NCBI RefSeq assembly: GCF_054482525.1
Contig: NZ_CM137006.1
Direction: 5' to 3' (one strand)
Length of the DNA stretch: 64,000 nucleotides
How positions within the stretch are numbered: the stretch's first letter is position 1; each line of letters opens with the position of its first letter. A program made the position numbers and the translations under genes. The notes beneath the pieces are model-generated. The model was not told the DNA's origin. It saw only the letters and a list, made by a program, of their open reading frames with translations, and ran no database searches. This document shows positions 1 through 64,000 of this stretch, in pieces.

Positions 1-306
1 CAATCATCGAACCGAGGAACATCGGCATATCTGCGCCGACGATAACGCCCATGGTGGTGATGGCACCGACTACACCGCCACGTTCGCCGCCTACCAGCTT
101 ACCACCGGTATAACCGATCAGCAGCGGCAGGAGATAAGTGATCATCGGCCCGACCAGCTTCGCCAGCGTTTCGTTCGGTAACCACCCTGTTGGAATAAAT
201 AACGCGGTGATGATACCCCACGCGATAAACGCGCCGATATTTGGCATCACCATGTTGCTGAGGAAACGACCAAAGCTTTGCACTTTGATCTTAATATCGG
301 ATGACA
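1..306 (-). CDS. mtlA: PTS mannitol-specific EIICBA permease, N-terminal 102 codons (partial, continues past window start)
   Basis: Reverse translation from 306 gives [33 protein letters not shown]..., the MtlA N-terminus; ATG at 306..304 on minus strand. Confidence 0.9.
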
Positions 307-450
307 TAAAAACACCCCTTCTTATGTTTGCTGTCGCGCAGGCTGGAAGCCCGAGGTTTTTTGTTAATGTGGCGGCAGAGGTAGCCGGACCTTGTAGATA
401 CTGCGAAATCTGGCACTGAATCGGTTAACTGTCCAGTCGACGGCCTTTTG

Positions 451-466
451 TGTGATATCGGTCACA
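451..466. promoter_or_regulatory. CRP-type palindrome TGTGAtatcggTCACA upstream of mtlA
   Basis: Perfect TGTGA-N6-TCACA read directly; the mtlA promoter is known to carry multiple CRP sites. Confidence 0.55.
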
Positions 467-567
467 TAAATATAGGGGGTAGAGAGGTAATTGACGTGAT
501 GCTCATCACAAAACGCTTGTGTAAAAAAGCAACAAGGCGGCGATTTTCGCTAAAAATGGCATTTAAA

Positions 568-583
568 TGTGAGTAATGTCACA
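568..583. promoter_or_regulatory. CRP-type palindrome TGTGAgtaatgTCACA upstream of mtlA
   Basis: Perfect TGTGA-N6-TCACA read directly. Confidence 0.55.
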
Positions 584-611
584 TTTTTGTTTTGTTGGTT
601 TGTTGAATCTT

Positions 612-627
612 TGTGATCTGAATCACA
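612..627. promoter_or_regulatory. CRP-type palindrome TGTGAtctgaaTCACA upstream of mtlA
   Basis: Perfect TGTGA-N6-TCACA read directly; a further TGTGA half-site follows at about 655. Confidence 0.55.
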
Positions 628-843
628 AGATATTTTCTTACGACGTTCACCTGATGTGATCTGCAGCATGTTATGCCCTCGTCATAAAATCGTTATGTAA
701 CTAAGCAACTCATCACCTCTAAAAATTATTCTTTGGTGTTATGGCGAGAATCGCGAACCCGAATTATTGTCAAAATATCAGCCTGACTCCCTTCTGGCTG
801 CCAGCCAAAAAACAACACTGATAAACGTGAATCCGAGGCAGAT

Positions 844-1206
844 ATGTTTCTAAACTATTTCGCGTTGGGAGTGCTGATCTTCGTCTTTCTGGTGATTTTT
901 TATGGAATCATCGCGATACATGACATCCCTTATCTGATTGCCAAAAAGCGCAACCATCCCCATGCCGACGCTATTCATACGGCGGGCTGGGTGAGCCTGT
1001 TTACTCTGCATGTTATCTGGCCGTTTCTGTGGATCTGGGCGACGCTCTATCAACCGGAGCGTGGCTGGGGTATGCAGTCACATGTTGCGTCGCAGGAGAA
1101 AGCGACTGACCCGGAAATCGCCGCACTTTCTGACCGAATTTCCCGGCTGGAGCATCAACTCGCCGCCGAGAAAAAGACTGACTATTCCACGTTCCCGGAG
1201 ATCTAA
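844..1206 (+). CDS. yibI: DUF3302 inner-membrane protein
   Basis: 120-aa ORF with N-terminal hydrophobic segments; ATG preceded by GAGG; matches recalled YibI length and position next to yibH. Confidence 0.88.
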
Positions 1207-1208
1207 TT

Positions 1209-2345
1209 ATGGATCTATTGATCGTTTTAACTTACGTGGCGCTGGCGTGGGCGGTCTTTAAAATCTTCCGCATTCCGGTGAATCAGTGGACGCTGGCGAC
1301 GGCGGCGCTGGGAGGCGTGTTTCTGGTGAGTGGTTTGATTTTGTTGATGAACTACAATCACCCTTACACTTTTACCGCGCAAAAGGCAGTGATAGCGATC
1401 CCCATCACGCCACAGGTGACGGGAATTGTTACTGAAGTCACTGACAAGAATAATCAGCTTATTCAAAAGGGCGAGGTGCTTTTTAAACTCGACCCGGTTC
1501 GTTACCAGGCGCGAGTTGACAGACTTCAGGCTGACCTGATGACGGCGACGCATAATATAAAGACGCTGCGCGCGCAGCTCACTGAAGCGCAGGCCAACAC
1601 CACCCAGGTTTCAGCGGAGCGCGACCGTCTATTTAAAAATTATCAACGTTATCTGAAAGGCAGCCAGGCGGCGGTGAATCCGTTCTCGGAACGTGACATC
1701 GACGATGCGCGGCAAAACTTCCTCGCGCAGGACGCGCTGGTGAAAGGCTCGGTGGCGGAGCAGGCGCAGATCCAGAGCCAGCTCGACAGTATGGTTAACG
1801 GCGAGCAATCGCAGATTGTGAGCTTAAGAGCGCAACTTACTGAAGCAAAATATAACCTTGAGCAGACTGTCATTCGCGCACCAAGCAATGGCTACGTTAC
1901 TCAGGTACTGATCCGCCCAGGTACATACGCAGCTGCCTTGCCGCTACGTCCGGTGATGGTTTTCATCCCCGAGCAAAAACGGCAAATTGTCGCCCAATTT
2001 CGGCAAAACTCGCTGTTACGTCTGAAACCCGGCGATGATGCGGAAGTGGTGTTTAACGCGCTACCTGGGCAGGTGTTCCACGGCAAACTGACCAGTATTT
2101 TACCTGTCGTGCCAGGCGGTTCGTATCAGGCGCAAGGGGTATTGCAATCATTAACGGTCGTGCCCGGCACGGACGGTGTGCTGGGAACCATTGAACTGGA
2201 CCCTAACGCTGATATCGATGCCTTACCCGACGGCATCTACGCCCAGGTGGCAGTTTACTCCGACCATTTCAGCCATGTTTCGGTGATGCGGAAGGTGCTG
2301 CTGAGAATGACCAGTTGGATGCATTATCTTTATTTGGATCATTGA
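1209..2345 (+). CDS. yibH: HlyD-family membrane fusion protein
   Basis: 378-aa ORF, N-terminal TM helix then coiled-coil-rich region typical of HlyD/EmrA family; starts 3 bp after yibI stop. Confidence 0.88.
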
Positions 2346-2442
2346 GTAGGGAAGGGGGAGATTATGGAACTTTGCTCCCTGTAAGGACTAATTATTTTTG
2401 CATATTACTTCATTGGCTGCGATGATTTTTCGTTAATATCCA

Positions 2443-2650
2443 TTATGTTAAGAAGTTCGGGATGAGTGTGAACTCATTGGATTTTTTATCCGTCTTGATC
2501 TGCCGAAGGATCAGACCATACATTGTCGAGATCGCAATGATGATATGAGTTGTTCCTCTGCCACGGCTCTAATCAAAAAAGAGCAGGAGTGCTTTTCCAT
2601 CTATTGCGATGATGGCTTTATTATCTGAAGGATGACAGTCACATTTAAAA
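2443..2650 (-). pseudogene. Remnant of H-repeat (ISAs1-family) transposase, truncated both sides and frame-disrupted
   Basis: Minus-strand translation gives DNKAIIAIDGKALLLFFD* and [33 protein letters not shown], resembling the conserved DKDVIAIDGKTLR...[32 protein letters not shown] core of H-rpt proteins (recalled, e.g. YhhI). Confidence 0.45.
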
Positions 2651-2923
2651 ATATTTAATTTATAGATCACAATGTAGGTTCATGTAATATATGTATACAA
2701 CTATTTTTCTCTTCACTTTTAATTATCGTATTCATTATAACACTAAGTTAAAAAACTCCTGGAGAGTGAGTCATTAATATATTTTTAAATATAATTAAGT
2801 TATTATTCATCGATGCATTTTATAGAATCATCAATGGCTACAATAGTACTATTAACTCTCCAATTTATATTTTTATTATCATTGCAAATATTAACTGAAT
2901 CTATATCAATGATTTTTTTATTT

Positions 2924-3319
2924 TTATCTTTTATTTACAGTTTCAATGCAATCAGCGACAAGTTGGTGTGGATTTAGATTCTTCAGATATGGTCTTATGA
3001 TCTTTCCCTTGCTTAATAAATAGCATGTATAGGATTCGGAAAGTCCAGCATCTATTTTGTACATCATTATTCTAGATAAGGATGTGAGAAATGCCTTGTT
3101 ATCATTAGCAGCCATATATGCCAGTCCGAGTTCAGCCTCTGCGGCTTTACATGAAAAATAGCTAAGTGAACACGCTTTTCGTCCCTCTTGGGTACTGGCT
3201 GATATTAGTGCCCATAATATTGCCTTGTCTGCCAAATCCAACTCTCTCTGAAATTGGTTTACAGTAACTGCATTCGCAGAAATAGAGAAAAAAAGCACAA
3301 TTGTTAATAACCTTGCCAT
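2924..3319 (-). CDS. Orphan immunity-like protein for the adjacent Rhs C-terminal tip; predicted signal peptide
   Basis: 131-aa ORF starting ATG 5 bp after the Rhs-fragment stop; N-terminus MARLLTIVLFFSISANA looks like a Sec signal peptide; AT-rich codon usage. Confidence 0.6.
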   Translation of the reverse strand: MARLLTIVLFFSISANAVTVNQFQRELDLADKAILWALISASTQEGRKACSLSYFSCKAAEAELGLAYMAANDNKAFLTSLSRIMMYKIDAGLSESYTCYLLSKGKIIRPYLKNLNPHQLVADCIETVNKR

Positions 3320-3323
3320 ATTT

Positions 3324-4133
3324 CTAGTCCGTCACTGTTAATGTGCTATCTGGCTCTGAAAATATTAGCTCATTTAATTTTTGCATGTCATTAGATGAAC
3401 CAGTTATACAACCCTCGGAACAGAATCGAGGTCCTAAAGATGGACCAAAAGCGTTTAAACAACTATGTGTTAAAAATCCATCACGATTATACGTTTCTGT
3501 ATTTGCTGACGGTACTAAACGTATACCATTAGGTTTTCTATTAGTTGCTCCAGGACCATTAACATTCCAGCTCCATACCCCTGGAGGTATTGGGCCTCTA
3601 TTTTGTAAGTGTGTACAACCAGGATTATTTTTACATTGCATATTATTACCATTATTACCAGAGGCGACTGAAATAGTAAGCACACCATAAGAATTATCAT
3701 CACTTGGCGTATCTGAAACGCATGAAAGCATACCTAAAGTTATGCTGTATAAACAGGTCGCTAATCCCAACGGGTCAATATCAGTTATCGGATTCAACGG
3801 ATACTGATAAAAATTCCATCCCCCCTTCAGTCCAATCGGATCCTGAGTGATATACCGCCCCTGCAGCTGGTGCGGGTTCTCTTCATTCAGCAGGTTGCCC
3901 CACTCATCGTATTCTGCGCACCATTCTGTTGCCCCTTCCGTGCTGATAAGCACCAGCGGCAGGCCGCGATGGTCGCAGTGGTACAGGTGGATTTTTCGCG
4001 CCGGCGTGTACACCGGGTCCATCTGGTTTTGCATCTGCGCCACCGTCAGGCCGCACGATGCCAGCCAGCGTCGGCTTTCCTCACTCACCCGGTCAGCCAG
4101 GATTTCACTTTCCAGCCGGTCGAGCATCTGCAC
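3324..4133 (-). CDS. Orphan Rhs C-terminal fragment (core end plus divergent toxin tip); no own ATG start
   Basis: Translation [29 protein letters not shown]...[18 protein letters not shown] is near-identical to the rhsA core end in this window, then diverges after the DPxGL motif into a unique Cys-rich tip; ORF-track start is a GTG that is an internal Val codon in rhsA. Confidence 0.7.
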
Positions 4134-4174
4134 CGTGCCGGCGGGAATACCTCACTGTGCATAGGCAACTCACG

Positions 4175-5017
4175 CTATGAACGCTTCAGCTTATCAATAA
4201 CGGAAGTTATAATTTCATTGTCATCAAACTTGTACAACATAGTATCTAAAACAGGAAGTAGCGTTTTATCACCTAATTCACCCGCAGCTTCAATGATATC
4301 ATCATAAACAGTATTTTTTTTTAACTCATCGCATAAAACAGATAAAACCCTTTTATCTTTTCTGTAGGAAAGTCCGATTATTGCTTCAATACGGACTTCC
4401 TCATTTTTATCCTGAAGCATCTCCACAAAATAATCCCTAATATCACTATTATCATATTTATTGATATTTATTGCAAATGCGGCCCAGTTTCTGACATCTC
4501 CATTTGGATCTTTTAACAGATTAATCAATAGTGGAATTGTTTCTTTATCATTGATAACAGAAATAGCAAATGCCGTAGCACGTCTGACATTAGCCGATTT
4601 ATCAAAAGCAGTAATTTGAGATTGTTCTACTATTTTAGGTGAATAAATTGGGTTTTTCTTGCATCGCTGAGCAGTTGACTCGATTGCTGTAGCTCGAACG
4701 CAAGCACTTTTATCATTCAGTGCCATCTTTTTTAAAATATTAAAAACGCTATCTTCGCATTTTTTGCAAACTTTTATTTGCCCGAGTATAAATGCTCCTA
4801 TATCTCTACGGATATAATTTTTGTCAGCGCAGAATTCAATTGCCAATCTAACAGCGTCTTGCCCACCTCTTAGCTGCAATACTCTGGCAGATGAAATCCT
4901 TTTCAATGAATTGCGATTATCAAGTAAGCGAAATAATTCATCATCATTTAGTTTCTTACATTGATTGTATAAACCATACTCTTTACTTGCCTTTCTTTTC
5001 TGGTATGTATTCGACAT
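4175..5017 (-). CDS. yibA: HEAT-repeat protein
   Basis: Translation MSNTYQKRKASKEYGLYNQCKKLNDDELFRLLDN... matches recalled YibA (280 aa); GGAGG RBS 8 nt upstream of ATG at 5017. ORF-track start at 5032 is a 5-codon extension. Confidence 0.85.
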   Translation of the reverse strand: MSNTYQKRKASKEYGLYNQCKKLNDDELFRLLDNRNSLKRISSARVLQLRGGQDAVRLAIEFCADKNYIRRDIGAFILGQIKVCKKCEDSVFNILKKMALNDKSACVRATAIESTAQRCKKNPIYSPKIVEQSQITAFDKSANVRRATAFAISVINDKETIPLLINLLKDPNGDVRNWAAFAININKYDNSDIRDYFVEMLQDKNEEVRIEAIIGLSYRKDKRVLSVLCDELKKNTVYDDIIEAAGELGDKTLLPVLDTMLYKFDDNEIITSVIDKLKRS

Positions 5018-5121
5018 TGCAGGAACCTCCATAAAGACTATCTTTTTCTATCGTTTGACTGTCTGGAGTCCTCCACCTACTCTGCCATCAGCACACACGA
5101 TGTTTGTTTATCCTTACATAC

Positions 5122-5391
5122 TTATTTTCCGTGGCCAAAATTTAGAATTCTCCCGTCATTTTTGCCTATTTCTATAATAAAAACCCTACCAGCAATTTGG
5201 TCTGATTCAATGGTGCCTTCAACAATCCAACTTGTTGGTAATTCCATGATTTTGTATGGTTTTTCTTCTTCTTCTTCGGCATCATGTCCATAACGATTTT
5301 TAACATACATCTCAGCTAATTCCAATGCTATAGCTTTATTTTTGACCAAATTTCTAACGGTGTATTTCCCCTCACTTTCATACTTGCGCAT
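5122..5391 (-). CDS. Small NTF2-like (YbbC/YhhH-family-like) immunity-type protein
   Basis: 89-aa ORF, ATG start; shares KxxAxxLAExYxKxxYG...KPY...W.xEG...DG pattern with the 115-aa ORF at 6994..7341 and with Rhs-linked YbbC/YhhH proteins as recalled; no clear RBS. Confidence 0.5.
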   Translation of the reverse strand: MRKYESEGKYTVRNLVKNKAIALELAEMYVKNRYGHDAEEEEEKPYKIMELPTSWIVEGTIESDQIAGRVFIIEIGKNDGRILNFGHGK

Positions 5392-5472
5392 TATAATAAT
5401 ATTATTACACTGCGCCCATGTGTTGTATGTAAAAATAAAGATACAATCACATAGGTTCTGAATAATATTTTC

Positions 5473-5838
5473 TTATACGTTGTCATGTATTTTGCAAACA
5501 TTAGGCAATCCTTTTCCATTTATTATATCTTTCCCATGATTATCTATTGCTTTAAAATTTTCACCTATTGACCTTGAATTACTACAATCACTTCCAGTGA
5601 AATCTGAGTTATTCAGAATAGCATTCATCAGAGCCGCATTGCGAAAGACAGCATTTCTAGTTGATGTATGTTGAATCATTACATTTCTTAAATGAGTTTT
5701 TTCAAATTTCGCCCCATCAAGACAATAACCATTGAGGGTGGCACGATGTAGATTCATCCCGCTAAAATCATATCCAGCAAGAGTGGTACTATCTATCTCA
5801 AGAAATTTATTGGTTATTAAAAATGCGATTCTTATCAT
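5473..5838 (-). CDS. Pentapeptide-repeat protein (orphan immunity-like)
   Basis: Translation shows consecutive pentapeptide-like units (ATLNGYCLDGAKFEKTHLRNVMIQHTSTRNAVFRNAALMNAILNNSDFTGSD); first ATG at 5838 preceded by GGAGGA RBS; ORF-track TTG start at 5850 is probably an extension. Confidence 0.6.
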   Translation of the reverse strand: MIRIAFLITNKFLEIDSTTLAGYDFSGMNLHRATLNGYCLDGAKFEKTHLRNVMIQHTSTRNAVFRNAALMNAILNNSDFTGSDCSNSRSIGENFKAIDNHGKDIINGKGLPNVCKIHDNV

Positions 5839-5931
5839 CTGTTCCTCCAATCATCTAACTCCCGAAAAATTTGAAAACCAGAACCTCGCTTAGGCCTGTG
5901 TCCATACTACGTGGGTAGGATTATTCTACGT

Positions 5932-5974
5932 ACTACGCTGTTGTCCCTTACGTGCTGATAAGCGCCAGCGGCAG
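5932..5974 (-). repeat. Isolated ~43-bp scar homologous to the Rhs core-end coding sequence
   Basis: ...gctgttgtcccttacgtgctgataagcgccagcggcagg aligns to rhsA at about 8775..8817 and to the orphan fragment at about 3935..3966, with mismatches; flanks are unrelated. Confidence 0.5.
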
Positions 5975-6090
5975 GTTATTCGGTTTGCGTCGTTGAGTTC
6001 ACTACACTAAAACTCCGTGCCCATATAACCCAAGTCGGAGGCATGCCTTCCTCTGGTTCGTTCCATCTAAAATGTCTATACATAACATGG

Positions 6091-6333
6091 TTATTCAATT
6101 ATTTTTTCTTTGAGTTTATTCTCAATCCAGCTGTCTTTATACCTGATGAAAATTTGACATTCACCAATATTATCAATGTCACCAACATTTGTGTTTCGAA
6201 TTTGACCAACAGCAACTATAGTTGATTCAAAATATTCAACATTGACATTATCTGTAATTATTGAAATTATATAATCATCTGGAATAGAGCCATTAGGAGT
6301 TATATTGAAGAAACTAACATCTGAAAATACCAA
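6091..6333 (-). CDS. Hypothetical small protein (80 aa), possible orphan immunity gene
   Basis: Open frame with only a TTG start and no internal Met; AT-rich; lies downstream of a decayed coding remnant. Weak call. Confidence 0.3.
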   Translation of the reverse strand: MVFSDVSFFNITPNGSIPDDYIISIITDNVNVEYFESTIVAVGQIRNTNVGDIDNIGECQIFIRYKDSWIENKLKEKIIE

Positions 6334-6559
6334 ATAACCATCTTCTAAGTCTTCATTATCATAAAAATTCCATTCTGTTGTACCATAGGCTATCCTTGAG
6401 ATTAAATTAACCTGAATTCTAATTTGTTTACTCCATAAATCAAATTCAATTTTTTATTGCTCGATCACCAAGATATATTCTATCAAACATATTACCCCCC
6501 TATTCTAAAAATACTCAGGCATTCCGCACATTATATCAGCCTCATCTTGATTGCTTCCC

Positions 6560-6840
6560 GTTTCCCAATACGGCGGCGCGGGGAGTCATAAAGGTAAGAA
6601 ATTTCCAGCAGTACGGCGTCCTATTGTTCACGGCGGTAATGCACCAGCCAGTATTGGCTATCGTAGTGATAACCGTGTAACCTGCCGCCGCATCGCGTAT
6701 CTAATGTTCATTCTTTTCCATAAACCGTCCGTACACATTGTGATAGTAAAAATACAATACATCTTCGCTGATGCGGTTATTCTGCTGCATGTGGGAAGCG
6801 CCGAATACTGCTCCCGGTATGGCCAGTAATTACTATTTAG
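6560..6840 (-). pseudogene. Decayed coding remnant (possible orphan toxin-tip fragment)
   Basis: GC-richer patch in AT-rich DNA; minus-strand frames give protein-like stretches (LAIPGAVFGASHMQQNNRISEDVLYFYYHNVYGRFMEKNEH*, AGYTVITTIANTGWCITAVNNRTPYCWKF...) broken by stops; ORF-track 67-aa and 92-aa ORFs overlap here. Confidence 0.3.
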
Positions 6841-6993
6841 TACGACGTTAGGGGGAGTCACTTAATCTCACAGATACTTCAAGTAACAGATGAAAATCGC
6901 TCCTGAAATGAAAAAGAAATTTTTTTGAATGTGTTCCTGTCAAATCAAGTGGTTTTTTCGTCGATATGTAGAGTCATATTGTACACAAAATAG

Positions 6994-7341
6994 TTACGAA
7001 ACACACCTTGGTAAAATATTTGAATCGTCTGAACAGTGGATTATTTTGTGTATTACATCCAACGCTTGCCCATCTTTTTTCGCTATTAGTATTGTAAAAT
7101 TTCCTCCTAACGTCTTCGGTTGTTTTCCCTCGATTTTCCAACAATTATTGTCATCTGTAATACTATATGGTTTCTGAAATTCTGCTTTTTCTTTCCCGTA
7201 TATATATTTAATATAAACATATGATAATTCCAAAGCCATTTCACGACTATTTACTAAAATTTCCGCTGAATTTTCTTTTCCAAATACTGAGTGTGATATT
7301 GTAAACAATATCATAATAAGTAATATTAGTGAGTTTCTCAT
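6994..7341 (-). CDS. Secreted NTF2-like (YbbC/YhhH-family-like) immunity-type protein
   Basis: 115-aa ORF, ATG with AGGTG RBS; N-terminal signal peptide MRNSLILLIMILFTISHSVFG; shares motif pattern with 5122..5391. Confidence 0.6.
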   Translation of the reverse strand: MRNSLILLIMILFTISHSVFGKENSAEILVNSREMALELSYVYIKYIYGKEKAEFQKPYSITDDNNCWKIEGKQPKTLGGNFTILIAKKDGQALDVIHKIIHCSDDSNILPRCVS

Positions 7342-7509
7342 GCTCTACACCTATCGAATCTCAAAAGTTGTGGGTAAAACATTACATTCAGAATATATGA
7401 TATTCTTACCATCGGAATCCATTTTTCCAAATCGACCTTCTGGTGTTCCTGGATACCCATTAAGAACATATTTTTTCGAATAGTTAATTTATTTTCTCAG
7501 GAAGAGATT

Positions 7510-8079
7510 TTATTTTTCTTCACTACGAAGTAGTTCATGCTGTACTTTTGTTAAACATTCGTAAGACTCATCTTTGTTCGGGAGATGTGCTGTCATTCGA
7601 GCATAAGTTGGCTTCTCATCTTTAAAATATTTAACCATGATTGAATTATCAAGGACTGCCAACAACTGAGCTGGATCACTGCTCTTTTTTTGATAGATAC
7701 CCGCTCTTATATAACTTCTAAACCGATCGCCGAGAAACGCCGTTTTTTCTGCTGTATTTAGCAACTCCTGCAACGTTCCTTTGGTTGCATGATTTTCATT
7801 AAGGCGTAGTGATCCGACGCGAATTAAGAGTCTCGCCCCGCTTGGTGTGAATTTGTTATTTTTACATATACCAAGCTCTGTTTGCCAATAATACTCACCT
7901 ATGTCCTCATTCTGATACCATCTCCACATGGTTTTATTATTTAAGACAGGAAACGCGGAAAAAATAGTACCCTTAGTGAAAATGGTAAAGCAATCTTGAT
8001 CTTTAGCTTGTGTTTCGCAATTAGCTATAACACCAAAACTAACGAATATCATCAGCAAAAAGAACAAAGCTCTTTTCAT
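7510..8079 (-). CDS. Putative cognate immunity protein of RhsA (secreted)
   Basis: 189-aa ORF whose ATG overlaps the rhsA stop by 4 bp (8076..8079); N-terminal signal peptide [19 protein letters not shown]; AT-rich relative to the rhsA core. Confidence 0.65.
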
Positions 8080-11000
8080 TTTCTTATTCCTCTCGATGTT
8101 CTCTGTTTCATTTTAGCTAAAATTTCACCCAAATCATCTATCCCTGCTGTTGCTGGCCCATCGGGTTTATTAATGTCTGGGAATAAATAGGGTTCTGCAC
8201 AAGTATATCCTGGTGGTAATTGAGTTGTTGGCCAAGTTGTCTGTGGCAGGTAATCACTTGCTGTCTTTGTCTCCATCCCTGGATACTGGGGATCATCCTG
8301 CGGCGTACAAGTCAGATTGGGTTTTACCCACTTCCTGCAATACAGTGTGTAATCGTAAGGACTTAATGCTCTGAAGAATGTTTTGAAAACATTAGGCGCA
8401 CTACTGGCCTGGTCAATAGGATATGGCAGTCTTAATTGTTTCGCTATGTCTGGCAACTTACTTGGATCGGGCGTAGGCGGTTTGTTGGGTCTCGCTCCAT
8501 ATCCGCCATTATTTAAGTGTCCATATTTAGATGCCAGTCCCATTGAATCTATATACTGAACCGGATTTAACGGATACTGATAAAAATTCCATCCCCCCTT
8601 CAGTCCAATCGGATCCTGAGTGATATACCGCCCCTGCAGCGGGTCATAATAGCGGTGGCGGTTGTAATACAGGCCTGACTCCTCATCATACTGCTGACCC
8701 GGCAGGCGGATGAGCTGCTGCAGCTGGTGCGGGTTATCCTCACTCAGCTGGTTACCCCATTCATCGTATTCTGCGTACCATTCTGTTGCCCCTTCCGTGC
8801 TGACAAGCGCCAGCGGCAGGCCGCGATGGTCGCAGTGGTACAGGTGGATTTTTCGCGCCGGCGTGTACACCGGGTCCATCTGGTTTTGCATCTGCTCCAC
8901 CGTCAGGCCGCACGATGCCAGCCAGCGGCGGCTTTCCTCACTCACCCGGTCAGTAAGGATTTCACTTTCCAGCCGGTCGAGCATCTGCACCAGCACCGGC
9001 GGGAACACCACATCACCACCGTCTTCACCGCCGGACTGCTGAAGCGCATCCGCCAGGCTGCGGCGCTGCGTTTTCGCCAGCTCACCGGTGGCAGTTTCAA
9101 CTCTGATGAGTGGCGTGAAGCTCCCCGGCTGATAAACCGTCTGGATGCGGGTTCTGTCGTTCTGTATCGTGGTCAGCCGGTCGCCGTCCCAGCCGTACCA
9201 GGTCACTTCCGGTTTCCGTGACAGCGACATCCAGCCCGTCAGGTCCCGTTCACGCCGCCACACCCGTTTTGCCACCCTGCGGCCCAGCGGGTCGTAAAGA
9301 TAGCGACTTTCGACCAGCGGCTCTGCATATTGTGTCCGCGTGTAGTGCACCAGCCGGTGCTGACTGTCGTAATGGTACTGGTGAGTCCGCTCATCATCCG
9401 TGCGGATAACCCCTTCCGGGATGAGGTCGGTTTTCTCTGTCAGCCTGCCGTGACGGTCATACCGGTAAAGATAGTGCGCGTCACGGGCGATACGGTTATC
9501 CGGCCACATGCTGAGGGTGCTGTCCGGGTGCAGCTCCGGGTCGGGCAGGCGGTTACCTGCCGGGTCTGTGGCATACGGGATGCGGATATCAAGGTTCGCT
9601 GCCGTGGTGTGAACGCCGGTCAGCCTGCCGGAGTCGCTGTAGCTGTAACTCCGGGTCTGGCGCGGGCTGCTGATGCGGATGAGTTCGCCGTTGTCGTTCC
9701 AGGTGTAATCGCGGTCATACTGCAGGCTGTTCAGATGCTGGCTCTGTAACTGCCCGGCAGGGGTGTAAGCGGTGGTGAGTTCATAACGGCCGAAGCTGCG
9801 CAGCGTTTCCCGGTGCAGGCGGTCGCGGGTGAAATCCACCAGCGGTGTGTCGCCGAGTTTCATGCCTGACAGCCAGCCGCTGCCGTAGGTCAGCCATTCC
9901 ACGGCGGGCAGGCTGTCCGGTATACAGCGGTTCGCCAGTCCCTGCGCGTTGTAAGCGTGTCTGGTTTCATGCTGCCAGAGCAGTGCTTCCGTCTGCGGGT
10001 GATGCACCGTCTGGCGCTCACCGGTCAGGCGGCCTTTCTCATCATACCCGTAATGCACCGTCACCCGGTGGCCTTCGCTGAGATGGCTGATTTGTGTCAG
10101 CCAGCCGCGTTCGTCATACTGCCACTGCTCTGCCGGTTCACCCTTCACGGTGCGGTGAGTGAGGCGGTCTGCTTCGTCATAGTGCCAGTGGGTGACCAGC
10201 CCCTCATCCTCGCTGCGGATAAGTTTGCCGGTCAGGTCGTGGTGATAACGCTGTGTGCGGCCGTCAAAGCCGGTTTCCTGTATCAGCCGGTCAAGTACAT
10301 CGTAACGGAAGGTGGTGTGGCTGCCGTTTTCACTGGTCAGGCGGATGACCCGTCCGGCAGCATCGTATTCCATACTGCGCGTCAGACCGCCCTGCGTGGT
10401 ACGGATGGCCTTTCCCCACGCATCGTACTGTGTCCCGTTTCTGCTGCCGTCCGGGGCAATGACGGCGGTCAGGTCACCGGCGGCGTTGTATTCATACCGC
10501 GTTTCATGGCCCTGCATGTCTTTCACCGCAATTAACTGTCCACGGCTGTCGTATGCGCGGTACTGGCTCAGGCCTTCCTCGCGGTGCACCGCCGTCACCT
10601 GACCAAAACGGTCATGGTCATAACGGGTTACATAACCGGAACAGTCAGTGACGGTCAGCAACTGACCGTAACGGCTCCATGTCATGGTTTTCCGGCTGCC
10701 GGTGGCATCCTCCGTTGCGCAGGGTAAGTCACTGTGTGGATTATCATAACGGTAGCGGGTGATATCGCCGTCAGGGGCAGTTTCCTGAATCAGACGGCCG
10801 GATTCATCATATTCCCGGCGTATTTCCAGCCCGTCAGTCCCGGTGGCTGACGTTAACTGGCTGTGGTGGTTATAGTAAAACGCCGATGCCCTGCCATCCG
10901 GCGTGGTGATGCGCGTGATGAGGCCCGTCACCACATCCGGGCTGTATTCTGTTGTCCGGCCTGCGGCATCCGTCTGTGCCTTAAGCCTGCCCACCGCATC

Positions 11001-12263
11001 AAACTGACTCTGCGTGACGCTGCCGTCCGCGTGTTCCTTTTTCACCACCCGCTTCAGCCCGCCTTCGCCCTGCGTGTGCAGCACTTCACGGCGGTCCAGA
11101 CTGTCGGTGATGGTGATGCGGTCTTTCTCATACTGATACGTGTAGCTTAAGCCTGCCGGGTTTAGCTGCTCTGTCACCCGCCCGTCGCTGTCGTAACGGT
11201 AACGGATTTCCGGCCGGCCCGTGTGACGGTGCGCCACCATCCGGCCCCGGTATTTATCATCGTAAGTAAAGCTGCGCACCTGTGTATTGCTGCGGTCATA
11301 CACCGCCGCCAGTTCGCCGCGCGGCGTCCAGCCATAGCGTACCAGCGGCGCGGCTGGCAGGTTATCCGGATATTCCGGGTCGTGCGTCAGCCACACGGCA
11401 GACAGACGGATGCCGTTGTCCCGGCCATATTCGGTGTAACCCGGCAGGGTATCAGGAAAAGCGGACGGTTCCGTCCCGCCGGAAATGGCCTGCTGCCGGG
11501 CTTCTTCTGCCCGCTGCGCCTGCGTGGTCAGTACCAGCCGGAAGTGACGCCCGGCACCATCCGTCACGCCGCTGAATTCGCCGCCAGCCTCACGGTGGAA
11601 CGTCTGTGTGCGCCCGAAGCGGTCCACCAGCCCGGTCAGTACCCGGTACGGCGGCAGCGGCGCAGGCAGCACCTCATCCGCCTCCGGCACCCGCTCACAC
11701 CAGCCGAGTACCCACCACGGCCCCTGCGGACTGTTCGTCGCCAGATAACGATGCGGACTCAGGCGAAGCTCTTCCGGCAGCGCCTGCCAGAGTGCGGCCA
11801 GCCGGTGACCTTCATCCAGTTTCGCCACGCCGCCACGCACCAGCCAGAGTGACTCGCTGCGGCTGTAACCGTCCTCACCGGGAAACAGGTGCTCAAAATA
11901 CAGGCTCCTGCCGCCGTTATCACTGAGTATCAGTGTGTTATCGCGCAGCTGTAAGCGGATATCCGCGGGCATTTTCCAGCCGGGGCCGAGGCTCCCCACC
12001 GGCGCGGGCGTTTTTGTCCGGTAACTGCTGTAGGTGCGGGAGAGGATGAACGGCAGCGGGCCGGGCAGGGCAAGGTCGGTTTCGCCGGGAAGGACCTTCG
12101 CGCCGAGCAGCGGATTGACCGGATGGCCGGACGTCACCCCGCCGGGGCACACCGAACAGGCCACGCCGGTGGGGGCACCGATGCGCACCCCGGCTGAACC
12201 CTGAACAATGCTACCGCCATACTGCGTCATGTCGCCCTGACGCGCCGCCGGTTTTCCGCTCAT
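8076..12263 (-). CDS. rhsA: Rhs-family polymorphic toxin: PAAR-like N-terminus, YD-repeat core, variant C-terminal tip
   Basis: 1395-aa ORF beginning [29 protein letters not shown], repeated YD/RY motifs, conserved [15 protein letters not shown] near the end followed by a ~170-aa proline-rich tip; sits beside yibF as rhsA does in K-12; GC-rich core. Confidence 0.95.
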
Positions 12264-12491
12264 CTGCTCATCCTTGTTTTATCGGGTTATTTGTCTGCTG
12301 ACAGGCGAAACCCTACAGATTTATAAGAAAGCCTTAAGTGAGATATCTGTCAGATAAGAACAATTAGGAAAATATTTATATCACCATGATAAATATCTGA
12401 TTTATTGGGAGGTAACAAACCATCAACATTTTCTGCCCTTTTTCCCATCACCAGGCCATACTGATATTTTTCCTCGCACAAAGGACTCGGC

Positions 12492-13100
12492 ATGAAACTC
12501 GTCGGTAGCTACACCAGCCCGTTTGTACGCAAACTTTCTATTCTGTTGTTAGAAAAGGGTATAACTTTCGAATTTATTAATGAACTGCCCTATAACGCGG
12601 ACAACGGCGTGGCGCAATTTAACCCGTTAGGGAAAGTGCCGGTGCTGGTGGCCGAAGAGGGCGAATGTTGGTTTGATTCGCCGATCATCGCTGAATATAT
12701 TGAATTAATGAATGTCGCTCCGGCGATGTTGCCGCGCGATCCGCTGGAGTCGTTGCGGGTGCGCAAAATTGAGGCGCTGGCGGATGGCATTATGGATGCC
12801 GGGCTGGTATCGGTACGTGAACAGGCGCGTCCGGCGGCGCAGCAGTCTGAAGATGAATTGTTACGCCAGCGGGAGAAAATCAACCGCAGTCTGGATGTGC
12901 TGGAAGGATATCTGGTCGATGGCACGCTCAAAACCGATACGGTCAATCTGGCGACTATCGCCATTGCCTGTGCCGTCGGATATCTCAATTTCCGCCGCGT
13001 TGCGCCAGGCTGGTGTGTCGACCGCCCACACTTAGTCAAACTGATCGAAAACCTGTTTAGCCGCGAAAGCTTTGCTCGCACCGAACCGCCAAAGGCTTGA
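12492..13100 (+). CDS. yibF: Glutathione S-transferase-family protein
   Basis: 202-aa [31 protein letters not shown]..., GST N-terminal thioredoxin-like motif; matches recalled YibF. Confidence 0.9.
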
Positions 13101-13197
13101 TGCGCGATATGTCCTCCTGACCCATCTCACGTTACAATCCGTGGTTATGTTAAACGCCCTTCTCCGTGTGAGAGGGCCTTGATCAGCCAGGTTTCCT

Positions 13198-14589
13198 ATG
13201 ACAACCGAAACGCGTTCCCTCTATAGTCAACTTCCGGCTATTGATCGCTTATTGCGCGATAGCTCCTTCCTTTCTTTGCGTGATACTTATGGCCACACCC
13301 GCGTAGTGGAATTGCTGCGTCAGATGCTTGACGAAGCGCGAGAAGTGATTCGTGATAGCCAGACGCTGCCCGCATGGTGTGAAAACTGGGCGCAAGAAGT
13401 CGATGCCCGACTGACAAAGGAGGCGCAGAGCGCGCTGCGTCCGGTGATCAACCTGACGGGAACCGTGCTGCATACCAATCTTGGGCGAGCTTTACAGGCG
13501 GAAGCCGCAGTGGAAGCCGTTGCGCAGGCTATGCGTTCGCCAGTGACCCTCGAGTACGATCTGGACGACGCCGGACGCGGACATCGCGATCGGGCGCTGG
13601 CGCAGCTGCTGTGCCGCATTACGGGGGCGGAAGATGCCTGTATCGTTAATAACAATGCGGCGGCGGTATTCTTGATGTTGGCGGCCACTGCCAGTGGGAA
13701 AGAGGTGGTGGTATCTCGCGGCGAACTGGTGGAGATTGGCGGCGCGTTTCGTATTCCTGATGTCATGCGTCAGGCAGGCTGCACCCTACACGAAGTGGGG
13801 ACCACCAACCGCACGCACGCTAATGATTATCGTCAGGCGGTGAATGAAAATACCGCGCTGTTGATGAAAGTACATACCAGTAACTACAGCATTCAGGGAT
13901 TCACCAAAGCGATAGATGAAGCGGAACTGGTGGCGCTCGGCAAAGAGCTGGATGTTCCCGTAGTGACTGATTTAGGCAGTGGCTCGCTGGTTGATCTTAG
14001 CCAGTACGGTTTGCCGAAAGAGCCAATGCCGCAGGAGTTGATTGCGGCGGGTGTCAGTCTGGTGAGCTTCTCCGGCGACAAGTTGTTAGGTGGGCCGCAG
14101 GCAGGAATTATTGTTGGTAAAAAAGAGATGATCGCCCGCCTGCAAAGCCACCCGCTGAAGCGTGCATTACGCGCGGATAAAATGACCCTCGCGGCGCTGG
14201 AAGCCACGTTGCGTCTTTATTTACACCCTGAAGCTCTGAGTGAAAAATTACCGACCCTGCGCCTGCTTACCCGCAGCGCAGAGGTCATTCAAATCCAGGC
14301 ACAACGTTTACAGGCTCCCCTTGCCGCACATTACGGCGCGGAGTTTGCGGTACAGGTTATGCCATGTCTTTCGCAGATTGGCAGTGGTTCGCTGCCGGTT
14401 GATCGCCTGCCGAGCGCGGCATTAACGTTTACACCCCATGATGGACGCGGTAGCCACCTTGAGTCATTAGCCGCCCGCTGGCGTGAATTGCCAGTGCCGG
14501 TGATTGGTCGTATTTATGACGGACGATTGTGGCTGGATTTACGCTGCCTTGAAGATGAGCAACGGTTTTTGGAGATGTTGTTGAAATGA
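13198..14589 (+). CDS. selA: L-seryl-tRNA(Sec) selenium transferase
   Basis: 463-aa [24 protein letters not shown]...; PLP-fold motifs; overlaps selB start by 4 bp. Confidence 0.95.
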
Positions 14590-16430
14590 TTATTGCGACT
14601 GCCGGACACGTTGACCACGGCAAAACAACCTTATTGCAGGCGATTACTGGCGTAAATGCCGACCGTCTGCCGGAAGAAAAAAAGCGCGGCATGACCATCG
14701 ATCTCGGTTATGCCTACTGGCCGCAGCCGGATGGCCGCGTGCCTGGTTTTATCGACGTACCCGGTCATGAAAAGTTTCTTTCCAACATGCTGGCGGGCGT
14801 TGGTGGTATCGATCACGCGCTGTTGGTGGTGGCGTGCGATGACGGCGTGATGGCACAGACCCGTGAGCATCTGGCGATTTTGCAGCTGACCGGTAACCCG
14901 ATGCTGACAGTGGCGCTGACCAAAGCCGATCGCGTGGACGAAGCGCGTGTTAATGAGGTTGAACGCCAGGTAAAGGAGGTGCTGCGGGAATACGGTTTTG
15001 CTGAGGCAAAACTGTTTATCACCGCAGCAACCGAAGGTCGGGGAATTGATGCCCTGCGCGAGCATTTGCTTCAGTTACCAGAACGTGAACACGCCAGCCA
15101 ACATAGTTTCCGCCTCGCGATCGACCGTGCATTTACCGTAAAAGGTGCCGGGCTGGTCGTCACCGGTACGGCGTTAAGCGGGGAAGTGAAGGTAGGCGAT
15201 TCACTCTGGCTGACTGGTGTAAATAAACCGATGCGCGTGCGTGCGCTACATGCGCAAAATCAGCCAACAGAAACTGCCCATGCCGGGCAGCGTATCGCGC
15301 TTAACATCGCGGGTGATGCGGAAAAAGAGCAGATTAACCGTGGCGACTGGCTGCTTGCCGATGCGCCGCCGGAGCCGTTCACACGGGTGATTGTCGAGCT
15401 TCAAACCCATACACCGCTGACCCAGTGGCAGCCGCTGCATATTCACCACGCCGCCAGCCACGTTACGGGACGCGTTTCGCTGCTGGAAGATAACCTTGCC
15501 GAGCTGGTGTTCGACACGCCGCTGTGGCTGGCGGATAACGATCGCTTAGTGCTGCGCGATATCTCGGCCCGCAACACGCTGGCGGGGGCGCGTGTGGTGA
15601 TGCTTAACCCGCCGCGTCGCGGTAAGCGTAAGCCGGAATATCTGCAATGGCTGGCGTCTCTTGCACGGGCGCAGAGCGATGCCGATGCGTTATCTGTTCA
15701 TCTGGAACGCGGCGCGGTTAACCTTGCGGATTTCGCCTGGGCACGGCAGCTCAACGGCGAAGGGATGCGCGAACTGCTGCAACAGCCTGGCTATATTCAG
15801 GCTGGTTACAGCTTGTTGAATGCGCCAGTTGCCGCCCGCTGGCAGCGGAAAATTCTCGACACATTAGCGACTTATCATGAGCAACATCGCGATGAACCTG
15901 GTCCTGGGCGCGAACGTCTGCGACGTATGGCGTTGCCAATGGAAGATGAAGCGCTGGTACTGTTGCTGATTGAAAAGATGCGCGAAAGCGGCGACATCCT
16001 CAGTCATCACGGCTGGCTGCATCTGCCGGATCACAAAGCGGGCTTCAGTGAAGAGCAGCAGGCCATCTGGCAAAAAGCAGAGCCGCTGTTTGGTGACGAG
16101 CCGTGGTGGGTGCGAGACCTGGCAAAAGAGACGGGAACCGACGAGCAGGCAATGCGTCTGACGCTACGTCAGGCGGCGCAGCAGGGGATAATTACCGCGA
16201 TCGTTAAAGATCGTTATTACCGTAACGATCGGATTGTCGAGTTTGCCAATATGATCCGCGATCTCGATCAGGAGTGTGGTTCAACCTGCGCGGCGGATTT
16301 CCGCGATCGCTTAGGCGTAGGCCGAAAGCTGGCAATTCAAATCCTGGAATATTTTGACCGCATTGGTTTTACGCGTCGTCGGGGAAATGATCATTTATTG
16401 CGCGACGCATTATTATTTCCGGAAAAATAA
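14586..16430 (+). CDS. selB: Selenocysteine-specific translation elongation factor
   Basis: 614-aa ORF with N-terminal GTPase motifs ([21 protein letters not shown]). Confidence 0.95.
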
Positions 16431-16489
16431 GGAAATGATTAATTAAGTTTTAAAATAAATTAATACAAAATTCTTATGAATTTAAAAAA

Positions 16490-16525
16490 AGCACATTGTT
16501 TAATGAATACAATGTGCTTTTTATT
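16490..16525 (+). terminator. Rho-independent terminator after selB
   Basis: Stem agcacattgt / acaatgtgct with 9-nt loop followed by ttttatt. Confidence 0.6.
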
Positions 16526-16619
16526 AGATTAATTTTGATAAACAATAATACTGATCATATTTTCGAATGAAAATCCTCAGTAAGCTGCCCGCCCTTTTTT
16601 ACACTTTCAGGAGTGTGTT

Positions 16620-17771
16620 ATGGCAGCTTCAACCTTTTTTATTCCTTCCGTGAATGTTATTGGTGCTGATTCATTGAATGATGCAATGAATATGATGGCA
16701 GATTATGGATTTACCCGTACCTTAATTGTCACTGACAATATGTTAACGAAATTGGGTATGGCGGGTGATGTGCAAAAAGCACTGGAAGAACGCAATATTT
16801 TTAGCGTTATTTATGATGGCACCCAACCTAACCCCACCACGGAAAACGTCGCTGCAGGTTTGAAATTACTTAAAGAAAATAATTGCGATAGCGTGATCTC
16901 CTTAGGCGGTGGTTCTCCGCACGACTGCGCAAAAGGTATTGCGCTGGTGGCAGCCAATGGCGGCGATATTCGCGATTACGAAGGCGTTGACCGCTCTGCA
17001 AAACCGCAGCTGCCGATGATCGCCATCAACACCACGGCGGGTACGGCCTCTGAAATGACCCGTTTCTGCATCATCACTGACGAAGCGCGTCATATCAAAA
17101 TGGCGATTGTTGATAAACATGTCACTCCGTTGCTTTCTGTCAATGACTCCTCTCTGATGATTGGTATGCCGCAGTCACTGACCGCCGCAACGGGTATGGA
17201 TGCCTTAACGCACGCTATCGAAGCGTATGTTTCTATTGCTGCCACGCCGATCACTGACGCTTGTGCATTGAAAGCGGTGACCATGATTGCCGAAAACCTG
17301 CCGTTAGCCGTTGAAAATGGCAGCAATGCTAAAGCGCGTGAAGCAATGGCTTATGCCCAGTTCCTCGCTGGCATGGCATTCAACAACGCTTCTCTGGGTT
17401 ATGTTCATGCGATGGCGCACCAGCTGGGCGGTTTCTACAATCTGCCGCACGGTGTATGTAACGCCGTTCTGCTGCCGCATGTTCAGGTATTCAACAGCAA
17501 AGTCGCCGCTGCGCGTCTGCGTGACTGTGCTGCTGCTATGGGCGTGAACGTGACAGGCAAAAATGACGCGGAAGGCGCAGAAGCGTGCATCAATGCCATC
17601 CGTGAACTGGCGAAGAAAGTGAATATCCCGGCAGGCCTGCGTGACCTGAACGTGAAAGAAGAGGATTTCGCGGTACTGGCCACCAATGCCCTGAAAGATG
17701 CGTGTGGGTTTACTAACCCGATTCAGGCAACTCACGAAGAAATTGTGGCGATTTATCGCGCTGCGATGTAA
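16620..17771 (+). CDS. yiaY: Iron-containing (group III) alcohol dehydrogenase
   Basis: 383-aa ORF with GGGSPHD and metal-binding His motifs typical of Fe-ADH; matches recalled YiaY. Confidence 0.92.
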
Positions 17772-17785
17772 TCATCATTCCCCCA

Positions 17786-17849
17786 ATGGCTGGCTAATTG
17801 TCAGCCATTTTTTAAACTCTCTCAAAATTTGCGATTTTTGAGAGAGTTT
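17786..17849 (+). terminator. Two tandem hairpins after yiaY (terminator plus 11-bp-stem inverted repeat)
   Basis: atggctg/cagccat stem followed by tttttt (17786..17813); then ctctctcaaaa / ttttgagagag perfect 11-bp inverted repeat (17817..17845) followed by tttt. Confidence 0.5.
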
Positions 17850-17971
17850 TAGTTATCTCTGTAATCCTTGCCCGTAAATTCGTGATAGCCGTCGTAAAGC
17901 TATCACCAGTTGGCGAAGATTTCGCCAGCCACGTCTACCCTTGTTATACCTCACACCGCAAGGAGACGATC

Positions 17972-19510
17972 ATGACCAATAATCCCCCTTCAGCACAGAT
18001 TAAGCCCGGCGAGTATGGTTTTCCTCTTAAGTTAAAAGCCCGTTATGACAACTTTATCGGCGGCGAGTGGGTAGCCCCTGCCGACGGCGAGTATTACCAG
18101 AACCTGACGCCGGTGACCGGGCAGCTGCTGTGCGAAGTGGCGTCTTCGGGCAAACGAGACATCGATCTGGCGCTGGATGCTGCGCACAAAGTGAAAGATA
18201 AATGGGCGCATACTTCGGTGCAGGATCGCGCGGCGATTCTGTTTAAGATCGCCGATCGGATGGAGCAGAACCTCGAACTGTTAGCGACCGCTGAAACCTG
18301 GGATAACGGCAAACCCATTCGCGAAACCAGTGCTGCCGATGTGCCGCTGGCGATTGACCATTTCCGCTATTTCGCCTCGTGTATTCGGGCGCAGGAAGGC
18401 GGTATTAGTGAAGTGGATAGCGAAACCGTGGCTTATCACTTCCACGAACCGTTAGGCGTGGTGGGGCAGATTATTCCGTGGAACTTCCCGCTGCTGATGG
18501 CGAGCTGGAAAATGGCCCCCGCGCTGGCGGCGGGCAACTGTGTGGTGCTGAAACCCGCACGTCTTACCCCGCTTTCTGTACTGCTGCTAATGGAAATCGT
18601 CGGTGATTTACTGCCGCCAGGCGTGGTGAACGTGGTCAACGGTGCAGGTGGGGAAATTGGCGAATATCTGGCGACCTCGAAACGCATCGCTAAAGTGGCG
18701 TTTACCGGCTCAACGGAAGTGGGCCAACAAATTATGCAATACGCTACGCAAAACATTATTCCGGTAACCCTGGAGCTGGGCGGCAAATCGCCAAATATCT
18801 TCTTTGCTGATGTGATGGATGAAGAAGATGCCTTTTTCGATAAAGCGCTGGAAGGCTTTGCACTGTTTGCCTTTAACCAGGGCGAAGTTTGCACCTGTCC
18901 AAGCCGTGCTTTAGTACAGGAGTCTATCTACGAACGCTTTATGGAACGCGCCATCCGCCGTGTCGAAAGCATTCGTAGCGGTAACCCACTCGACAGCGTG
19001 ACGCAAATGGGTGCGCAGGTATCTCACGGGCAACTGGAAACCATCCTCAATTACATTGATATCGGCAAAAAAGAGGGCGCAGACGTGCTCACCGGCGGGC
19101 GGCGCAAGCTGCTGGAAGGCGAACTGAAAGACGGCTACTACCTTGAACCGACTATTTTGTTTGGTCAGAACAATATGCGGGTGTTCCAGGAGGAGATATT
19201 TGGCCCGGTGCTGGCGGTGACCACCTTCAAAACGATGGAAGAAGCGCTGGAGCTGGCGAACGATACGCAATATGGCCTGGGCGCGGGCGTCTGGAGCCGC
19301 AACGGTAATCTGGCCTATAAGATGGGGCGCGGCATTCAGGCTGGGCGCGTGTGGACCAACTGTTATCACGCTTACCCGGCACATGCGGCGTTTGGCGGCT
19401 ACAAACAGTCGGGCATCGGACGCGAAACCCATAAGATGATGCTTGAGCATTACCAGCAAACCAAGTGCCTGCTGGTGAGCTACTCGGATAAACCGTTGGG
19501 GCTGTTCTGA
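17972..19510 (+). CDS. aldB: NAD(P)-dependent aldehyde dehydrogenase B
   Basis: Translation from ATG at 17972 ([33 protein letters not shown]...) gives 512 aa with ALDH motifs (ELGGKSP, catalytic Cys region); the 30 upstream codons of the ORF track are an extension. Confidence 0.93.
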
Positions 19511-19516
19511 TGTGAA

Positions 19517-19552
19517 AGGCAGGCAACGTTAATAGTTGTCTGCCTTTGTTTT
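19517..19552 (+). terminator. Rho-independent terminator after aldB, shared with the convergent gene
   Basis: Stem aggcaggcaac / gttgtctgcct (one mismatch) with gttaata loop followed by ttgtttt; the stop of the minus-strand 359-aa gene lies in the T-run. Confidence 0.6.
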
Positions 19553-20630
19553 AGTTGTATAAAGCGGCAGTCGCTTTTAACTCATCGCTGAAAGAATAAA
19601 TATCATCGAGAGATTCAATAGGATGGCGGGTTTCGTTTTTCTCTAAGTCAAATAAACCAATATATTTTTGATTTCGATTGAAATGTAATCTACAGAGTGG
19701 TTTTCGATTATTGTCATCTACAAGTATACCAAAATAGCTTTTTGTATCTCTGTGGACTATTCGTGGTGCATCAAGCACTACGCGGACTATAGCTTTAACA
19801 ATATGAAATCCTTCAAGTTCCTCCATAGTAGTGGCAATATCGGTTTCTTCTTTATTAATACATTCTACTTCCTCATTGTGTGAATTCGAATCAATTACAG
19901 ATAATGACCCACCACCTATTGCCGATTTCAATCTTTCGTTTATTTGAGAGCCAATATATTGATTGGCAGCTTTCTTTGTTAATTTTGCAAACGTATCTTT
20001 TACCTTTTGTGTTAACATACCTTCATAAATTCTTGCTGCAAAGAATTTTACAAAATCCTCTTCAGGATTATTCATTTGTGCATGGAGAACTTTTTTAATT
20101 AAACTAACATATTTTAATTCACCTGCAGCATTAATTATTGATTCCAAATCAAATGCTGATTTAGTAAGCTTTTTTATCTCGGGAACAACTGTTTCGTCTA
20201 AGTCAAGTAGATCTATCTCAAGAAATGGTTTTTCATCCATTTTATTAGGTGCTTCTAAATCAGTAAAAAATTTATAAACTTGTCCATTGGTTAGAATAGA
20301 TATTCTTGCATTTGTTACATGAAAGTATCGAAAAAGCTGTGAAGCATGATTTATATTTAGAGGATCACCAATTTTTTTGCATTCAATGAGAATCTGAACC
20401 TCGCTATTTTTTAAGATTGCATAGTCAATCTTTTCACCTTTCTTCGTTCCAATATCGCATACAAACTCTGGGATAACTTCGGTAGGATCAAAGACATCAT
20501 AACCTAACACATTGTTAATGAACGGCATTACGAAAGCATTTTTGGTAGCTTCCTCCGTTTCAATGACTCCGGCTTGTTGTTTTATTTTTGCGGATAATGA
20601 ATTCAGCTTATCTATAAACTCCATAGACAT
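19551..20630 (-). CDS. Uncharacterised 359-aa protein with N-terminal PD-(D/E)xK (HsdR-N-like) nuclease-fold domain; candidate defence gene
   Basis: ATG with AAGGAG RBS; N-terminal ~120 aa contain PEF...KIDYAIL...ILIECKK (E-D-ExK arrangement typical of HsdR N-terminal/Mrr-like nuclease domains); helical middle; unassigned C-terminal region VVLDAPRIVHRDTKSYFGILVDDNNRKPLCRLHFNRN; visibly AT-rich gene. Confidence 0.75.
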   Translation of the reverse strand: MSMEFIDKLNSLSAKIKQQAGVIETEEATKNAFVMPFINNVLGYDVFDPTEVIPEFVCDIGTKKGEKIDYAILKNSEVQILIECKKIGDPLNINHASQLFRYFHVTNARISILTNGQVYKFFTDLEAPNKMDEKPFLEIDLLDLDETVVPEIKKLTKSAFDLESIINAAGELKYVSLIKKVLHAQMNNPEEDFVKFFAARIYEGMLTQKVKDTFAKLTKKAANQYIGSQINERLKSAIGGGSLSVIDSNSHNEEVECINKEETDIATTMEELEGFHIVKAIVRVVLDAPRIVHRDTKSYFGILVDDNNRKPLCRLHFNRNQKYIGLFDLEKNETRHPIESLDDIYSFSDELKATAALYN

Positions 20631-21072
20631 TATAACTCCTTTTATATATATTTAATAAAAATGCGTTTGATAAAAATATAGAAAATATTTATATATTAAC
20701 GCCTTATCATTGGTCATAGTTAATGTATAACACACAAAAAATAATGTTTGCACATTGTAAATACAATGGTGAAACAAACTTGATATTTATCAAGAAAATA
20801 AAACAATGTCTTTTATTGGTTGTTTTAAACGTCCAATGAATACGAGTTGGAGCTATAGCAAGACTAGCTTCGATATCGCATGGATAATCTAATACAGATT
20901 TTTTAACACCTAATACTATGAGTTATATGTAAATTGCGAGCATCCTCGCATCTTTTCAACAAGTTACTGCACACCGTTATTCTCCTTCCGAGCGAGTCAA
21001 CTTTATCCCCCTGACGGCCCATATAAATCGCGCTATCGTGATTGTTATCGCTAATTGTGTGTGTATCGTGTG

Positions 21073-21078
21073 TATAAT
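21073..21078 (+). promoter_or_regulatory. Candidate -10 hexamer (TATAAT) for hicAB
   Basis: Perfect TATAAT 18 nt upstream of the hicA start, followed by GGAAGGG RBS-like sequence; no convincing -35 identified. Confidence 0.3.
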
Positions 21079-21095
21079 CATGGAAGGGCAGGGAT

Positions 21096-21281
21096 GTGAA
21101 AAGTGCAGACGTGATCGCTATCCTGAAGCAGCATGGCTGGGAACATATTCGAACCCGTGGCAGTCATCATCAGTTCCGCCACCCTGTTCATCCGGGTCTG
21201 GTGACGGTTCCGCACCCTAAAAAAGATATTAAGCCCGGTACGCTGGCGCAAATTGGGCGTCAGGCTGGTTTAACATTTTAA
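21096..21281 (+). CDS. hicA: HicA-family mRNA interferase toxin
   Basis: 61-aa ORF (GTG start) with GSHHQFRHP...HPKKDIKPGTLAQIGRQAGL, the HicA/YcfA-like signature; followed by hicB. Confidence 0.8.
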   Translation: MKSADVIAILKQHGWEHIRTRGSHHQFRHPVHPGLVTVPHPKKDIKPGTLAQIGRQAGLTF

Positions 21282-21297
21282 AATTTCAGGAGGCAAT

Positions 21298-21708
21298 ATG
21301 TTTTATCCCGCCTATATCCACAGTGATCCTGACGGCAGCGCCAGCGGTTTTTTCCCTGATGTTCCAGGCTGTTATTTTGCTGGTGATACGCTGGACAACG
21401 CTTTCCAGGATGCGCGAAGTGCACTTGTCGCGCACTTCGAAACCTTATGCGAGATGAATGAAGAGTTGCCGCTTCCAGGCTCTGTGGAAACACATCTGGT
21501 CCAGCGTGCGCAGGACTTTATTGGCGGGCAATGGTTGCTGGTGGATATCAATATGAATCAGTTCGAAGGTCGGGCTGAACGTATCAATATTACGATGCCG
21601 AAAAGATTACTGAACAAGATTGATACCTACGTGCGCAATAACCCAGACTACGCCAACAGAAGTGCGTTTCTGGCGGAAGCTGCCCGGCGTGTATTGCCGG
21701 GCGCTTAA
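21298..21708 (+). CDS. hicB: HicB-family antitoxin with C-terminal DNA-binding region
   Basis: 136-aa ORF 17 bp downstream of hicA; N-terminal HicB-like fold sequence and C-terminal RHH-like segment (ITMPKRLLNKIDTYV...AFLAEAARRVL). Confidence 0.8.
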   Translation: MFYPAYIHSDPDGSASGFFPDVPGCYFAGDTLDNAFQDARSALVAHFETLCEMNEELPLPGSVETHLVQRAQDFIGGQWLLVDINMNQFEGRAERINITMPKRLLNKIDTYVRNNPDYANRSAFLAEAARRVLPGA

Positions 21709-21779
21709 TCCCGCGTTTCGATGGTTGGCGGGCAACCGCACCGATATGTTGATACTGATAAGACGCGTTAAGCGTCGCA

Positions 21780-23744
21780 TCATGCGCTGGTTTCCTCATT
21801 CACCCAGATCCGCATTTCGCCTTCACCCCGGTTAGCCCAGCTAAACCACGGGATAAATGTCAGAGTTTGCGGCTGGCGTTTGGCTGGGGCATAGTCGTAA
21901 TGCCACAGCGGTTGCTGCTCTGGATTGCTCTGTTCATACCGGTAACCCGGTGCCTGGATTAAGATCTTATGGCGGAACAATCCTTTGCCTTCAAATGTCG
22001 TAAATGGCGCATCGGCGGGCAGCCACAGGTTATGCAGTGACTCGCCGTTGTCGGCCTGTTCCAGGCAATACACCAGCGGGCCGCGCTGAATCGCCACTTT
22101 TCCGGCGACGTGACGCACCAGCGGGTTACCGTAAACGCGACGTACCGGCATTGGCAAAGTCAGATTCAGCGTGTCACCCTCCTGCCATTCGCGGGTAATG
22201 TGCAAATACCCTTTACGAATATCCTGCTCGACCTCTTCCCCATTCAATATGATCTGCGGCTGTGTGCACCAGTCCGGCAGACGTAAAGCCAGCGTATGAC
22301 GTACCGGCTGGGGCGATTCGACCGCAATCGTCACCTGCTCCTGCCACGGATAGTTCCCGCTAACCCGCAGGCGCAACGTGCCATTTTCTACCGGCACTTC
22401 CATGCTGTTTCCTGCGTAGATGTTGATATACAACGCATCTTCACGCGGCGTGTAGAGATAATGACCAATCGAGGTCAGCACGCGGGCGATATTTGGCGGA
22501 CAACAAGCGCAGCCAAACCAACGCTGGCGGATCGGTTTAACGTGATCGTAGATATGGTTGAATTTCAGCGATTTTGGATGTACTTCCAGCGGATTCACAT
22601 AGAAGAAATGTTTGCCATCCAGTGCCATGCCGCCGAGCACAGTGTTGTACAGCGCGCGCTCCATCACATCGGCATATTGACTGTCGCCTTCCATTTCCAG
22701 CATTCGCCGGGCGAACATCATCAGGCCGATGGAAGCACAGCTTTCGGCGTATACCGTGTCATTCGGCAGATCGTAATCGCTGCTGAACGCTTCGCCGCTG
22801 CTTTGTGAGCCAATGCCGCCGGTAATATATAACTGACGCTGGGCCATATTGTTCCACAGCCGCAGGCAATCCTGACGCTTGCTTTCATCGTGACTTAAAC
22901 GCGCCAGATGTGCGACGCCAGTCATCAGATATACAAAGCGTACTGCATGTCCGATGGCGGTTTGTTGCTGTGCGATGGGCAAATGCGCCTGGCTGTAGGC
23001 TTTATCTTTCACCATCCACGCCGGGCCGTAGGTGTGCCAGTGCGAGGTCTGCCCGCGCTTTTCATATTCCTGGTCGTAATAGTGCGGTTGCGCACCACGC
23101 TGTTCGACAAAATAGTTCGTCAGCGCCAGGTAGCGCGGCTCTTCGGTCACTTCATACAGGCGCATTAGTGCCAGTTCAATTTCCGGGTGACCAGGATAAC
23201 CGTGTAACTTACTTTCACCTGGACCAAATACGCTGTCGATATGATCGGCCAGACGGCAAACCACTTCCAGCAAGCGCCGCTTGCCCGTGGCCTGGAAGAA
23301 GGCGACTCCGGCTTCAATCAGATGACCGGCGCAGTAAAGTTCATGACACTCTGCCAGATTGCTCCAGCGTTCTTCGGGTGCTTTTACCGTAAAGTAAGTA
23401 TTGAGATAGCCATCTTCGCACTGGGCGGAAGCGACCAGTTCGATTACCTCGTCGGCGGTTTTTTCCAGTTCGGCGTCCGGCTTCTGGCACAGCGACCAGG
23501 CTACCGCTTCCAGCCATTTGGCGACGTCGCTGTCCTGAAACACCATCCCGTAAAATTCACCCTCCTGAAGTCCGGCGGCAATGCGAAAGTTTTCAATCGC
23601 ATGGCTGGGTTCCGCTTCTGGGATACGATCGTTCAAGGCATCCCACTGATAAGGAATCACCACGTCGCGGACCAGTTGTTGGTACTGACCGAGGAACGGA
23701 TCGCTGACCGTCAGTTTATGCAGATCGACTTCCGAAATGTTCAT
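21780..23744 (-). CDS. Glycoside hydrolase family 127 (DUF1680, beta-L-arabinofuranosidase-like) protein
   Basis: 654-aa translation from ATG at 23744 (MNISEVDLHKL...) with perfect AAGGAG RBS; Cys-rich C-terminal CACCPPN motif and overall similarity pattern to HypBA1-type enzymes as recalled; ORF-track 670-aa version is an extension. Confidence 0.75.
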   Translation of the reverse strand: MNISEVDLHKLTVSDPFLGQYQQLVRDVVIPYQWDALNDRIPEAEPSHAIENFRIAAGLQEGEFYGMVFQDSDVAKWLEAVAWSLCQKPDAELEKTADEVIELVASAQCEDGYLNTYFTVKAPEERWSNLAECHELYCAGHLIEAGVAFFQATGKRRLLEVVCRLADHIDSVFGPGESKLHGYPGHPEIELALMRLYEVTEEPRYLALTNYFVEQRGAQPHYYDQEYEKRGQTSHWHTYGPAWMVKDKAYSQAHLPIAQQQTAIGHAVRFVYLMTGVAHLARLSHDESKRQDCLRLWNNMAQRQLYITGGIGSQSSGEAFSSDYDLPNDTVYAESCASIGLMMFARRMLEMEGDSQYADVMERALYNTVLGGMALDGKHFFYVNPLEVHPKSLKFNHIYDHVKPIRQRWFGCACCPPNIARVLTSIGHYLYTPREDALYINIYAGNSMEVPVENGTLRLRVSGNYPWQEQVTIAVESPQPVRHTLALRLPDWCTQPQIILNGEEVEQDIRKGYLHITREWQEGDTLNLTLPMPVRRVYGNPLVRHVAGKVAIQRGPLVYCLEQADNGESLHNLWLPADAPFTTFEGKGLFRHKILIQAPGYRYEQSNPEQQPLWHYDYAPAKRQPQTLTFIPWFSWANRGEGEMRIWVNEETSA

Positions 23745-23754
23745 CTTGTGCTCC

Positions 23755-25155
23755 TTAAGGCTGTACATGACGCTGACGCAGGTCGCTAGCAATGCGTGAC
23801 ATCATAGGGTTATTGAGTTTGCAAAAGCGGATCGCCCCTGCCAGCAGCAGGTGGAATAGCGCAGGCAGTAATGTTTCCATCGCCGCGATGCCGCCAAGCG
23901 AACTGGCGGTCTGGTTTTCCACGCCAGGCTGGTAGGCGACAAAAATAAACAGCAGGCTGATGATCCCGGCGCTGGAGGCCCAGGCCAGTTTGATGAAAAA
24001 CAGATTGAAGGCGAAGTTCATGCCGGAAGAACGTACGCGGGTTTTCCACTCGCCGTAGTCATCGGCAAAGGCCATCAATGAGAAGTGCAGTGGCAATGTG
24101 AAGCCAAGAATCACGCCATTACCGAGGATCACCGCCAGCCACAGCGTTTGATAAGCCGGGCCGGAGGGCAGGAACCACATCAACACCGCCAGTGAAGCGA
24201 GGAGCAGGTTGGTGTAGTAATAAATTTTGACGGTATCGAAACGTCGCGTTAACGGGCTGACAATCACCGAGCCGATAATGGAGGCGAAGGTGACCATAGT
24301 GAAGAACAGCGACGTGTAGCCCGTACTGCCTTGTAAGACGTAGGTAATAAAGTACATATACCCACCGCCGCGAATATTAAAGACGTTAATCAGCAGGAAA
24401 GACATGACCAGCATCAGCAGCAGTTGGTCGTTGTTCCGCAGCCCGGCAAGATGTTCGCGCAGGGTAAATTTCCCCATTGTGGAGAGCGGCACCCGTTCAC
24501 GAACCCAGAAGAAACAGCACAGTAACATCACCACGGCAATGGCGCACAATACGCCGACGCCCAGTTGATAGCCGCGCGCGGCATTACCCTGACCGAAGAG
24601 ATCTACCATCCACGGTAAGCCTACCGAAACCAGAAATCCCGCCACGCCGCAGAGAACGAATCGCCAGGACTGGCAGGAGATCACTTCATTGTGGCGGGTG
24701 GTCATGGTGTTGATCAGCGCGCAGTACGGCACGTTGATGGCGGTATAACCGACTGAAAGGAGCAGGTAAGTGCCGAACGCCCAGGCGATTTTTACTCCCA
24801 TGCTGGCATCTGGCACGGTGAACGTCAGGATGCCGATAATGCCGATGGGAATGGCAATCCACAACTGCCACGGACGAAAGCGCCCCCAGCGACTTTGCGT
24901 CCGGTCGGCAATGACGCCCATCACCGGGTCGGAGATGGCATCAAACACGCGCAGTGCAATAAACAGCGTGCCGACCAGCGCCGGAGTTAAGCCAAAAACG
25001 TCGGTGTAGAAAAAGGTGAGAAAGTTCATGATCAGGCAAGTTATTACGGTGCCGCCTGCGTCACCCAGGCCGTAGCCTATTTTTTCCCGTACAGATAACG
25101 CATCGTCAATTTTACCTTTAGCGATATCAGCGGTAGTAATCGGTGTAGAGGTCAT
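23755..25155 (-). CDS. GPH-family (glycoside-pentoside-hexuronide:cation) symporter
   Basis: 466-aa ORF with 12 predicted hydrophobic segments and MelB/YicJ-like N-terminus ([10 protein letters not shown]...[21 protein letters not shown]). Confidence 0.8.
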
Positions 25156-25380
25156 AGATATTCCTCGTGAATAGGGAGCAATTTTTAGTTTTATTGCAAT
25201 GACCTGATTAATTCTGCCGTGAACGGGAATATCAACAAGGCGAGAAAAGAGTAAAAAAAGGTGACGATTCCGACCTGAATTTAAAAGTGTGAAATGGATC
25301 AGGTGAAATTAATGTTTTTGATTAATAATCAAAAGGTAATGTGTTTAATCATTAATGAATAAGCGGGAAATTACATATCA

Positions 25381-26196
25381 ATGCTCGAATTATCCATGAC
25401 GTTACCGATTAAAGTGCAAAATGGTGGATTATTTATTTCCCGTGGCGTAGGGAGGCATCCGGCAAGGCGGCTGGAGTCATGGGAAATTATCTTTGTCGAA
25501 AAAGGTCGATTAGCGATTCAGGAAGAAGAGCGGATATTTCTGGTCGATGCGGGAGAGAGTTTATTACTCTGGCCGAACCGACAGCATGTTGGGGTAGAGG
25601 ATTTTCCCGCTGATCTCAAATTTTACTGGCTGCATTTTGAGGTTAAAGCGCCGGACAACGACCCGCGCTGGCTCACTCATCTTAGCGTGCCGCAACAAAC
25701 AAAGGTTGCCGATCCGCAGGCGTTGGTGGTCCTGTTTCGCCAGTTCTTAAGCGAACAGGAAAAGCATCAACGCACTCCGGCGCTGGAGTTTATTGTGCTG
25801 CTGATTTTGCAGCAACTCACCCGTGACGCGCGTCTTGATGAACAGGCCGATGCCGCAGGTACCACGCTTGCCTGGAAAGCGCAGAAACTGATCCGCACGC
25901 AATATCATCGCCCGCTTTCTACGGCGCTTTTAGCCCGCGAGCTGTACTGCAATGCCGATTATCTTGGGCGTGTCTATCGGCGGGTGTTTCATCTGACGTT
26001 AACAGAAGCAATTCATCGCCAGCGAGTGCGCGAAGCCGAAAAGCTGTTAATTAGCGAAGCGCGATCGCTCACTGAAGTGGCGGCGTTGTGCGGGTTTAAT
26101 GACGTTGGCTATTTCCGGCAGATTTTTCGCAAACACACCGGTTTAACGCCAGCTGCGTGGAAGCGACGTTACAGCAAGGAACATATCAATTCGTAG
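25381..26196 (+). CDS. AraC/XylS-family transcriptional regulator
   Basis: 271-aa ORF with C-terminal AraC-type HTH signature (LTEVAALCGFNDVGYFRQIFRKHTGLTPAAWKRR); divergent from the transporter gene. Confidence 0.8.
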   Translation: MLELSMTLPIKVQNGGLFISRGVGRHPARRLESWEIIFVEKGRLAIQEEERIFLVDAGESLLLWPNRQHVGVEDFPADLKFYWLHFEVKAPDNDPRWLTHLSVPQQTKVADPQALVVLFRQFLSEQEKHQRTPALEFIVLLILQQLTRDARLDEQADAAGTTLAWKAQKLIRTQYHRPLSTALLARELYCNADYLGRVYRRVFHLTLTEAIHRQRVREAEKLLISEARSLTEVAALCGFNDVGYFRQIFRKHTGLTPAAWKRRYSKEHINS

Positions 26197-26227
26197 TGCC
26201 GGGGCGATGAAGCCCCGGCGTGAGGGA

Positions 26228-26923
26228 TTACTGCCCGTAATAGGCATTGGCCCCATGTTTACGCAGGTAGTGCTTATCCAGCAGTTCGTTTTGCATGGCA
26301 GGGAGCTGCGGCGCAAGCTGGCGCGAGAACAGGCCCATATAGGCGCACTCTTCCAGCACCACGGCATTATGCACCGCATCGGCGGCGTTTTTACCCCAGG
26401 CGAACGGGCCGTGAGAATGCACCAGTACCGCCGGGATTTGCGCCGGACTCCTGCCGCGTTCTTCGAAAGTTTCAATGATCACTTCGCCGGTCTGGTATTC
26501 ATACTCGCCGTTGATCTCCTCTGCGGTCATCTGTCGCGTGCAGGGGATTGCGCCATAGAAATAATCGGCGTGCGTGGTGCCCCAGGCAGGGAGATCCAGC
26601 CCGGCCTGTGACCAGATGGTGGCGTGGCGCGAGTGGGTATGCACAATGCCACCGATTTCGGCATAGCGACGGTAAAGCGCCAGATGCGTTGGCGTATCGG
26701 ACGAGGGCTTTTTGCTACCTTCCACCACCTTGCCGCTGGCTATCTCAACCACCACCATATCGTCGGCGGTCATCACGTCGTACTCGACGCCGGAAGGTTT
26801 GATTACCATCCATTGCCGCGTTTCGTCTATCGCGCTGACATTGCCCCAGGTGAACGTCACCAGATGGTGAGCGGGAAGCGCCAGATTCGCCGCCAGCATG
26901 TCGGCTTTCAGTTGCTCTAACAT
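26228..26923 (-). CDS. sgbE: L-ribulose-5-phosphate 4-epimerase
   Basis: 231-aa ORF; class II aldolase/epimerase motifs; matches recalled SgbE. Confidence 0.92.
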
Positions 26924-27777
26924 ATAAATCCAGCCTCCTGCATACGCGCTTCAATCCAGCGCCGCGCCTGAATAATCTCCAGCACCGGCTCTTTGGCTTT
27001 TTCGGTCCACATCTCAATCAGGAAAGAACCGCGATAGTTCAGTTCATGCAGCGTTTTGAAGATGCCAACGAAATCGACGCAGCCTTCGCCAAACGGCACA
27101 TCACGGAACTGTCCGGGATTTTGCCCGGTGACTGGCAGGGTGTCTTTCAGATGGATTGCGGCAATACGGTCAATGCCCAGTTTCAGTTCGGCGGGAACAT
27201 CATTGCCCCAGGCGCTGAGGTTGCCGACGTCCGGGTAGACGGTGAACCACGGCGAGGCGAGCATCTCGTCCCACTTTTTCCATTTGCTGATGGAGTTCAT
27301 AAACGCGGTATCCATAATCTCCACCGCCAGCATTACTTGTGATGCCGCCGCCTGTTCGACCGCCCACGCCAGCCCTTCAGCAAAACGTTGCTGGGTGCCT
27401 TCGTCGTGGTCTTCGTAATAGACGTCATAACCCGCCAGTTGAATGGTGCGAATGCCGAGATCGCGCGCCAGGCGAATCGCTTTACTCATGATTTCCCGCG
27501 CCCGTTCGCGCACCGCCTTGTCCCGGCTGCCAAAGGGAAAGCGACGATGTGCGGACAGGCACATTGACGGAATGGCAACACCCGTTTCGATCATCGCGGC
27601 AACCAGCGAAGTCCTTTGTGCGGCGCTCCAGTCAAGACGTGAGAGCCGTTCGTCGGTTTCATCCACCGACATTTCGACAAAATCAAAGCCACAGCTTTTT
27701 GCCAGCACCAGCCGCTCCGGCCAGGAGAGATCTTTCGCCAGCGCTTTTTCATAAATCCCTAACGGATGATTACGCAC
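26917..27777 (-). CDS. sgbU: L-xylulose-5-phosphate 3-epimerase
   Basis: Translation from GTG at 27777 ([23 protein letters not shown]...) gives 286 aa as recalled for SgbU; start choice uncertain, ORF track extends to 27867. Confidence 0.88.
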
Positions 27778-28432
27778 GCGCGCCTCCCCAGATGGCATCA
27801 ATTTGCGCATGGAAATCGCCAGCCACCTGCGCCGGATTTGCTGCGCCTGCCAGCGCCCGCCCGGCAATAAACGCTTTCACGCGGATATCTTTAAACAGCG
27901 GCAGGTCAGCAGGGGTAATCCCGCCGGTAATGGAAAGCTCAAGGCCGATATCGGAAAGCGCCTTCATGCGTGCCAGATCGGCTTCGCCCCACTGTTGCCC
28001 GCTGGCCTGCGCGTCGCGACCGCGATGATAAATCGCCTGCCGCACGCCAATACGATGCCAGTCGCGGGCGTCGTCCAGCGTCCAGTTACCGAACAGCTCT
28101 ATCTGAATTTCACCACCGCAGCGTTGCGCCATGGCGTGGCCTTTTTCCACCGTCGCGAGCGGCGCGGCGCAGATGATGGTCATCCAGTTAGCGCCTGCGC
28201 CAAACGCCTGTTGCGCGAGCGTTTCACCAGCGTCGGCGACCTTCCAGTCAGCAACGATGATTTTGTCCGGGCACTGTTCGCGCAAGGCTTTCACCGCGCC
28301 AAGCCCTTCGTTTAAACAGAGAATGGTGCCCGCTTCGACGATATCGACGCTGTCTTTTAACAGCGTCACGTCGCGCTGCGCGGCTTCAAGTGATGAGTGG
28401 TCGAGGGCCAGTTGCAGAAGTGGTCGGCTCAT
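27770..28432 (-). CDS. sgbH: 3-keto-L-gulonate-6-phosphate decarboxylase
   Basis: 220-aa ORF, OMP-decarboxylase-like fold sequence; operon position between lyxK and sgbU. Confidence 0.92.
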
Positions 28433-29925
28433 AATGTGTGCTCCTTGATGCGGGCGTGATAACCCTGAAGTGCGGCAATGAGATGCTGATAGCGTTGGTA
28501 TTTTTGTTGGTAAAGCTGATGGGCGGTCATATCCGGCAGCAGGGTGCGTACCGGGTGCTGTAAATCACGTTGGGCTTCGCTGAAATCGCGATAAACTCCG
28601 GTGCCGACGCGGGCGGCAAGTGCCGCACCAAAGCAGCCGGTTTCTTCCACCTGCGGCAGTTCGATACGCAGCCCGCTGACGTCCGCCAGCATTTGCATCC
28701 AGACATCGGAATGCGCCGGACCGCCAGTGACGCGCAGGGTGTGCACATCAGTAAAACGTTCGCGCATCCGGTTGAGATGGGTCATATGGCTGAACACCAC
28801 GCCTTCATAAATTGCCTGCAACAGGTGTGCGCGGGTGTGAATGGCCTGCATCCCGTAGAAACCGCTGGTCATCTCGAGTCCGGCGTTGCTGCCGTACAGG
28901 AACGGCAGGAAAAAGAGATCGCCCCCGGCCTTTGGCAAGCTGGCAACGGCCTGGTTAATCTCATCAAACGAGATTTCTCCCCACTGTGCGGTAAACCATT
29001 CGAGGTTGCCGGAAGAGGTGGGGCTGGCTTCGTGAACGATAAATTGACCATCGTTAACGTAGCGACCATAGACATACGGATGCGCTTCACCGTCACGTAA
29101 ACCACGGGTTATGCCGCTGGTCACCGCCCAGGTGCCCATCACCGCATTAAGGGTAAATTCGTCTTCGATCCCGGCGCAGAGTGCGGTGGAAACCACATCA
29201 AACAGGCCGCCGACAACGGGCGTACCCGCTTTCAGACCGGTCAGTGCGGATGTCTGAGCGGTGATCTCCCCGCAGATTTCGGCAGATCCGACAACAGGCG
29301 GCAGGGCGTGGTTGATTTCAGCGATCCCAAGCCAGTCGGTGAGGCACGGGTCATATTCCCCAAGACTCATGTTGTAGAGATTGGACTCGGAAATATTGCT
29401 CTCTTCGCAGCCTTTGACGCCGGTTAAACACCAGCGCAGGTAGTCGTGCGTCATCATCACGCAGCCAATTTGCGCGTAGCGTTCCGGTTCGTGCTCTTTC
29501 AGCCAGCGTAACAGCGACACCGGATGCCCGGTCCACAAGGTTTGTCGCGTCAGCGGGTAGAGTTTTTCCGGGATGCCATCTTCCTGCCAGCGACGAACGA
29601 TTTCCATCGCCCGGCGATCCGAGGACAAAATGGCGTTACCGAGCGGCTTGTCGTTTTTATCCAGCAAAAACAAGCCCTTTCCCTGTGCGGAGATGCCGAT
29701 ACCGACTATTTGTTCCCCGCTAACACCAGAATGAGTAAGCAGGGGGCGAATGACAGCCATGCAGCATTGCCACAGTTCTGCCATATCGCGCTCTGCCCAG
29801 CCTGGCTGCGGGCTTAATGCGCACAGCGGCAGGCGTTGCACGCCTGCCTCCCGGCCTTCGCGGTCATACAGCCCGGCTTTCAGCCAGCTACCGCCACAAT
29901 CTAACCCCAGCCAGTATTGCGTCAT
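28429..29925 (-). CDS. lyxK: L-xylulose / 3-keto-L-gulonate kinase
   Basis: 498-aa FGGY-family sugar kinase ORF; overlaps sgbH start by 4 bp. Confidence 0.92.
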   Translation of the reverse strand: MTQYWLGLDCGGSWLKAGLYDREGREAGVQRLPLCALSPQPGWAERDMAELWQCCMAVIRPLLTHSGVSGEQIVGIGISAQGKGLFLLDKNDKPLGNAILSSDRRAMEIVRRWQEDGIPEKLYPLTRQTLWTGHPVSLLRWLKEHEPERYAQIGCVMMTHDYLRWCLTGVKGCEESNISESNLYNMSLGEYDPCLTDWLGIAEINHALPPVVGSAEICGEITAQTSALTGLKAGTPVVGGLFDVVSTALCAGIEDEFTLNAVMGTWAVTSGITRGLRDGEAHPYVYGRYVNDGQFIVHEASPTSSGNLEWFTAQWGEISFDEINQAVASLPKAGGDLFFLPFLYGSNAGLEMTSGFYGMQAIHTRAHLLQAIYEGVVFSHMTHLNRMRERFTDVHTLRVTGGPAHSDVWMQMLADVSGLRIELPQVEETGCFGAALAARVGTGVYRDFSEAQRDLQHPVRTLLPDMTAHQLYQQKYQRYQHLIAALQGYHARIKEHTL

Positions 29926-29928
29926 GGT

Positions 29929-30915
29929 TTATTGCACCTCATCCACGGCTTTCAGCAGATCAGCTCCCTGCGGCACATCTTTAACAAACATGTCGCGAAC
30001 CTGATTCCCCAGTGCGTCGCTAAAGGCTTTGCGGTCGAGATCGGTGATGACTTCCACGCCCGCTTCTTTCATGCCGTCGATGATTTTTTGCTGATCTTCG
30101 GCAACCAGTTTGCGCTGGTAGTTACCCGCTTCCTGCGCAGATGAGATCAGCGCCTGCTGGAACTCCGGGGTTAAGCCGTCAAACTTCGCTTTGTTGATCA
30201 CCACCAGAAGTGGCGAATAGGCGTGGTGCGTCAGAGAAAGGTACTTCTGTACTTCGAAAAATTTTGCTGACCAGACGACGTTGATCGGGTGTTCCTGAGC
30301 GTCGATAGTGCGCGTTTCCAGCCCGGTATAGACTTCGGCAAACGGCATCGGGATCGGGTTAGCGCCAAAGACTTTGAATGCGGCGATATTCATCGGGCTA
30401 TTGTTGGTGCGGATTTTCAACCCTTTCAGGTCTGCGGGGGTTTTAACTGGTGCGCGGGAGTTGGTGACATCGCGCCAGCCGTTTTCCCAGTAGGCAAGTA
30501 CTTTCAGTCCTTTACCTTCAAGTGAGGCTTTCAAATCATCACCGACTTTGCCGTCGAGCGTTTTATGCGCGTGGGCGGTATCGCGGAACAGGAAAGGGAC
30601 ATCAAGCAAGTTCATCACTGGTGATAACCCAGCAAAGTTATTCGAGCCGGACATTTCCATATCGATGGTGCCGCCACGTACGCCGCTGATCATCGCCTGC
30701 GCGTTACCGAGAGTGCTGTCCGGGAACAGTTTTAATTTCAGCTCGCCTTTGGTTCTCTCCTGCAATAAATCATTGAATTTTTTCGCCGCAATATGTTGCG
30801 AGTCGGTTTGTGAGGTTTCATAACCGAAACGTAAAGACTGCGCCGCCATTGAAGATGTACTAAATGCAGCCAGGCCAGCAATGAATAATGCGTAGGTTAC
30901 AGAGCGTAATTTCAT
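29929..30915 (-). CDS. yiaO: TRAP transporter periplasmic solute-binding protein (2,3-diketo-L-gulonate)
   Basis: 328-aa ORF with signal peptide and DctP-family sequence. Confidence 0.92.
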   Translation of the reverse strand: MKLRSVTYALFIAGLAAFSTSSMAAQSLRFGYETSQTDSQHIAAKKFNDLLQERTKGELKLKLFPDSTLGNAQAMISGVRGGTIDMEMSGSNNFAGLSPVMNLLDVPFLFRDTAHAHKTLDGKVGDDLKASLEGKGLKVLAYWENGWRDVTNSRAPVKTPADLKGLKIRTNNSPMNIAAFKVFGANPIPMPFAEVYTGLETRTIDAQEHPINVVWSAKFFEVQKYLSLTHHAYSPLLVVINKAKFDGLTPEFQQALISSAQEAGNYQRKLVAEDQQKIIDGMKEAGVEVITDLDRKAFSDALGNQVRDMFVKDVPQGADLLKAVDEVQ

Positions 30916-30927
30916 AATATTGTCCTT

Positions 30928-32205
30928 TTAATTAATCCATTTCAAAGGGAGGATGATGAGATCGGGAATAAAAACAAATACGACTAATAATGAATATAAA
31001 ACCAGGACGTAAGGGAAAACGCCTCTGACTGCATCATCGAATTTGAGTTTTGCCACCCCTGAAATAACGTTAAGCACATTACCGATAGGCGGTGTAATTA
31101 AGCCGATTGAGCAGTTAATGATAAACATGACACCGAAATAAATCGGATCGATTCCTGCCTCTTTAACTAAAGGCATTAATACCGGGGTAAGAATTAATAC
31201 CGTCGGCGTTAAATCCATGACCATGCCGACAATCAGGATAGCCACCATAATGACGATAAACAGCAGACGCGGTGAATCGACCAGCGGTTGCAGTAAATCA
31301 GAAACCATCATCGGCAGTTCAGCAATGGTGATCAGCCAGGCGGAAACTTGTGCCGAGGCCACCAGAAACATCACCACTGAGGTCGTTTTCGCTGCGCCAA
31401 TGAGCACATGCCAAAGTGTGGCGAAGGTCATTTCACGGTAAATAACTGTGGCGACAAACAGCGCATAGAAAGCAGCAACGGCCCCGGCTTCGGTAGGGGT
31501 AAACAGACCGGAGCGAAACCCGCCAATAATGATGACTGGAAGAAACAGCGCCCAGATACCGGAGACAAAAGAGTGCCAGATTTCCTGCATCGTTGCTTTT
31601 TGCTGGCGGGGTAAATTAAGGCGACTGGCCTGCCACCACCAGGTAAGCATCAGCGTTGCGCCCATCATCATGCCAGGGGCAATGCCCGCCATAAACAGCT
31701 TACTGATGGATAATCCGCTGGAAACGCCGAAAATAATAAACGGAATGGAAGGGGGAATAATTGGCGCGATAATGCCGCCAGAGGCAATCAGCCCCGCCGC
31801 CCGGTTGACCGGGTAGTTGGCGCTGCGCATCATCGGCACCAGTAGAGCGGCAACGGCGGCGGTATCCGCAACGGCAGAACCAGAAAGGCTTGCCATGATC
31901 ATAGCCGCCAGCACGCCGACGTAGCCCAGCCCGCCTGGTTTATGCCCCACCAGTTTCATCGGCAGGTCAACAATGCGTTTTGACAAGCCGCCCGCATTCA
32001 TGATTTCACCCGCCAGCACAAAGAACGGAATCGCCAGCAGGGAGAAGCTGTCGGCTCCGTTCACCAGCGTTTGTGCCATGATCTGGACATCAAACATGTC
32101 CAGCCAGAACATTAACGCCGCTCCGCACAACAACAGTGCCCAGGCAATAGGCAAACCGATAGCAATACCACCCAACAGACAGCCCAGAAAAATCAGCACA
32201 GCCAT
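30928..32205 (-). CDS. yiaN: TRAP transporter large permease subunit
   Basis: 425-aa polytopic membrane ORF, DctM family. Confidence 0.92.
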   Translation of the reverse strand: MAVLIFLGCLLGGIAIGLPIAWALLLCGAALMFWLDMFDVQIMAQTLVNGADSFSLLAIPFFVLAGEIMNAGGLSKRIVDLPMKLVGHKPGGLGYVGVLAAMIMASLSGSAVADTAAVAALLVPMMRSANYPVNRAAGLIASGGIIAPIIPPSIPFIIFGVSSGLSISKLFMAGIAPGMMMGATLMLTWWWQASRLNLPRQQKATMQEIWHSFVSGIWALFLPVIIIGGFRSGLFTPTEAGAVAAFYALFVATVIYREMTFATLWHVLIGAAKTTSVVMFLVASAQVSAWLITIAELPMMVSDLLQPLVDSPRLLFIVIMVAILIVGMVMDLTPTVLILTPVLMPLVKEAGIDPIYFGVMFIINCSIGLITPPIGNVLNVISGVAKLKFDDAVRGVFPYVLVLYSLLVVFVFIPDLIILPLKWIN

Positions 32206-32207
32206 GA

Positions 32208-32681
32208 TTAAGCTCCTTGCGGTGGCGACGTTAGAGAATTGCTACGCGTGATGAGTTGATATAAATGACGCAGTTCAAAGAATGCGATAACGAGGCTGGT
32301 GGGCAGACAAGCGGCATACATCAGGCCGATAGGCAAACCGAGGATCGGTGAATAATCGCTCCAGTCCTGAATTGTTTTTAGCGTTGCGCCCCAGGCCAGT
32401 GCGCCACAAATAAATAAGATTAAGGAATGGGTAACCAGAGCGACTCGTCGCTGCCATGCGGGGGAGAGTTTCTCCACCAGAAAGGTGACCTGAACGTGGG
32501 CGTTATCCATAAAAGCCACAATCGCGCCAATAAATGTTAACCAGACAAATAAATAACGTGACAATTCATCTACAGATAAAATGCTTGTCTGAAAACCATA
32601 TCTTAAAATAATGTTTATAAACACAATACAGGAAAGTACGGCGAGATTAATCGCCAGTATTGCTTCAAGTATTTTTTTCAT
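32208..32681 (-). CDS. yiaM: TRAP transporter small permease subunit
   Basis: 157-aa 4-TM ORF, DctQ family, directly upstream of yiaN. Confidence 0.9.
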
Positions 32682-32798
32682 AGCTATTCCTTGAGGCTAT
32701 GTCTGTCATAATTCAAGTTGCATGTGCAGCAACCTAAATTATTAATATAGTTAGAGCAATAACATTACCCAGGCGTTCTGGCGTAGACGATTATTCGA

Positions 32799-33269
<471 letters not shown>

Positions 33270-33277
33270 TTATCTCC

Positions 33278-34276
33278 TCATAACGCCTGGATTTTGGCCC
33301 ACACGCTGTCATCAACGGTGATGCCGTTACGGCGGTTTTCGGCCAGCAGGGTAGTAAATTCATGGCCGGGTAAGCGGATGGCCTGGTTTTCATCGGCGCG
33401 TTCAGCGGTGGTGATGTAATCCATGATGCGTTGCAGCTTGGCATCGCGGGTGGCACCGTCGATCAATTTATCCACTTCAATGGCGATAAAGATTTGCGAA
33501 ACACCATATTCGTCGCTGTTATCCTGGGTGACTTCGGCAACCGATGCGCCGTCGGAAAGCAGGGTGGCTATCATATCCAGCACGATCGACATACCGGAAC
33601 CTTTCCAGTAACCCATCGGCAAAATGCGGCGATTTTTCTCGATAACGCCAGGTTCTTTGGTCAAATTGCCCTCATCATCAAAGCCACCATCGACCGGGAG
33701 CTGACGACCTGCCAGGCGGTTAACTTCTAACATGCCGTAAGAGAACATCGACATCGACATATCGACCATGGTGATTGGGGTAGAAGGAATGGCGACGATC
33801 AGCGGGTTGGTGCCGATGCGACACTCTTTTGCGCCCCACGGCGGCATTACGGCGATGGAGTTGGTCCAGCAAATGCCAATATAGCCTTTTTCCGCCGCCT
33901 GCCAGCCGTAGCTGCCGCCGCGCATCCAGTGGTTGGCATTACGTAGTGCCACCAGACCAATACCATGATCGGCAGCCAGTTCGATGGCGCGATCCATCAT
34001 CTTTTTCGCTGTCAGGTTACCGATCGAACGCTGGGCGTCCCACTGTTCAATTGCGCCGAGGCTGGTTATACGTTTGGGTTGGGCATCGGGAATGATATCG
34101 CCGTTTTCCAGTTGTTGAATGAAACGAGGGAAACGATTAACGCCGTGAGAATAAACGCCGGATTCGGTGGTGCGGGCGAACATCTCGGCACAGGCATCAG
34201 CCGTTTCGCTGTCAACGCCGCGTGAAATTAAGACTCGATTAAAGGCTGCTTTTAACTGCTCAAATGTCACTTTCAT
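33278..34276 (-). CDS. yiaK: 2,3-diketo-L-gulonate reductase
   Basis: 332-aa ORF, Ldh_2 family; first gene of the operon, divergent from yiaJ. Confidence 0.92.
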
Positions 34277-34476
34277 CCCTGGCTTCCTTGTTTTTTTGAT
34301 CGCTTTTTTGGCTTAAAATTTCAATATGCGAAATATGATTTCAAATATATCGATCGCTTTTTAACAAAGCAATCTGATTGATGAATTTCAAAAAACTTAA
34401 AAATCAAGTGTTTATAAATTATCTGTCGAGATCGTGAACTACGACACACTTTGCGCTACCATCAGGACCCGACAAA

Positions 34477-35325
34477 ATGGGGAAAGAAGTGATGGGAAAA
34501 AAAGAGAACGAGATGGCGCAGGAAAAAGAGCGTCCAGCCGGAAGCCAGAGTCTGTTTCGCGGGTTGATGCTGATTGAGATTTTGAGCAACTATCCAAACG
34601 GTTGTCCGTTGGCGCATCTTTCGGAACTGGCTGGTTTAAATAAGAGTACCGTCCATCGCTTATTGCAGGGATTACAGTCCTGCGGCTATGTGACCACCGC
34701 GCCCGCCGCAGGGAGTTACCGCCTGACTACCAAATTTATTGCCGTCGGGCAGAAGGCGCTGTCTTCGCTGAATATCATTCATATCGCCGCTCCGCATCTT
34801 GAGGCACTGAACATCGCCACTGGTGAAACCATTAACTTCTCCAGCCGCGAAGACGATCACGCTATTTTGATTTATAAGCTGGAACCCACAACCGGGATGC
34901 TGCGAACCCGTGCCTATATAGGCCAGCATATGCCGCTCTACTGTTCCGCAATGGGCAAGATCTACATGGCGTTTGGTCACCCGGACTACGTGAAGTCATA
35001 CTGGGAAAGCCATCAGCATGAGATCCAGCCGTTAACCCGCAATACCATTACCGAGCTGCCCGCGATGTTCGACGAACTGGCGCACATTCGTGAAAGCGGA
35101 GCGGCGATGGACAGAGAAGAAAACGAACTCGGCGTCTCCTGTATTGCTGTTCCGGTGTTTGATATTCATGGGCGGGTGCCGTACGCCGTGTCGATTTCGC
35201 TTTCGACATCACGTCTGAAACAGGTGGGGGAGAAAAATCTCCTGAAACCACTGCGTGAAACCGCGCAGGCTATTTCTAATGAACTGGGATTTACTGTCAG
35301 GGACGACCAGGGCGCGATCACATAA
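34477..35325 (+). CDS. yiaJ: IclR-family transcriptional repressor of the yiaK-S operon
   Basis: 282-aa ORF with N-terminal HTH and C-terminal IclR effector domain; matches recalled YiaJ. Confidence 0.9.
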   Translation: MGKEVMGKKENEMAQEKERPAGSQSLFRGLMLIEILSNYPNGCPLAHLSELAGLNKSTVHRLLQGLQSCGYVTTAPAAGSYRLTTKFIAVGQKALSSLNIIHIAAPHLEALNIATGETINFSSREDDHAILIYKLEPTTGMLRTRAYIGQHMPLYCSAMGKIYMAFGHPDYVKSYWESHQHEIQPLTRNTITELPAMFDELAHIRESGAAMDREENELGVSCIAVPVFDIHGRVPYAVSISLSTSRLKQVGEKNLLKPLRETAQAISNELGFTVRDDQGAIT

Positions 35326-35426
35326 CGCTTTGGACAAGTGCCAAAACTTTAACATTTCCTTCGTTGGATCAAAGCAGTAGAGACGCGCTCTCTGGCACTC
35401 TGCTGTTTTAGTGCAAAGGAGTGATC

Positions 35427-35900
35427 ATGAACCGGTTTATTATTGCGGATGCGACGAAATGTATCGGTTGCCGTACCTGTGAAGTGGCTTGCGCAGTGTC
35501 GCATCAGGAGAATCAGGATTGCGCTGCGTTGTCACCAGACGAGTTTATTTCCCGTATTCGTGTCATTAAAGACCACACATGGACCACGGCTGTAGCCTGC
35601 CATCAGTGTGAAGATGCACCGTGCGCGAATGTCTGCCCTGTTGACGCGATAAGCCGCGAACATGGGCATATTTTCGTTGAACAATCACGTTGCATTGGCT
35701 GTAAAAGCTGTATGCTGGCTTGCCCGTTTGGTGCGATGGAGGTCGTTTCTTCGCGCAAAAAGGCGAGGGCGATTAAGTGCGATCTGTGCTGGCATCGGGA
35801 GACGGGGCCGGCCTGTGTTGAAGCCTGCCCGACAAAGGCGTTGCAGTGCATGGATGTCGAGAAAGTGCAGCGGCATCGGCTACGGCAGCAGCCTGTTTGA
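35427..35900 (+). CDS. ysaA: 4Fe-4S ferredoxin-type protein
   Basis: Translation from ATG at 35427 (MNRFIIADATKCIGCRTCEVAC...) with four CxxCxxC(xxx)CP clusters; ORF track adds 2 codons upstream. Confidence 0.88.
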   Translation: MNRFIIADATKCIGCRTCEVACAVSHQENQDCAALSPDEFISRIRVIKDHTWTTAVACHQCEDAPCANVCPVDAISREHGHIFVEQSRCIGCKSCMLACPFGAMEVVSSRKKARAIKCDLCWHRETGPACVEACPTKALQCMDVEKVQRHRLRQQPV

Positions 35901-35947
35901 AACGTTTTCCGGCGTTTCTCAACGCCGGAATAGTGCGCTTTGTTTAT

Positions 35948-36046
35948 GCCGGATGCGGCTAAAACGCCTTATCCGGCCTACAAATTCTACCAAATTCAAT
36001 ATATTGCAGAAATCATGTAGGCCTGATAAGCGTAGCGCATCAGGCA
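35948..36046. repeat. BIME: two REP palindromic units in inverse orientation between ysaA and avtA
   Basis: gccggatgcggctaaaacgccttatccggcctaca and tgtaggcctgataagcgtagcgcatcaggca are typical E. coli REP sequences. Confidence 0.75.
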
Positions 36047-36050
36047 ATTT

Positions 36051-37304
36051 TTAGTGACTTTCAGCCCAGGCTCTTTCTATCTCTTCTGCCAGAATCTTCA
36101 CACCCGCCTCAATTTTATCCGGCTCCGGCACGTAGTTCATGCGCATACATTGATGTGTATGTGGCCACGGTTTATCCAGCCCTGGGAAGAAGTTGTGCCC
36201 CGGCACCATCAGCACGCCGCGTGCTTTCAGGCGCTGATAGAGCTGCTCGGTCGTAATGGGCAAATCCTTAAACCATAGCCAGAGGAAAATGGCTCCTTCC
36301 GGTTTATGAATCAGGCAGCGATCTTCCGGTAAATAGCGGCGAATGATGGCGATAGTTTCCTGAACACGCTGGTAGTAAAACGGTTTGATGACTGTTTCAG
36401 ACAGGCGCAGCAGATCGTTACGCTTAATCATTTCACACATCATCGCCGGACCAATACCGCCAGGTGCCAGGCTGATAATGCCGTTCATATTGGTGATGGC
36501 GGTGATGATTTTTTCATTGGCGATGATAATGCCGCAGCGGGAGCCAGGTAGACCCAGCTTGGAAAGACTCATGCACAGTACGATATTCGGATTCCACAGC
36601 GGGCGCGCTTCGCTGAAGATGATACCCGGGAACGGGACGCCATAAGCGTTATCAATCACCAGCGGAATGCCGTGTTGATTCGCCAGCGCGTCAAGCTTCA
36701 GCAACTCTTCGTCAGTAATCACATTGCCTGTTGGATTCGTCGGCCGGGAGACGCAAATCATCCCGGTTTCTTCGCCAATATGCAGATGCTCAAAATCGAC
36801 GTGGTATTTAAACTGGCCTTCCGGCAGCAGTTCAATATTCGGACGCGCAGAGACAAACAGATCTTCTTCCAGTCCGGCGTCAGCGTAGCCAATATATTCA
36901 GGTGCCAGCGGGAACAGCACTTTTTTGACCCGACCATCGGCACGGCGTCCGGCAAACAGATTAAATAAGTAGAAAAACGCGCTCTGGCTGCCGTTTGTTA
37001 GTGCAATATTCTGTGGTTCGATATCCCAACCCAACTTCTCGCGCAGCATTCCGGCAAGCAGTGTGAGTAGCTCCGTTTTCCCCTGTGGACCGTCGTAATT
37101 GCACAGTGCATCAGTCGCTTTGCCACTTTCCAGCATGTCGGTCAGTAGCGTCTGGAAGTAGTCCTGCATTTCCGGGATCTGCGCTGGATTACCGCCGCCG
37201 AGCATAATCGCGCCAGGCGTGCGTAAACCGTCGTTCAGATCTTCCATCAGCAGCGTAATGCCGGAGTGGCGGGTAAATTTGTCACCAAAAAGGGAGAATG
37301 TCAT
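36051..37304 (-). CDS. avtA: Valine-pyruvate aminotransferase
   Basis: Translation from ATG at 37304 (MTFSLFGDKFTRHSGITLLMEDL...) gives 417 aa; ORF-track start at 37409 is a 35-codon extension. Confidence 0.92.
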   Translation of the reverse strand: MTFSLFGDKFTRHSGITLLMEDLNDGLRTPGAIMLGGGNPAQIPEMQDYFQTLLTDMLESGKATDALCNYDGPQGKTELLTLLAGMLREKLGWDIEPQNIALTNGSQSAFFYLFNLFAGRRADGRVKKVLFPLAPEYIGYADAGLEEDLFVSARPNIELLPEGQFKYHVDFEHLHIGEETGMICVSRPTNPTGNVITDEELLKLDALANQHGIPLVIDNAYGVPFPGIIFSEARPLWNPNIVLCMSLSKLGLPGSRCGIIIANEKIITAITNMNGIISLAPGGIGPAMMCEMIKRNDLLRLSETVIKPFYYQRVQETIAIIRRYLPEDRCLIHKPEGAIFLWLWFKDLPITTEQLYQRLKARGVLMVPGHNFFPGLDKPWPHTHQCMRMNYVPEPDKIEAGVKILAEEIERAWAESH

Positions 37305-37481
37305 AGCGGGATATCTGTCGAACTCTGTAGCAAGGAAGGTAACAATAACGCTACATTTGCTGGGGTGCAAATCGCTCTGTTGAAGAGGGAGCGGTGCTTT
37401 ATCCTGCAACGCTGATTAGAGCTGACATTTTATCCTGGTTGGCGGCTTCCCGAGGTACTGACGAACGGGAAGCCGGAAAAG

Positions 37482-39512
37482 TCACTGTTGCCCAGCCCAG
37501 ATGACCAGCACTTTATCGTCGCCATGCTCACGAACAAAGCCGTAGCCCTGCTTCAGCGAAAGTGTCGTTTGTTTGCCCTCGCCAATTGCGGGATGGCGGG
37601 CGCGGAACTGGCTGATTTTCTGCCAGTGCGCGACGCTGGCGGCAGATTTACCGCTAACATCCTGCCAGTTCATATCCGAACGCGTACCTTGCAGCGGATC
37701 CGAACCGGTGGGGCCGAACGGACGCGAGGATTCATCACCATAAAAGATTTGTACCGCGCCTGGCGCTAATAATAATAACTCTGCTGCTTTGTCGCCCCCT
37801 TCACGGAACAGGCGGGTATCATGCGACGAGAGGTAGCTCAACACGTTGAAATCCTGCAATTTCTCCGCCATTTTCTGCCAGGTAGTATCCATCTGCGCCA
37901 GACAATCGACTGCTTTAGCCGCCTGCTCCTGATAATCGAAATTGATCATCGCATCGAAGCCGTGGCGATAGTAGTCACTTTGCATCACGCCGTGGCCCCA
38001 GGCTTCACCGGTCATCCAGAACGGTTTGTCATCTAATGTTTTGTCGGGGTTAGCTTTTTTCCATTCGCGAAGTGCGGCGCTGGCTTCGGTTTTCAGTTGC
38101 TGCCAGGCGGGCAACTCAACATGTTTGGCGGTATCGACCCGAAAACCATCAATCCCATAGTCGCGAACCCACTGACTTAACCAGTGGGTTAAGTAATCGC
38201 GAGGGGTAAAACCGTCGATGACTTTAGCGTGGGTATTCGTTTTGTTTTTATAGAACACCGGCAGACCTGAAGCGGTAGTTGATTCGGTTTTGATATCCGG
38301 CAAAAAGGCCAGCGACATAGTGAGATCGTCAAATCCCGGATTGTCGTAATCGCCGATATCGGTTCTGATCCAGTTTTTTCCCCACCATTTATCCCAGCCT
38401 GTTTTGTCGCTGAAATTAATGTAATCGTTAAAGCTATGCCAGGTTTGCCCGGCGGCAGGTTTCCAGTCGCTCCAGCGTTCACCCAACGTTTTTTTCACTT
38501 CGTCACCAGAAAGATATAACGCGCCAAACTGATACTCCTGCATATCCGCCAGCGTGGCATAGCCAGTGTGGTTCATCACGACATCAAAGAGAATACGAAT
38601 ACCGCGCTGATGCGCGCTATCAACCAGTGTCCGTAGAGCGGCTTCACTGCCCATATTGGCATCAAGATTCGTCCAGTCCTGTGTGTAATAACCGTGGTAG
38701 GCATAATGCGGGAAATCGCCTTTTGTACCGCCGCCGACCCAGCCGTGAATTTGCTCAAATGGGGCGCTTATCCACAAAGCATTGACGCCCAGCTGCTGGA
38801 GGTAATCCAGTTTGTTGGTCAGGCCGCGTAAATCGCCGCCGTGAAAAGTGCCAATTTCTGCCATACCGTCTTTATGACGTCCGTAACTCTGGTCATTACT
38901 GGGATCGCCGTTTTCGAAACGATCTGTCAGCACAAAGTAAACCGTGGCGTTATGCCAGTCGAAAGGGGCAGGGGCGTCAGTTTCTGCCCGTTCCAGCAGG
39001 AGTAAACCGTTGCTGGTGGCAGCGGGTTGTAACGTTATTTGACCGTTCTTCACGATCGCAATTTGCTGGCTGTAATAATCCCGGACTGCGGCTCCCTCCG
39101 GAAAAGTGGCGCTGACATCCAGTGTGAGCGGTAATCCATCCCATTTCGGGCATTCACGGACCAGGCTTGCTACCGGTTCGACGGCGTTCTGGATGGAAAT
39201 CATCAATGTTGGTGTACCGGAGCGGGTGTCTAGTTGCAGCGTATATTCGCCGTCCCTGAACAATCGCCATTGAGGTGGCGTGTTGCTACAAGGTTGCAGG
39301 GAAAGCATCTGATTGAGTTTTATCGCATCCGCAGGCTGCCAGCACTGTTGGTCAAAATTTAGCGTTAGTGGACGCGTACCTTTGGGCAACTGCGCGTGGC
39401 TGACAAATGTTCCCGTCCCCTGTTCGCTAAAGGCGGGAAACCCCGGAGAAGTCCAGCTGGCGGCAACGGCGAAGCTAGGAAGGAGTGTCAGAAAACAGGC
39501 GGCGAGTTTCAT
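37482..39512 (-). CDS. malS: Periplasmic alpha-amylase
   Basis: 676-aa ORF with signal peptide (MKLAACFLTLLPSFAVA) and GH13 catalytic motifs. Confidence 0.93.
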   Translation of the reverse strand: MKLAACFLTLLPSFAVAASWTSPGFPAFSEQGTGTFVSHAQLPKGTRPLTLNFDQQCWQPADAIKLNQMLSLQPCSNTPPQWRLFRDGEYTLQLDTRSGTPTLMISIQNAVEPVASLVRECPKWDGLPLTLDVSATFPEGAAVRDYYSQQIAIVKNGQITLQPAATSNGLLLLERAETDAPAPFDWHNATVYFVLTDRFENGDPSNDQSYGRHKDGMAEIGTFHGGDLRGLTNKLDYLQQLGVNALWISAPFEQIHGWVGGGTKGDFPHYAYHGYYTQDWTNLDANMGSEAALRTLVDSAHQRGIRILFDVVMNHTGYATLADMQEYQFGALYLSGDEVKKTLGERWSDWKPAAGQTWHSFNDYINFSDKTGWDKWWGKNWIRTDIGDYDNPGFDDLTMSLAFLPDIKTESTTASGLPVFYKNKTNTHAKVIDGFTPRDYLTHWLSQWVRDYGIDGFRVDTAKHVELPAWQQLKTEASAALREWKKANPDKTLDDKPFWMTGEAWGHGVMQSDYYRHGFDAMINFDYQEQAAKAVDCLAQMDTTWQKMAEKLQDFNVLSYLSSHDTRLFREGGDKAAELLLLAPGAVQIFYGDESSRPFGPTGSDPLQGTRSDMNWQDVSGKSAASVAHWQKISQFRARHPAIGEGKQTTLSLKQGYGFVREHGDDKVLVIWAGQQ

Positions 39513-39831
39513 GGCGGATGAGTCCTTATTGCTGCGATTTCAGACAGTTTGCCAGCGATAAGCCAGACAAAACTCATCCCTGAGCGGTAAGTCCACAGGA
39601 TGAGAAGCAAGGGTGAGCGATCGCGCACAAAAAACGGCTGAATTTTGCGATAAACCCCACATTTTCTGCGATTTAGCGCCAATCTGAATCGTTAACTCGT
39701 GACATAGTTTCAGATTTGGACTATTCCTTGGGGTGCTCTTGACAGCTATTTTTGATATGATTTGAGATTCAACTCTCAAATTTGTGAAAAATATAAGGTG
39801 TTGGAATGATTAAATCCGACCAGGAGACCTG

Positions 39832-40656
39832 ATGATTTTGACTCCCATACGACGATATGGGGCGATGATTCTTATGTTACTCACTCTGGTGTTTTCGAGT
39901 GAGGTGTTAGCGAAGACGCACACAACAACAGCGAGTCAAAAGTCCCACTTAACTAAAGCTAGTAATAAACAGGTAAGCAGTAAACAAGAGTATTCTCGCA
40001 ATAGTGCAAAGAGTAGTTCACTTCCTGATTTGCGAAAATACCCTTCCGGAACACCAAGGAAAAAGGCGTTTCTCCGGACTGTAATGCCTTACATTACCAG
40101 CCAAAATGCGGCCATTACTGCGGAACGTAACTGGCTGATTTCAAAACAGTATCAGGGCCAATGGTCACCTGCTGAGCGTGCGCGTCTGAAAGACATCGCC
40201 AAACGCTACAAGGTGAAGTGGTCTGGTAATACGCGAAAAATCCCGTGGAATACCTTGCTTGAACGCGTAGACATTATCCCTACCAGTATGGTGGCGACGA
40301 TGGCTGCAGCAGAAAGCGGTTGGGGAACGTCAAAGCTGGCGCGCAACAACAACAATCTGTTCGGCATGAAATGCATGAAAGGACGTTGTACCAATGCGCC
40401 GGGTAAAGTGAAAGGGTACTCACAGTTTAGTTCTGTCAAAGAATCGGTGAGCGCCTATGTCACTAACCTGAATACTCATCCGGCTTACTCTTCGTTCCGT
40501 AAATCGCGTGCACAGCTGCGTAAAGCGGATCAGGAAGTGACTGCCACAGCGATGATTCACAAGCTGAAGGGCTACTCGACTAAAGGGAAGAGTTATAACA
40601 ACTACCTGTTCGCAATGTACCAGGATAACCAACGGTTAATCGCGGCGCATATGTAA
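39832..40656 (+). CDS. bax: Putative glucosaminidase (Bax protein)
   Basis: 274-aa ORF with N-terminal hydrophobic anchor and C-terminal glucosaminidase-like domain; matches recalled Bax. Confidence 0.9.
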   Translation: MILTPIRRYGAMILMLLTLVFSSEVLAKTHTTTASQKSHLTKASNKQVSSKQEYSRNSAKSSSLPDLRKYPSGTPRKKAFLRTVMPYITSQNAAITAERNWLISKQYQGQWSPAERARLKDIAKRYKVKWSGNTRKIPWNTLLERVDIIPTSMVATMAAAESGWGTSKLARNNNNLFGMKCMKGRCTNAPGKVKGYSQFSSVKESVSAYVTNLNTHPAYSSFRKSRAQLRKADQEVTATAMIHKLKGYSTKGKSYNNYLFAMYQDNQRLIAAHM

Positions 40657-40670
40657 TTGCATTTCCTCGA

Positions 40671-40707
40671 GCCTTATCCGACTTGTCAGTCGGATAAGGC
40701 TTTTGCT
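40671..40707 (+). terminator. Rho-independent terminator after bax
   Basis: Stem gccttatccgac / gtcggataaggc (12 bp) with ttgtca loop followed by ttttgct. Confidence 0.65.
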
Positions 40708-40763
40708 CGCATCAGGTGGTTGTGCTGAGTTACCTGAAGCGACGCCGACAATTCTCATCATCG

Positions 40764-41942
40764 CTACAACATGACCTCGCTATTTACATCGCGATACTCT
40801 TTTGGCGTCGTGTCATATGCTTTTTTAAAAACAGAGTAGAAATATTGCAGCGATGGATAACCGCACATTTGCGATATCTCATTGATCGACAAGGTGGTTG
40901 AAATCAGCAGACTGCGCGCTTTCTCCAACTTCTCGGCATGAATCATGGCATGGATGGTTTCACCCACCTCTTCTTTAAAACGCTTCTCAAGATTGGAGCG
41001 CGAGATCCCGACCGCATCGAGTACCTGATCCACTTTAATCCCTTTACAGGCGTGATTACGAATGTAATGCATGGCCTGAATAACGGCGGGATCGGTCAGC
41101 GAGCGGTAATCTGTTGAGCGCCGTTCAATGACGCGAACTGGTGGGACCAAAATCCGCTGTAGCGGCATTTCTTCTTTATCTAATAATCGATGCAACAGTT
41201 TTGCCGCCTGATAGCCCATTTGCCGTGCGCCCTGAGCGACCGAAGAAAGGGCGACACGCGACAGATAGCGGGTCAGTTCTTCGTTATCGATGCCAATCAC
41301 GCATAATTTTTCCGGTACGGGAATGTGTAGATGTTCACATACTTGCAGAATATGCCGTGCCCGGGCGTCAGTAACGGCAATAATCCCGGTTTGCGGTGGC
41401 AGCGTTTGTAGCCAGTCTGCCAGCCGATTTTGCGCGTGTTGCCAGTTCTCTGGCGCGGTTTCTAACCCCTGATAAACCACTCCGCGATACTTTTCTTCGG
41501 CGACAAGCTGACGAAATGCATATTCGCGTTCAGTGGCCCAACGTTTGCCGCTTGATTCCGGAAGACCATAAAAAGCAAAGCGGTTAACGCCTTTCTCTTT
41601 TAAATGCAAAAATGCGCTTTCAACCAGCGCATAGTTATCGGTGGCAATGTAATGAACGGGTGGGTAACTTTCGGCAAGGTGATACGAGCCACCAACCCCA
41701 ACAATGGGGACGTCGACATCAGCCAGCGCTTGCTCGATTTGTTTGTCGTCGAAGTCGGCAATGACGCCATCTCCTAACCAGTCCTTGATTTTATCAATGC
41801 GGGCGCGGAAATCTTCTTCAATGAAAATATCCCATTCCGATTGTGACGCCTGTAAATATTCCCCTACGCCTTCTACTACCTGCCGGTCATAGGCTTTATT
41901 GGCATTGAACAGTAATGTGATGCGGTGACGTTTAGTAAACAT
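40764..41942 (-). CDS. xylR: Xylose operon transcriptional activator (AraC-family with periplasmic-binding-protein-like domain)
   Basis: 392-aa ORF; C-terminal AraC HTH (INEISQMCGYPSLQYFYSVFKKAYDTTPKEYR). Confidence 0.93.
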   Translation of the reverse strand: MFTKRHRITLLFNANKAYDRQVVEGVGEYLQASQSEWDIFIEEDFRARIDKIKDWLGDGVIADFDDKQIEQALADVDVPIVGVGGSYHLAESYPPVHYIATDNYALVESAFLHLKEKGVNRFAFYGLPESSGKRWATEREYAFRQLVAEEKYRGVVYQGLETAPENWQHAQNRLADWLQTLPPQTGIIAVTDARARHILQVCEHLHIPVPEKLCVIGIDNEELTRYLSRVALSSVAQGARQMGYQAAKLLHRLLDKEEMPLQRILVPPVRVIERRSTDYRSLTDPAVIQAMHYIRNHACKGIKVDQVLDAVGISRSNLEKRFKEEVGETIHAMIHAEKLEKARSLLISTTLSINEISQMCGYPSLQYFYSVFKKAYDTTPKEYRDVNSEVML

Positions 41943-42019
41943 GGTTCTTTTCCTGCTGAATCATGCAAAAACTCAAAACCGGTAATACATTACCGGCTTT
42001 GAGAAAATTTTTATCAAAA

Positions 42020-43201
42020 TCAAGAACGGCGTTTGGTTGCGGAGTCCATCCATACTGCCAGCAACAGAATCGCACCTTTAACGATATACTGCCAGAAGGT
42101 CGGTACATCCATCATACTCATGCCGTTATCCAGTGAAGCCATGATGAATGCCCCCATTACCGCTCCGGCAACGCTTCCCACACCGCCAGCCAGACTGGTG
42201 CCGCCAATCACGCATGCGGCAATTGCGTCCAGTTCGGCGATATTTCCCGCAGAAGGTGAACCAGCGCCAAGTCGAGAACTGAGGATTAATCCGGCGATAG
42301 CGACCATTAATCCGTTAATAGCGAATACGGCAAGTTTGGTGCGTTCAACGTTAATCCCGGAGAGACGTGCTGCTTCCAGATTGCCGCCGATGGCATAAAT
42401 GCGTCGTCCAAATGCCGTCCGCGTTGCCATAAACATTCCGCCGAGTAACAGCAACGTCAGCAGCAGAACGGGAGTGGGAACGCCACGGTAATCGTTCAAC
42501 AGCCAGATTGCGCCTAAGACGATAATCGCCGTTAATGACTGGCGACCGACAACTGCGGTAGAGGCCGGAGACTGCAAACCCAAAGCCTGACGGCGCATTC
42601 TTCCGCGCCATTGCCAGCCAACAAAAGCCATTAAGCCAAGCGCGCCAATGATGAAGCCGGTGCTGGCGGGTAGATAGCTTTGCCCAATTTGTGACATCGC
42701 GGCGCTGGTGGGAGATACAGTCGTGCCGTTGGTGATGCCAATGAGTATGCCGCGAAATGCCAACATGCCCGCGAGGGTGACAATAAATGAAGGGACTTTG
42801 CGGTACGCTACCCACCATCCGTTCCAGGCACCGAGAAGCAGTCCCAGAACCAAAGTCACAATGATGGTAAGTGGCAAAGGCCAGCCTAGCCAGACGTCAC
42901 AAATCGCCGCGACGCCACCTAATAGCCCCATCATTGAGCCGACGGAAAGGTCGATTTCAGCAGAAATTATGACGAACACCATTCCTACCGCGAGGATGCC
43001 GGTAATCGCGGTCTGGCGTAACAGGTTGGAGACGTTACGGGCGCTTAAGTAGGCACCATCGGTGGTCCAGGTAAAGAACAGCATGATTGCGATGATAGCT
43101 GCAATCATCACGAAGACCTGCAAATTCAGTGACTTCAGCCCGGAAAAGCCACCGGATGTCGGTACGGCCAATTTCACTTCAGACGGATTGCTTTTCGACA
43201 T
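42020..43201 (-). CDS. xylH: Xylose ABC transporter permease
   Basis: 393-aa polytopic membrane ORF; overlaps xylG end. Confidence 0.93.
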
Positions 43202-44720
43202 GATGTTCGCTCCTCAATGCGGCTTCCATCACCTGCTCCTGAGTCAGGTTATGATTTATCAGGTTGGCTTTTAGTTTCCCTTCATGCATCACCAGTACAC
43301 GATCGCTAAGGCCGAGCACTTCTGGTAATTCGGAAGAGATGACAATAACGGCAATACCCTGCTGGACGAGTTGGTTAATTAATTTGTAGATCTCGTATTT
43401 CGCGCCAATATCGATACCCCTGGTGGGTTCATCAAGAATGAGAATGCGCGGGTTGAGTAACAGACATCGAGCGAGGATCGCTTTTTGCTGATTGCCGCCG
43501 CTCAAACGTCCAATAGCAAGGTCGGGGGACGACGTTTTAACTTTGAGTTGCTGGATTGATTCCAGAATACATTTTTGCTCTGCCGCGTCATCAAGCTGGC
43601 TAATACCGCCGGTAAATTTATTGAGTGCGGCGAGGGTAATATTTTTACCAACCGCCATTACCGGAACGATGCCGTCGCGCTTTCTGTCTTCGGGTACCAT
43701 CGCAATCCCCTGGGCGATGGCTTGCTGACAGTTACGAATATCTACCTGTTTGCCATCAATATAAATTTTTCCTTCCCATTGTCCGGGCCACACGCCAAAC
43801 AGGCACTGAATGGTCTCGGTACGTCCGGCACCAACGAGTCCGGCAATACCCAGTATTTCGCCACGTTTCAGGGAAAACGAGACATCATTAACTCGTTTAA
43901 TATGACGATTGACCGGATGCCATGCCGTCAGATGTTCAATACGTAATATTTCATCTCCGGTGGTATGTGGTTCATTAGGGTAAAGCGCGGTTAACTCTCG
44001 CCCGACCATCATGGTGATAATATCGTCTTCACTCATTCCGGCAGCATCACGCGTACCAATGTGCTGACCGTCGCGAATAACGCAAATCGTATCGGAAATC
44101 GCTTTGACTTCGTTGAGTTTGTGCGAAATATAAATACAGGCGATACCGTGCTGTTGTAGATCGCGAATAATATCCAGTAAAACCGACGTTTCCTGCTCAG
44201 TTAATGAGGCTGTCGGTTCATCGAGAATTAACAAGCGCACCTGTTTATTAAGTGCCTTGGCAATTTCAACCAGTTGTTGTTGCCCAAGCCCTAAATCGCC
44301 AACGCGGGTATCAGGTGAAATGGATAAACTGACCTGTGCGAGCAGCTTCTGACAGCGTAGCGTCATCAGGTCATAATCCATAATGCCATTGTGGGTTATT
44401 TCGTTACCCAGGAAGATATTTTCCAGCACGGTCAATTCTTTCACCAGGGCCAATTCCTGGTGAATGATGGCGATACCTTTGCGTTCGGTATCGCGGATGT
44501 GACTCGCCTGAATCTCTTCTCCCGCAAAAATAATTTCGCCTTCGTAGGAGCCATGGGGATAAATACCACACAGCACTTTCATCAGCGTTGATTTACCAGA
44601 CCCATTTTCCCCACAGAGTGAGACGATTTCGCCAGCATTCAACCGCAAGCTGACGTTATCAATCGCCTTCACACTGCCGAAGGTTTTGGTAATGTTCTTC
44701 ATTTCAAGTAGATAAGGCAT
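43179..44720 (-). CDS. xylG: Xylose ABC transporter ATP-binding protein
   Basis: 513-aa ORF with two ABC ATPase cassettes (GENGSGKST / LSGGNQQK motifs). Confidence 0.93.
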
Positions 44721-44797
44721 AACGACTCCACCTAAGCCAATTCATTCACGCGGCATGGAGAGAAATCACGCCCCCGCTCTGCGCCGGGGCGTAACGC

Positions 44798-45790
44798 TTA
44801 CAGCTCGCTCTCTTTGTGGAATCCGTCTTTAACTACCGTGTCTTTGATGTTGTTTTTATTCACATCGATCGGTATCAGCAGGCGGGAGGGAACATCTTTC
44901 AGGCCATTATTCAGTGTGGTATCTGCTTTTGGTTCCTGACCATTGCCCAACTCAACGGCAATTTCTGCGGCAGTATTTGCCAACAATGTAATAGGTTTAT
45001 ACACCGTCATAGTTTGCGTACCGGCAGCAATACGTTTAATACCTGCGAGATCCGCATCCTGGCCGGAAATTGCTACTTTCCCTGATAAACCTTGCGCGCT
45101 TAATGCCTGAATTGCCCCACCTGCGGTGGCATCGTTTGAGGCAACTACAGCATCAATTTTGTTGTTATTGGCGGTTAGCGCGTTTTCCATAATTTTTAAT
45201 GCGTTTTCCGGTAACCAGCCATCAACCCATTGGTCACCAACGACTTTAATTTTTCCGGAATCAACGTAAGGTTTTAACACTTTCATTTGCCCGGCGCGGA
45301 ACAGCTTGGCGTTGTTATCTACCGGCGAGCCGCCCATCAGGAAGTAATTACCTTGCGGGACAATATCGACCAGGGCTTTTGCCTGCAACTCACCGACTTT
45401 TTCGTTATCAAAAGAAATATAAAAATCGATATCCGCATCGTTAATCATACGGTCGTAAGCTAATACTTTAATACCTTCTTGTTTGGCTTCTTTTACAACG
45501 TTACTTAATACCTGACCGTTATACGGAATAATGACAAGAACATCGACACCCCGGTTAATCATGTTTTCAATCTGCGACATTTGTGTTTCTTCATTGCCAT
45601 TTGCAGACTGTACAAATACTTTCGCGCCGAGAGATTCTGCCTTTTTCACAAAAATATCTCGATCTTTTTGCCAGCGTTCAAGACGGAGATCATCAATCGC
45701 CATACCTATTTTGACTTCTTTGGCGTGTGCCGCAACGTTGGTAAGCAGAAGTGAGGTGCAAAGGGTGAGTAGAATGTTCTTTATTTTCAT
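44798..45790 (-). CDS. xylF: D-xylose ABC transporter periplasmic binding protein
   Basis: Translation from ATG at 45790 (MKIKNILLTLCTSLLLTNVAAHA...) gives 330 aa with signal peptide; ORF-track start is a 26-codon extension. Confidence 0.92.
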   Translation of the reverse strand: MKIKNILLTLCTSLLLTNVAAHAKEVKIGMAIDDLRLERWQKDRDIFVKKAESLGAKVFVQSANGNEETQMSQIENMINRGVDVLVIIPYNGQVLSNVVKEAKQEGIKVLAYDRMINDADIDFYISFDNEKVGELQAKALVDIVPQGNYFLMGGSPVDNNAKLFRAGQMKVLKPYVDSGKIKVVGDQWVDGWLPENALKIMENALTANNNKIDAVVASNDATAGGAIQALSAQGLSGKVAISGQDADLAGIKRIAAGTQTMTVYKPITLLANTAAEIAVELGNGQEPKADTTLNNGLKDVPSRLLIPIDVNKNNIKDTVVKDGFHKESEL

Positions 45791-46155
45791 GGTGTAGGGC
45801 CTTCTGTAGGTAGAGGACAGCTTTAATAAGTAACAATCACCGCGATAAACGTAACCAATTTTTAGCAACTAAACAGGGGAAAACAATTACAGATTTTTAT
45901 CTTTCGATTACGATTTTTGGTTTATTTCTTGATTTATGACAGAGATCTTACTTTTGTTGCGCAATTGTACTTATTGCATTTTTCTCTTCGAGGAATTACC
46001 CAGTTTCATCATTCCATTTTATTTTGCGAGCGAGCGCACACTTGTGAATTATCTCAATAGCAGTGTGAAATAACATAATTGAGCAACTGAAAGGGAGTGC
46101 CCAATATTACGACATCATCCATCACCCGCGGCATTACCTGATTATGGAGTTCAAT
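45791..46155. promoter_or_regulatory. Divergent xylAB / xylFGH promoter region with XylR and CRP control elements
   Basis: Intergenic region between divergent xylF and xylA; contains TGTGA-containing repeats (ttgtgaattatctcaatagcagtgtgaaata, about 46041..46071); exact operators not resolved by eye. Confidence 0.6.
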
Positions 46156-47478
46156 ATGCAAGCCTATTTTGACCAGCTCGATCGCGTTCGTTATGAAGGC
46201 TCAAAATCCTCTAACCCGTTAGCATTCCATCACTATAATCCCGACGAACTGGTGTTGGGCAAGCGTATGGAAGAACACTTGCGTTTTGCCGCCTGCTACT
46301 GGCACACCTTCTGCTGGAACGGGGCGGACATGTTTGGTGTGGGGGCGTTTAATCGTCCGTGGCAGCAGCCTGGTGAGGCACTGGCGTTGGCGAAGCGTAA
46401 AGCAGATGTCGCATTTGAGTTTTTCCACAAGTTACATGTGCCATTTTATTGCTTCCACGATGTGGATGTTTCCCCTGAGGGCGCGTCGTTAAAAGAGTAC
46501 ATCAATAATTTTGCGCAAATGGTTGATGTCCTGGCAGGCAAGCAAGAAGAGAGCGGCGTGAAGCTGCTGTGGGGAACCGCTAACTGCTTTACAAACCCTC
46601 GCTACGGCGCGGGTGCGGCGACGAACCCAGATCCTGAAGTCTTCAGCTGGGCGGCATCGCAAGTTGTTACAGCGATGGAAGCAACCCATAAATTGGGCGG
46701 TGAAAACTATGTCCTGTGGGGCGGTCGTGAAGGTTACGAAACGTTGTTAAATACCGACTTGCGTCAGGAGCGTGAACAGCTGGGCCGCTTTATGCAAATG
46801 GTGGTTGAGCATAAACATAAAATCGGCTTCCAGGGTACGTTGCTTATCGAACCGAAACCGCAAGAACCGACCAAACATCAATATGATTACGATGCTGCGA
46901 CAGTCTATGGCTTCCTGAAACAGTTTGGTCTGGAAAAAGAGATTAAACTGAACATTGAAGCTAACCACGCGACGCTGGCAGGTCACTCTTTCCATCATGA
47001 AATAGCCACCGCCATTGCGCTTGGCCTGTTCGGTTCTGTCGACGCTAACCGTGGCGATGCACAACTGGGCTGGGACACCGACCAGTTCCCGAACAGTGTG
47101 GAAGAGAATGCGTTGGTGATGTATGAAATTCTCAAAGCAGGCGGTTTCACCACCGGCGGTCTGAACTTCGATGCCAAAGTACGTCGTCAAAGTACTGATA
47201 AATATGATCTGTTTTACGGTCATATCGGCGCGATGGATACGATGGCGTTGGCGCTGAAAATTGCAGCACGCATGATTGAAGATGGCGAGCTGGATAAACG
47301 CATCGCGCAGCGTTATTCCGGCTGGAATAGCGAATTAGGCCAGCAAATCCTGAAAGGCCAAATGTCACTGGCAGATTTAGCCAAATATGCTCAGGAACAC
47401 AATTTGTCTCCGGTGCATCAGAGTGGTCGCCAGGAGCAACTGGAAAATCTGGTAAACCATTATCTGTTCGACAAATAA
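46156..47478 (+). CDS. xylA: Xylose isomerase
   Basis: Translation from ATG at 46156 ([24 protein letters not shown]...) gives 440 aa; ORF track adds 4 codons. Confidence 0.95.
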
Positions 47479-47549
47479 CGGCTAACTGTGCAGTCCGTTG
47501 GCCCGGTTATCGGTAGCGATACCGGGCATTTTTTTAAGGAACGATCGAT

Positions 47550-49004
47550 ATGTATATCGGGATAGATCTTGGCACCTCGGGCGTAAAAGTTATTTTGCTC
47601 AACGAGCAGGGCGAGGTGGTTGCTTCGCAAACGGAAAAGCTGACCGTTTCGCGCCCGCATCCACTCTGGTCGGAACAAGACCCGGAACAGTGGTGGCAGG
47701 CAACTGATCGCGCAATGAAAGCCCTGGGCGATCAGCATTCTCTGCAGGACGTTAAAGCATTGGGTATTGCCGGCCAGATGCACGGTGCAACCTTACTGGA
47801 TGCCCAGCAACGGTTATTACGCCCTGCCATTTTGTGGAACGACGGGCGCTGTGCGCAAGAGTGCACTTTGCTGGAAGCGCGAGTTCCGCAATCACGGGTG
47901 ATTACCGGTAACCTGATGATGCCCGGATTTACTGCGCCTAAATTGCTATGGGTTCAGCGGCATGAGCCGGAGATATTCCGTCAAATCGACAAAGTATTAT
48001 TACCGAAAGATTACTTGCGTCTGCGTATGACGGGGGAGTTTGCCAGCGATATGTCTGACGCAGCTGGCACCATGTGGCTGGATGTCGCAAAGCGTGACTG
48101 GAGTGACGACATGCTGCAGGCTTGCCACTTATCTCGTGACCAGATGCCCACATTATACGAAGGCAGCGAAATTACTGGGGCTTTGCTACCTGAAGTTGCG
48201 AAAGCGTGGGGTATGGCGGCGGTGCCAGTTGTCGCAGGCGGTGGTGATAATGCAGCTGGTGCGGTTGGTGTAGGAATGGTTGATGCTAATCAGGCAATGT
48301 TATCGCTGGGGACGTCGGGGGTCTATTTTGCTGTCAGCGAAGGGTTCTTAAGCAAGCCAGAAAGCGCCGTACACAGCTTTTGCCATGCGCTACCGCAGCG
48401 TTGGCATTTAATGTCTGTGATGCTGAGTGCAGCGTCGTGTCTGGATTGGGCTGCGAAATTAACGGGCCTGAACAATGTCCCAGCTTTAATCGCGGCTGCT
48501 CAACAGGCTGATGAAAGTGCCGAGCCAGTTTGGTTTCTGCCTTATCTTTCCGGCGAGCGTACACCACACAATAATCCCCAGGCGAAGGGGGTTTTCTTTG
48601 GTTTGACTCATCAACATGGCCCCAATGAACTGGCGCGAGCAGTGCTGGAAGGCGTGGGTTATGCGCTGGCAGATGGCATGGATGTCGTGCATGCCTGCGG
48701 CATTAAACCGCAAAGTGTTACGTTGATTGGTGGCGGGGCGCGTAGTGAGTACTGGCGTCAGATGCTGGCGGATATCAGCGGTCAGCAACTCGATTACCGT
48801 ACGGGGGGGGATGTGGGGCCAGCACTGGGCGCAGCAAGGCTGGCGCAGATTGCGGCGAATCCAGAGAAATCGCTCATTGAGTTGTTGCCGCAGTTACCGT
48901 TAGAACAGTCGCATCTACCAGATGCGCAGCGTTATGCCGCTTATCAGCCACGACGAGAAACGTTCCGTCGCCTCTATCAGCAACTTCTGCCATTAATGGC
49001 GTAA
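47550..49004 (+). CDS. xylB: Xylulokinase
   Basis: 484-aa FGGY-family kinase ORF (MYIGIDLGTSGVKVILLNEQGEV...). Confidence 0.95.
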   Translation: MYIGIDLGTSGVKVILLNEQGEVVASQTEKLTVSRPHPLWSEQDPEQWWQATDRAMKALGDQHSLQDVKALGIAGQMHGATLLDAQQRLLRPAILWNDGRCAQECTLLEARVPQSRVITGNLMMPGFTAPKLLWVQRHEPEIFRQIDKVLLPKDYLRLRMTGEFASDMSDAAGTMWLDVAKRDWSDDMLQACHLSRDQMPTLYEGSEITGALLPEVAKAWGMAAVPVVAGGGDNAAGAVGVGMVDANQAMLSLGTSGVYFAVSEGFLSKPESAVHSFCHALPQRWHLMSVMLSAASCLDWAAKLTGLNNVPALIAAAQQADESAEPVWFLPYLSGERTPHNNPQAKGVFFGLTHQHGPNELARAVLEGVGYALADGMDVVHACGIKPQSVTLIGGGARSEYWRQMLADISGQQLDYRTGGDVGPALGAARLAQIAANPEKSLIELLPQLPLEQSHLPDAQRYAAYQPRRETFRRLYQQLLPLMA

Positions 49005-49172
49005 ACGTTATCCCCTGCCTGACCGGGTGGGGGATAATTCACATCTATATATCTCAGTAATTAATTAATATTTAGTATGAATTTATTCTGAAAATCATTT
49101 GTTAATGGCATTTTTCAGTTTTGTCTTTCGTTGGTTACTCGTAATGTATCGCTGGTAGATATGGAGATCGTT

Positions 49173-49514
49173 ATGAAAACCTCAAAGACTGTGGCAAAAC
49201 TATTATTTGTTGTCGGGGCGCTGGTTTATCTGGTTGGGCTATGGATCTCATGCCCATTGTTAAGTGGAAAAGGCTATTTTCTTGGCGTATTAATGACAGC
49301 AACTTTTGGCAACTATGCATATCTTCGCGCAGAAAAACTCGGGCAACTGGATAATTTTTTTACCCATATCTGCCAGTTAGTTGCGTTAATCACTATCGGT
49401 CTCTTGTTTATCGGTGTTTTAAATGCACCTATCAATGCTTATGAAATGGTGATCTACCCCATCGCCTTTTTTGTCTGCTTGTTTGGTCAAATGCGTTTGT
49501 TTCGCCCGGCATGA
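49173..49514 (+). CDS. yiaB: Inner membrane protein
   Basis: Translation from ATG at 49173 (MKTSKTVAKLLFVVGALVYLVGLW...) gives 113 aa; paralogous in pattern to yiaA. Confidence 0.85.
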   Translation: MKTSKTVAKLLFVVGALVYLVGLWISCPLLSGKGYFLGVLMTATFGNYAYLRAEKLGQLDNFFTHICQLVALITIGLLFIGVLNAPINAYEMVIYPIAFFVCLFGQMRLFRPA

Positions 49515-49559
49515 GCAACATAAAGCTCTTACACATTCAGGAATGAAAGGAATACTGTG

Positions 49560-49997
49560 ATGGACAACAAAATATCAACCTATTCTCCGGCATTCAGTAT
49601 TGTGTCATGGATAGCTCTCGTTGGTGGTATCGTTACCTATCTGTTAGGGCTATGGAATGCAGAGATGCAGTTAAATGAAAAAGGATATTATTTTGCCGTA
49701 CTGGTATTAGGACTGTTTTCTGCGGCGTCTTATCAAAAGACCGTTCGGGACAAGTATGAAGGAATACCGACCACCTCCATTTATTATATGACCTGCCTGA
49801 CTGTCTTTATTATCTCTGTTGCATTACTGATGGTAGGTCTGTGGAATGCGACGTTATTACTCAGCGAGAAAGGTTTTTATGGACTGGCTTTCTTCTTAAG
49901 CTTGTTTGGTGCAGTAGCGGTGCAGAAGAATATTCGTGATGCCGGAATAAACCCACCAAAAGAAACACAGGTTACCCAGGAAGAATACAGCGAATAA
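49560..49997 (+). CDS. yiaA: Inner membrane protein
   Basis: 145-aa translation [23 protein letters not shown]..., tandem repeat of the YiaB-like membrane module. Confidence 0.85.
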
Positions 49998-50004
49998 TTC
50001 ACAT

Positions 50005-50040
50005 AAGCCCGGTCAGTCCAATGTGACCGGGCTTTTATTT
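50005..50040. terminator. Bidirectional terminator between convergent yiaA and wecH
   Basis: Stem aagcccggtca / tgaccgggctt flanked by A-run and T-run (gcttttattt). Confidence 0.6.
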
Positions 50041-51034
50041 AACTCACTAGTCTGTTTCTGTCGATTCGTTGTACCAGCATAGAAAGTAACAAACTCGCTG
50101 CCAACGTCGCGCAAAAGATCCAAATAATATCGAGTATTGGCCAGTTTTTAAGCTCAATCCCCCGGGTGCGCAGTGCATGGATAATCAAGGCGTGGAATCC
50201 GTATATACCCAACGAATGGCGGGAGATTAAGCCAAGTCCGCGAACGGTACGCGTATCCAGCGTGTTTTTAACCAGAGTCAATAGCGTGATTGCGCAGATA
50301 AAAACCATCGGCCCACAGTAAAGATACCAGGTATCGGCAAAATTTCCGCGCCACTGCAATTCATATAATGTCCCGCGAGAGATAATAAAAACCCCCGTCG
50401 CAAACAGTGCGGCGCACACCCACGACAGTGCTTTATGCTGTGTGTCCATCATCCCTATAGCGCGGCCCAACATGCCATACAGGATGTAGTAAAAAGTATC
50501 GCCATTGATATATAAGTTAATTGGCAGCCATTCAAAACCGTCAATTTTCTGCGGCACTGTGTTTGGGTTAGCGATAATGCCAATCACCACCATTAGCACC
50601 AGCAACATTTTTCCGCCGACGTTCTTCACCTGAATCAGCGGTGAAACCAGATAAATCACCGCAATCGCGAAGAAAAACCACAAGTGGTAAAACACTGGCT
50701 TTTGCAGCAGGTTTTTCAGCGCTAACTCCATATTGATGGAGGTAAACAGCGCAATGTAGAGCAGTGCGATTGCGCTATAAAAAAGCAGACATAAGCCGAT
50801 ACGTAAAAAATGGCGCGGCTGGGCGCTGCGTTCGCCAAAAAAGAGATAGCCGGAAATCATGAAAAATAGCGGCACGCTGACACGAGAGGCAGAATTCAGA
50901 ACATTGGCGATATCCCAGGTGACGGGGCTAACACTATGAGCATTGGTCACATACCAGGTAGTGGTGTGAATCATCACCACCATTAAACACGCTATCCCTC
51001 GCAGGTTATCAATCCAGTAAATTTTGGGCTGCAT
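50039..51034 (-). CDS. wecH: O-acetyltransferase (acyltransferase-3 family)
   Basis: 331-aa polytopic membrane [26 protein letters not shown]...; matches recalled WecH/YiaH. Confidence 0.9.
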
Positions 51035-51208
51035 CTGTGTCTCTGTATCTGGTTAAAAAAAGTCTGACCGATAAATCATTCGGTTGGCGCACTGGAATAA
51101 TCTGAGTTTTATCACTACAGCTTATAGAGGCTTAAGGAAATTCGTAAGATATCAGCCACTATACCGATATAAATAATAAGACTCACCTGCAAACCAGACG
51201 GTAATTTA

Positions 51209-51517
51209 ATGATGATGAACTCTTTCTTTCCGGCAATGGCGCTTATGGTGCTTATGGCGCTAGTGGGTTGTTCTACACCGCCACCCGTGCAGAAAGCACA
51301 ACGGGTAAAGGTTGATCCTCTGCGTTCGTTGAATATGGAAGGGCTATGCAAAGATCAGGCGGCAAAACGCTATAATACAGGTGCGCAAAAAATCGACGTC
51401 ACCGCATTTGAACAGTTCCAGGGGAGCTACGAAATGCGCGGTTATACCTTCCGTAAAGAGCAGTTTGTCTGTTCTTTTGACGCAGATGGCCATTTTTTGC
51501 ATCTTTCCATGCGTTAA
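51209..51517 (+). CDS. ysaB: Small lipoprotein
   Basis: About 100-aa ORF with lipoprotein signal (LMALVGCSTP); exact start among three consecutive Met codons uncertain. Confidence 0.8.
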   Translation: MMMNSFFPAMALMVLMALVGCSTPPPVQKAQRVKVDPLRSLNMEGLCKDQAAKRYNTGAQKIDVTAFEQFQGSYEMRGYTFRKEQFVCSFDADGHFLHLSMR

Positions 51518-51611
51518 GCCCTGCTTTTTCCCGTTTCGTACTGTATATCTTCCATCCAGCGGGTATACTGATCCCTTCCTTTAAATCCACACGTATCCAG
51601 CACGAAATAAT

Positions 51612-52523
51612 ATGCAAAAGTTTGATACCAGGACCTTCCAGGGCTTGATCCTGACCTTACAGGATTACTGGGCTCGCCAGGGCTGCACCATTGTTCAACC
51701 ATTGGACATGGAAGTCGGCGCGGGAACCTCTCACCCAATGACCTGTCTGCGCGCGCTGGGGCCAGAACCGATGGCGGCTGCTTATGTTCAGCCTTCTCGT
51801 CGCCCGACCGATGGTCGCTACGGCGAAAACCCCAACCGTTTACAGCACTACTATCAGTTCCAGGTGGTCATTAAGCCATCGCCGGACAATATTCAGGAGC
51901 TGTACCTCGGTTCTCTGAAAGAGCTGGGCATGGACCCGACCATCCACGACATCCGTTTCGTGGAAGATAACTGGGAAAACCCGACGCTGGGTGCCTGGGG
52001 ACTGGGCTGGGAAGTGTGGCTGAACGGCATGGAAGTGACGCAGTTCACTTACTTCCAGCAGGTTGGTGGTCTGGAGTGTAAACCGGTTACCGGCGAGATC
52101 ACCTACGGTCTGGAACGTCTGGCAATGTACATTCAGGGCGTAGACAGCGTTTACGACCTGGTCTGGAGCGACGGCCCGCTGGGTAAAACCACCTACGGCG
52201 ACGTGTTCCATCAGAACGAAGTGGAGCAGTCCACTTACAACTTCGAATACGCGGATGTGGACTTCCTGTTCACCTGCTTTGAGCAGTACGAGAAAGAAGC
52301 GCAGCAGCTGCTGGCGCTGGAAAATCCGCTGCCGCTGCCAGCCTACGAGCGTATTCTGAAAGCCGCCCACAGCTTCAACCTGCTGGATGCGCGTAAAGCC
52401 ATCTCCGTCACCGAGCGTCAGCGCTACATTCTGCGAATTCGCACCCTGACCAAAGCAGTGGCTGAAGCATACTACGCTTCCCGTGAAGCCCTCGGCTTCC
52501 CGATGTGCAACAAAGATAAGTAA
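51612..52523 (+). CDS. glyQ: Glycine--tRNA ligase alpha subunit
   Basis: 303-aa [28 protein letters not shown]..., highly conserved. Confidence 0.96.
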
Positions 52524-52532
52524 GAGGCGGCT

Positions 52533-54602
52533 ATGTCTGAGAAAACTTTTCTGGTGGAAATCGGCACTGAAGAGCTGCCACCAAAAGCACTGCGCAGCCT
52601 GGCTGAGTCCTTTGCTGCGAACTTTACTGCGGAGCTGGATAACGCTGGCCTCGCATACGGCACCGTTCAATGGTTTGCTGCTCCGCGTCGTCTGGCGCTG
52701 AAAGTAGCTAACCTGGCGGAAGCGCAACCGGATCGTGAAATCGAAAAACGCGGCCCGGCGATTGCTCAGGCGTTCGACGCTGAAGGCAAACCGAGCAAAG
52801 CGGCAGAAGGTTGGGCGCGTGGTTGCGGTATTACCGTAGACCAAGCTGAGCGTCTGACTACCGATAAAGGCGAATGGCTGCTGTATCGCGCCCACGTGAA
52901 GGGCGAAAGCACCGAAGCTCTGCTGCCGAATATGGTTGCGACTTCGCTGGCGAAACTGCCGATCCCGAAACTGATGCGTTGGGGTGCAAGCGACGTGCAC
53001 TTCGTGCGTCCGGTGCACACCGTGACTCTGTTGCTGGGCGACAAAGTTATTCCGGCTACCATTCTGGGCATTCAGTCCGATCGCGTAATTCGCGGCCATC
53101 GCTTTATGGGCGAGCCGGAATTCACTATCGACAATGCCGATCAGTATCCGGAAATTCTGCGTGAGCGCGGGAAAGTCATCGCCGATTACGAAGAACGTAA
53201 GGCGAAGATTAAAGCCGATGCCGAAGAAGCGGCGCGTAAGATTGGCGGTAACGCTGACTTAAGCGAAAGCCTGCTGGAAGAAGTGGCTTCGCTGGTGGAG
53301 TGGCCGGTCGTTCTGACCGCGAAATTTGAAGAGAAATTCCTCGCTGTGCCGTCTGAAGCGCTGGTTTACACCATGAAAGGTGACCAGAAGTACTTCCCGG
53401 TGTACGCGAACGACGGCAAACTGCTGCCGAACTTTATCTTCGTTGCCAACATCGAATCGAAAGATCCGCAGCAAATTATCTCTGGTAACGAGAAAGTCGT
53501 TCGTCCACGTCTGGCGGATGCCGAGTTCTTCTTCAACACCGACCGTAAAAAACGTCTGGAAGATAATCTGCCGCGTCTGCAAACCGTGCTGTTCCAGCAA
53601 CAGCTTGGCACACTGCGTGACAAAACTGACCGCATCCAGGCACTGGCTGGCTGGATTGCTGAACAGATTGGCGCTGACGTTAACCACGCAACCCGTGCGG
53701 GCCTGCTGTCCAAGTGCGATCTGATGACCAACATGGTCTTCGAGTTCACCGACACCCAGGGCGTTATGGGGATGCACTACGCGCGTCACGATGGCGAAGC
53801 GGAAGATGTTGCCGTGGCGCTGAACGAGCAGTATCAGCCGCGCTTTGCCGGTGATGACCTGCCGTCTAATCCGGTAGCCTGTGCGCTGGCGATTGCTGAC
53901 AAGATGGATACTCTGGCGGGTATCTTCGGTATCGGTCAGCATCCGAAAGGCGACAAAGACCCGTTTGCGTTGCGTCGTGCCGCACTTGGCGTGCTGCGTA
54001 TTATCGTTGAGAAGAACCTCAACCTTGATCTGCAAACGCTGACCGAAGAAGCGGTGCGTCTGTATGGCGATAAGCTGACTAATGCCAACGTGGTTGATGA
54101 TGTTATCGACTTTATGCTCGGTCGCTTCCGCGCCTGGTATCAGGACGAAGGTTACACCGTTGACACCATCCAGGCGGTACTGGCGCGTCGTCCGACTCGT
54201 CCGGCTGATTTCGATGCCCGAATGAAAGCGGTATCGCACTTCCGTACCCTGGATGCAGCTGCAGCACTGGCGGCGGCGAACAAGCGTGTATCTAACATTC
54301 TGGCGAAATCTGACGAAGTGCTGAGCGACCGCGTGAATGCCTCTACTCTGAAAGAGCCGGAAGAAATTAAACTGGCGATGCAGGTTGTGGTGCTACGTGA
54401 CAAGCTAGAGCCGTACTTTGCTGAAGGTCGTTACCAGGATGCGCTGGTCGAACTGGCTGAGCTGCGTGAACCGGTTGATGCCTTCTTCGATAAAGTGATG
54501 GTCATGGTTGATGACAAAGAATTGCGTATCAACCGTTTGACCATGCTGGAGAAACTGCGCGAATTATTCCTGCGCGTTGCGGATATTTCGCTGTTACAGT
54601 AA
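52533..54602 (+). CDS. glyS: Glycine--tRNA ligase beta subunit
   Basis: 689-aa ORF 9 bp after glyQ; [20 protein letters not shown]... Confidence 0.96.
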
Positions 54603-54616
54603 TAACGCCGTTATTA

Positions 54617-54647
54617 AAAAGCCTGCCATCTGGCAGGCTTTTTTTAT
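54617..54647 (+). terminator. Rho-independent terminator after glyS
   Basis: Stem agcctgcca / tggcaggct with 2-nt loop followed by ttttttt. Confidence 0.75.
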
Positions 54648-54864
54648 CGCTAAATAATACAGCAACCTTTAATAATCTTCTGATGAATAAAGATTATCTC
54701 ATATATTAATTTTATGAGATTTTTTTAGGATTATATCAAGGAGAAGAAACGAACTTATTAAGCTAGAATAGCCACGGGTGCTTGAGACTGTTTGTCTCAG
54801 GTATTCACCGAAAGGCAGACAGAGAAAAGCCCCACCTGACTATAAATCAAAGTGAGGCCCCTCT

Positions 54865-55077
54865 ATGCATAGACACCATAAGGTTAGCCTCTTACTCGTT
54901 GGAAATCAACATAGGGGGCTGGGAATGCCGCAGAAATATAGATTACTTTCTTTAATAGTGATTTGTTTCACGCTTTTATTTTTCACCTGGATGATAAGAG
55001 ATTCACTGTGTGAATTGCATATTAAACAGGAGAGTTATGAGCTGGCGGCGTTTTTAGCCTGCAAATTGAAAGAGTAA
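54865..55077 (+). CDS. mokA: Mok-type reading frame overlapping hokA (same frame, upstream start)
   Basis: ATG at 54865 preceded by GTGAGG; 70-codon frame ending at the hokA stop, as recalled for mok/hok pairs. Confidence 0.45.
   Translation: MHRHHKVSLLLVGNQHRGLGMPQKYRLLSLIVICFTLLFFTWMIRDSLCELHIKQESYELAAFLACKLKE
54925..55077 (+). CDS. hokA: Hok-family type I toxin (small membrane peptide)
   Basis: Translation MPQKYRLLSLIVICFTLLFFTWMIRDSLCELHIKQESYELAAFLACKLKE, the Hok/Gef family signature. Confidence 0.8.
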   Translation: MPQKYRLLSLIVICFTLLFFTWMIRDSLCELHIKQESYELAAFLACKLKE

Positions 55078-55200
55078 GCGTCTTCGGCGGGAAATTATTC
55101 CCGCCTTTCTTACGGTGTTGCGCATTCTCATTGCACCCAAATTTATTCTTCACAAAAATAACACTAGATTCTATTACGCGATCGATTATTTATTTCCTGA

Positions 55201-55236
55201 AAAAAAATAAAAAAATCCCCGCCAAATGGCAGGGAT
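55201..55236 (-). terminator. Rho-independent terminator after cspA
   Basis: On minus strand: stem tccctgcc / ggcgggga (one mismatch) followed by a long T-run (complement of aaaaaaataaaaaaa). Confidence 0.65.
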
Positions 55237-55263
55237 CTTAGATTCTGTGCTTTTAAGCAGAGA

Positions 55264-55476
55264 TTACAGGCTGGTTACGTTACCAGCTGCCGGGCCTTTA
55301 GCGCCGCTTTCGATGGTGAAGGACACTTTCTGACCTTCGTCCAGAGATTTGTAACCATCGTTCTGGATAGCAGAGAAGTGTACGAACACGTCTTTAGAGC
55401 CATCGTCAGGAGTGATGAAGCCGAAGCCTTTGTCAGCGTTGAACCATTTTACGATACCAGTCATTTTACCGGACAT
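55264..55476 (-). CDS. cspA: Major cold-shock protein
   Basis: 70-aa [41 protein letters not shown]..., exact CspA sequence as recalled; its long 5' UTR lies upstream at about 55477..55640. Confidence 0.96.
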
Positions 55477-55756
55477 AGTGTATTACCTTTAATAATTAAG
55501 TGTGCCTTTCGGCGATATGGCGTGCTTTACAGATTTTGAAGCGTTAAAGGAATGTGCACTACGAGGGGTATCAACGATAACTCTTGAAGGGACTTGCCTT
55601 ACTACACTGCTTTAATGGTCTGTACGTCAAACCGTTGATGTGCATTAAGCCACGCATTGGCGGGTGATGCAACAATTATTTTTCATATTTATGATTAATC
55701 GGTTGGAAAACGGTCCTGTCATCAGGACCGTAAACAGCAATAAAGTGGATAAAAGT

Positions 55757-56047
55757 CTATTCCATCAACTGCTTACTTAATGCCGGGTTGGCTTGAATCA
55801 AACGCATCAATTTTAGTTCGGCACTTGAAGGCTTCACGCGTCTGGATTCCCATTCCTTTACCATGGCGACTGATACGCCCAAAACCCGGGCGAAATCATC
55901 GATTTTTAATCCTGTCCCTTTTCGTAACTGCTCAATTTCGGTACAGGATGTTGTTCTGTGCGTCAGGGTAATTTTCTGCGTTTCATCTTTAAAAACAATC
56001 TGTTCCAGGCTGCTCAACAGCTCATGCATTGGATCTTTATATTCCAT
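55757..56047 (-). CDS. yiaG: HTH-type (XRE-like) transcriptional regulator
   Basis: 96-aa ORF with HTH segment (LRKGTGLKIDDFARVLGVSVAMVKEWES). Confidence 0.88.
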   Translation of the reverse strand: MEYKDPMHELLSSLEQIVFKDETQKITLTHRTTSCTEIEQLRKGTGLKIDDFARVLGVSVAMVKEWESRRVKPSSAELKLMRLIQANPALSKQLME

Positions 56048-56480
56048 TGAAAACTCCTCAAATCACACTGCGGGATCGTGAATTGCATCGAAGCTCATTA
56101 AGAATAGTCGGGAAAAACAGACACAGCGGGGTGTAGTCAGGGCATGCTCTGGCTATGATTCGATTCAGCCAGTCATTTAGCGTGACTTATAGCCACCTAA
56201 CGATCTGATAAATGCCGATATATCTCTTACCACTCCCGGTTTGTAAAGATTTCGAAAATCTAACGTTCTGAGAAGGCGTAAATCTCTGGCTACAAAAAAA
56301 GCAACGGCACTATCATTTTTTAACAATGAAACAACAAATTAACCTTGTTTCATTTTCTCCATGATTTTACCAGGAAGATTACGTAGAAAGGGTATCCTGC
56401 AAGCCTGTCCTGGACTATCCTTGTCACGTCAGACACGCGTGTGTCGTTGTGCGCTTTTTTTGGGTGAAAGGAGTAAGAAA

Positions 56481-57191
56481 ATGGCGACAGGAAAGTCCTG
56501 CTCTCGCTGGTTTGCGCCTCTTGCGGCGTTATTAATGGTAGTTAGCCTGAGTGGGTGTTTTGATAAAGAAGGCGATCAGCGTAAAGCGTTTATCGACTTC
56601 CTGCAGAATACAGTGATGCGTAGCGGTGAACGTCTACCAACCCTGACTGCCGATCAGAAAAAACAGTTTGGTCCTTTTGTCTCTGATTACGCGATTCTGT
56701 ATGGTTATTCTCAGCAGGTGAATCAGGCGATGGATTCCGGTCTGCGCCCGGTCGTAGACAGCGTTAACGCAATTCGCGTACCGCAGGATTACGTTACGCA
56801 AAGCGGCCCACTGCGTGAAATGAACGGTTCTCTGGGTGTACTGGCGCAACAGCTGCAAAATGCGAAGTTGCAGGCCGATGCTGCGCACTCTGCGCTAAAA
56901 CAGAGCGATGACCTGAAACCAGTCTTCGATCAGGCATTCACCAAAGTGGTAACGACGCCAGCTGATGCGTTGCAACCGTTGATTCCGGCGGCACAAACTT
57001 TCACGCAACAACTGGTGATGGTTGGAGACTACATTGCTCAGCAAGGTACTCAGGTGAGCTTTGTAGCAAATGGCATCCAGTTCCCGACGTCACAGCAGGC
57101 AAGTGAATATAACAAACTGATTGCGCCATTACCGGCACAGCATCAGGCGTTTAATCAGGCCTGGACTACAGCAGTTACTGCAACCCAATAA
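56481..57191 (+). CDS. yiaF: DUF3053 lipoprotein
   Basis: Translation from ATG at 56481 (MATGKSCSRWFAPLAALLMVVSLSGCFDK...) gives 236 aa with lipoprotein signal; ORF track adds 40 codons. Confidence 0.88.
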   Translation: MATGKSCSRWFAPLAALLMVVSLSGCFDKEGDQRKAFIDFLQNTVMRSGERLPTLTADQKKQFGPFVSDYAILYGYSQQVNQAMDSGLRPVVDSVNAIRVPQDYVTQSGPLREMNGSLGVLAQQLQNAKLQADAAHSALKQSDDLKPVFDQAFTKVVTTPADALQPLIPAAQTFTQQLVMVGDYIAQQGTQVSFVANGIQFPTSQQASEYNKLIAPLPAQHQAFNQAWTTAVTATQ

Positions 57192-57197
57192 AGAATA

Positions 57198-57222
57198 AAA
57201 GCCCGGGCGATTATCGGGCTTT
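57198..57222. terminator. Hairpin between convergent yiaF and ghrB (likely ghrB terminator)
   Basis: Stem aaagcccg / cgggcttt with 9-nt loop; T-run is on the minus-strand side. Confidence 0.5.
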
Positions 57223-57240
57223 ACTCCACGCAGTCGCGGC

Positions 57241-58215
57241 TTAGTCCGCGACGTGCGGATTCACACAGTTCTTCTCAACCTTTCCTTGTAACGCATCAAT
57301 CAAATTATCCACGGCACAGGCGGCCATGCCATAACGCGTCTCATGGGTGGCAGATCCAATATGCGGTACTGCGACGACGTTGGCCATTGAGAGCAACGGC
57401 GAATCTACGGATAGTGGCTCTTGTTCGAAGACATCCAGCCCGGCAGCGTGAATTTCCCCTTTCTGCAATGCAGCAATCAGTGCATTTTCATCAACCACCG
57501 GGCCACGTCCGGCATTAATGAAAATGGCGGAGGATTTCATTTTGGCGAATTGTTCTGCGCCAAACAGATGATGCGTTTCATCAGTTAACGGCAGGATCAG
57601 GCAAACGAAATCTGACTCTTGTAACAGTGTATCCAAATCGCAGTAGCGGGCGTTGAAGCGTTCTTCTGCTTCTTTATGGTGGCGGCGCGCGTTATAGAGG
57701 ATGGGCATGTTGAAGCCAAAGTGCGCACGTTGTGCCAGCGCCATGCCGATCCGTCCCATCCCGACAATGCCCAGTGTTTTATGGTGAACGTCAGTGCCAT
57801 ACCAGTCCGGGCCTATGCTCGCGGTCCATTCGCCTGCTTTTACTCGTTCTGCTACCTCCACAACCCGACGAGCGGTAGACAACACCAGCGCCATCAGCGT
57901 ATCGGCGACGGTTTCTGTTAATACGGTTGGCGTGTGCATCAGCAGAATTTTTCGGGCGGTAAGCGCATCGACATCAAAATTGTCATAGCCTACGGAGATC
58001 GTTGATGTGGCACGCAGTTTCGGCATTTTTTCCAGCAATGCGGCATCAACATTCTCGTTTGAACCCAGTAAACCTTCAGCTTCGGCAAAAATTGCTGCAT
58101 TTTGTTCGACGGTTTGTGGGCTGAGGTTTGCCACCTGGTGAACGGTGAAATGCTCTTGCAGGCGTTGCAGTAAATCATCAGGTAAGGCTTTGTAGAGGAT
58201 AACGGACGGCTTCAT
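57241..58215 (-). CDS. ghrB: Glyoxylate/hydroxypyruvate reductase B
   Basis: Translation from ATG at 58215 ([23 protein letters not shown]...) gives 324 aa; D-2-hydroxyacid dehydrogenase NAD-binding motif GIVGMGRIG. Confidence 0.93.
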
Positions 58216-58280
58216 TCTTCTCTCCATTCACTGATAAGGCGATCACCTTAGCCTGAAATATGATGAAGGAAAACTGAAGA

Positions 58281-58310
58281 ATGCCAGGTGATTTTTGCAT
58301 CACCTGGCAT
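58281..58310 (-). terminator. Hairpin after yiaD
   Basis: Perfect 12-bp stem atgccaggtgat / atcacctggcat with 6-nt loop immediately downstream of yiaD stop. Confidence 0.55.
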
Positions 58311-58318
58311 GAAAGGGA

Positions 58319-58978
58319 TTACAGCGGGCTTAAGGTAATTTCTACACGGCGGTTTTGCGCCTTACCTTCTGCGGTGCTGTTGCTGGCGATTGGGTTAGCC
58401 GGGCCAAGGCCCTGAGTACGGATGCGGCTGGCGTCCACGCCCTGGGTGATCAACGCGCTGGCAACGGAATCCGCACGCTGCTGGGAGAGACGCATGTTCA
58501 GGTCGTGACCACCCGTGCTGTCGGTATAACCAATCACGTTAACCGCCGTTTTCGGATACTCTTTCAGCACCATTGCCACGCCGGTTAGGGTGTTAGCGCC
58601 TGCCGGTTTCAGGGTCGCGCTGCTGCTGTCGAAGGTCACATTGTTCGGCATATTGAGGATAATGTTATCCCCGCTGCGGGTTACGCTAACACCAGTGCCA
58701 CGCATTTTGTCACGCAGCTTCGCTTCCTGCACATCCATGTAATAACCAACGCCGCCGCCCAGAGCTGCACCCGCTGCTGCGCCAATCAGCGCGCCTTTAC
58801 CGCGATCTTTCTTCGAAGAAGAGAGCGCACCAATACCCGCGCCAACGAGAGAGCCCAGACCTGCGCCGATAGCAGATTTACCTGCTTCGCGTTCGCCGGT
58901 GTAAGGGTTAGTTGTGCAGCCAGATACCGCCAGAGCGCCACTCACTACGGCGGCAATAAGATAAACACGTTTCTTCAT
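58319..58978 (-). CDS. yiaD: OmpA-family outer-membrane lipoprotein
   Basis: 219-aa ORF with lipoprotein signal (ALAVSGCTT), Gly-rich segment and C-terminal OmpA-like peptidoglycan-binding domain. Confidence 0.92.
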   Translation of the reverse strand: MKKRVYLIAAVVSGALAVSGCTTNPYTGEREAGKSAIGAGLGSLVGAGIGALSSSKKDRGKGALIGAAAGAALGGGVGYYMDVQEAKLRDKMRGTGVSVTRSGDNIILNMPNNVTFDSSSATLKPAGANTLTGVAMVLKEYPKTAVNVIGYTDSTGGHDLNMRLSQQRADSVASALITQGVDASRIRTQGLGPANPIASNSTAEGKAQNRRVEITLSPL

Positions 58979-59130
58979 TGTTAATCCTTAATAACCTTTT
59001 TATTCTTTGCCACGGGTTCCGTGGCGGGAGATTATGCCGCGTGAACATGAAGATTATTCCTGGGAATACTCGGAAATTTGTAAGTAATATTTAACTGCTC
59101 AATACATCTAACCTTTCAGGAGCCTTCGGT

Positions 59131-61464
59131 TTGGCCAACTCATCCTCACGATATTCCGTTCTGACTGCCGCCCACTGGGGGCCCATGCTGGTTGAAACCG
59201 ACGGCGAAACCGTGCTTAGCTCGCGTGGCGCGTTAGCCACAGGAATGGAAAACTCCTTGCAGAGTGCGGTTCGCGACCAGGTTCACAGCAATACGCGGGT
59301 ACGATTTCCAATGGTGCGCAAAGGCTTTCTTGCGTCACCGGAAAACCCGCAAGGCATTCGCGGGCAGGATGAATTTGTTCGTGTGAGTTGGGATGAGGCG
59401 CTGGAGCTTATTCACCAACAACATAAACGTATTCGTGAGGCTTATGGTCCGGCATCGATTTTTGCTGGTTCCTACGGCTGGCGTTCAAACGGCGTGCTGC
59501 ATAAGGCCTCGACATTATTACAACGCTATATGGCGCTTGCAGGCGGTTATACCGGGCATCTGGGGGATTATTCGACCGGTGCAGCACAGGCGATCATGCC
59601 GTATGTCGTGGGGGGCAGCGAAGTTTATCAACAGCAAACCAGTTGGCCGTTGGTGCTGGAACATAGCGATGTCGTGGTGCTGTGGAGTGCTAACCCACTC
59701 AATACGCTGAAAATTGCGTGGAATGCATCCGATGAGCAGGGGCTTTCTTACTATTCTGCACTGCGTGACAGTGGGAAAAAGCTGATCTGTATTGATCCAA
59801 TGCGATCGGAAACCGTCGATTTCTTTGGCAATAAAATGGAGTGGGTGGCACCGCACATGGGCACCGATGTTGCGCTGATGTTGGGGATCGCCCATACGCT
59901 GGTGGAAAATGGCTGGCACGACGAAGCGTTTCTGGCACGTTGCACCACAGGTTATGCCGTCTTCGCCTCTTATTTGCTGGGCGAGAGCGACGGAATAGCG
60001 AAAACCGCCGAATGGGCGGCAGAGATTTGTGGGGTTAACGCAGAGAAAATCCGCGAACTGGCGGCTATTTTCCACCAAAACACCACCATGCTGATGGCTG
60101 GCTGGGGAATGCAGCGCCAACAGTTTGGTGAACAAAAACACTGGATGATCGTCACGTTGGCGGCAATGTTGGGGCAAATCGGCACACCCGGCGGCGGTTT
60201 TGGTCTTTCTTACCATTTTGCCAATGGTGGTAACCCCACGCGCCGCGCTGCGGTGCTCTCTTCCATGCAGGGCAGCTTGCCGGGTGGCTGCGATGCGGTA
60301 GATAAAATCCCTGTTGCCCGCATTGTTGAAGCACTGGAAAACCCTGGTGGCGCATATCAACATAACGGTATGGACCGACATTTCCCGGATATTCGTTTTA
60401 TCTGGTGGGCGGGCGGTGCCAACTTTACTCATCATCAGGATACCAATCGCCTGATCCGTGCCTGGCAAAAACCTGAACTGGTGGTTATCTCTGAATGTTT
60501 CTGGACGGCGGCGGCGAAACACGCGGATATCGTTCTGCCTGCGACCACCTCGTTTGAGCGTAATGATCTCACCATGACCGGCGATTACAGTAATCAGCAT
60601 CTGGTGCCGATGAAGCAAGTGGTGCCTCCATGTTATGAAGCGCGTAATGATTTTGATGTCTTTGCCGAGTTGAGTGAACGTTGGGAGAAGGGCGGCTATG
60701 CGCGGTTTACGGAAGGAAAAAGTGAGCTGCAATGGCTGGAAACGTTTTATAACGTTGCCCGGCAGCGCGGGGCAAGCCAGCAGGTTGAATTGCCGCCATT
60801 TGCTGAGTTCTGGGAAGCCAACCAGTTAATTGAGATGCCGGAAAACCCGGACAGCGAGCGGTTTATTCGCTTCGCCGATTTTCGCCGCGATCCGCAGGCG
60901 CATCCATTAAAAACTGCCAGTGGTAAGATTGAAATCTTCTCGCAGCGTATTGCTGATTACGCTTATCCGGATTGCCCTGGGCATCCAATATGGCTGGAGC
61001 CGGACGAATGGCTGGGCAATGCCGAACCGGAACAGTTGCAGGTACTTTCTGCTCATCCGGCACATCGTCTGCACAGCCAGCTGAATTACAGTTCTCTGCG
61101 CGAATTGTACGCGGTGGCAAACCGTGAGCCTGTCACCATTCATCCTGACGATGCTCAGGCGCGCGGCATACAAGATGGCGATACTGTTCGGCTGTGGAAC
61201 GCACGCGGGCAAATTCTTGCCGGAGCGGTCATTAGCGAGGGAATTAAACCTGGCGTGATTTGCATTCACGAAGGCGCATGGCCGGATCTGGATTTAACCG
61301 CTGACGGTATTTGTAAAAACGGCGCGGTGAATGTATTGACTAAAGACCTCCCCAGCTCGCGGCTGGGGAATGGTTGTGCAGGCAACACGGCTTTGGCATG
61401 GCTGGAAAAATACAACGGTCCGGAACTGACACTTACAGCGTTTGAACCACCGGCCAGCTCATAA
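59131..61464 (+). CDS. bisC: Biotin sulfoxide reductase (molybdopterin oxidoreductase)
   Basis: 777-aa frame, [25 protein letters not shown]...; first codon at 59131 is TTG; molybdopterin-binding family sequence throughout. Confidence 0.9.
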
Positions 61465-61873
61465 TCCAGGTGGGTAGTTGGGTTTCATCCTGCCATGCGC
61501 AGTCGACAATGTGAAAACCCTGCGCATGGTAAAAATCTATCGCCGGTTGATTTTTTTGATAAACCTCCAGCATCAGATGGGGATGGCGCTGCTGCACATA
61601 CTGCATCAGCGCCTTACCAATACCGCGTCTGACGGCCTTCGGTGCGACAAACATTGCAGCCAGAAATCGGCCTTCCATAATGCTGACAAAACCGAGAAGC
61701 TTACCGTCTTCTTCCCAGACCCAGTTTTGCGCGTTGGCAAGATAGGCATCCCGCACCAGCGGAATGCAATCACGCCAGTAATTCGCTTTTATAAAGGGAT
61801 GCCCCCAGGTTGTACTTTCCAGCCACAGTTCGAGGATCGCGGGGAGTTCTGAACGTTGCGCTTCCCGAATCAT
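61433..61873 (-). CDS. yiaC: GNAT-family N-acetyltransferase
   Basis: 146-aa ORF with GNAT motif ([12 protein letters not shown]); 3' end overlaps the bisC 3' end by 32 bp (convergent). Confidence 0.9.
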
Positions 61874-62433
61874 GGTTTATTTCCCGGATAGCAACAGCAG
61901 CCAACCACATGATCATTTACCAGCCCACATGCCTGCATAAAGGAGTAACAGATTGTGGTACCGACAAACTTAAAACCACGCTTTTTCAGGGCTTTAGATA
62001 GAGCGTCGGAGGCGGGCGTAGATGTGGGGATTTCGCTCAATGTTGTGGCTTGTGTCACCTGTGGCTGATGATTTACGAACGACCAAACAAAGTCGGCAAA
62101 CGGTTCGCCGTTCCGTTCCATTTGCAGGTACGCCCGCGCATTACCAATAATTGCCTGAATTTTCCCGCGATGGCGGATAATCCCGGCGTCCTGTACCAGT
62201 CTTTCAACATCCTCTTCCTGCATTGCAGCCACCTTCACCGGATCGAACTGATGAAAGCTGGCGCGATAGTTTTCACGTTTTTTGAGGACGGTGATCCACG
62301 ATAATCCAGCCTGCTGCCCTTCAAGGCAGATCATTTCGAACAGTTTTTTACTGTCAGTTTCAGGCACGCCCCATTCATTATCATGGTAGGCAATATAAAG
62401 CGGGTCCTGACTCACCCAGCCGCAACGTTCCAT
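61870..62433 (-). CDS. tag: 3-methyladenine DNA glycosylase I
   Basis: Translation from ATG at 62433 (MERCGWVSQDPLYIAYHDNEWGVP...) gives 187 aa; ORF track extends 79 codons upstream. Confidence 0.93.
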   Translation of the reverse strand: MERCGWVSQDPLYIAYHDNEWGVPETDSKKLFEMICLEGQQAGLSWITVLKKRENYRASFHQFDPVKVAAMQEEDVERLVQDAGIIRHRGKIQAIIGNARAYLQMERNGEPFADFVWSFVNHQPQVTQATTLSEIPTSTPASDALSKALKKRGFKFVGTTICYSFMQACGLVNDHVVGCCCYPGNKP

Positions 62434-62590
62434 ACTTTCCCTCGCTATGTACCCGATCGTAAAAATTTCAGCCGCTTTTCTTGACGCATCGGTGAAAAAG
62501 TCAATATTTAATACAGGGCTACTATGCCCGATATCCTTCATACAATGACAATAATATTGCCGAATTCGGCTCTTCCCTGGAGTCGTGTTA

Positions 62591-63289
62591 ATGATCATAA
62601 AAAAAAGCGGTGGTCGCTGGCAGCTAAGCCTGCTGGTGAGCGTGGTAATCAGTGCCTTTTTTCTCAACACAGCTTACGCCTGGCAACAAGAATATATCGT
62701 TTATACGCAACCCGGACATTCCACAGAGCGTTACACCTGGGATAGCGATCATCAACCTGATTACAACGATATTTTGTCGCAACGTATTCAAAGTAGCCAA
62801 AGGGCGCTGGGACTGGAAGTCAATCTGGCAGAAGAAACCCCTGTGGATGTGACCAGCAGTATGAGTATGGGCTGGAATTTTCCTTTATATGAACAGGTTA
62901 CAACTGGCCCGGTCGCGGCATTACATTACGATGGCACAACCACCTCGATGTATAACGAGTTTGGCGACAGTACTACCACGCTGACCGATCCGTTATGGCA
63001 TGCCAGCGTGAGTACTTTAGGCTGGCGTGTTGACTCCCGGCTTGGCGATCTCCGACCCTGGGCGCAAATCAGCTATAACCAGCAATTTGGCGAGAATATC
63101 TGGAAGGCGCAATCAGGCCTGAGCCGGATGACGGCGACAAACCAGAACGGCAACTGGCTGGATGTCACCGTAGGCGCTGATATGTTGCTCAATCAAAATA
63201 TTGCCGCCTATGCGGCGCTATCTCAGGCAGAAAATACCACTAACAATAGCGACTATCTGTATACGATGGGGGTTAGCGCCAGATTTTAA
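62591..63289 (+). CDS. yhjY: Putative outer-membrane protein
   Basis: About 232-aa ORF with signal peptide (LLVSVVISAFFLNTAYA) and C-terminal Phe typical of beta-barrel proteins; position matches K-12 yhjY as recalled. Confidence 0.85.
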   Translation: MIIKKSGGRWQLSLLVSVVISAFFLNTAYAWQQEYIVYTQPGHSTERYTWDSDHQPDYNDILSQRIQSSQRALGLEVNLAEETPVDVTSSMSMGWNFPLYEQVTTGPVAALHYDGTTTSMYNEFGDSTTTLTDPLWHASVSTLGWRVDSRLGDLRPWAQISYNQQFGENIWKAQSGLSRMTATNQNGNWLDVTVGADMLLNQNIAAYAALSQAENTTNNSDYLYTMGVSARF

Positions 63290-63403
63290 CGTAACAGTCA
63301 CAATTGAAACCATTGAATAACAACGCTTGTGGTGATAGTGGGTGCTAACTCACCAAATAATAAATTTGGTGAATAATTGTCACGTCATTCATTCCTGAAC
63401 TAA

Positions 63404-63434
63404 GGCATTTCATTCCGTTCTGATGGCATTTCAT
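63404..63434 (+). promoter_or_regulatory. Direct repeats GGCATTTCAT-N11-GGCATTTCAT in the yhjX promoter (YpdB-type response-regulator site)
   Basis: Two exact 10-bp direct repeats at 63404..63413 and 63425..63434, about 85-115 bp upstream of the yhjX start; matches the recalled YpdB binding motif. Confidence 0.6.
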
Positions 63435-63517
63435 GCCGTTTTTCCCCAGGCATAAAGTGCACTTCGTTATGGTTGTCGGCAGAGATTTTTCCTTTTTATT
63501 ACTGCAGGAATACTGCC

Positions 63518-64000
63518 ATGACACCTTCAAATTATCAGCGTACCCGCTGGCTGACACTCATCGGTACTATCATTACCCAGTTTGCCCTTGGGTCGGTTTA
63601 TACCTGGAGCCTGTTTAACGGCGCGCTTTCTGCCAAGCTGGATGCGCCGGTAAGCCAGGTCGCTTTCTCTTTCGGCTTGTTAAGTCTGGGGCTGGCAATT
63701 TCATCTTCTGTTGCGGGGAAATTACAGGAACGTTTTGGCGTTAAACGCGTCACTATGGCTTCCGGCATTTTGCTGGGATTAGGCTTCTTCCTGACAGCGC
63801 ATTCTGACAACCTGATGATGCTGTGGTTAAGCGCCGGTGTGCTGGTCGGTCTGGCGGATGGCGCGGGTTACCTGCTGACGCTCTCTAACTGCGTGAAGTG
63901 GTTCCCGGAGCGTAAAGGTCTGATCTCCGCGTTCGCTATCGGTTCTTATGGTCTGGGTAGCCTGGGTTTCAAATTTATCGACACGCAGCTGCTGGAAACG
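63518..64000 (+). CDS. yhjX: MFS transporter (oxalate/formate antiporter family), N-terminal part; continues past window end
   Basis: ATG at 63518; translation MTPSNYQRTRWLTLIGTIITQFALGSVYTWSLFNG... with successive TM helices. Confidence 0.88.
   Translation, partial: MTPSNYQRTRWLTLIGTIITQFALGSVYTWSLFNGALSAKLDAPVSQVAFSFGLLSLGLAISSSVAGKLQERFGVKRVTMASGILLGLGFFLTAHSDNLMMLWLSAGVLVGLADGAGYLLTLSNCVKWFPERKGLISAFAIGSYGLGSLGFKFIDTQLLET

Follow-up and report, generated by a model that had tools for sequence, protein, structure and literature searches.

The two copies of GGCATTTCAT upstream of yhjX constitute, with a probability of about 0.95, the published operator of the response regulator YpdB (also named PyrR), and thus an already known element. 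They are found on the + strand at positions 63404-63434 of the window, the 64,000-nucleotide stretch of DNA analysed in this study, where the sequence between yhjY and yhjX reads GGCATTTCAT-TCCGTTCTGAT-GGCATTTCAT. The original prediction, made from the sequence alone, described two exact 10-bp direct repeats with an 11-bp spacer upstream of yhjX and attributed them to the pyruvate-responsive YpdA/YpdB system. Both copies are present as described (63404-63413 and 63425-63434), and the attribution is borne out by the literature, in which the same GGCATTTCAT sites are assigned to YpdB (PMC4847170) and the stimulus of YpdA/YpdB is given as extracellular pyruvate (PMC4847170; PMC5552118; PMC7660256).

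The repeats are located within the 228-bp intergenic region between yhjY, which is annotated as encoding an autotransporter beta-barrel protein and has its stop codon at 63289, and yhjX, which is annotated as encoding an MFS transporter. The end of the downstream copy is about 83-84 nt from the yhjX start codon (ATG at 63518-63520). The window is E. coli DNA, and the gene order is the same in K-12 (eptB-yhjX-yhjY-tag-yiaC-bisC). A total of 801 bases around the site were matched in 5422 of the 5426 complete E. coli genomes, including seven at 100% identity, and yhjX is annotated at this position in RefSeq in 5422/5426 genomes. Most E. coli yhjX genes now carry the name 'L-lactate MFS transporter' from the NCBI pipeline, a naming that is ahead of the evidence considered here. 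The features discussed below are collected in the table.

Table. Positions of the operator, the predicted promoter elements and the downstream gene in the window
Feature	Position	Strand	Basis or remark
Native part of the published YpdB SPR fragment	63381-63438	+	Oligonucleotide in Table 1 of PMC4847170
Block 0, candidate third phased unit (GTCATTCATTCC)	63384-63395	+	Exact 21-bp register upstream of site A; conservation
Site A, upstream, high-affinity YpdB/PyrR site	63404-63413	+	GGCATTTCAT; conserved on through 63416 (TCC)
11-bp spacer (TCCGTTCTGAT)	63414-63424	+	First three bases (TCC) conserved, rest variable
Site B, downstream, low-affinity, filled after A	63425-63434	+	GGCATTTCAT; conserved on through 63437 (GCC)
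Invariant T-run between site B and the expected -35	63439-63442	+	T in 78-79 of 79 sequences at each position
Predicted -10 hexamer of the yhjX promoter (TATGGT)	63468-63473	+	Cross-species conservation
yhjX, 5' part, MFS transporter gene	63518-64000	+	Pfam MFS_1 at the N-terminus (E=3.5e-12); runs past the window end

The primary paper on the YpdB site of the yhjX promoter is reportedly that of Fried, Behr and Jung 2013 (J Bacteriol 195:807). For the extent of the footprint and the length of the spacer, we relied on the oligonucleotide table of a later study by Behr, Heermann and Jung 2016 (PMC4847170), so both are second-hand with respect to the 2013 work. In the 2016 study, the direct repeat of GGCATTTCAT in PyhjX represents YpdB sites A and B, and the mutant oligonucleotides 'A bs' and 'B bs' of Table 1 swap exactly the upstream and the downstream 10-mer, respectively. 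The native part of the Table 1 oligonucleotide is the 58-nt sequence CGCGTCATTCATTCCTGAACTAAGGCATTTCATTCCGTTCTGATGGCATTTCATGCCG (CGCGTCATTC...CATGCCG), and the fragment was sized to cover all DNase I-protected nucleotides (PMC4847170). This 58-nt sequence is identical to that of K-12. Comparison with the published footprint had been proposed as a check on the prediction, on the understanding that a published site differing from the motif would count against it. The oligonucleotides map base for base on 63381-63438 save for one strain SNP (A for G at 63382), the 11-bp spacer TCCGTTCTGAT included, and the published motif is identical to the one noted here. Apart from this SNP, the site agrees with that of K-12 in both 10-mers, in the 11-bp spacer, in the flanks over the 58 bp and in the gene that follows. 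The divergence between K-12 and this strain amounts to about 3% of intergenic positions, nearly all of which are upstream of 63384.

The published binding data were obtained by SPR with the phosphomimetic variant YpdB-D53E, for which the Kd is about 1.2 nM at site A and about 21 nM at site B (PMC4847170). With the wild-type fragment, SPR distinguished only two binding components. Inactivation of site A abolished all binding, inactivation of site B left a single binding event, and the authors proposed a sequential, cooperative 'AB-BA' mode of binding and release (PMC4847170). The yhjX gene is reported to be the sole direct target of YpdB (PMC4847170; PMC5552118). The motif is recognisable in other genera, in which the E. 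coli promoter is pyruvate-responsive (PMC5552118), and an independent group that uses the names PyrS/PyrR observed a 678-fold induction of yhjX by 3 mM pyruvate (PMC7660256). Given the operator sequence that this strain has in common with K-12, YpdB binding and pyruvate-dependent activation of yhjX would be expected to carry over to it. The re-identification of an experimentally mapped operator provides a positive control for the recognition of operators from sequence alone.

In K-12, for which RefSeq now uses pyrS/pyrR-type names (ypdB = pyrR), the regulator is a 244-amino-acid protein with a Response_reg receiver domain (E=2e-24) and a LytTR domain (E=2.4e-34). Its gene is located about 1.2 Mb from yhjX in K-12, and ypdAB falls outside the window. 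The ypdB/pyrR gene is present in 5422 of the 5426 complete E. coli genomes, and YpdB is presumably present in this strain as well, considering this near-universal occurrence.

The yhjX site, with its 10-nt repeats and 11-nt spacer, fits the general plan of LytTR operators, which have two repeats of 9-11 nt with 11-13 nt between them and no consensus that holds across regulators (PMC4847170). The operators of AgrA, ComE, PlnC/D, VirR and FsrA follow this two-repeat plan as well, although their sequences differ from the yhjX site and they mostly belong to quorum sensing, toxin or bacteriocin genes of Gram-positive bacteria. Within E. coli, BtsR (YehT) is, like YpdB, a receiver-LytTR regulator, and it belongs to a paralogous pyruvate-sensing LytS/LytTR system. 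That system is responsible for high-affinity pyruvate sensing and controls a CstA-family transporter (PMC5552118). As at yhjX, the BtsR site of btsT (yjiY) precedes the promoter of a transporter gene by a short distance and is made up of direct repeats whose starts are 21 bp apart. However, the BtsR motif is unrelated, being an 8-mer (ACC[G/A]CT[C/T]A) with a 13-bp spacer. In the K-12 btsT/yjiY promoter (- strand, 3395-3465 of the retrieved locus), there is a possible third copy, GCCGCTCA, located 20 bp before the pair ACCGCTTA / ACCACTCA. The BtsR control oligonucleotide of the 2016 study also carries GCCGCTCA, ACCGCTTA and ACCACTCA with spacings of 20 and 21 bp (PMC4847170). Judging from these arrangements, a three-unit plan may be common to the BtsR and YpdB operators.

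A pattern search of the window yielded only two exact copies of GGCATTTCAT, which are those of sites A and B, both on the + strand. When one mismatch is allowed, there are seven occurrences (five besides the exact pair), and this is the chance level according to shuffled sequences (mean of 7.9). Exact 10-mer direct-repeat pairs that are 10-40 bp apart occur four times in the window, compared to 1.8 +/- 1.3 expected from first-order Markov simulations, of which 10% reach four. Taken alone, a closely spaced exact repeat of this length is weak evidence. When the two copies are compared in register (period of 21), 15 of 16 positions are identical with a single mismatch (GGCATTTCATTCCGTT versus GGCATTTCATGCCGTT), and the extended form of the repeat is GGCATTTCAT[T/G]CCGTT. 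This is the only in-register pair in the window with at least 15/16 matches, whereas 0.015 such pairs are expected per window. Thus, it is this extended match, together with conservation and the published work, rather than the 10-mers alone, that marks the repeat as more than chance. The absence of the pair from the listing of a general repeat finder is a tool artefact, and the pair was verified both by pattern search and by script.

For comparison across species, yhjX promoters were gathered by a protein-anchored scan with one genome per species. The scan gave 80 loci from about 25 genera of Enterobacteriaceae, among them Escherichia, Citrobacter, Enterobacter, Buttiauxella, Kluyvera, Klebsiella, Kosakonia, Lelliottia, Cedecea, Atlantibacter, Yokenella and Pluralibacter. 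In all 80 loci, the best motif pair is spaced by exactly 21 bp, while the spacers and flanks diverge. An ungapped alignment of the 79 distinct sequences, anchored on site A, reveals three sharply bounded conserved blocks with unconserved DNA between them. Block A has the consensus g-G-C-A-T-T-T-C-A-T-T-C-C (window 63404-63416), and block B has the consensus n-G-C-A-n-t-T-C-A-T-G-C-C (window 63425-63437) followed by an invariant TTTT.

These blocks do not coincide with the published 10-mer at either end. Positions 63405-63416 are nearly invariant in the 79 sequences, but the first G of the 10-mer is weakly conserved (1.06 bits in site A and 0.58 bits in site B) and is often replaced by T. At 63404, 48 of the commonest variants have G and 23 have T. 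At the 3' end, the T/G-C-C that follows the 10-mer and nominally belongs to the spacer is invariant across species, and the form of site B that is kept is nGCAntTCATGCC. The information content is 1.9-2.0 bits at 63414-63416 and 0.2-1.2 bits at 63417-63424. Because the TCC at 63414-63416 is conserved while the rest of the spacer varies, it is assigned to the repeat unit. By conservation, the unit is a 12-mer, GCAnTTCAT(T/G)CC, with a variable spacer of 9 nt, and not the published 10-mer. A recognition unit that is shifted and longer than the one in use would be a refinement for work on LytTR regulators and on pyruvate biosensors built on PyhjX. The original prediction had termed the element conserved core regulation, and this label is fair, with the nuance that the conserved element is larger than two 10-mers. 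Our literature search found no discussion of the 12-nt unit, of a third phased block or of the common G-to-T allele described below, although the 2013 paper may cover the flank.

The third of the conserved blocks, termed block 0, has the consensus G-t-C-a-T-T-C-A-T-t-C-C in the 79 distinct sequences. It shares G-nnn-TTCAT-K-CC with sites A and B, and 9 of 13 positions match when it is compared with site A in register. Its information content is 1.1-2.0 bits at every position and below 0.9 bits in both flanks, and its conservation is on par with that of sites A and B. A fourth phased unit was not detected at -42 from site A, where the information content in the same alignment is below 0.4 bits. 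A full-text search for the block 0 sequence returned only the 2016 oligonucleotide table (PMC4847170), where it is never treated as a motif. The conservation of block 0, its phase and its location within the footprint-sized fragment would speak for a place in the operator. This candidate third unit represents a modest lead beyond the published two-site operator.

Two explanations would take the repeats away from YpdB altogether. If they were a chance or slippage-derived duplication with no function, their exactness would not be surprising, because short-range exact 10-mer pairs are not rare in the window (four versus 1.8 expected). However, an in-register match of 15/16 is expected only 0.015 times per window, the repeats are kept in about 25 genera in which the bases next to them vary, and binding of YpdB has been established experimentally (PMC4847170). 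The conservation pattern and the published binding in effect rule this explanation out. It is very improbable, though less so, that the repeats are read by, or also by, another regulator and that YpdB is not the main reader. Candidates would be an unrelated factor or the LytTR paralogue BtsR, cross-wired with YpdAB. BtsR and YpdB are paralogous and the 21-bp site geometry is common to both, and BtsS/BtsR activity lowers yhjX expression in some conditions (PMC5552118). In contrast, the published BtsR motif (ACCGCTTA / ACCACTCA) is unrelated to GGCATTTCAT, a fragment with the BtsR site served as control DNA in the SPR work on YpdB, and direct binding of YpdB to the very bases at issue has been published (PMC4847170).

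A further explanation extends the two-site operator of YpdB and does not replace it. The working operator would be a triple repeat of the 12-nt units GTCATTCATTCC, GCATTTCATTCC and GCATTTCATGCC with a period of 21 bp and variable spacers of 9 nt. Block 0 would then either bind a third YpdB molecule or serve site A as a flank with an architectural or affinity-enhancing role, which might even be required. We consider this arrangement a real possibility, at somewhat less than even odds. It would account for a block that is as conserved as sites A and B in the 79 sequences, with unconserved DNA on either side, and that stands in exact 21-bp register with the common G-nnn-TTCAT-K-CC. In several promoters of Buttiauxella, Enterobacter, Huaxiibacter and Lelliottia, block 0 is nearer to the published 10-mer than site B is (GGCCATTCAT versus TGCAACTCAT). 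Block 0 is also included in the fragment that covers all DNase I-protected nucleotides, and flanking DNA is known to matter for LytTR regulators, with the yhjX study cited for this (PMC4847170). The btsT (yjiY) promoter likewise shows a possible third copy of the motif of the paralogue BtsR, with spacings of 20 and 21 bp. Against a third specific site, mutation of site A left no YpdB-D53E binding in SPR despite an intact block 0 and site B, and only two binding components were seen on the wild-type fragment (PMC4847170). The conservation of block 0 could also reflect another protein or a requirement for DNA shape, and its novelty is qualified in that the 2013 paper may already describe this flank. 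The most economical reading, which we hold only tentatively, is that block 0 provides a low-specificity or strictly A-dependent contact, or a DNA-shaping flank for site A.

A consensus promoter scan found no complete sigma-70 promoter beside the YpdB sites, and the absence of a full match is expected for an activator-dependent promoter. With the consensus scan being negative, the -10 element was assigned by cross-species conservation. In most of the 79 species sequences, one of the hexamers TATCGT, TATGGT, TATTGT or TATTTT is present, and its distance from site A is constant to within one base. At the position 17 bp upstream of this element (63445-63450), the sequence is CCCAGG, which bears no likeness to TTGACA. 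Transcription would be predicted to start about 7 nt past the -10, near 63480. With such a start, the three units would span roughly -55 to -46 (site B), -76 to -67 (site A) and -96 to -85 (block 0), and all would lie on one face of the helix. The T-run that follows site B might contribute to the contact made by YpdB or to one made by the RNA polymerase alpha-subunit.

According to the published work, external pyruvate renders the kinase YpdA active, a monomer of phospho-YpdB then binds site A, and a second binds site B cooperatively. The 21-bp period would set both YpdB molecules on the same helix face, just upstream of a predicted promoter with a recognisable -10 but no -35 element. According to the published model (PMC4847170) combined with the spacing predicted here, YpdB bound at site B, beside the missing -35, might recruit or stabilise RNA polymerase, and this recruitment would lead to transcription of yhjX.

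Several other elements were considered and rejected. A sigma-54 promoter was suggested by TGGCAT...TGC in some species, but the species with cTGGCATGAAATGC have a GG-to-GC distance of 10, compared to the 12 needed (TGGCAC-N5-TTGC). In addition, the element is absent from E. coli, which reads AGGCATAAAGTGC, and YpdB has no AAA+ domain. A CRP-like site, TGTCAcgtcatTCATT (63377-63392), is a poor match by eye, and conservation across genera is lacking in its left half. Farther upstream, about 60 bp past the yhjY stop codon, there is a perfect 9-bp inverted repeat at 63350-63372 (TCACCAAAT-aataa-ATTTGGTGA), whose K-12 version is imperfect (TTACCAAAT). It was discarded as a second operator or a terminator: other E. 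coli alleles besides that of K-12 also have it in imperfect form, other genera do not conserve it, and it does not resemble a terminator. The inverted repeat is probably not functional.

Within E. coli, 3604 of 5395 matching genomes share the 59-bp operator (63384-63442) of the window without any change. The remaining 1791 genomes fall in a band of 95-99% identity, which corresponds to at most 1-2 mismatches in 59 bp, and the sampled rows of this band are all at 98.3%, or one mismatch in 59. A comparison of seven diverse intergenic alleles shows polymorphism mostly upstream of 63384, with only four variable columns between this position and the ATG. Site A is TGCATTTCAT, with T in place of G at 63404, in all five of the non-identical operator alleles that were examined (MNCRE44, WP7-S18-ESBL-09, STEFF_1, GN04204 and strain 405). 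This imperfect site A occurs in at most about one-third of the sequenced E. coli genomes, ST131-type strains among them. Therefore, the description of the repeats as exact applies to this strain and to K-12 but not to the species as a whole, in which TGCATTTCAT is common. G and T alternate at this base across genera too, so recognition probably does not depend critically on it.

A more drastic change is present in E. coli DX6 (NZ_CP126345.1, 1620-2430 of the retrieved locus), in which an IS1 element is located inside site B, at the equivalent of window positions 63424-63432, with a 9-bp target duplication (TGGCATTTC). The insertion separates site A and a truncated site B (GGCATTTCgg), now roughly 0.8 kb upstream, from an intact GGCATTTCAT beside the core promoter and yhjX. 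Because site A was required for binding in the published work, expression of yhjX in DX6 is probably altered or YpdB-independent.

In nine species, an exact copy of the site B core occurs in inverted orientation (GCATGAAATGC, which is GCATTTCATGC reverse-complemented) at an offset of +46 from site A, in the segment that separates the expected -35 and -10 positions. The counterpart in the window is GCATAAAGTGC (63450-63460). The inverted core is present with 1-2 mismatches in Escherichia, Citrobacter and Buttiauxella, and none is found in Enterobacter, Lelliottia and Klebsiella. It could be a lineage-specific fourth YpdB contact, possibly with a role in autorepression or promoter clearance, or it could simply reflect shared ancestry.

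The predicted yhjX leader (63478-63517) can form a hairpin in which UUCCU (63489-63493) pairs with the Shine-Dalgarno sequence AGGAA (63506-63510), enclosed by an outer GGCAG/CUGCC stem. The fold has a free energy of -10 kcal/mol and a marginal z-score of -1.96. CsrA reportedly acts on yhjX at the post-transcriptional level, an effect for which the GGA of the leader hairpin could be relevant.
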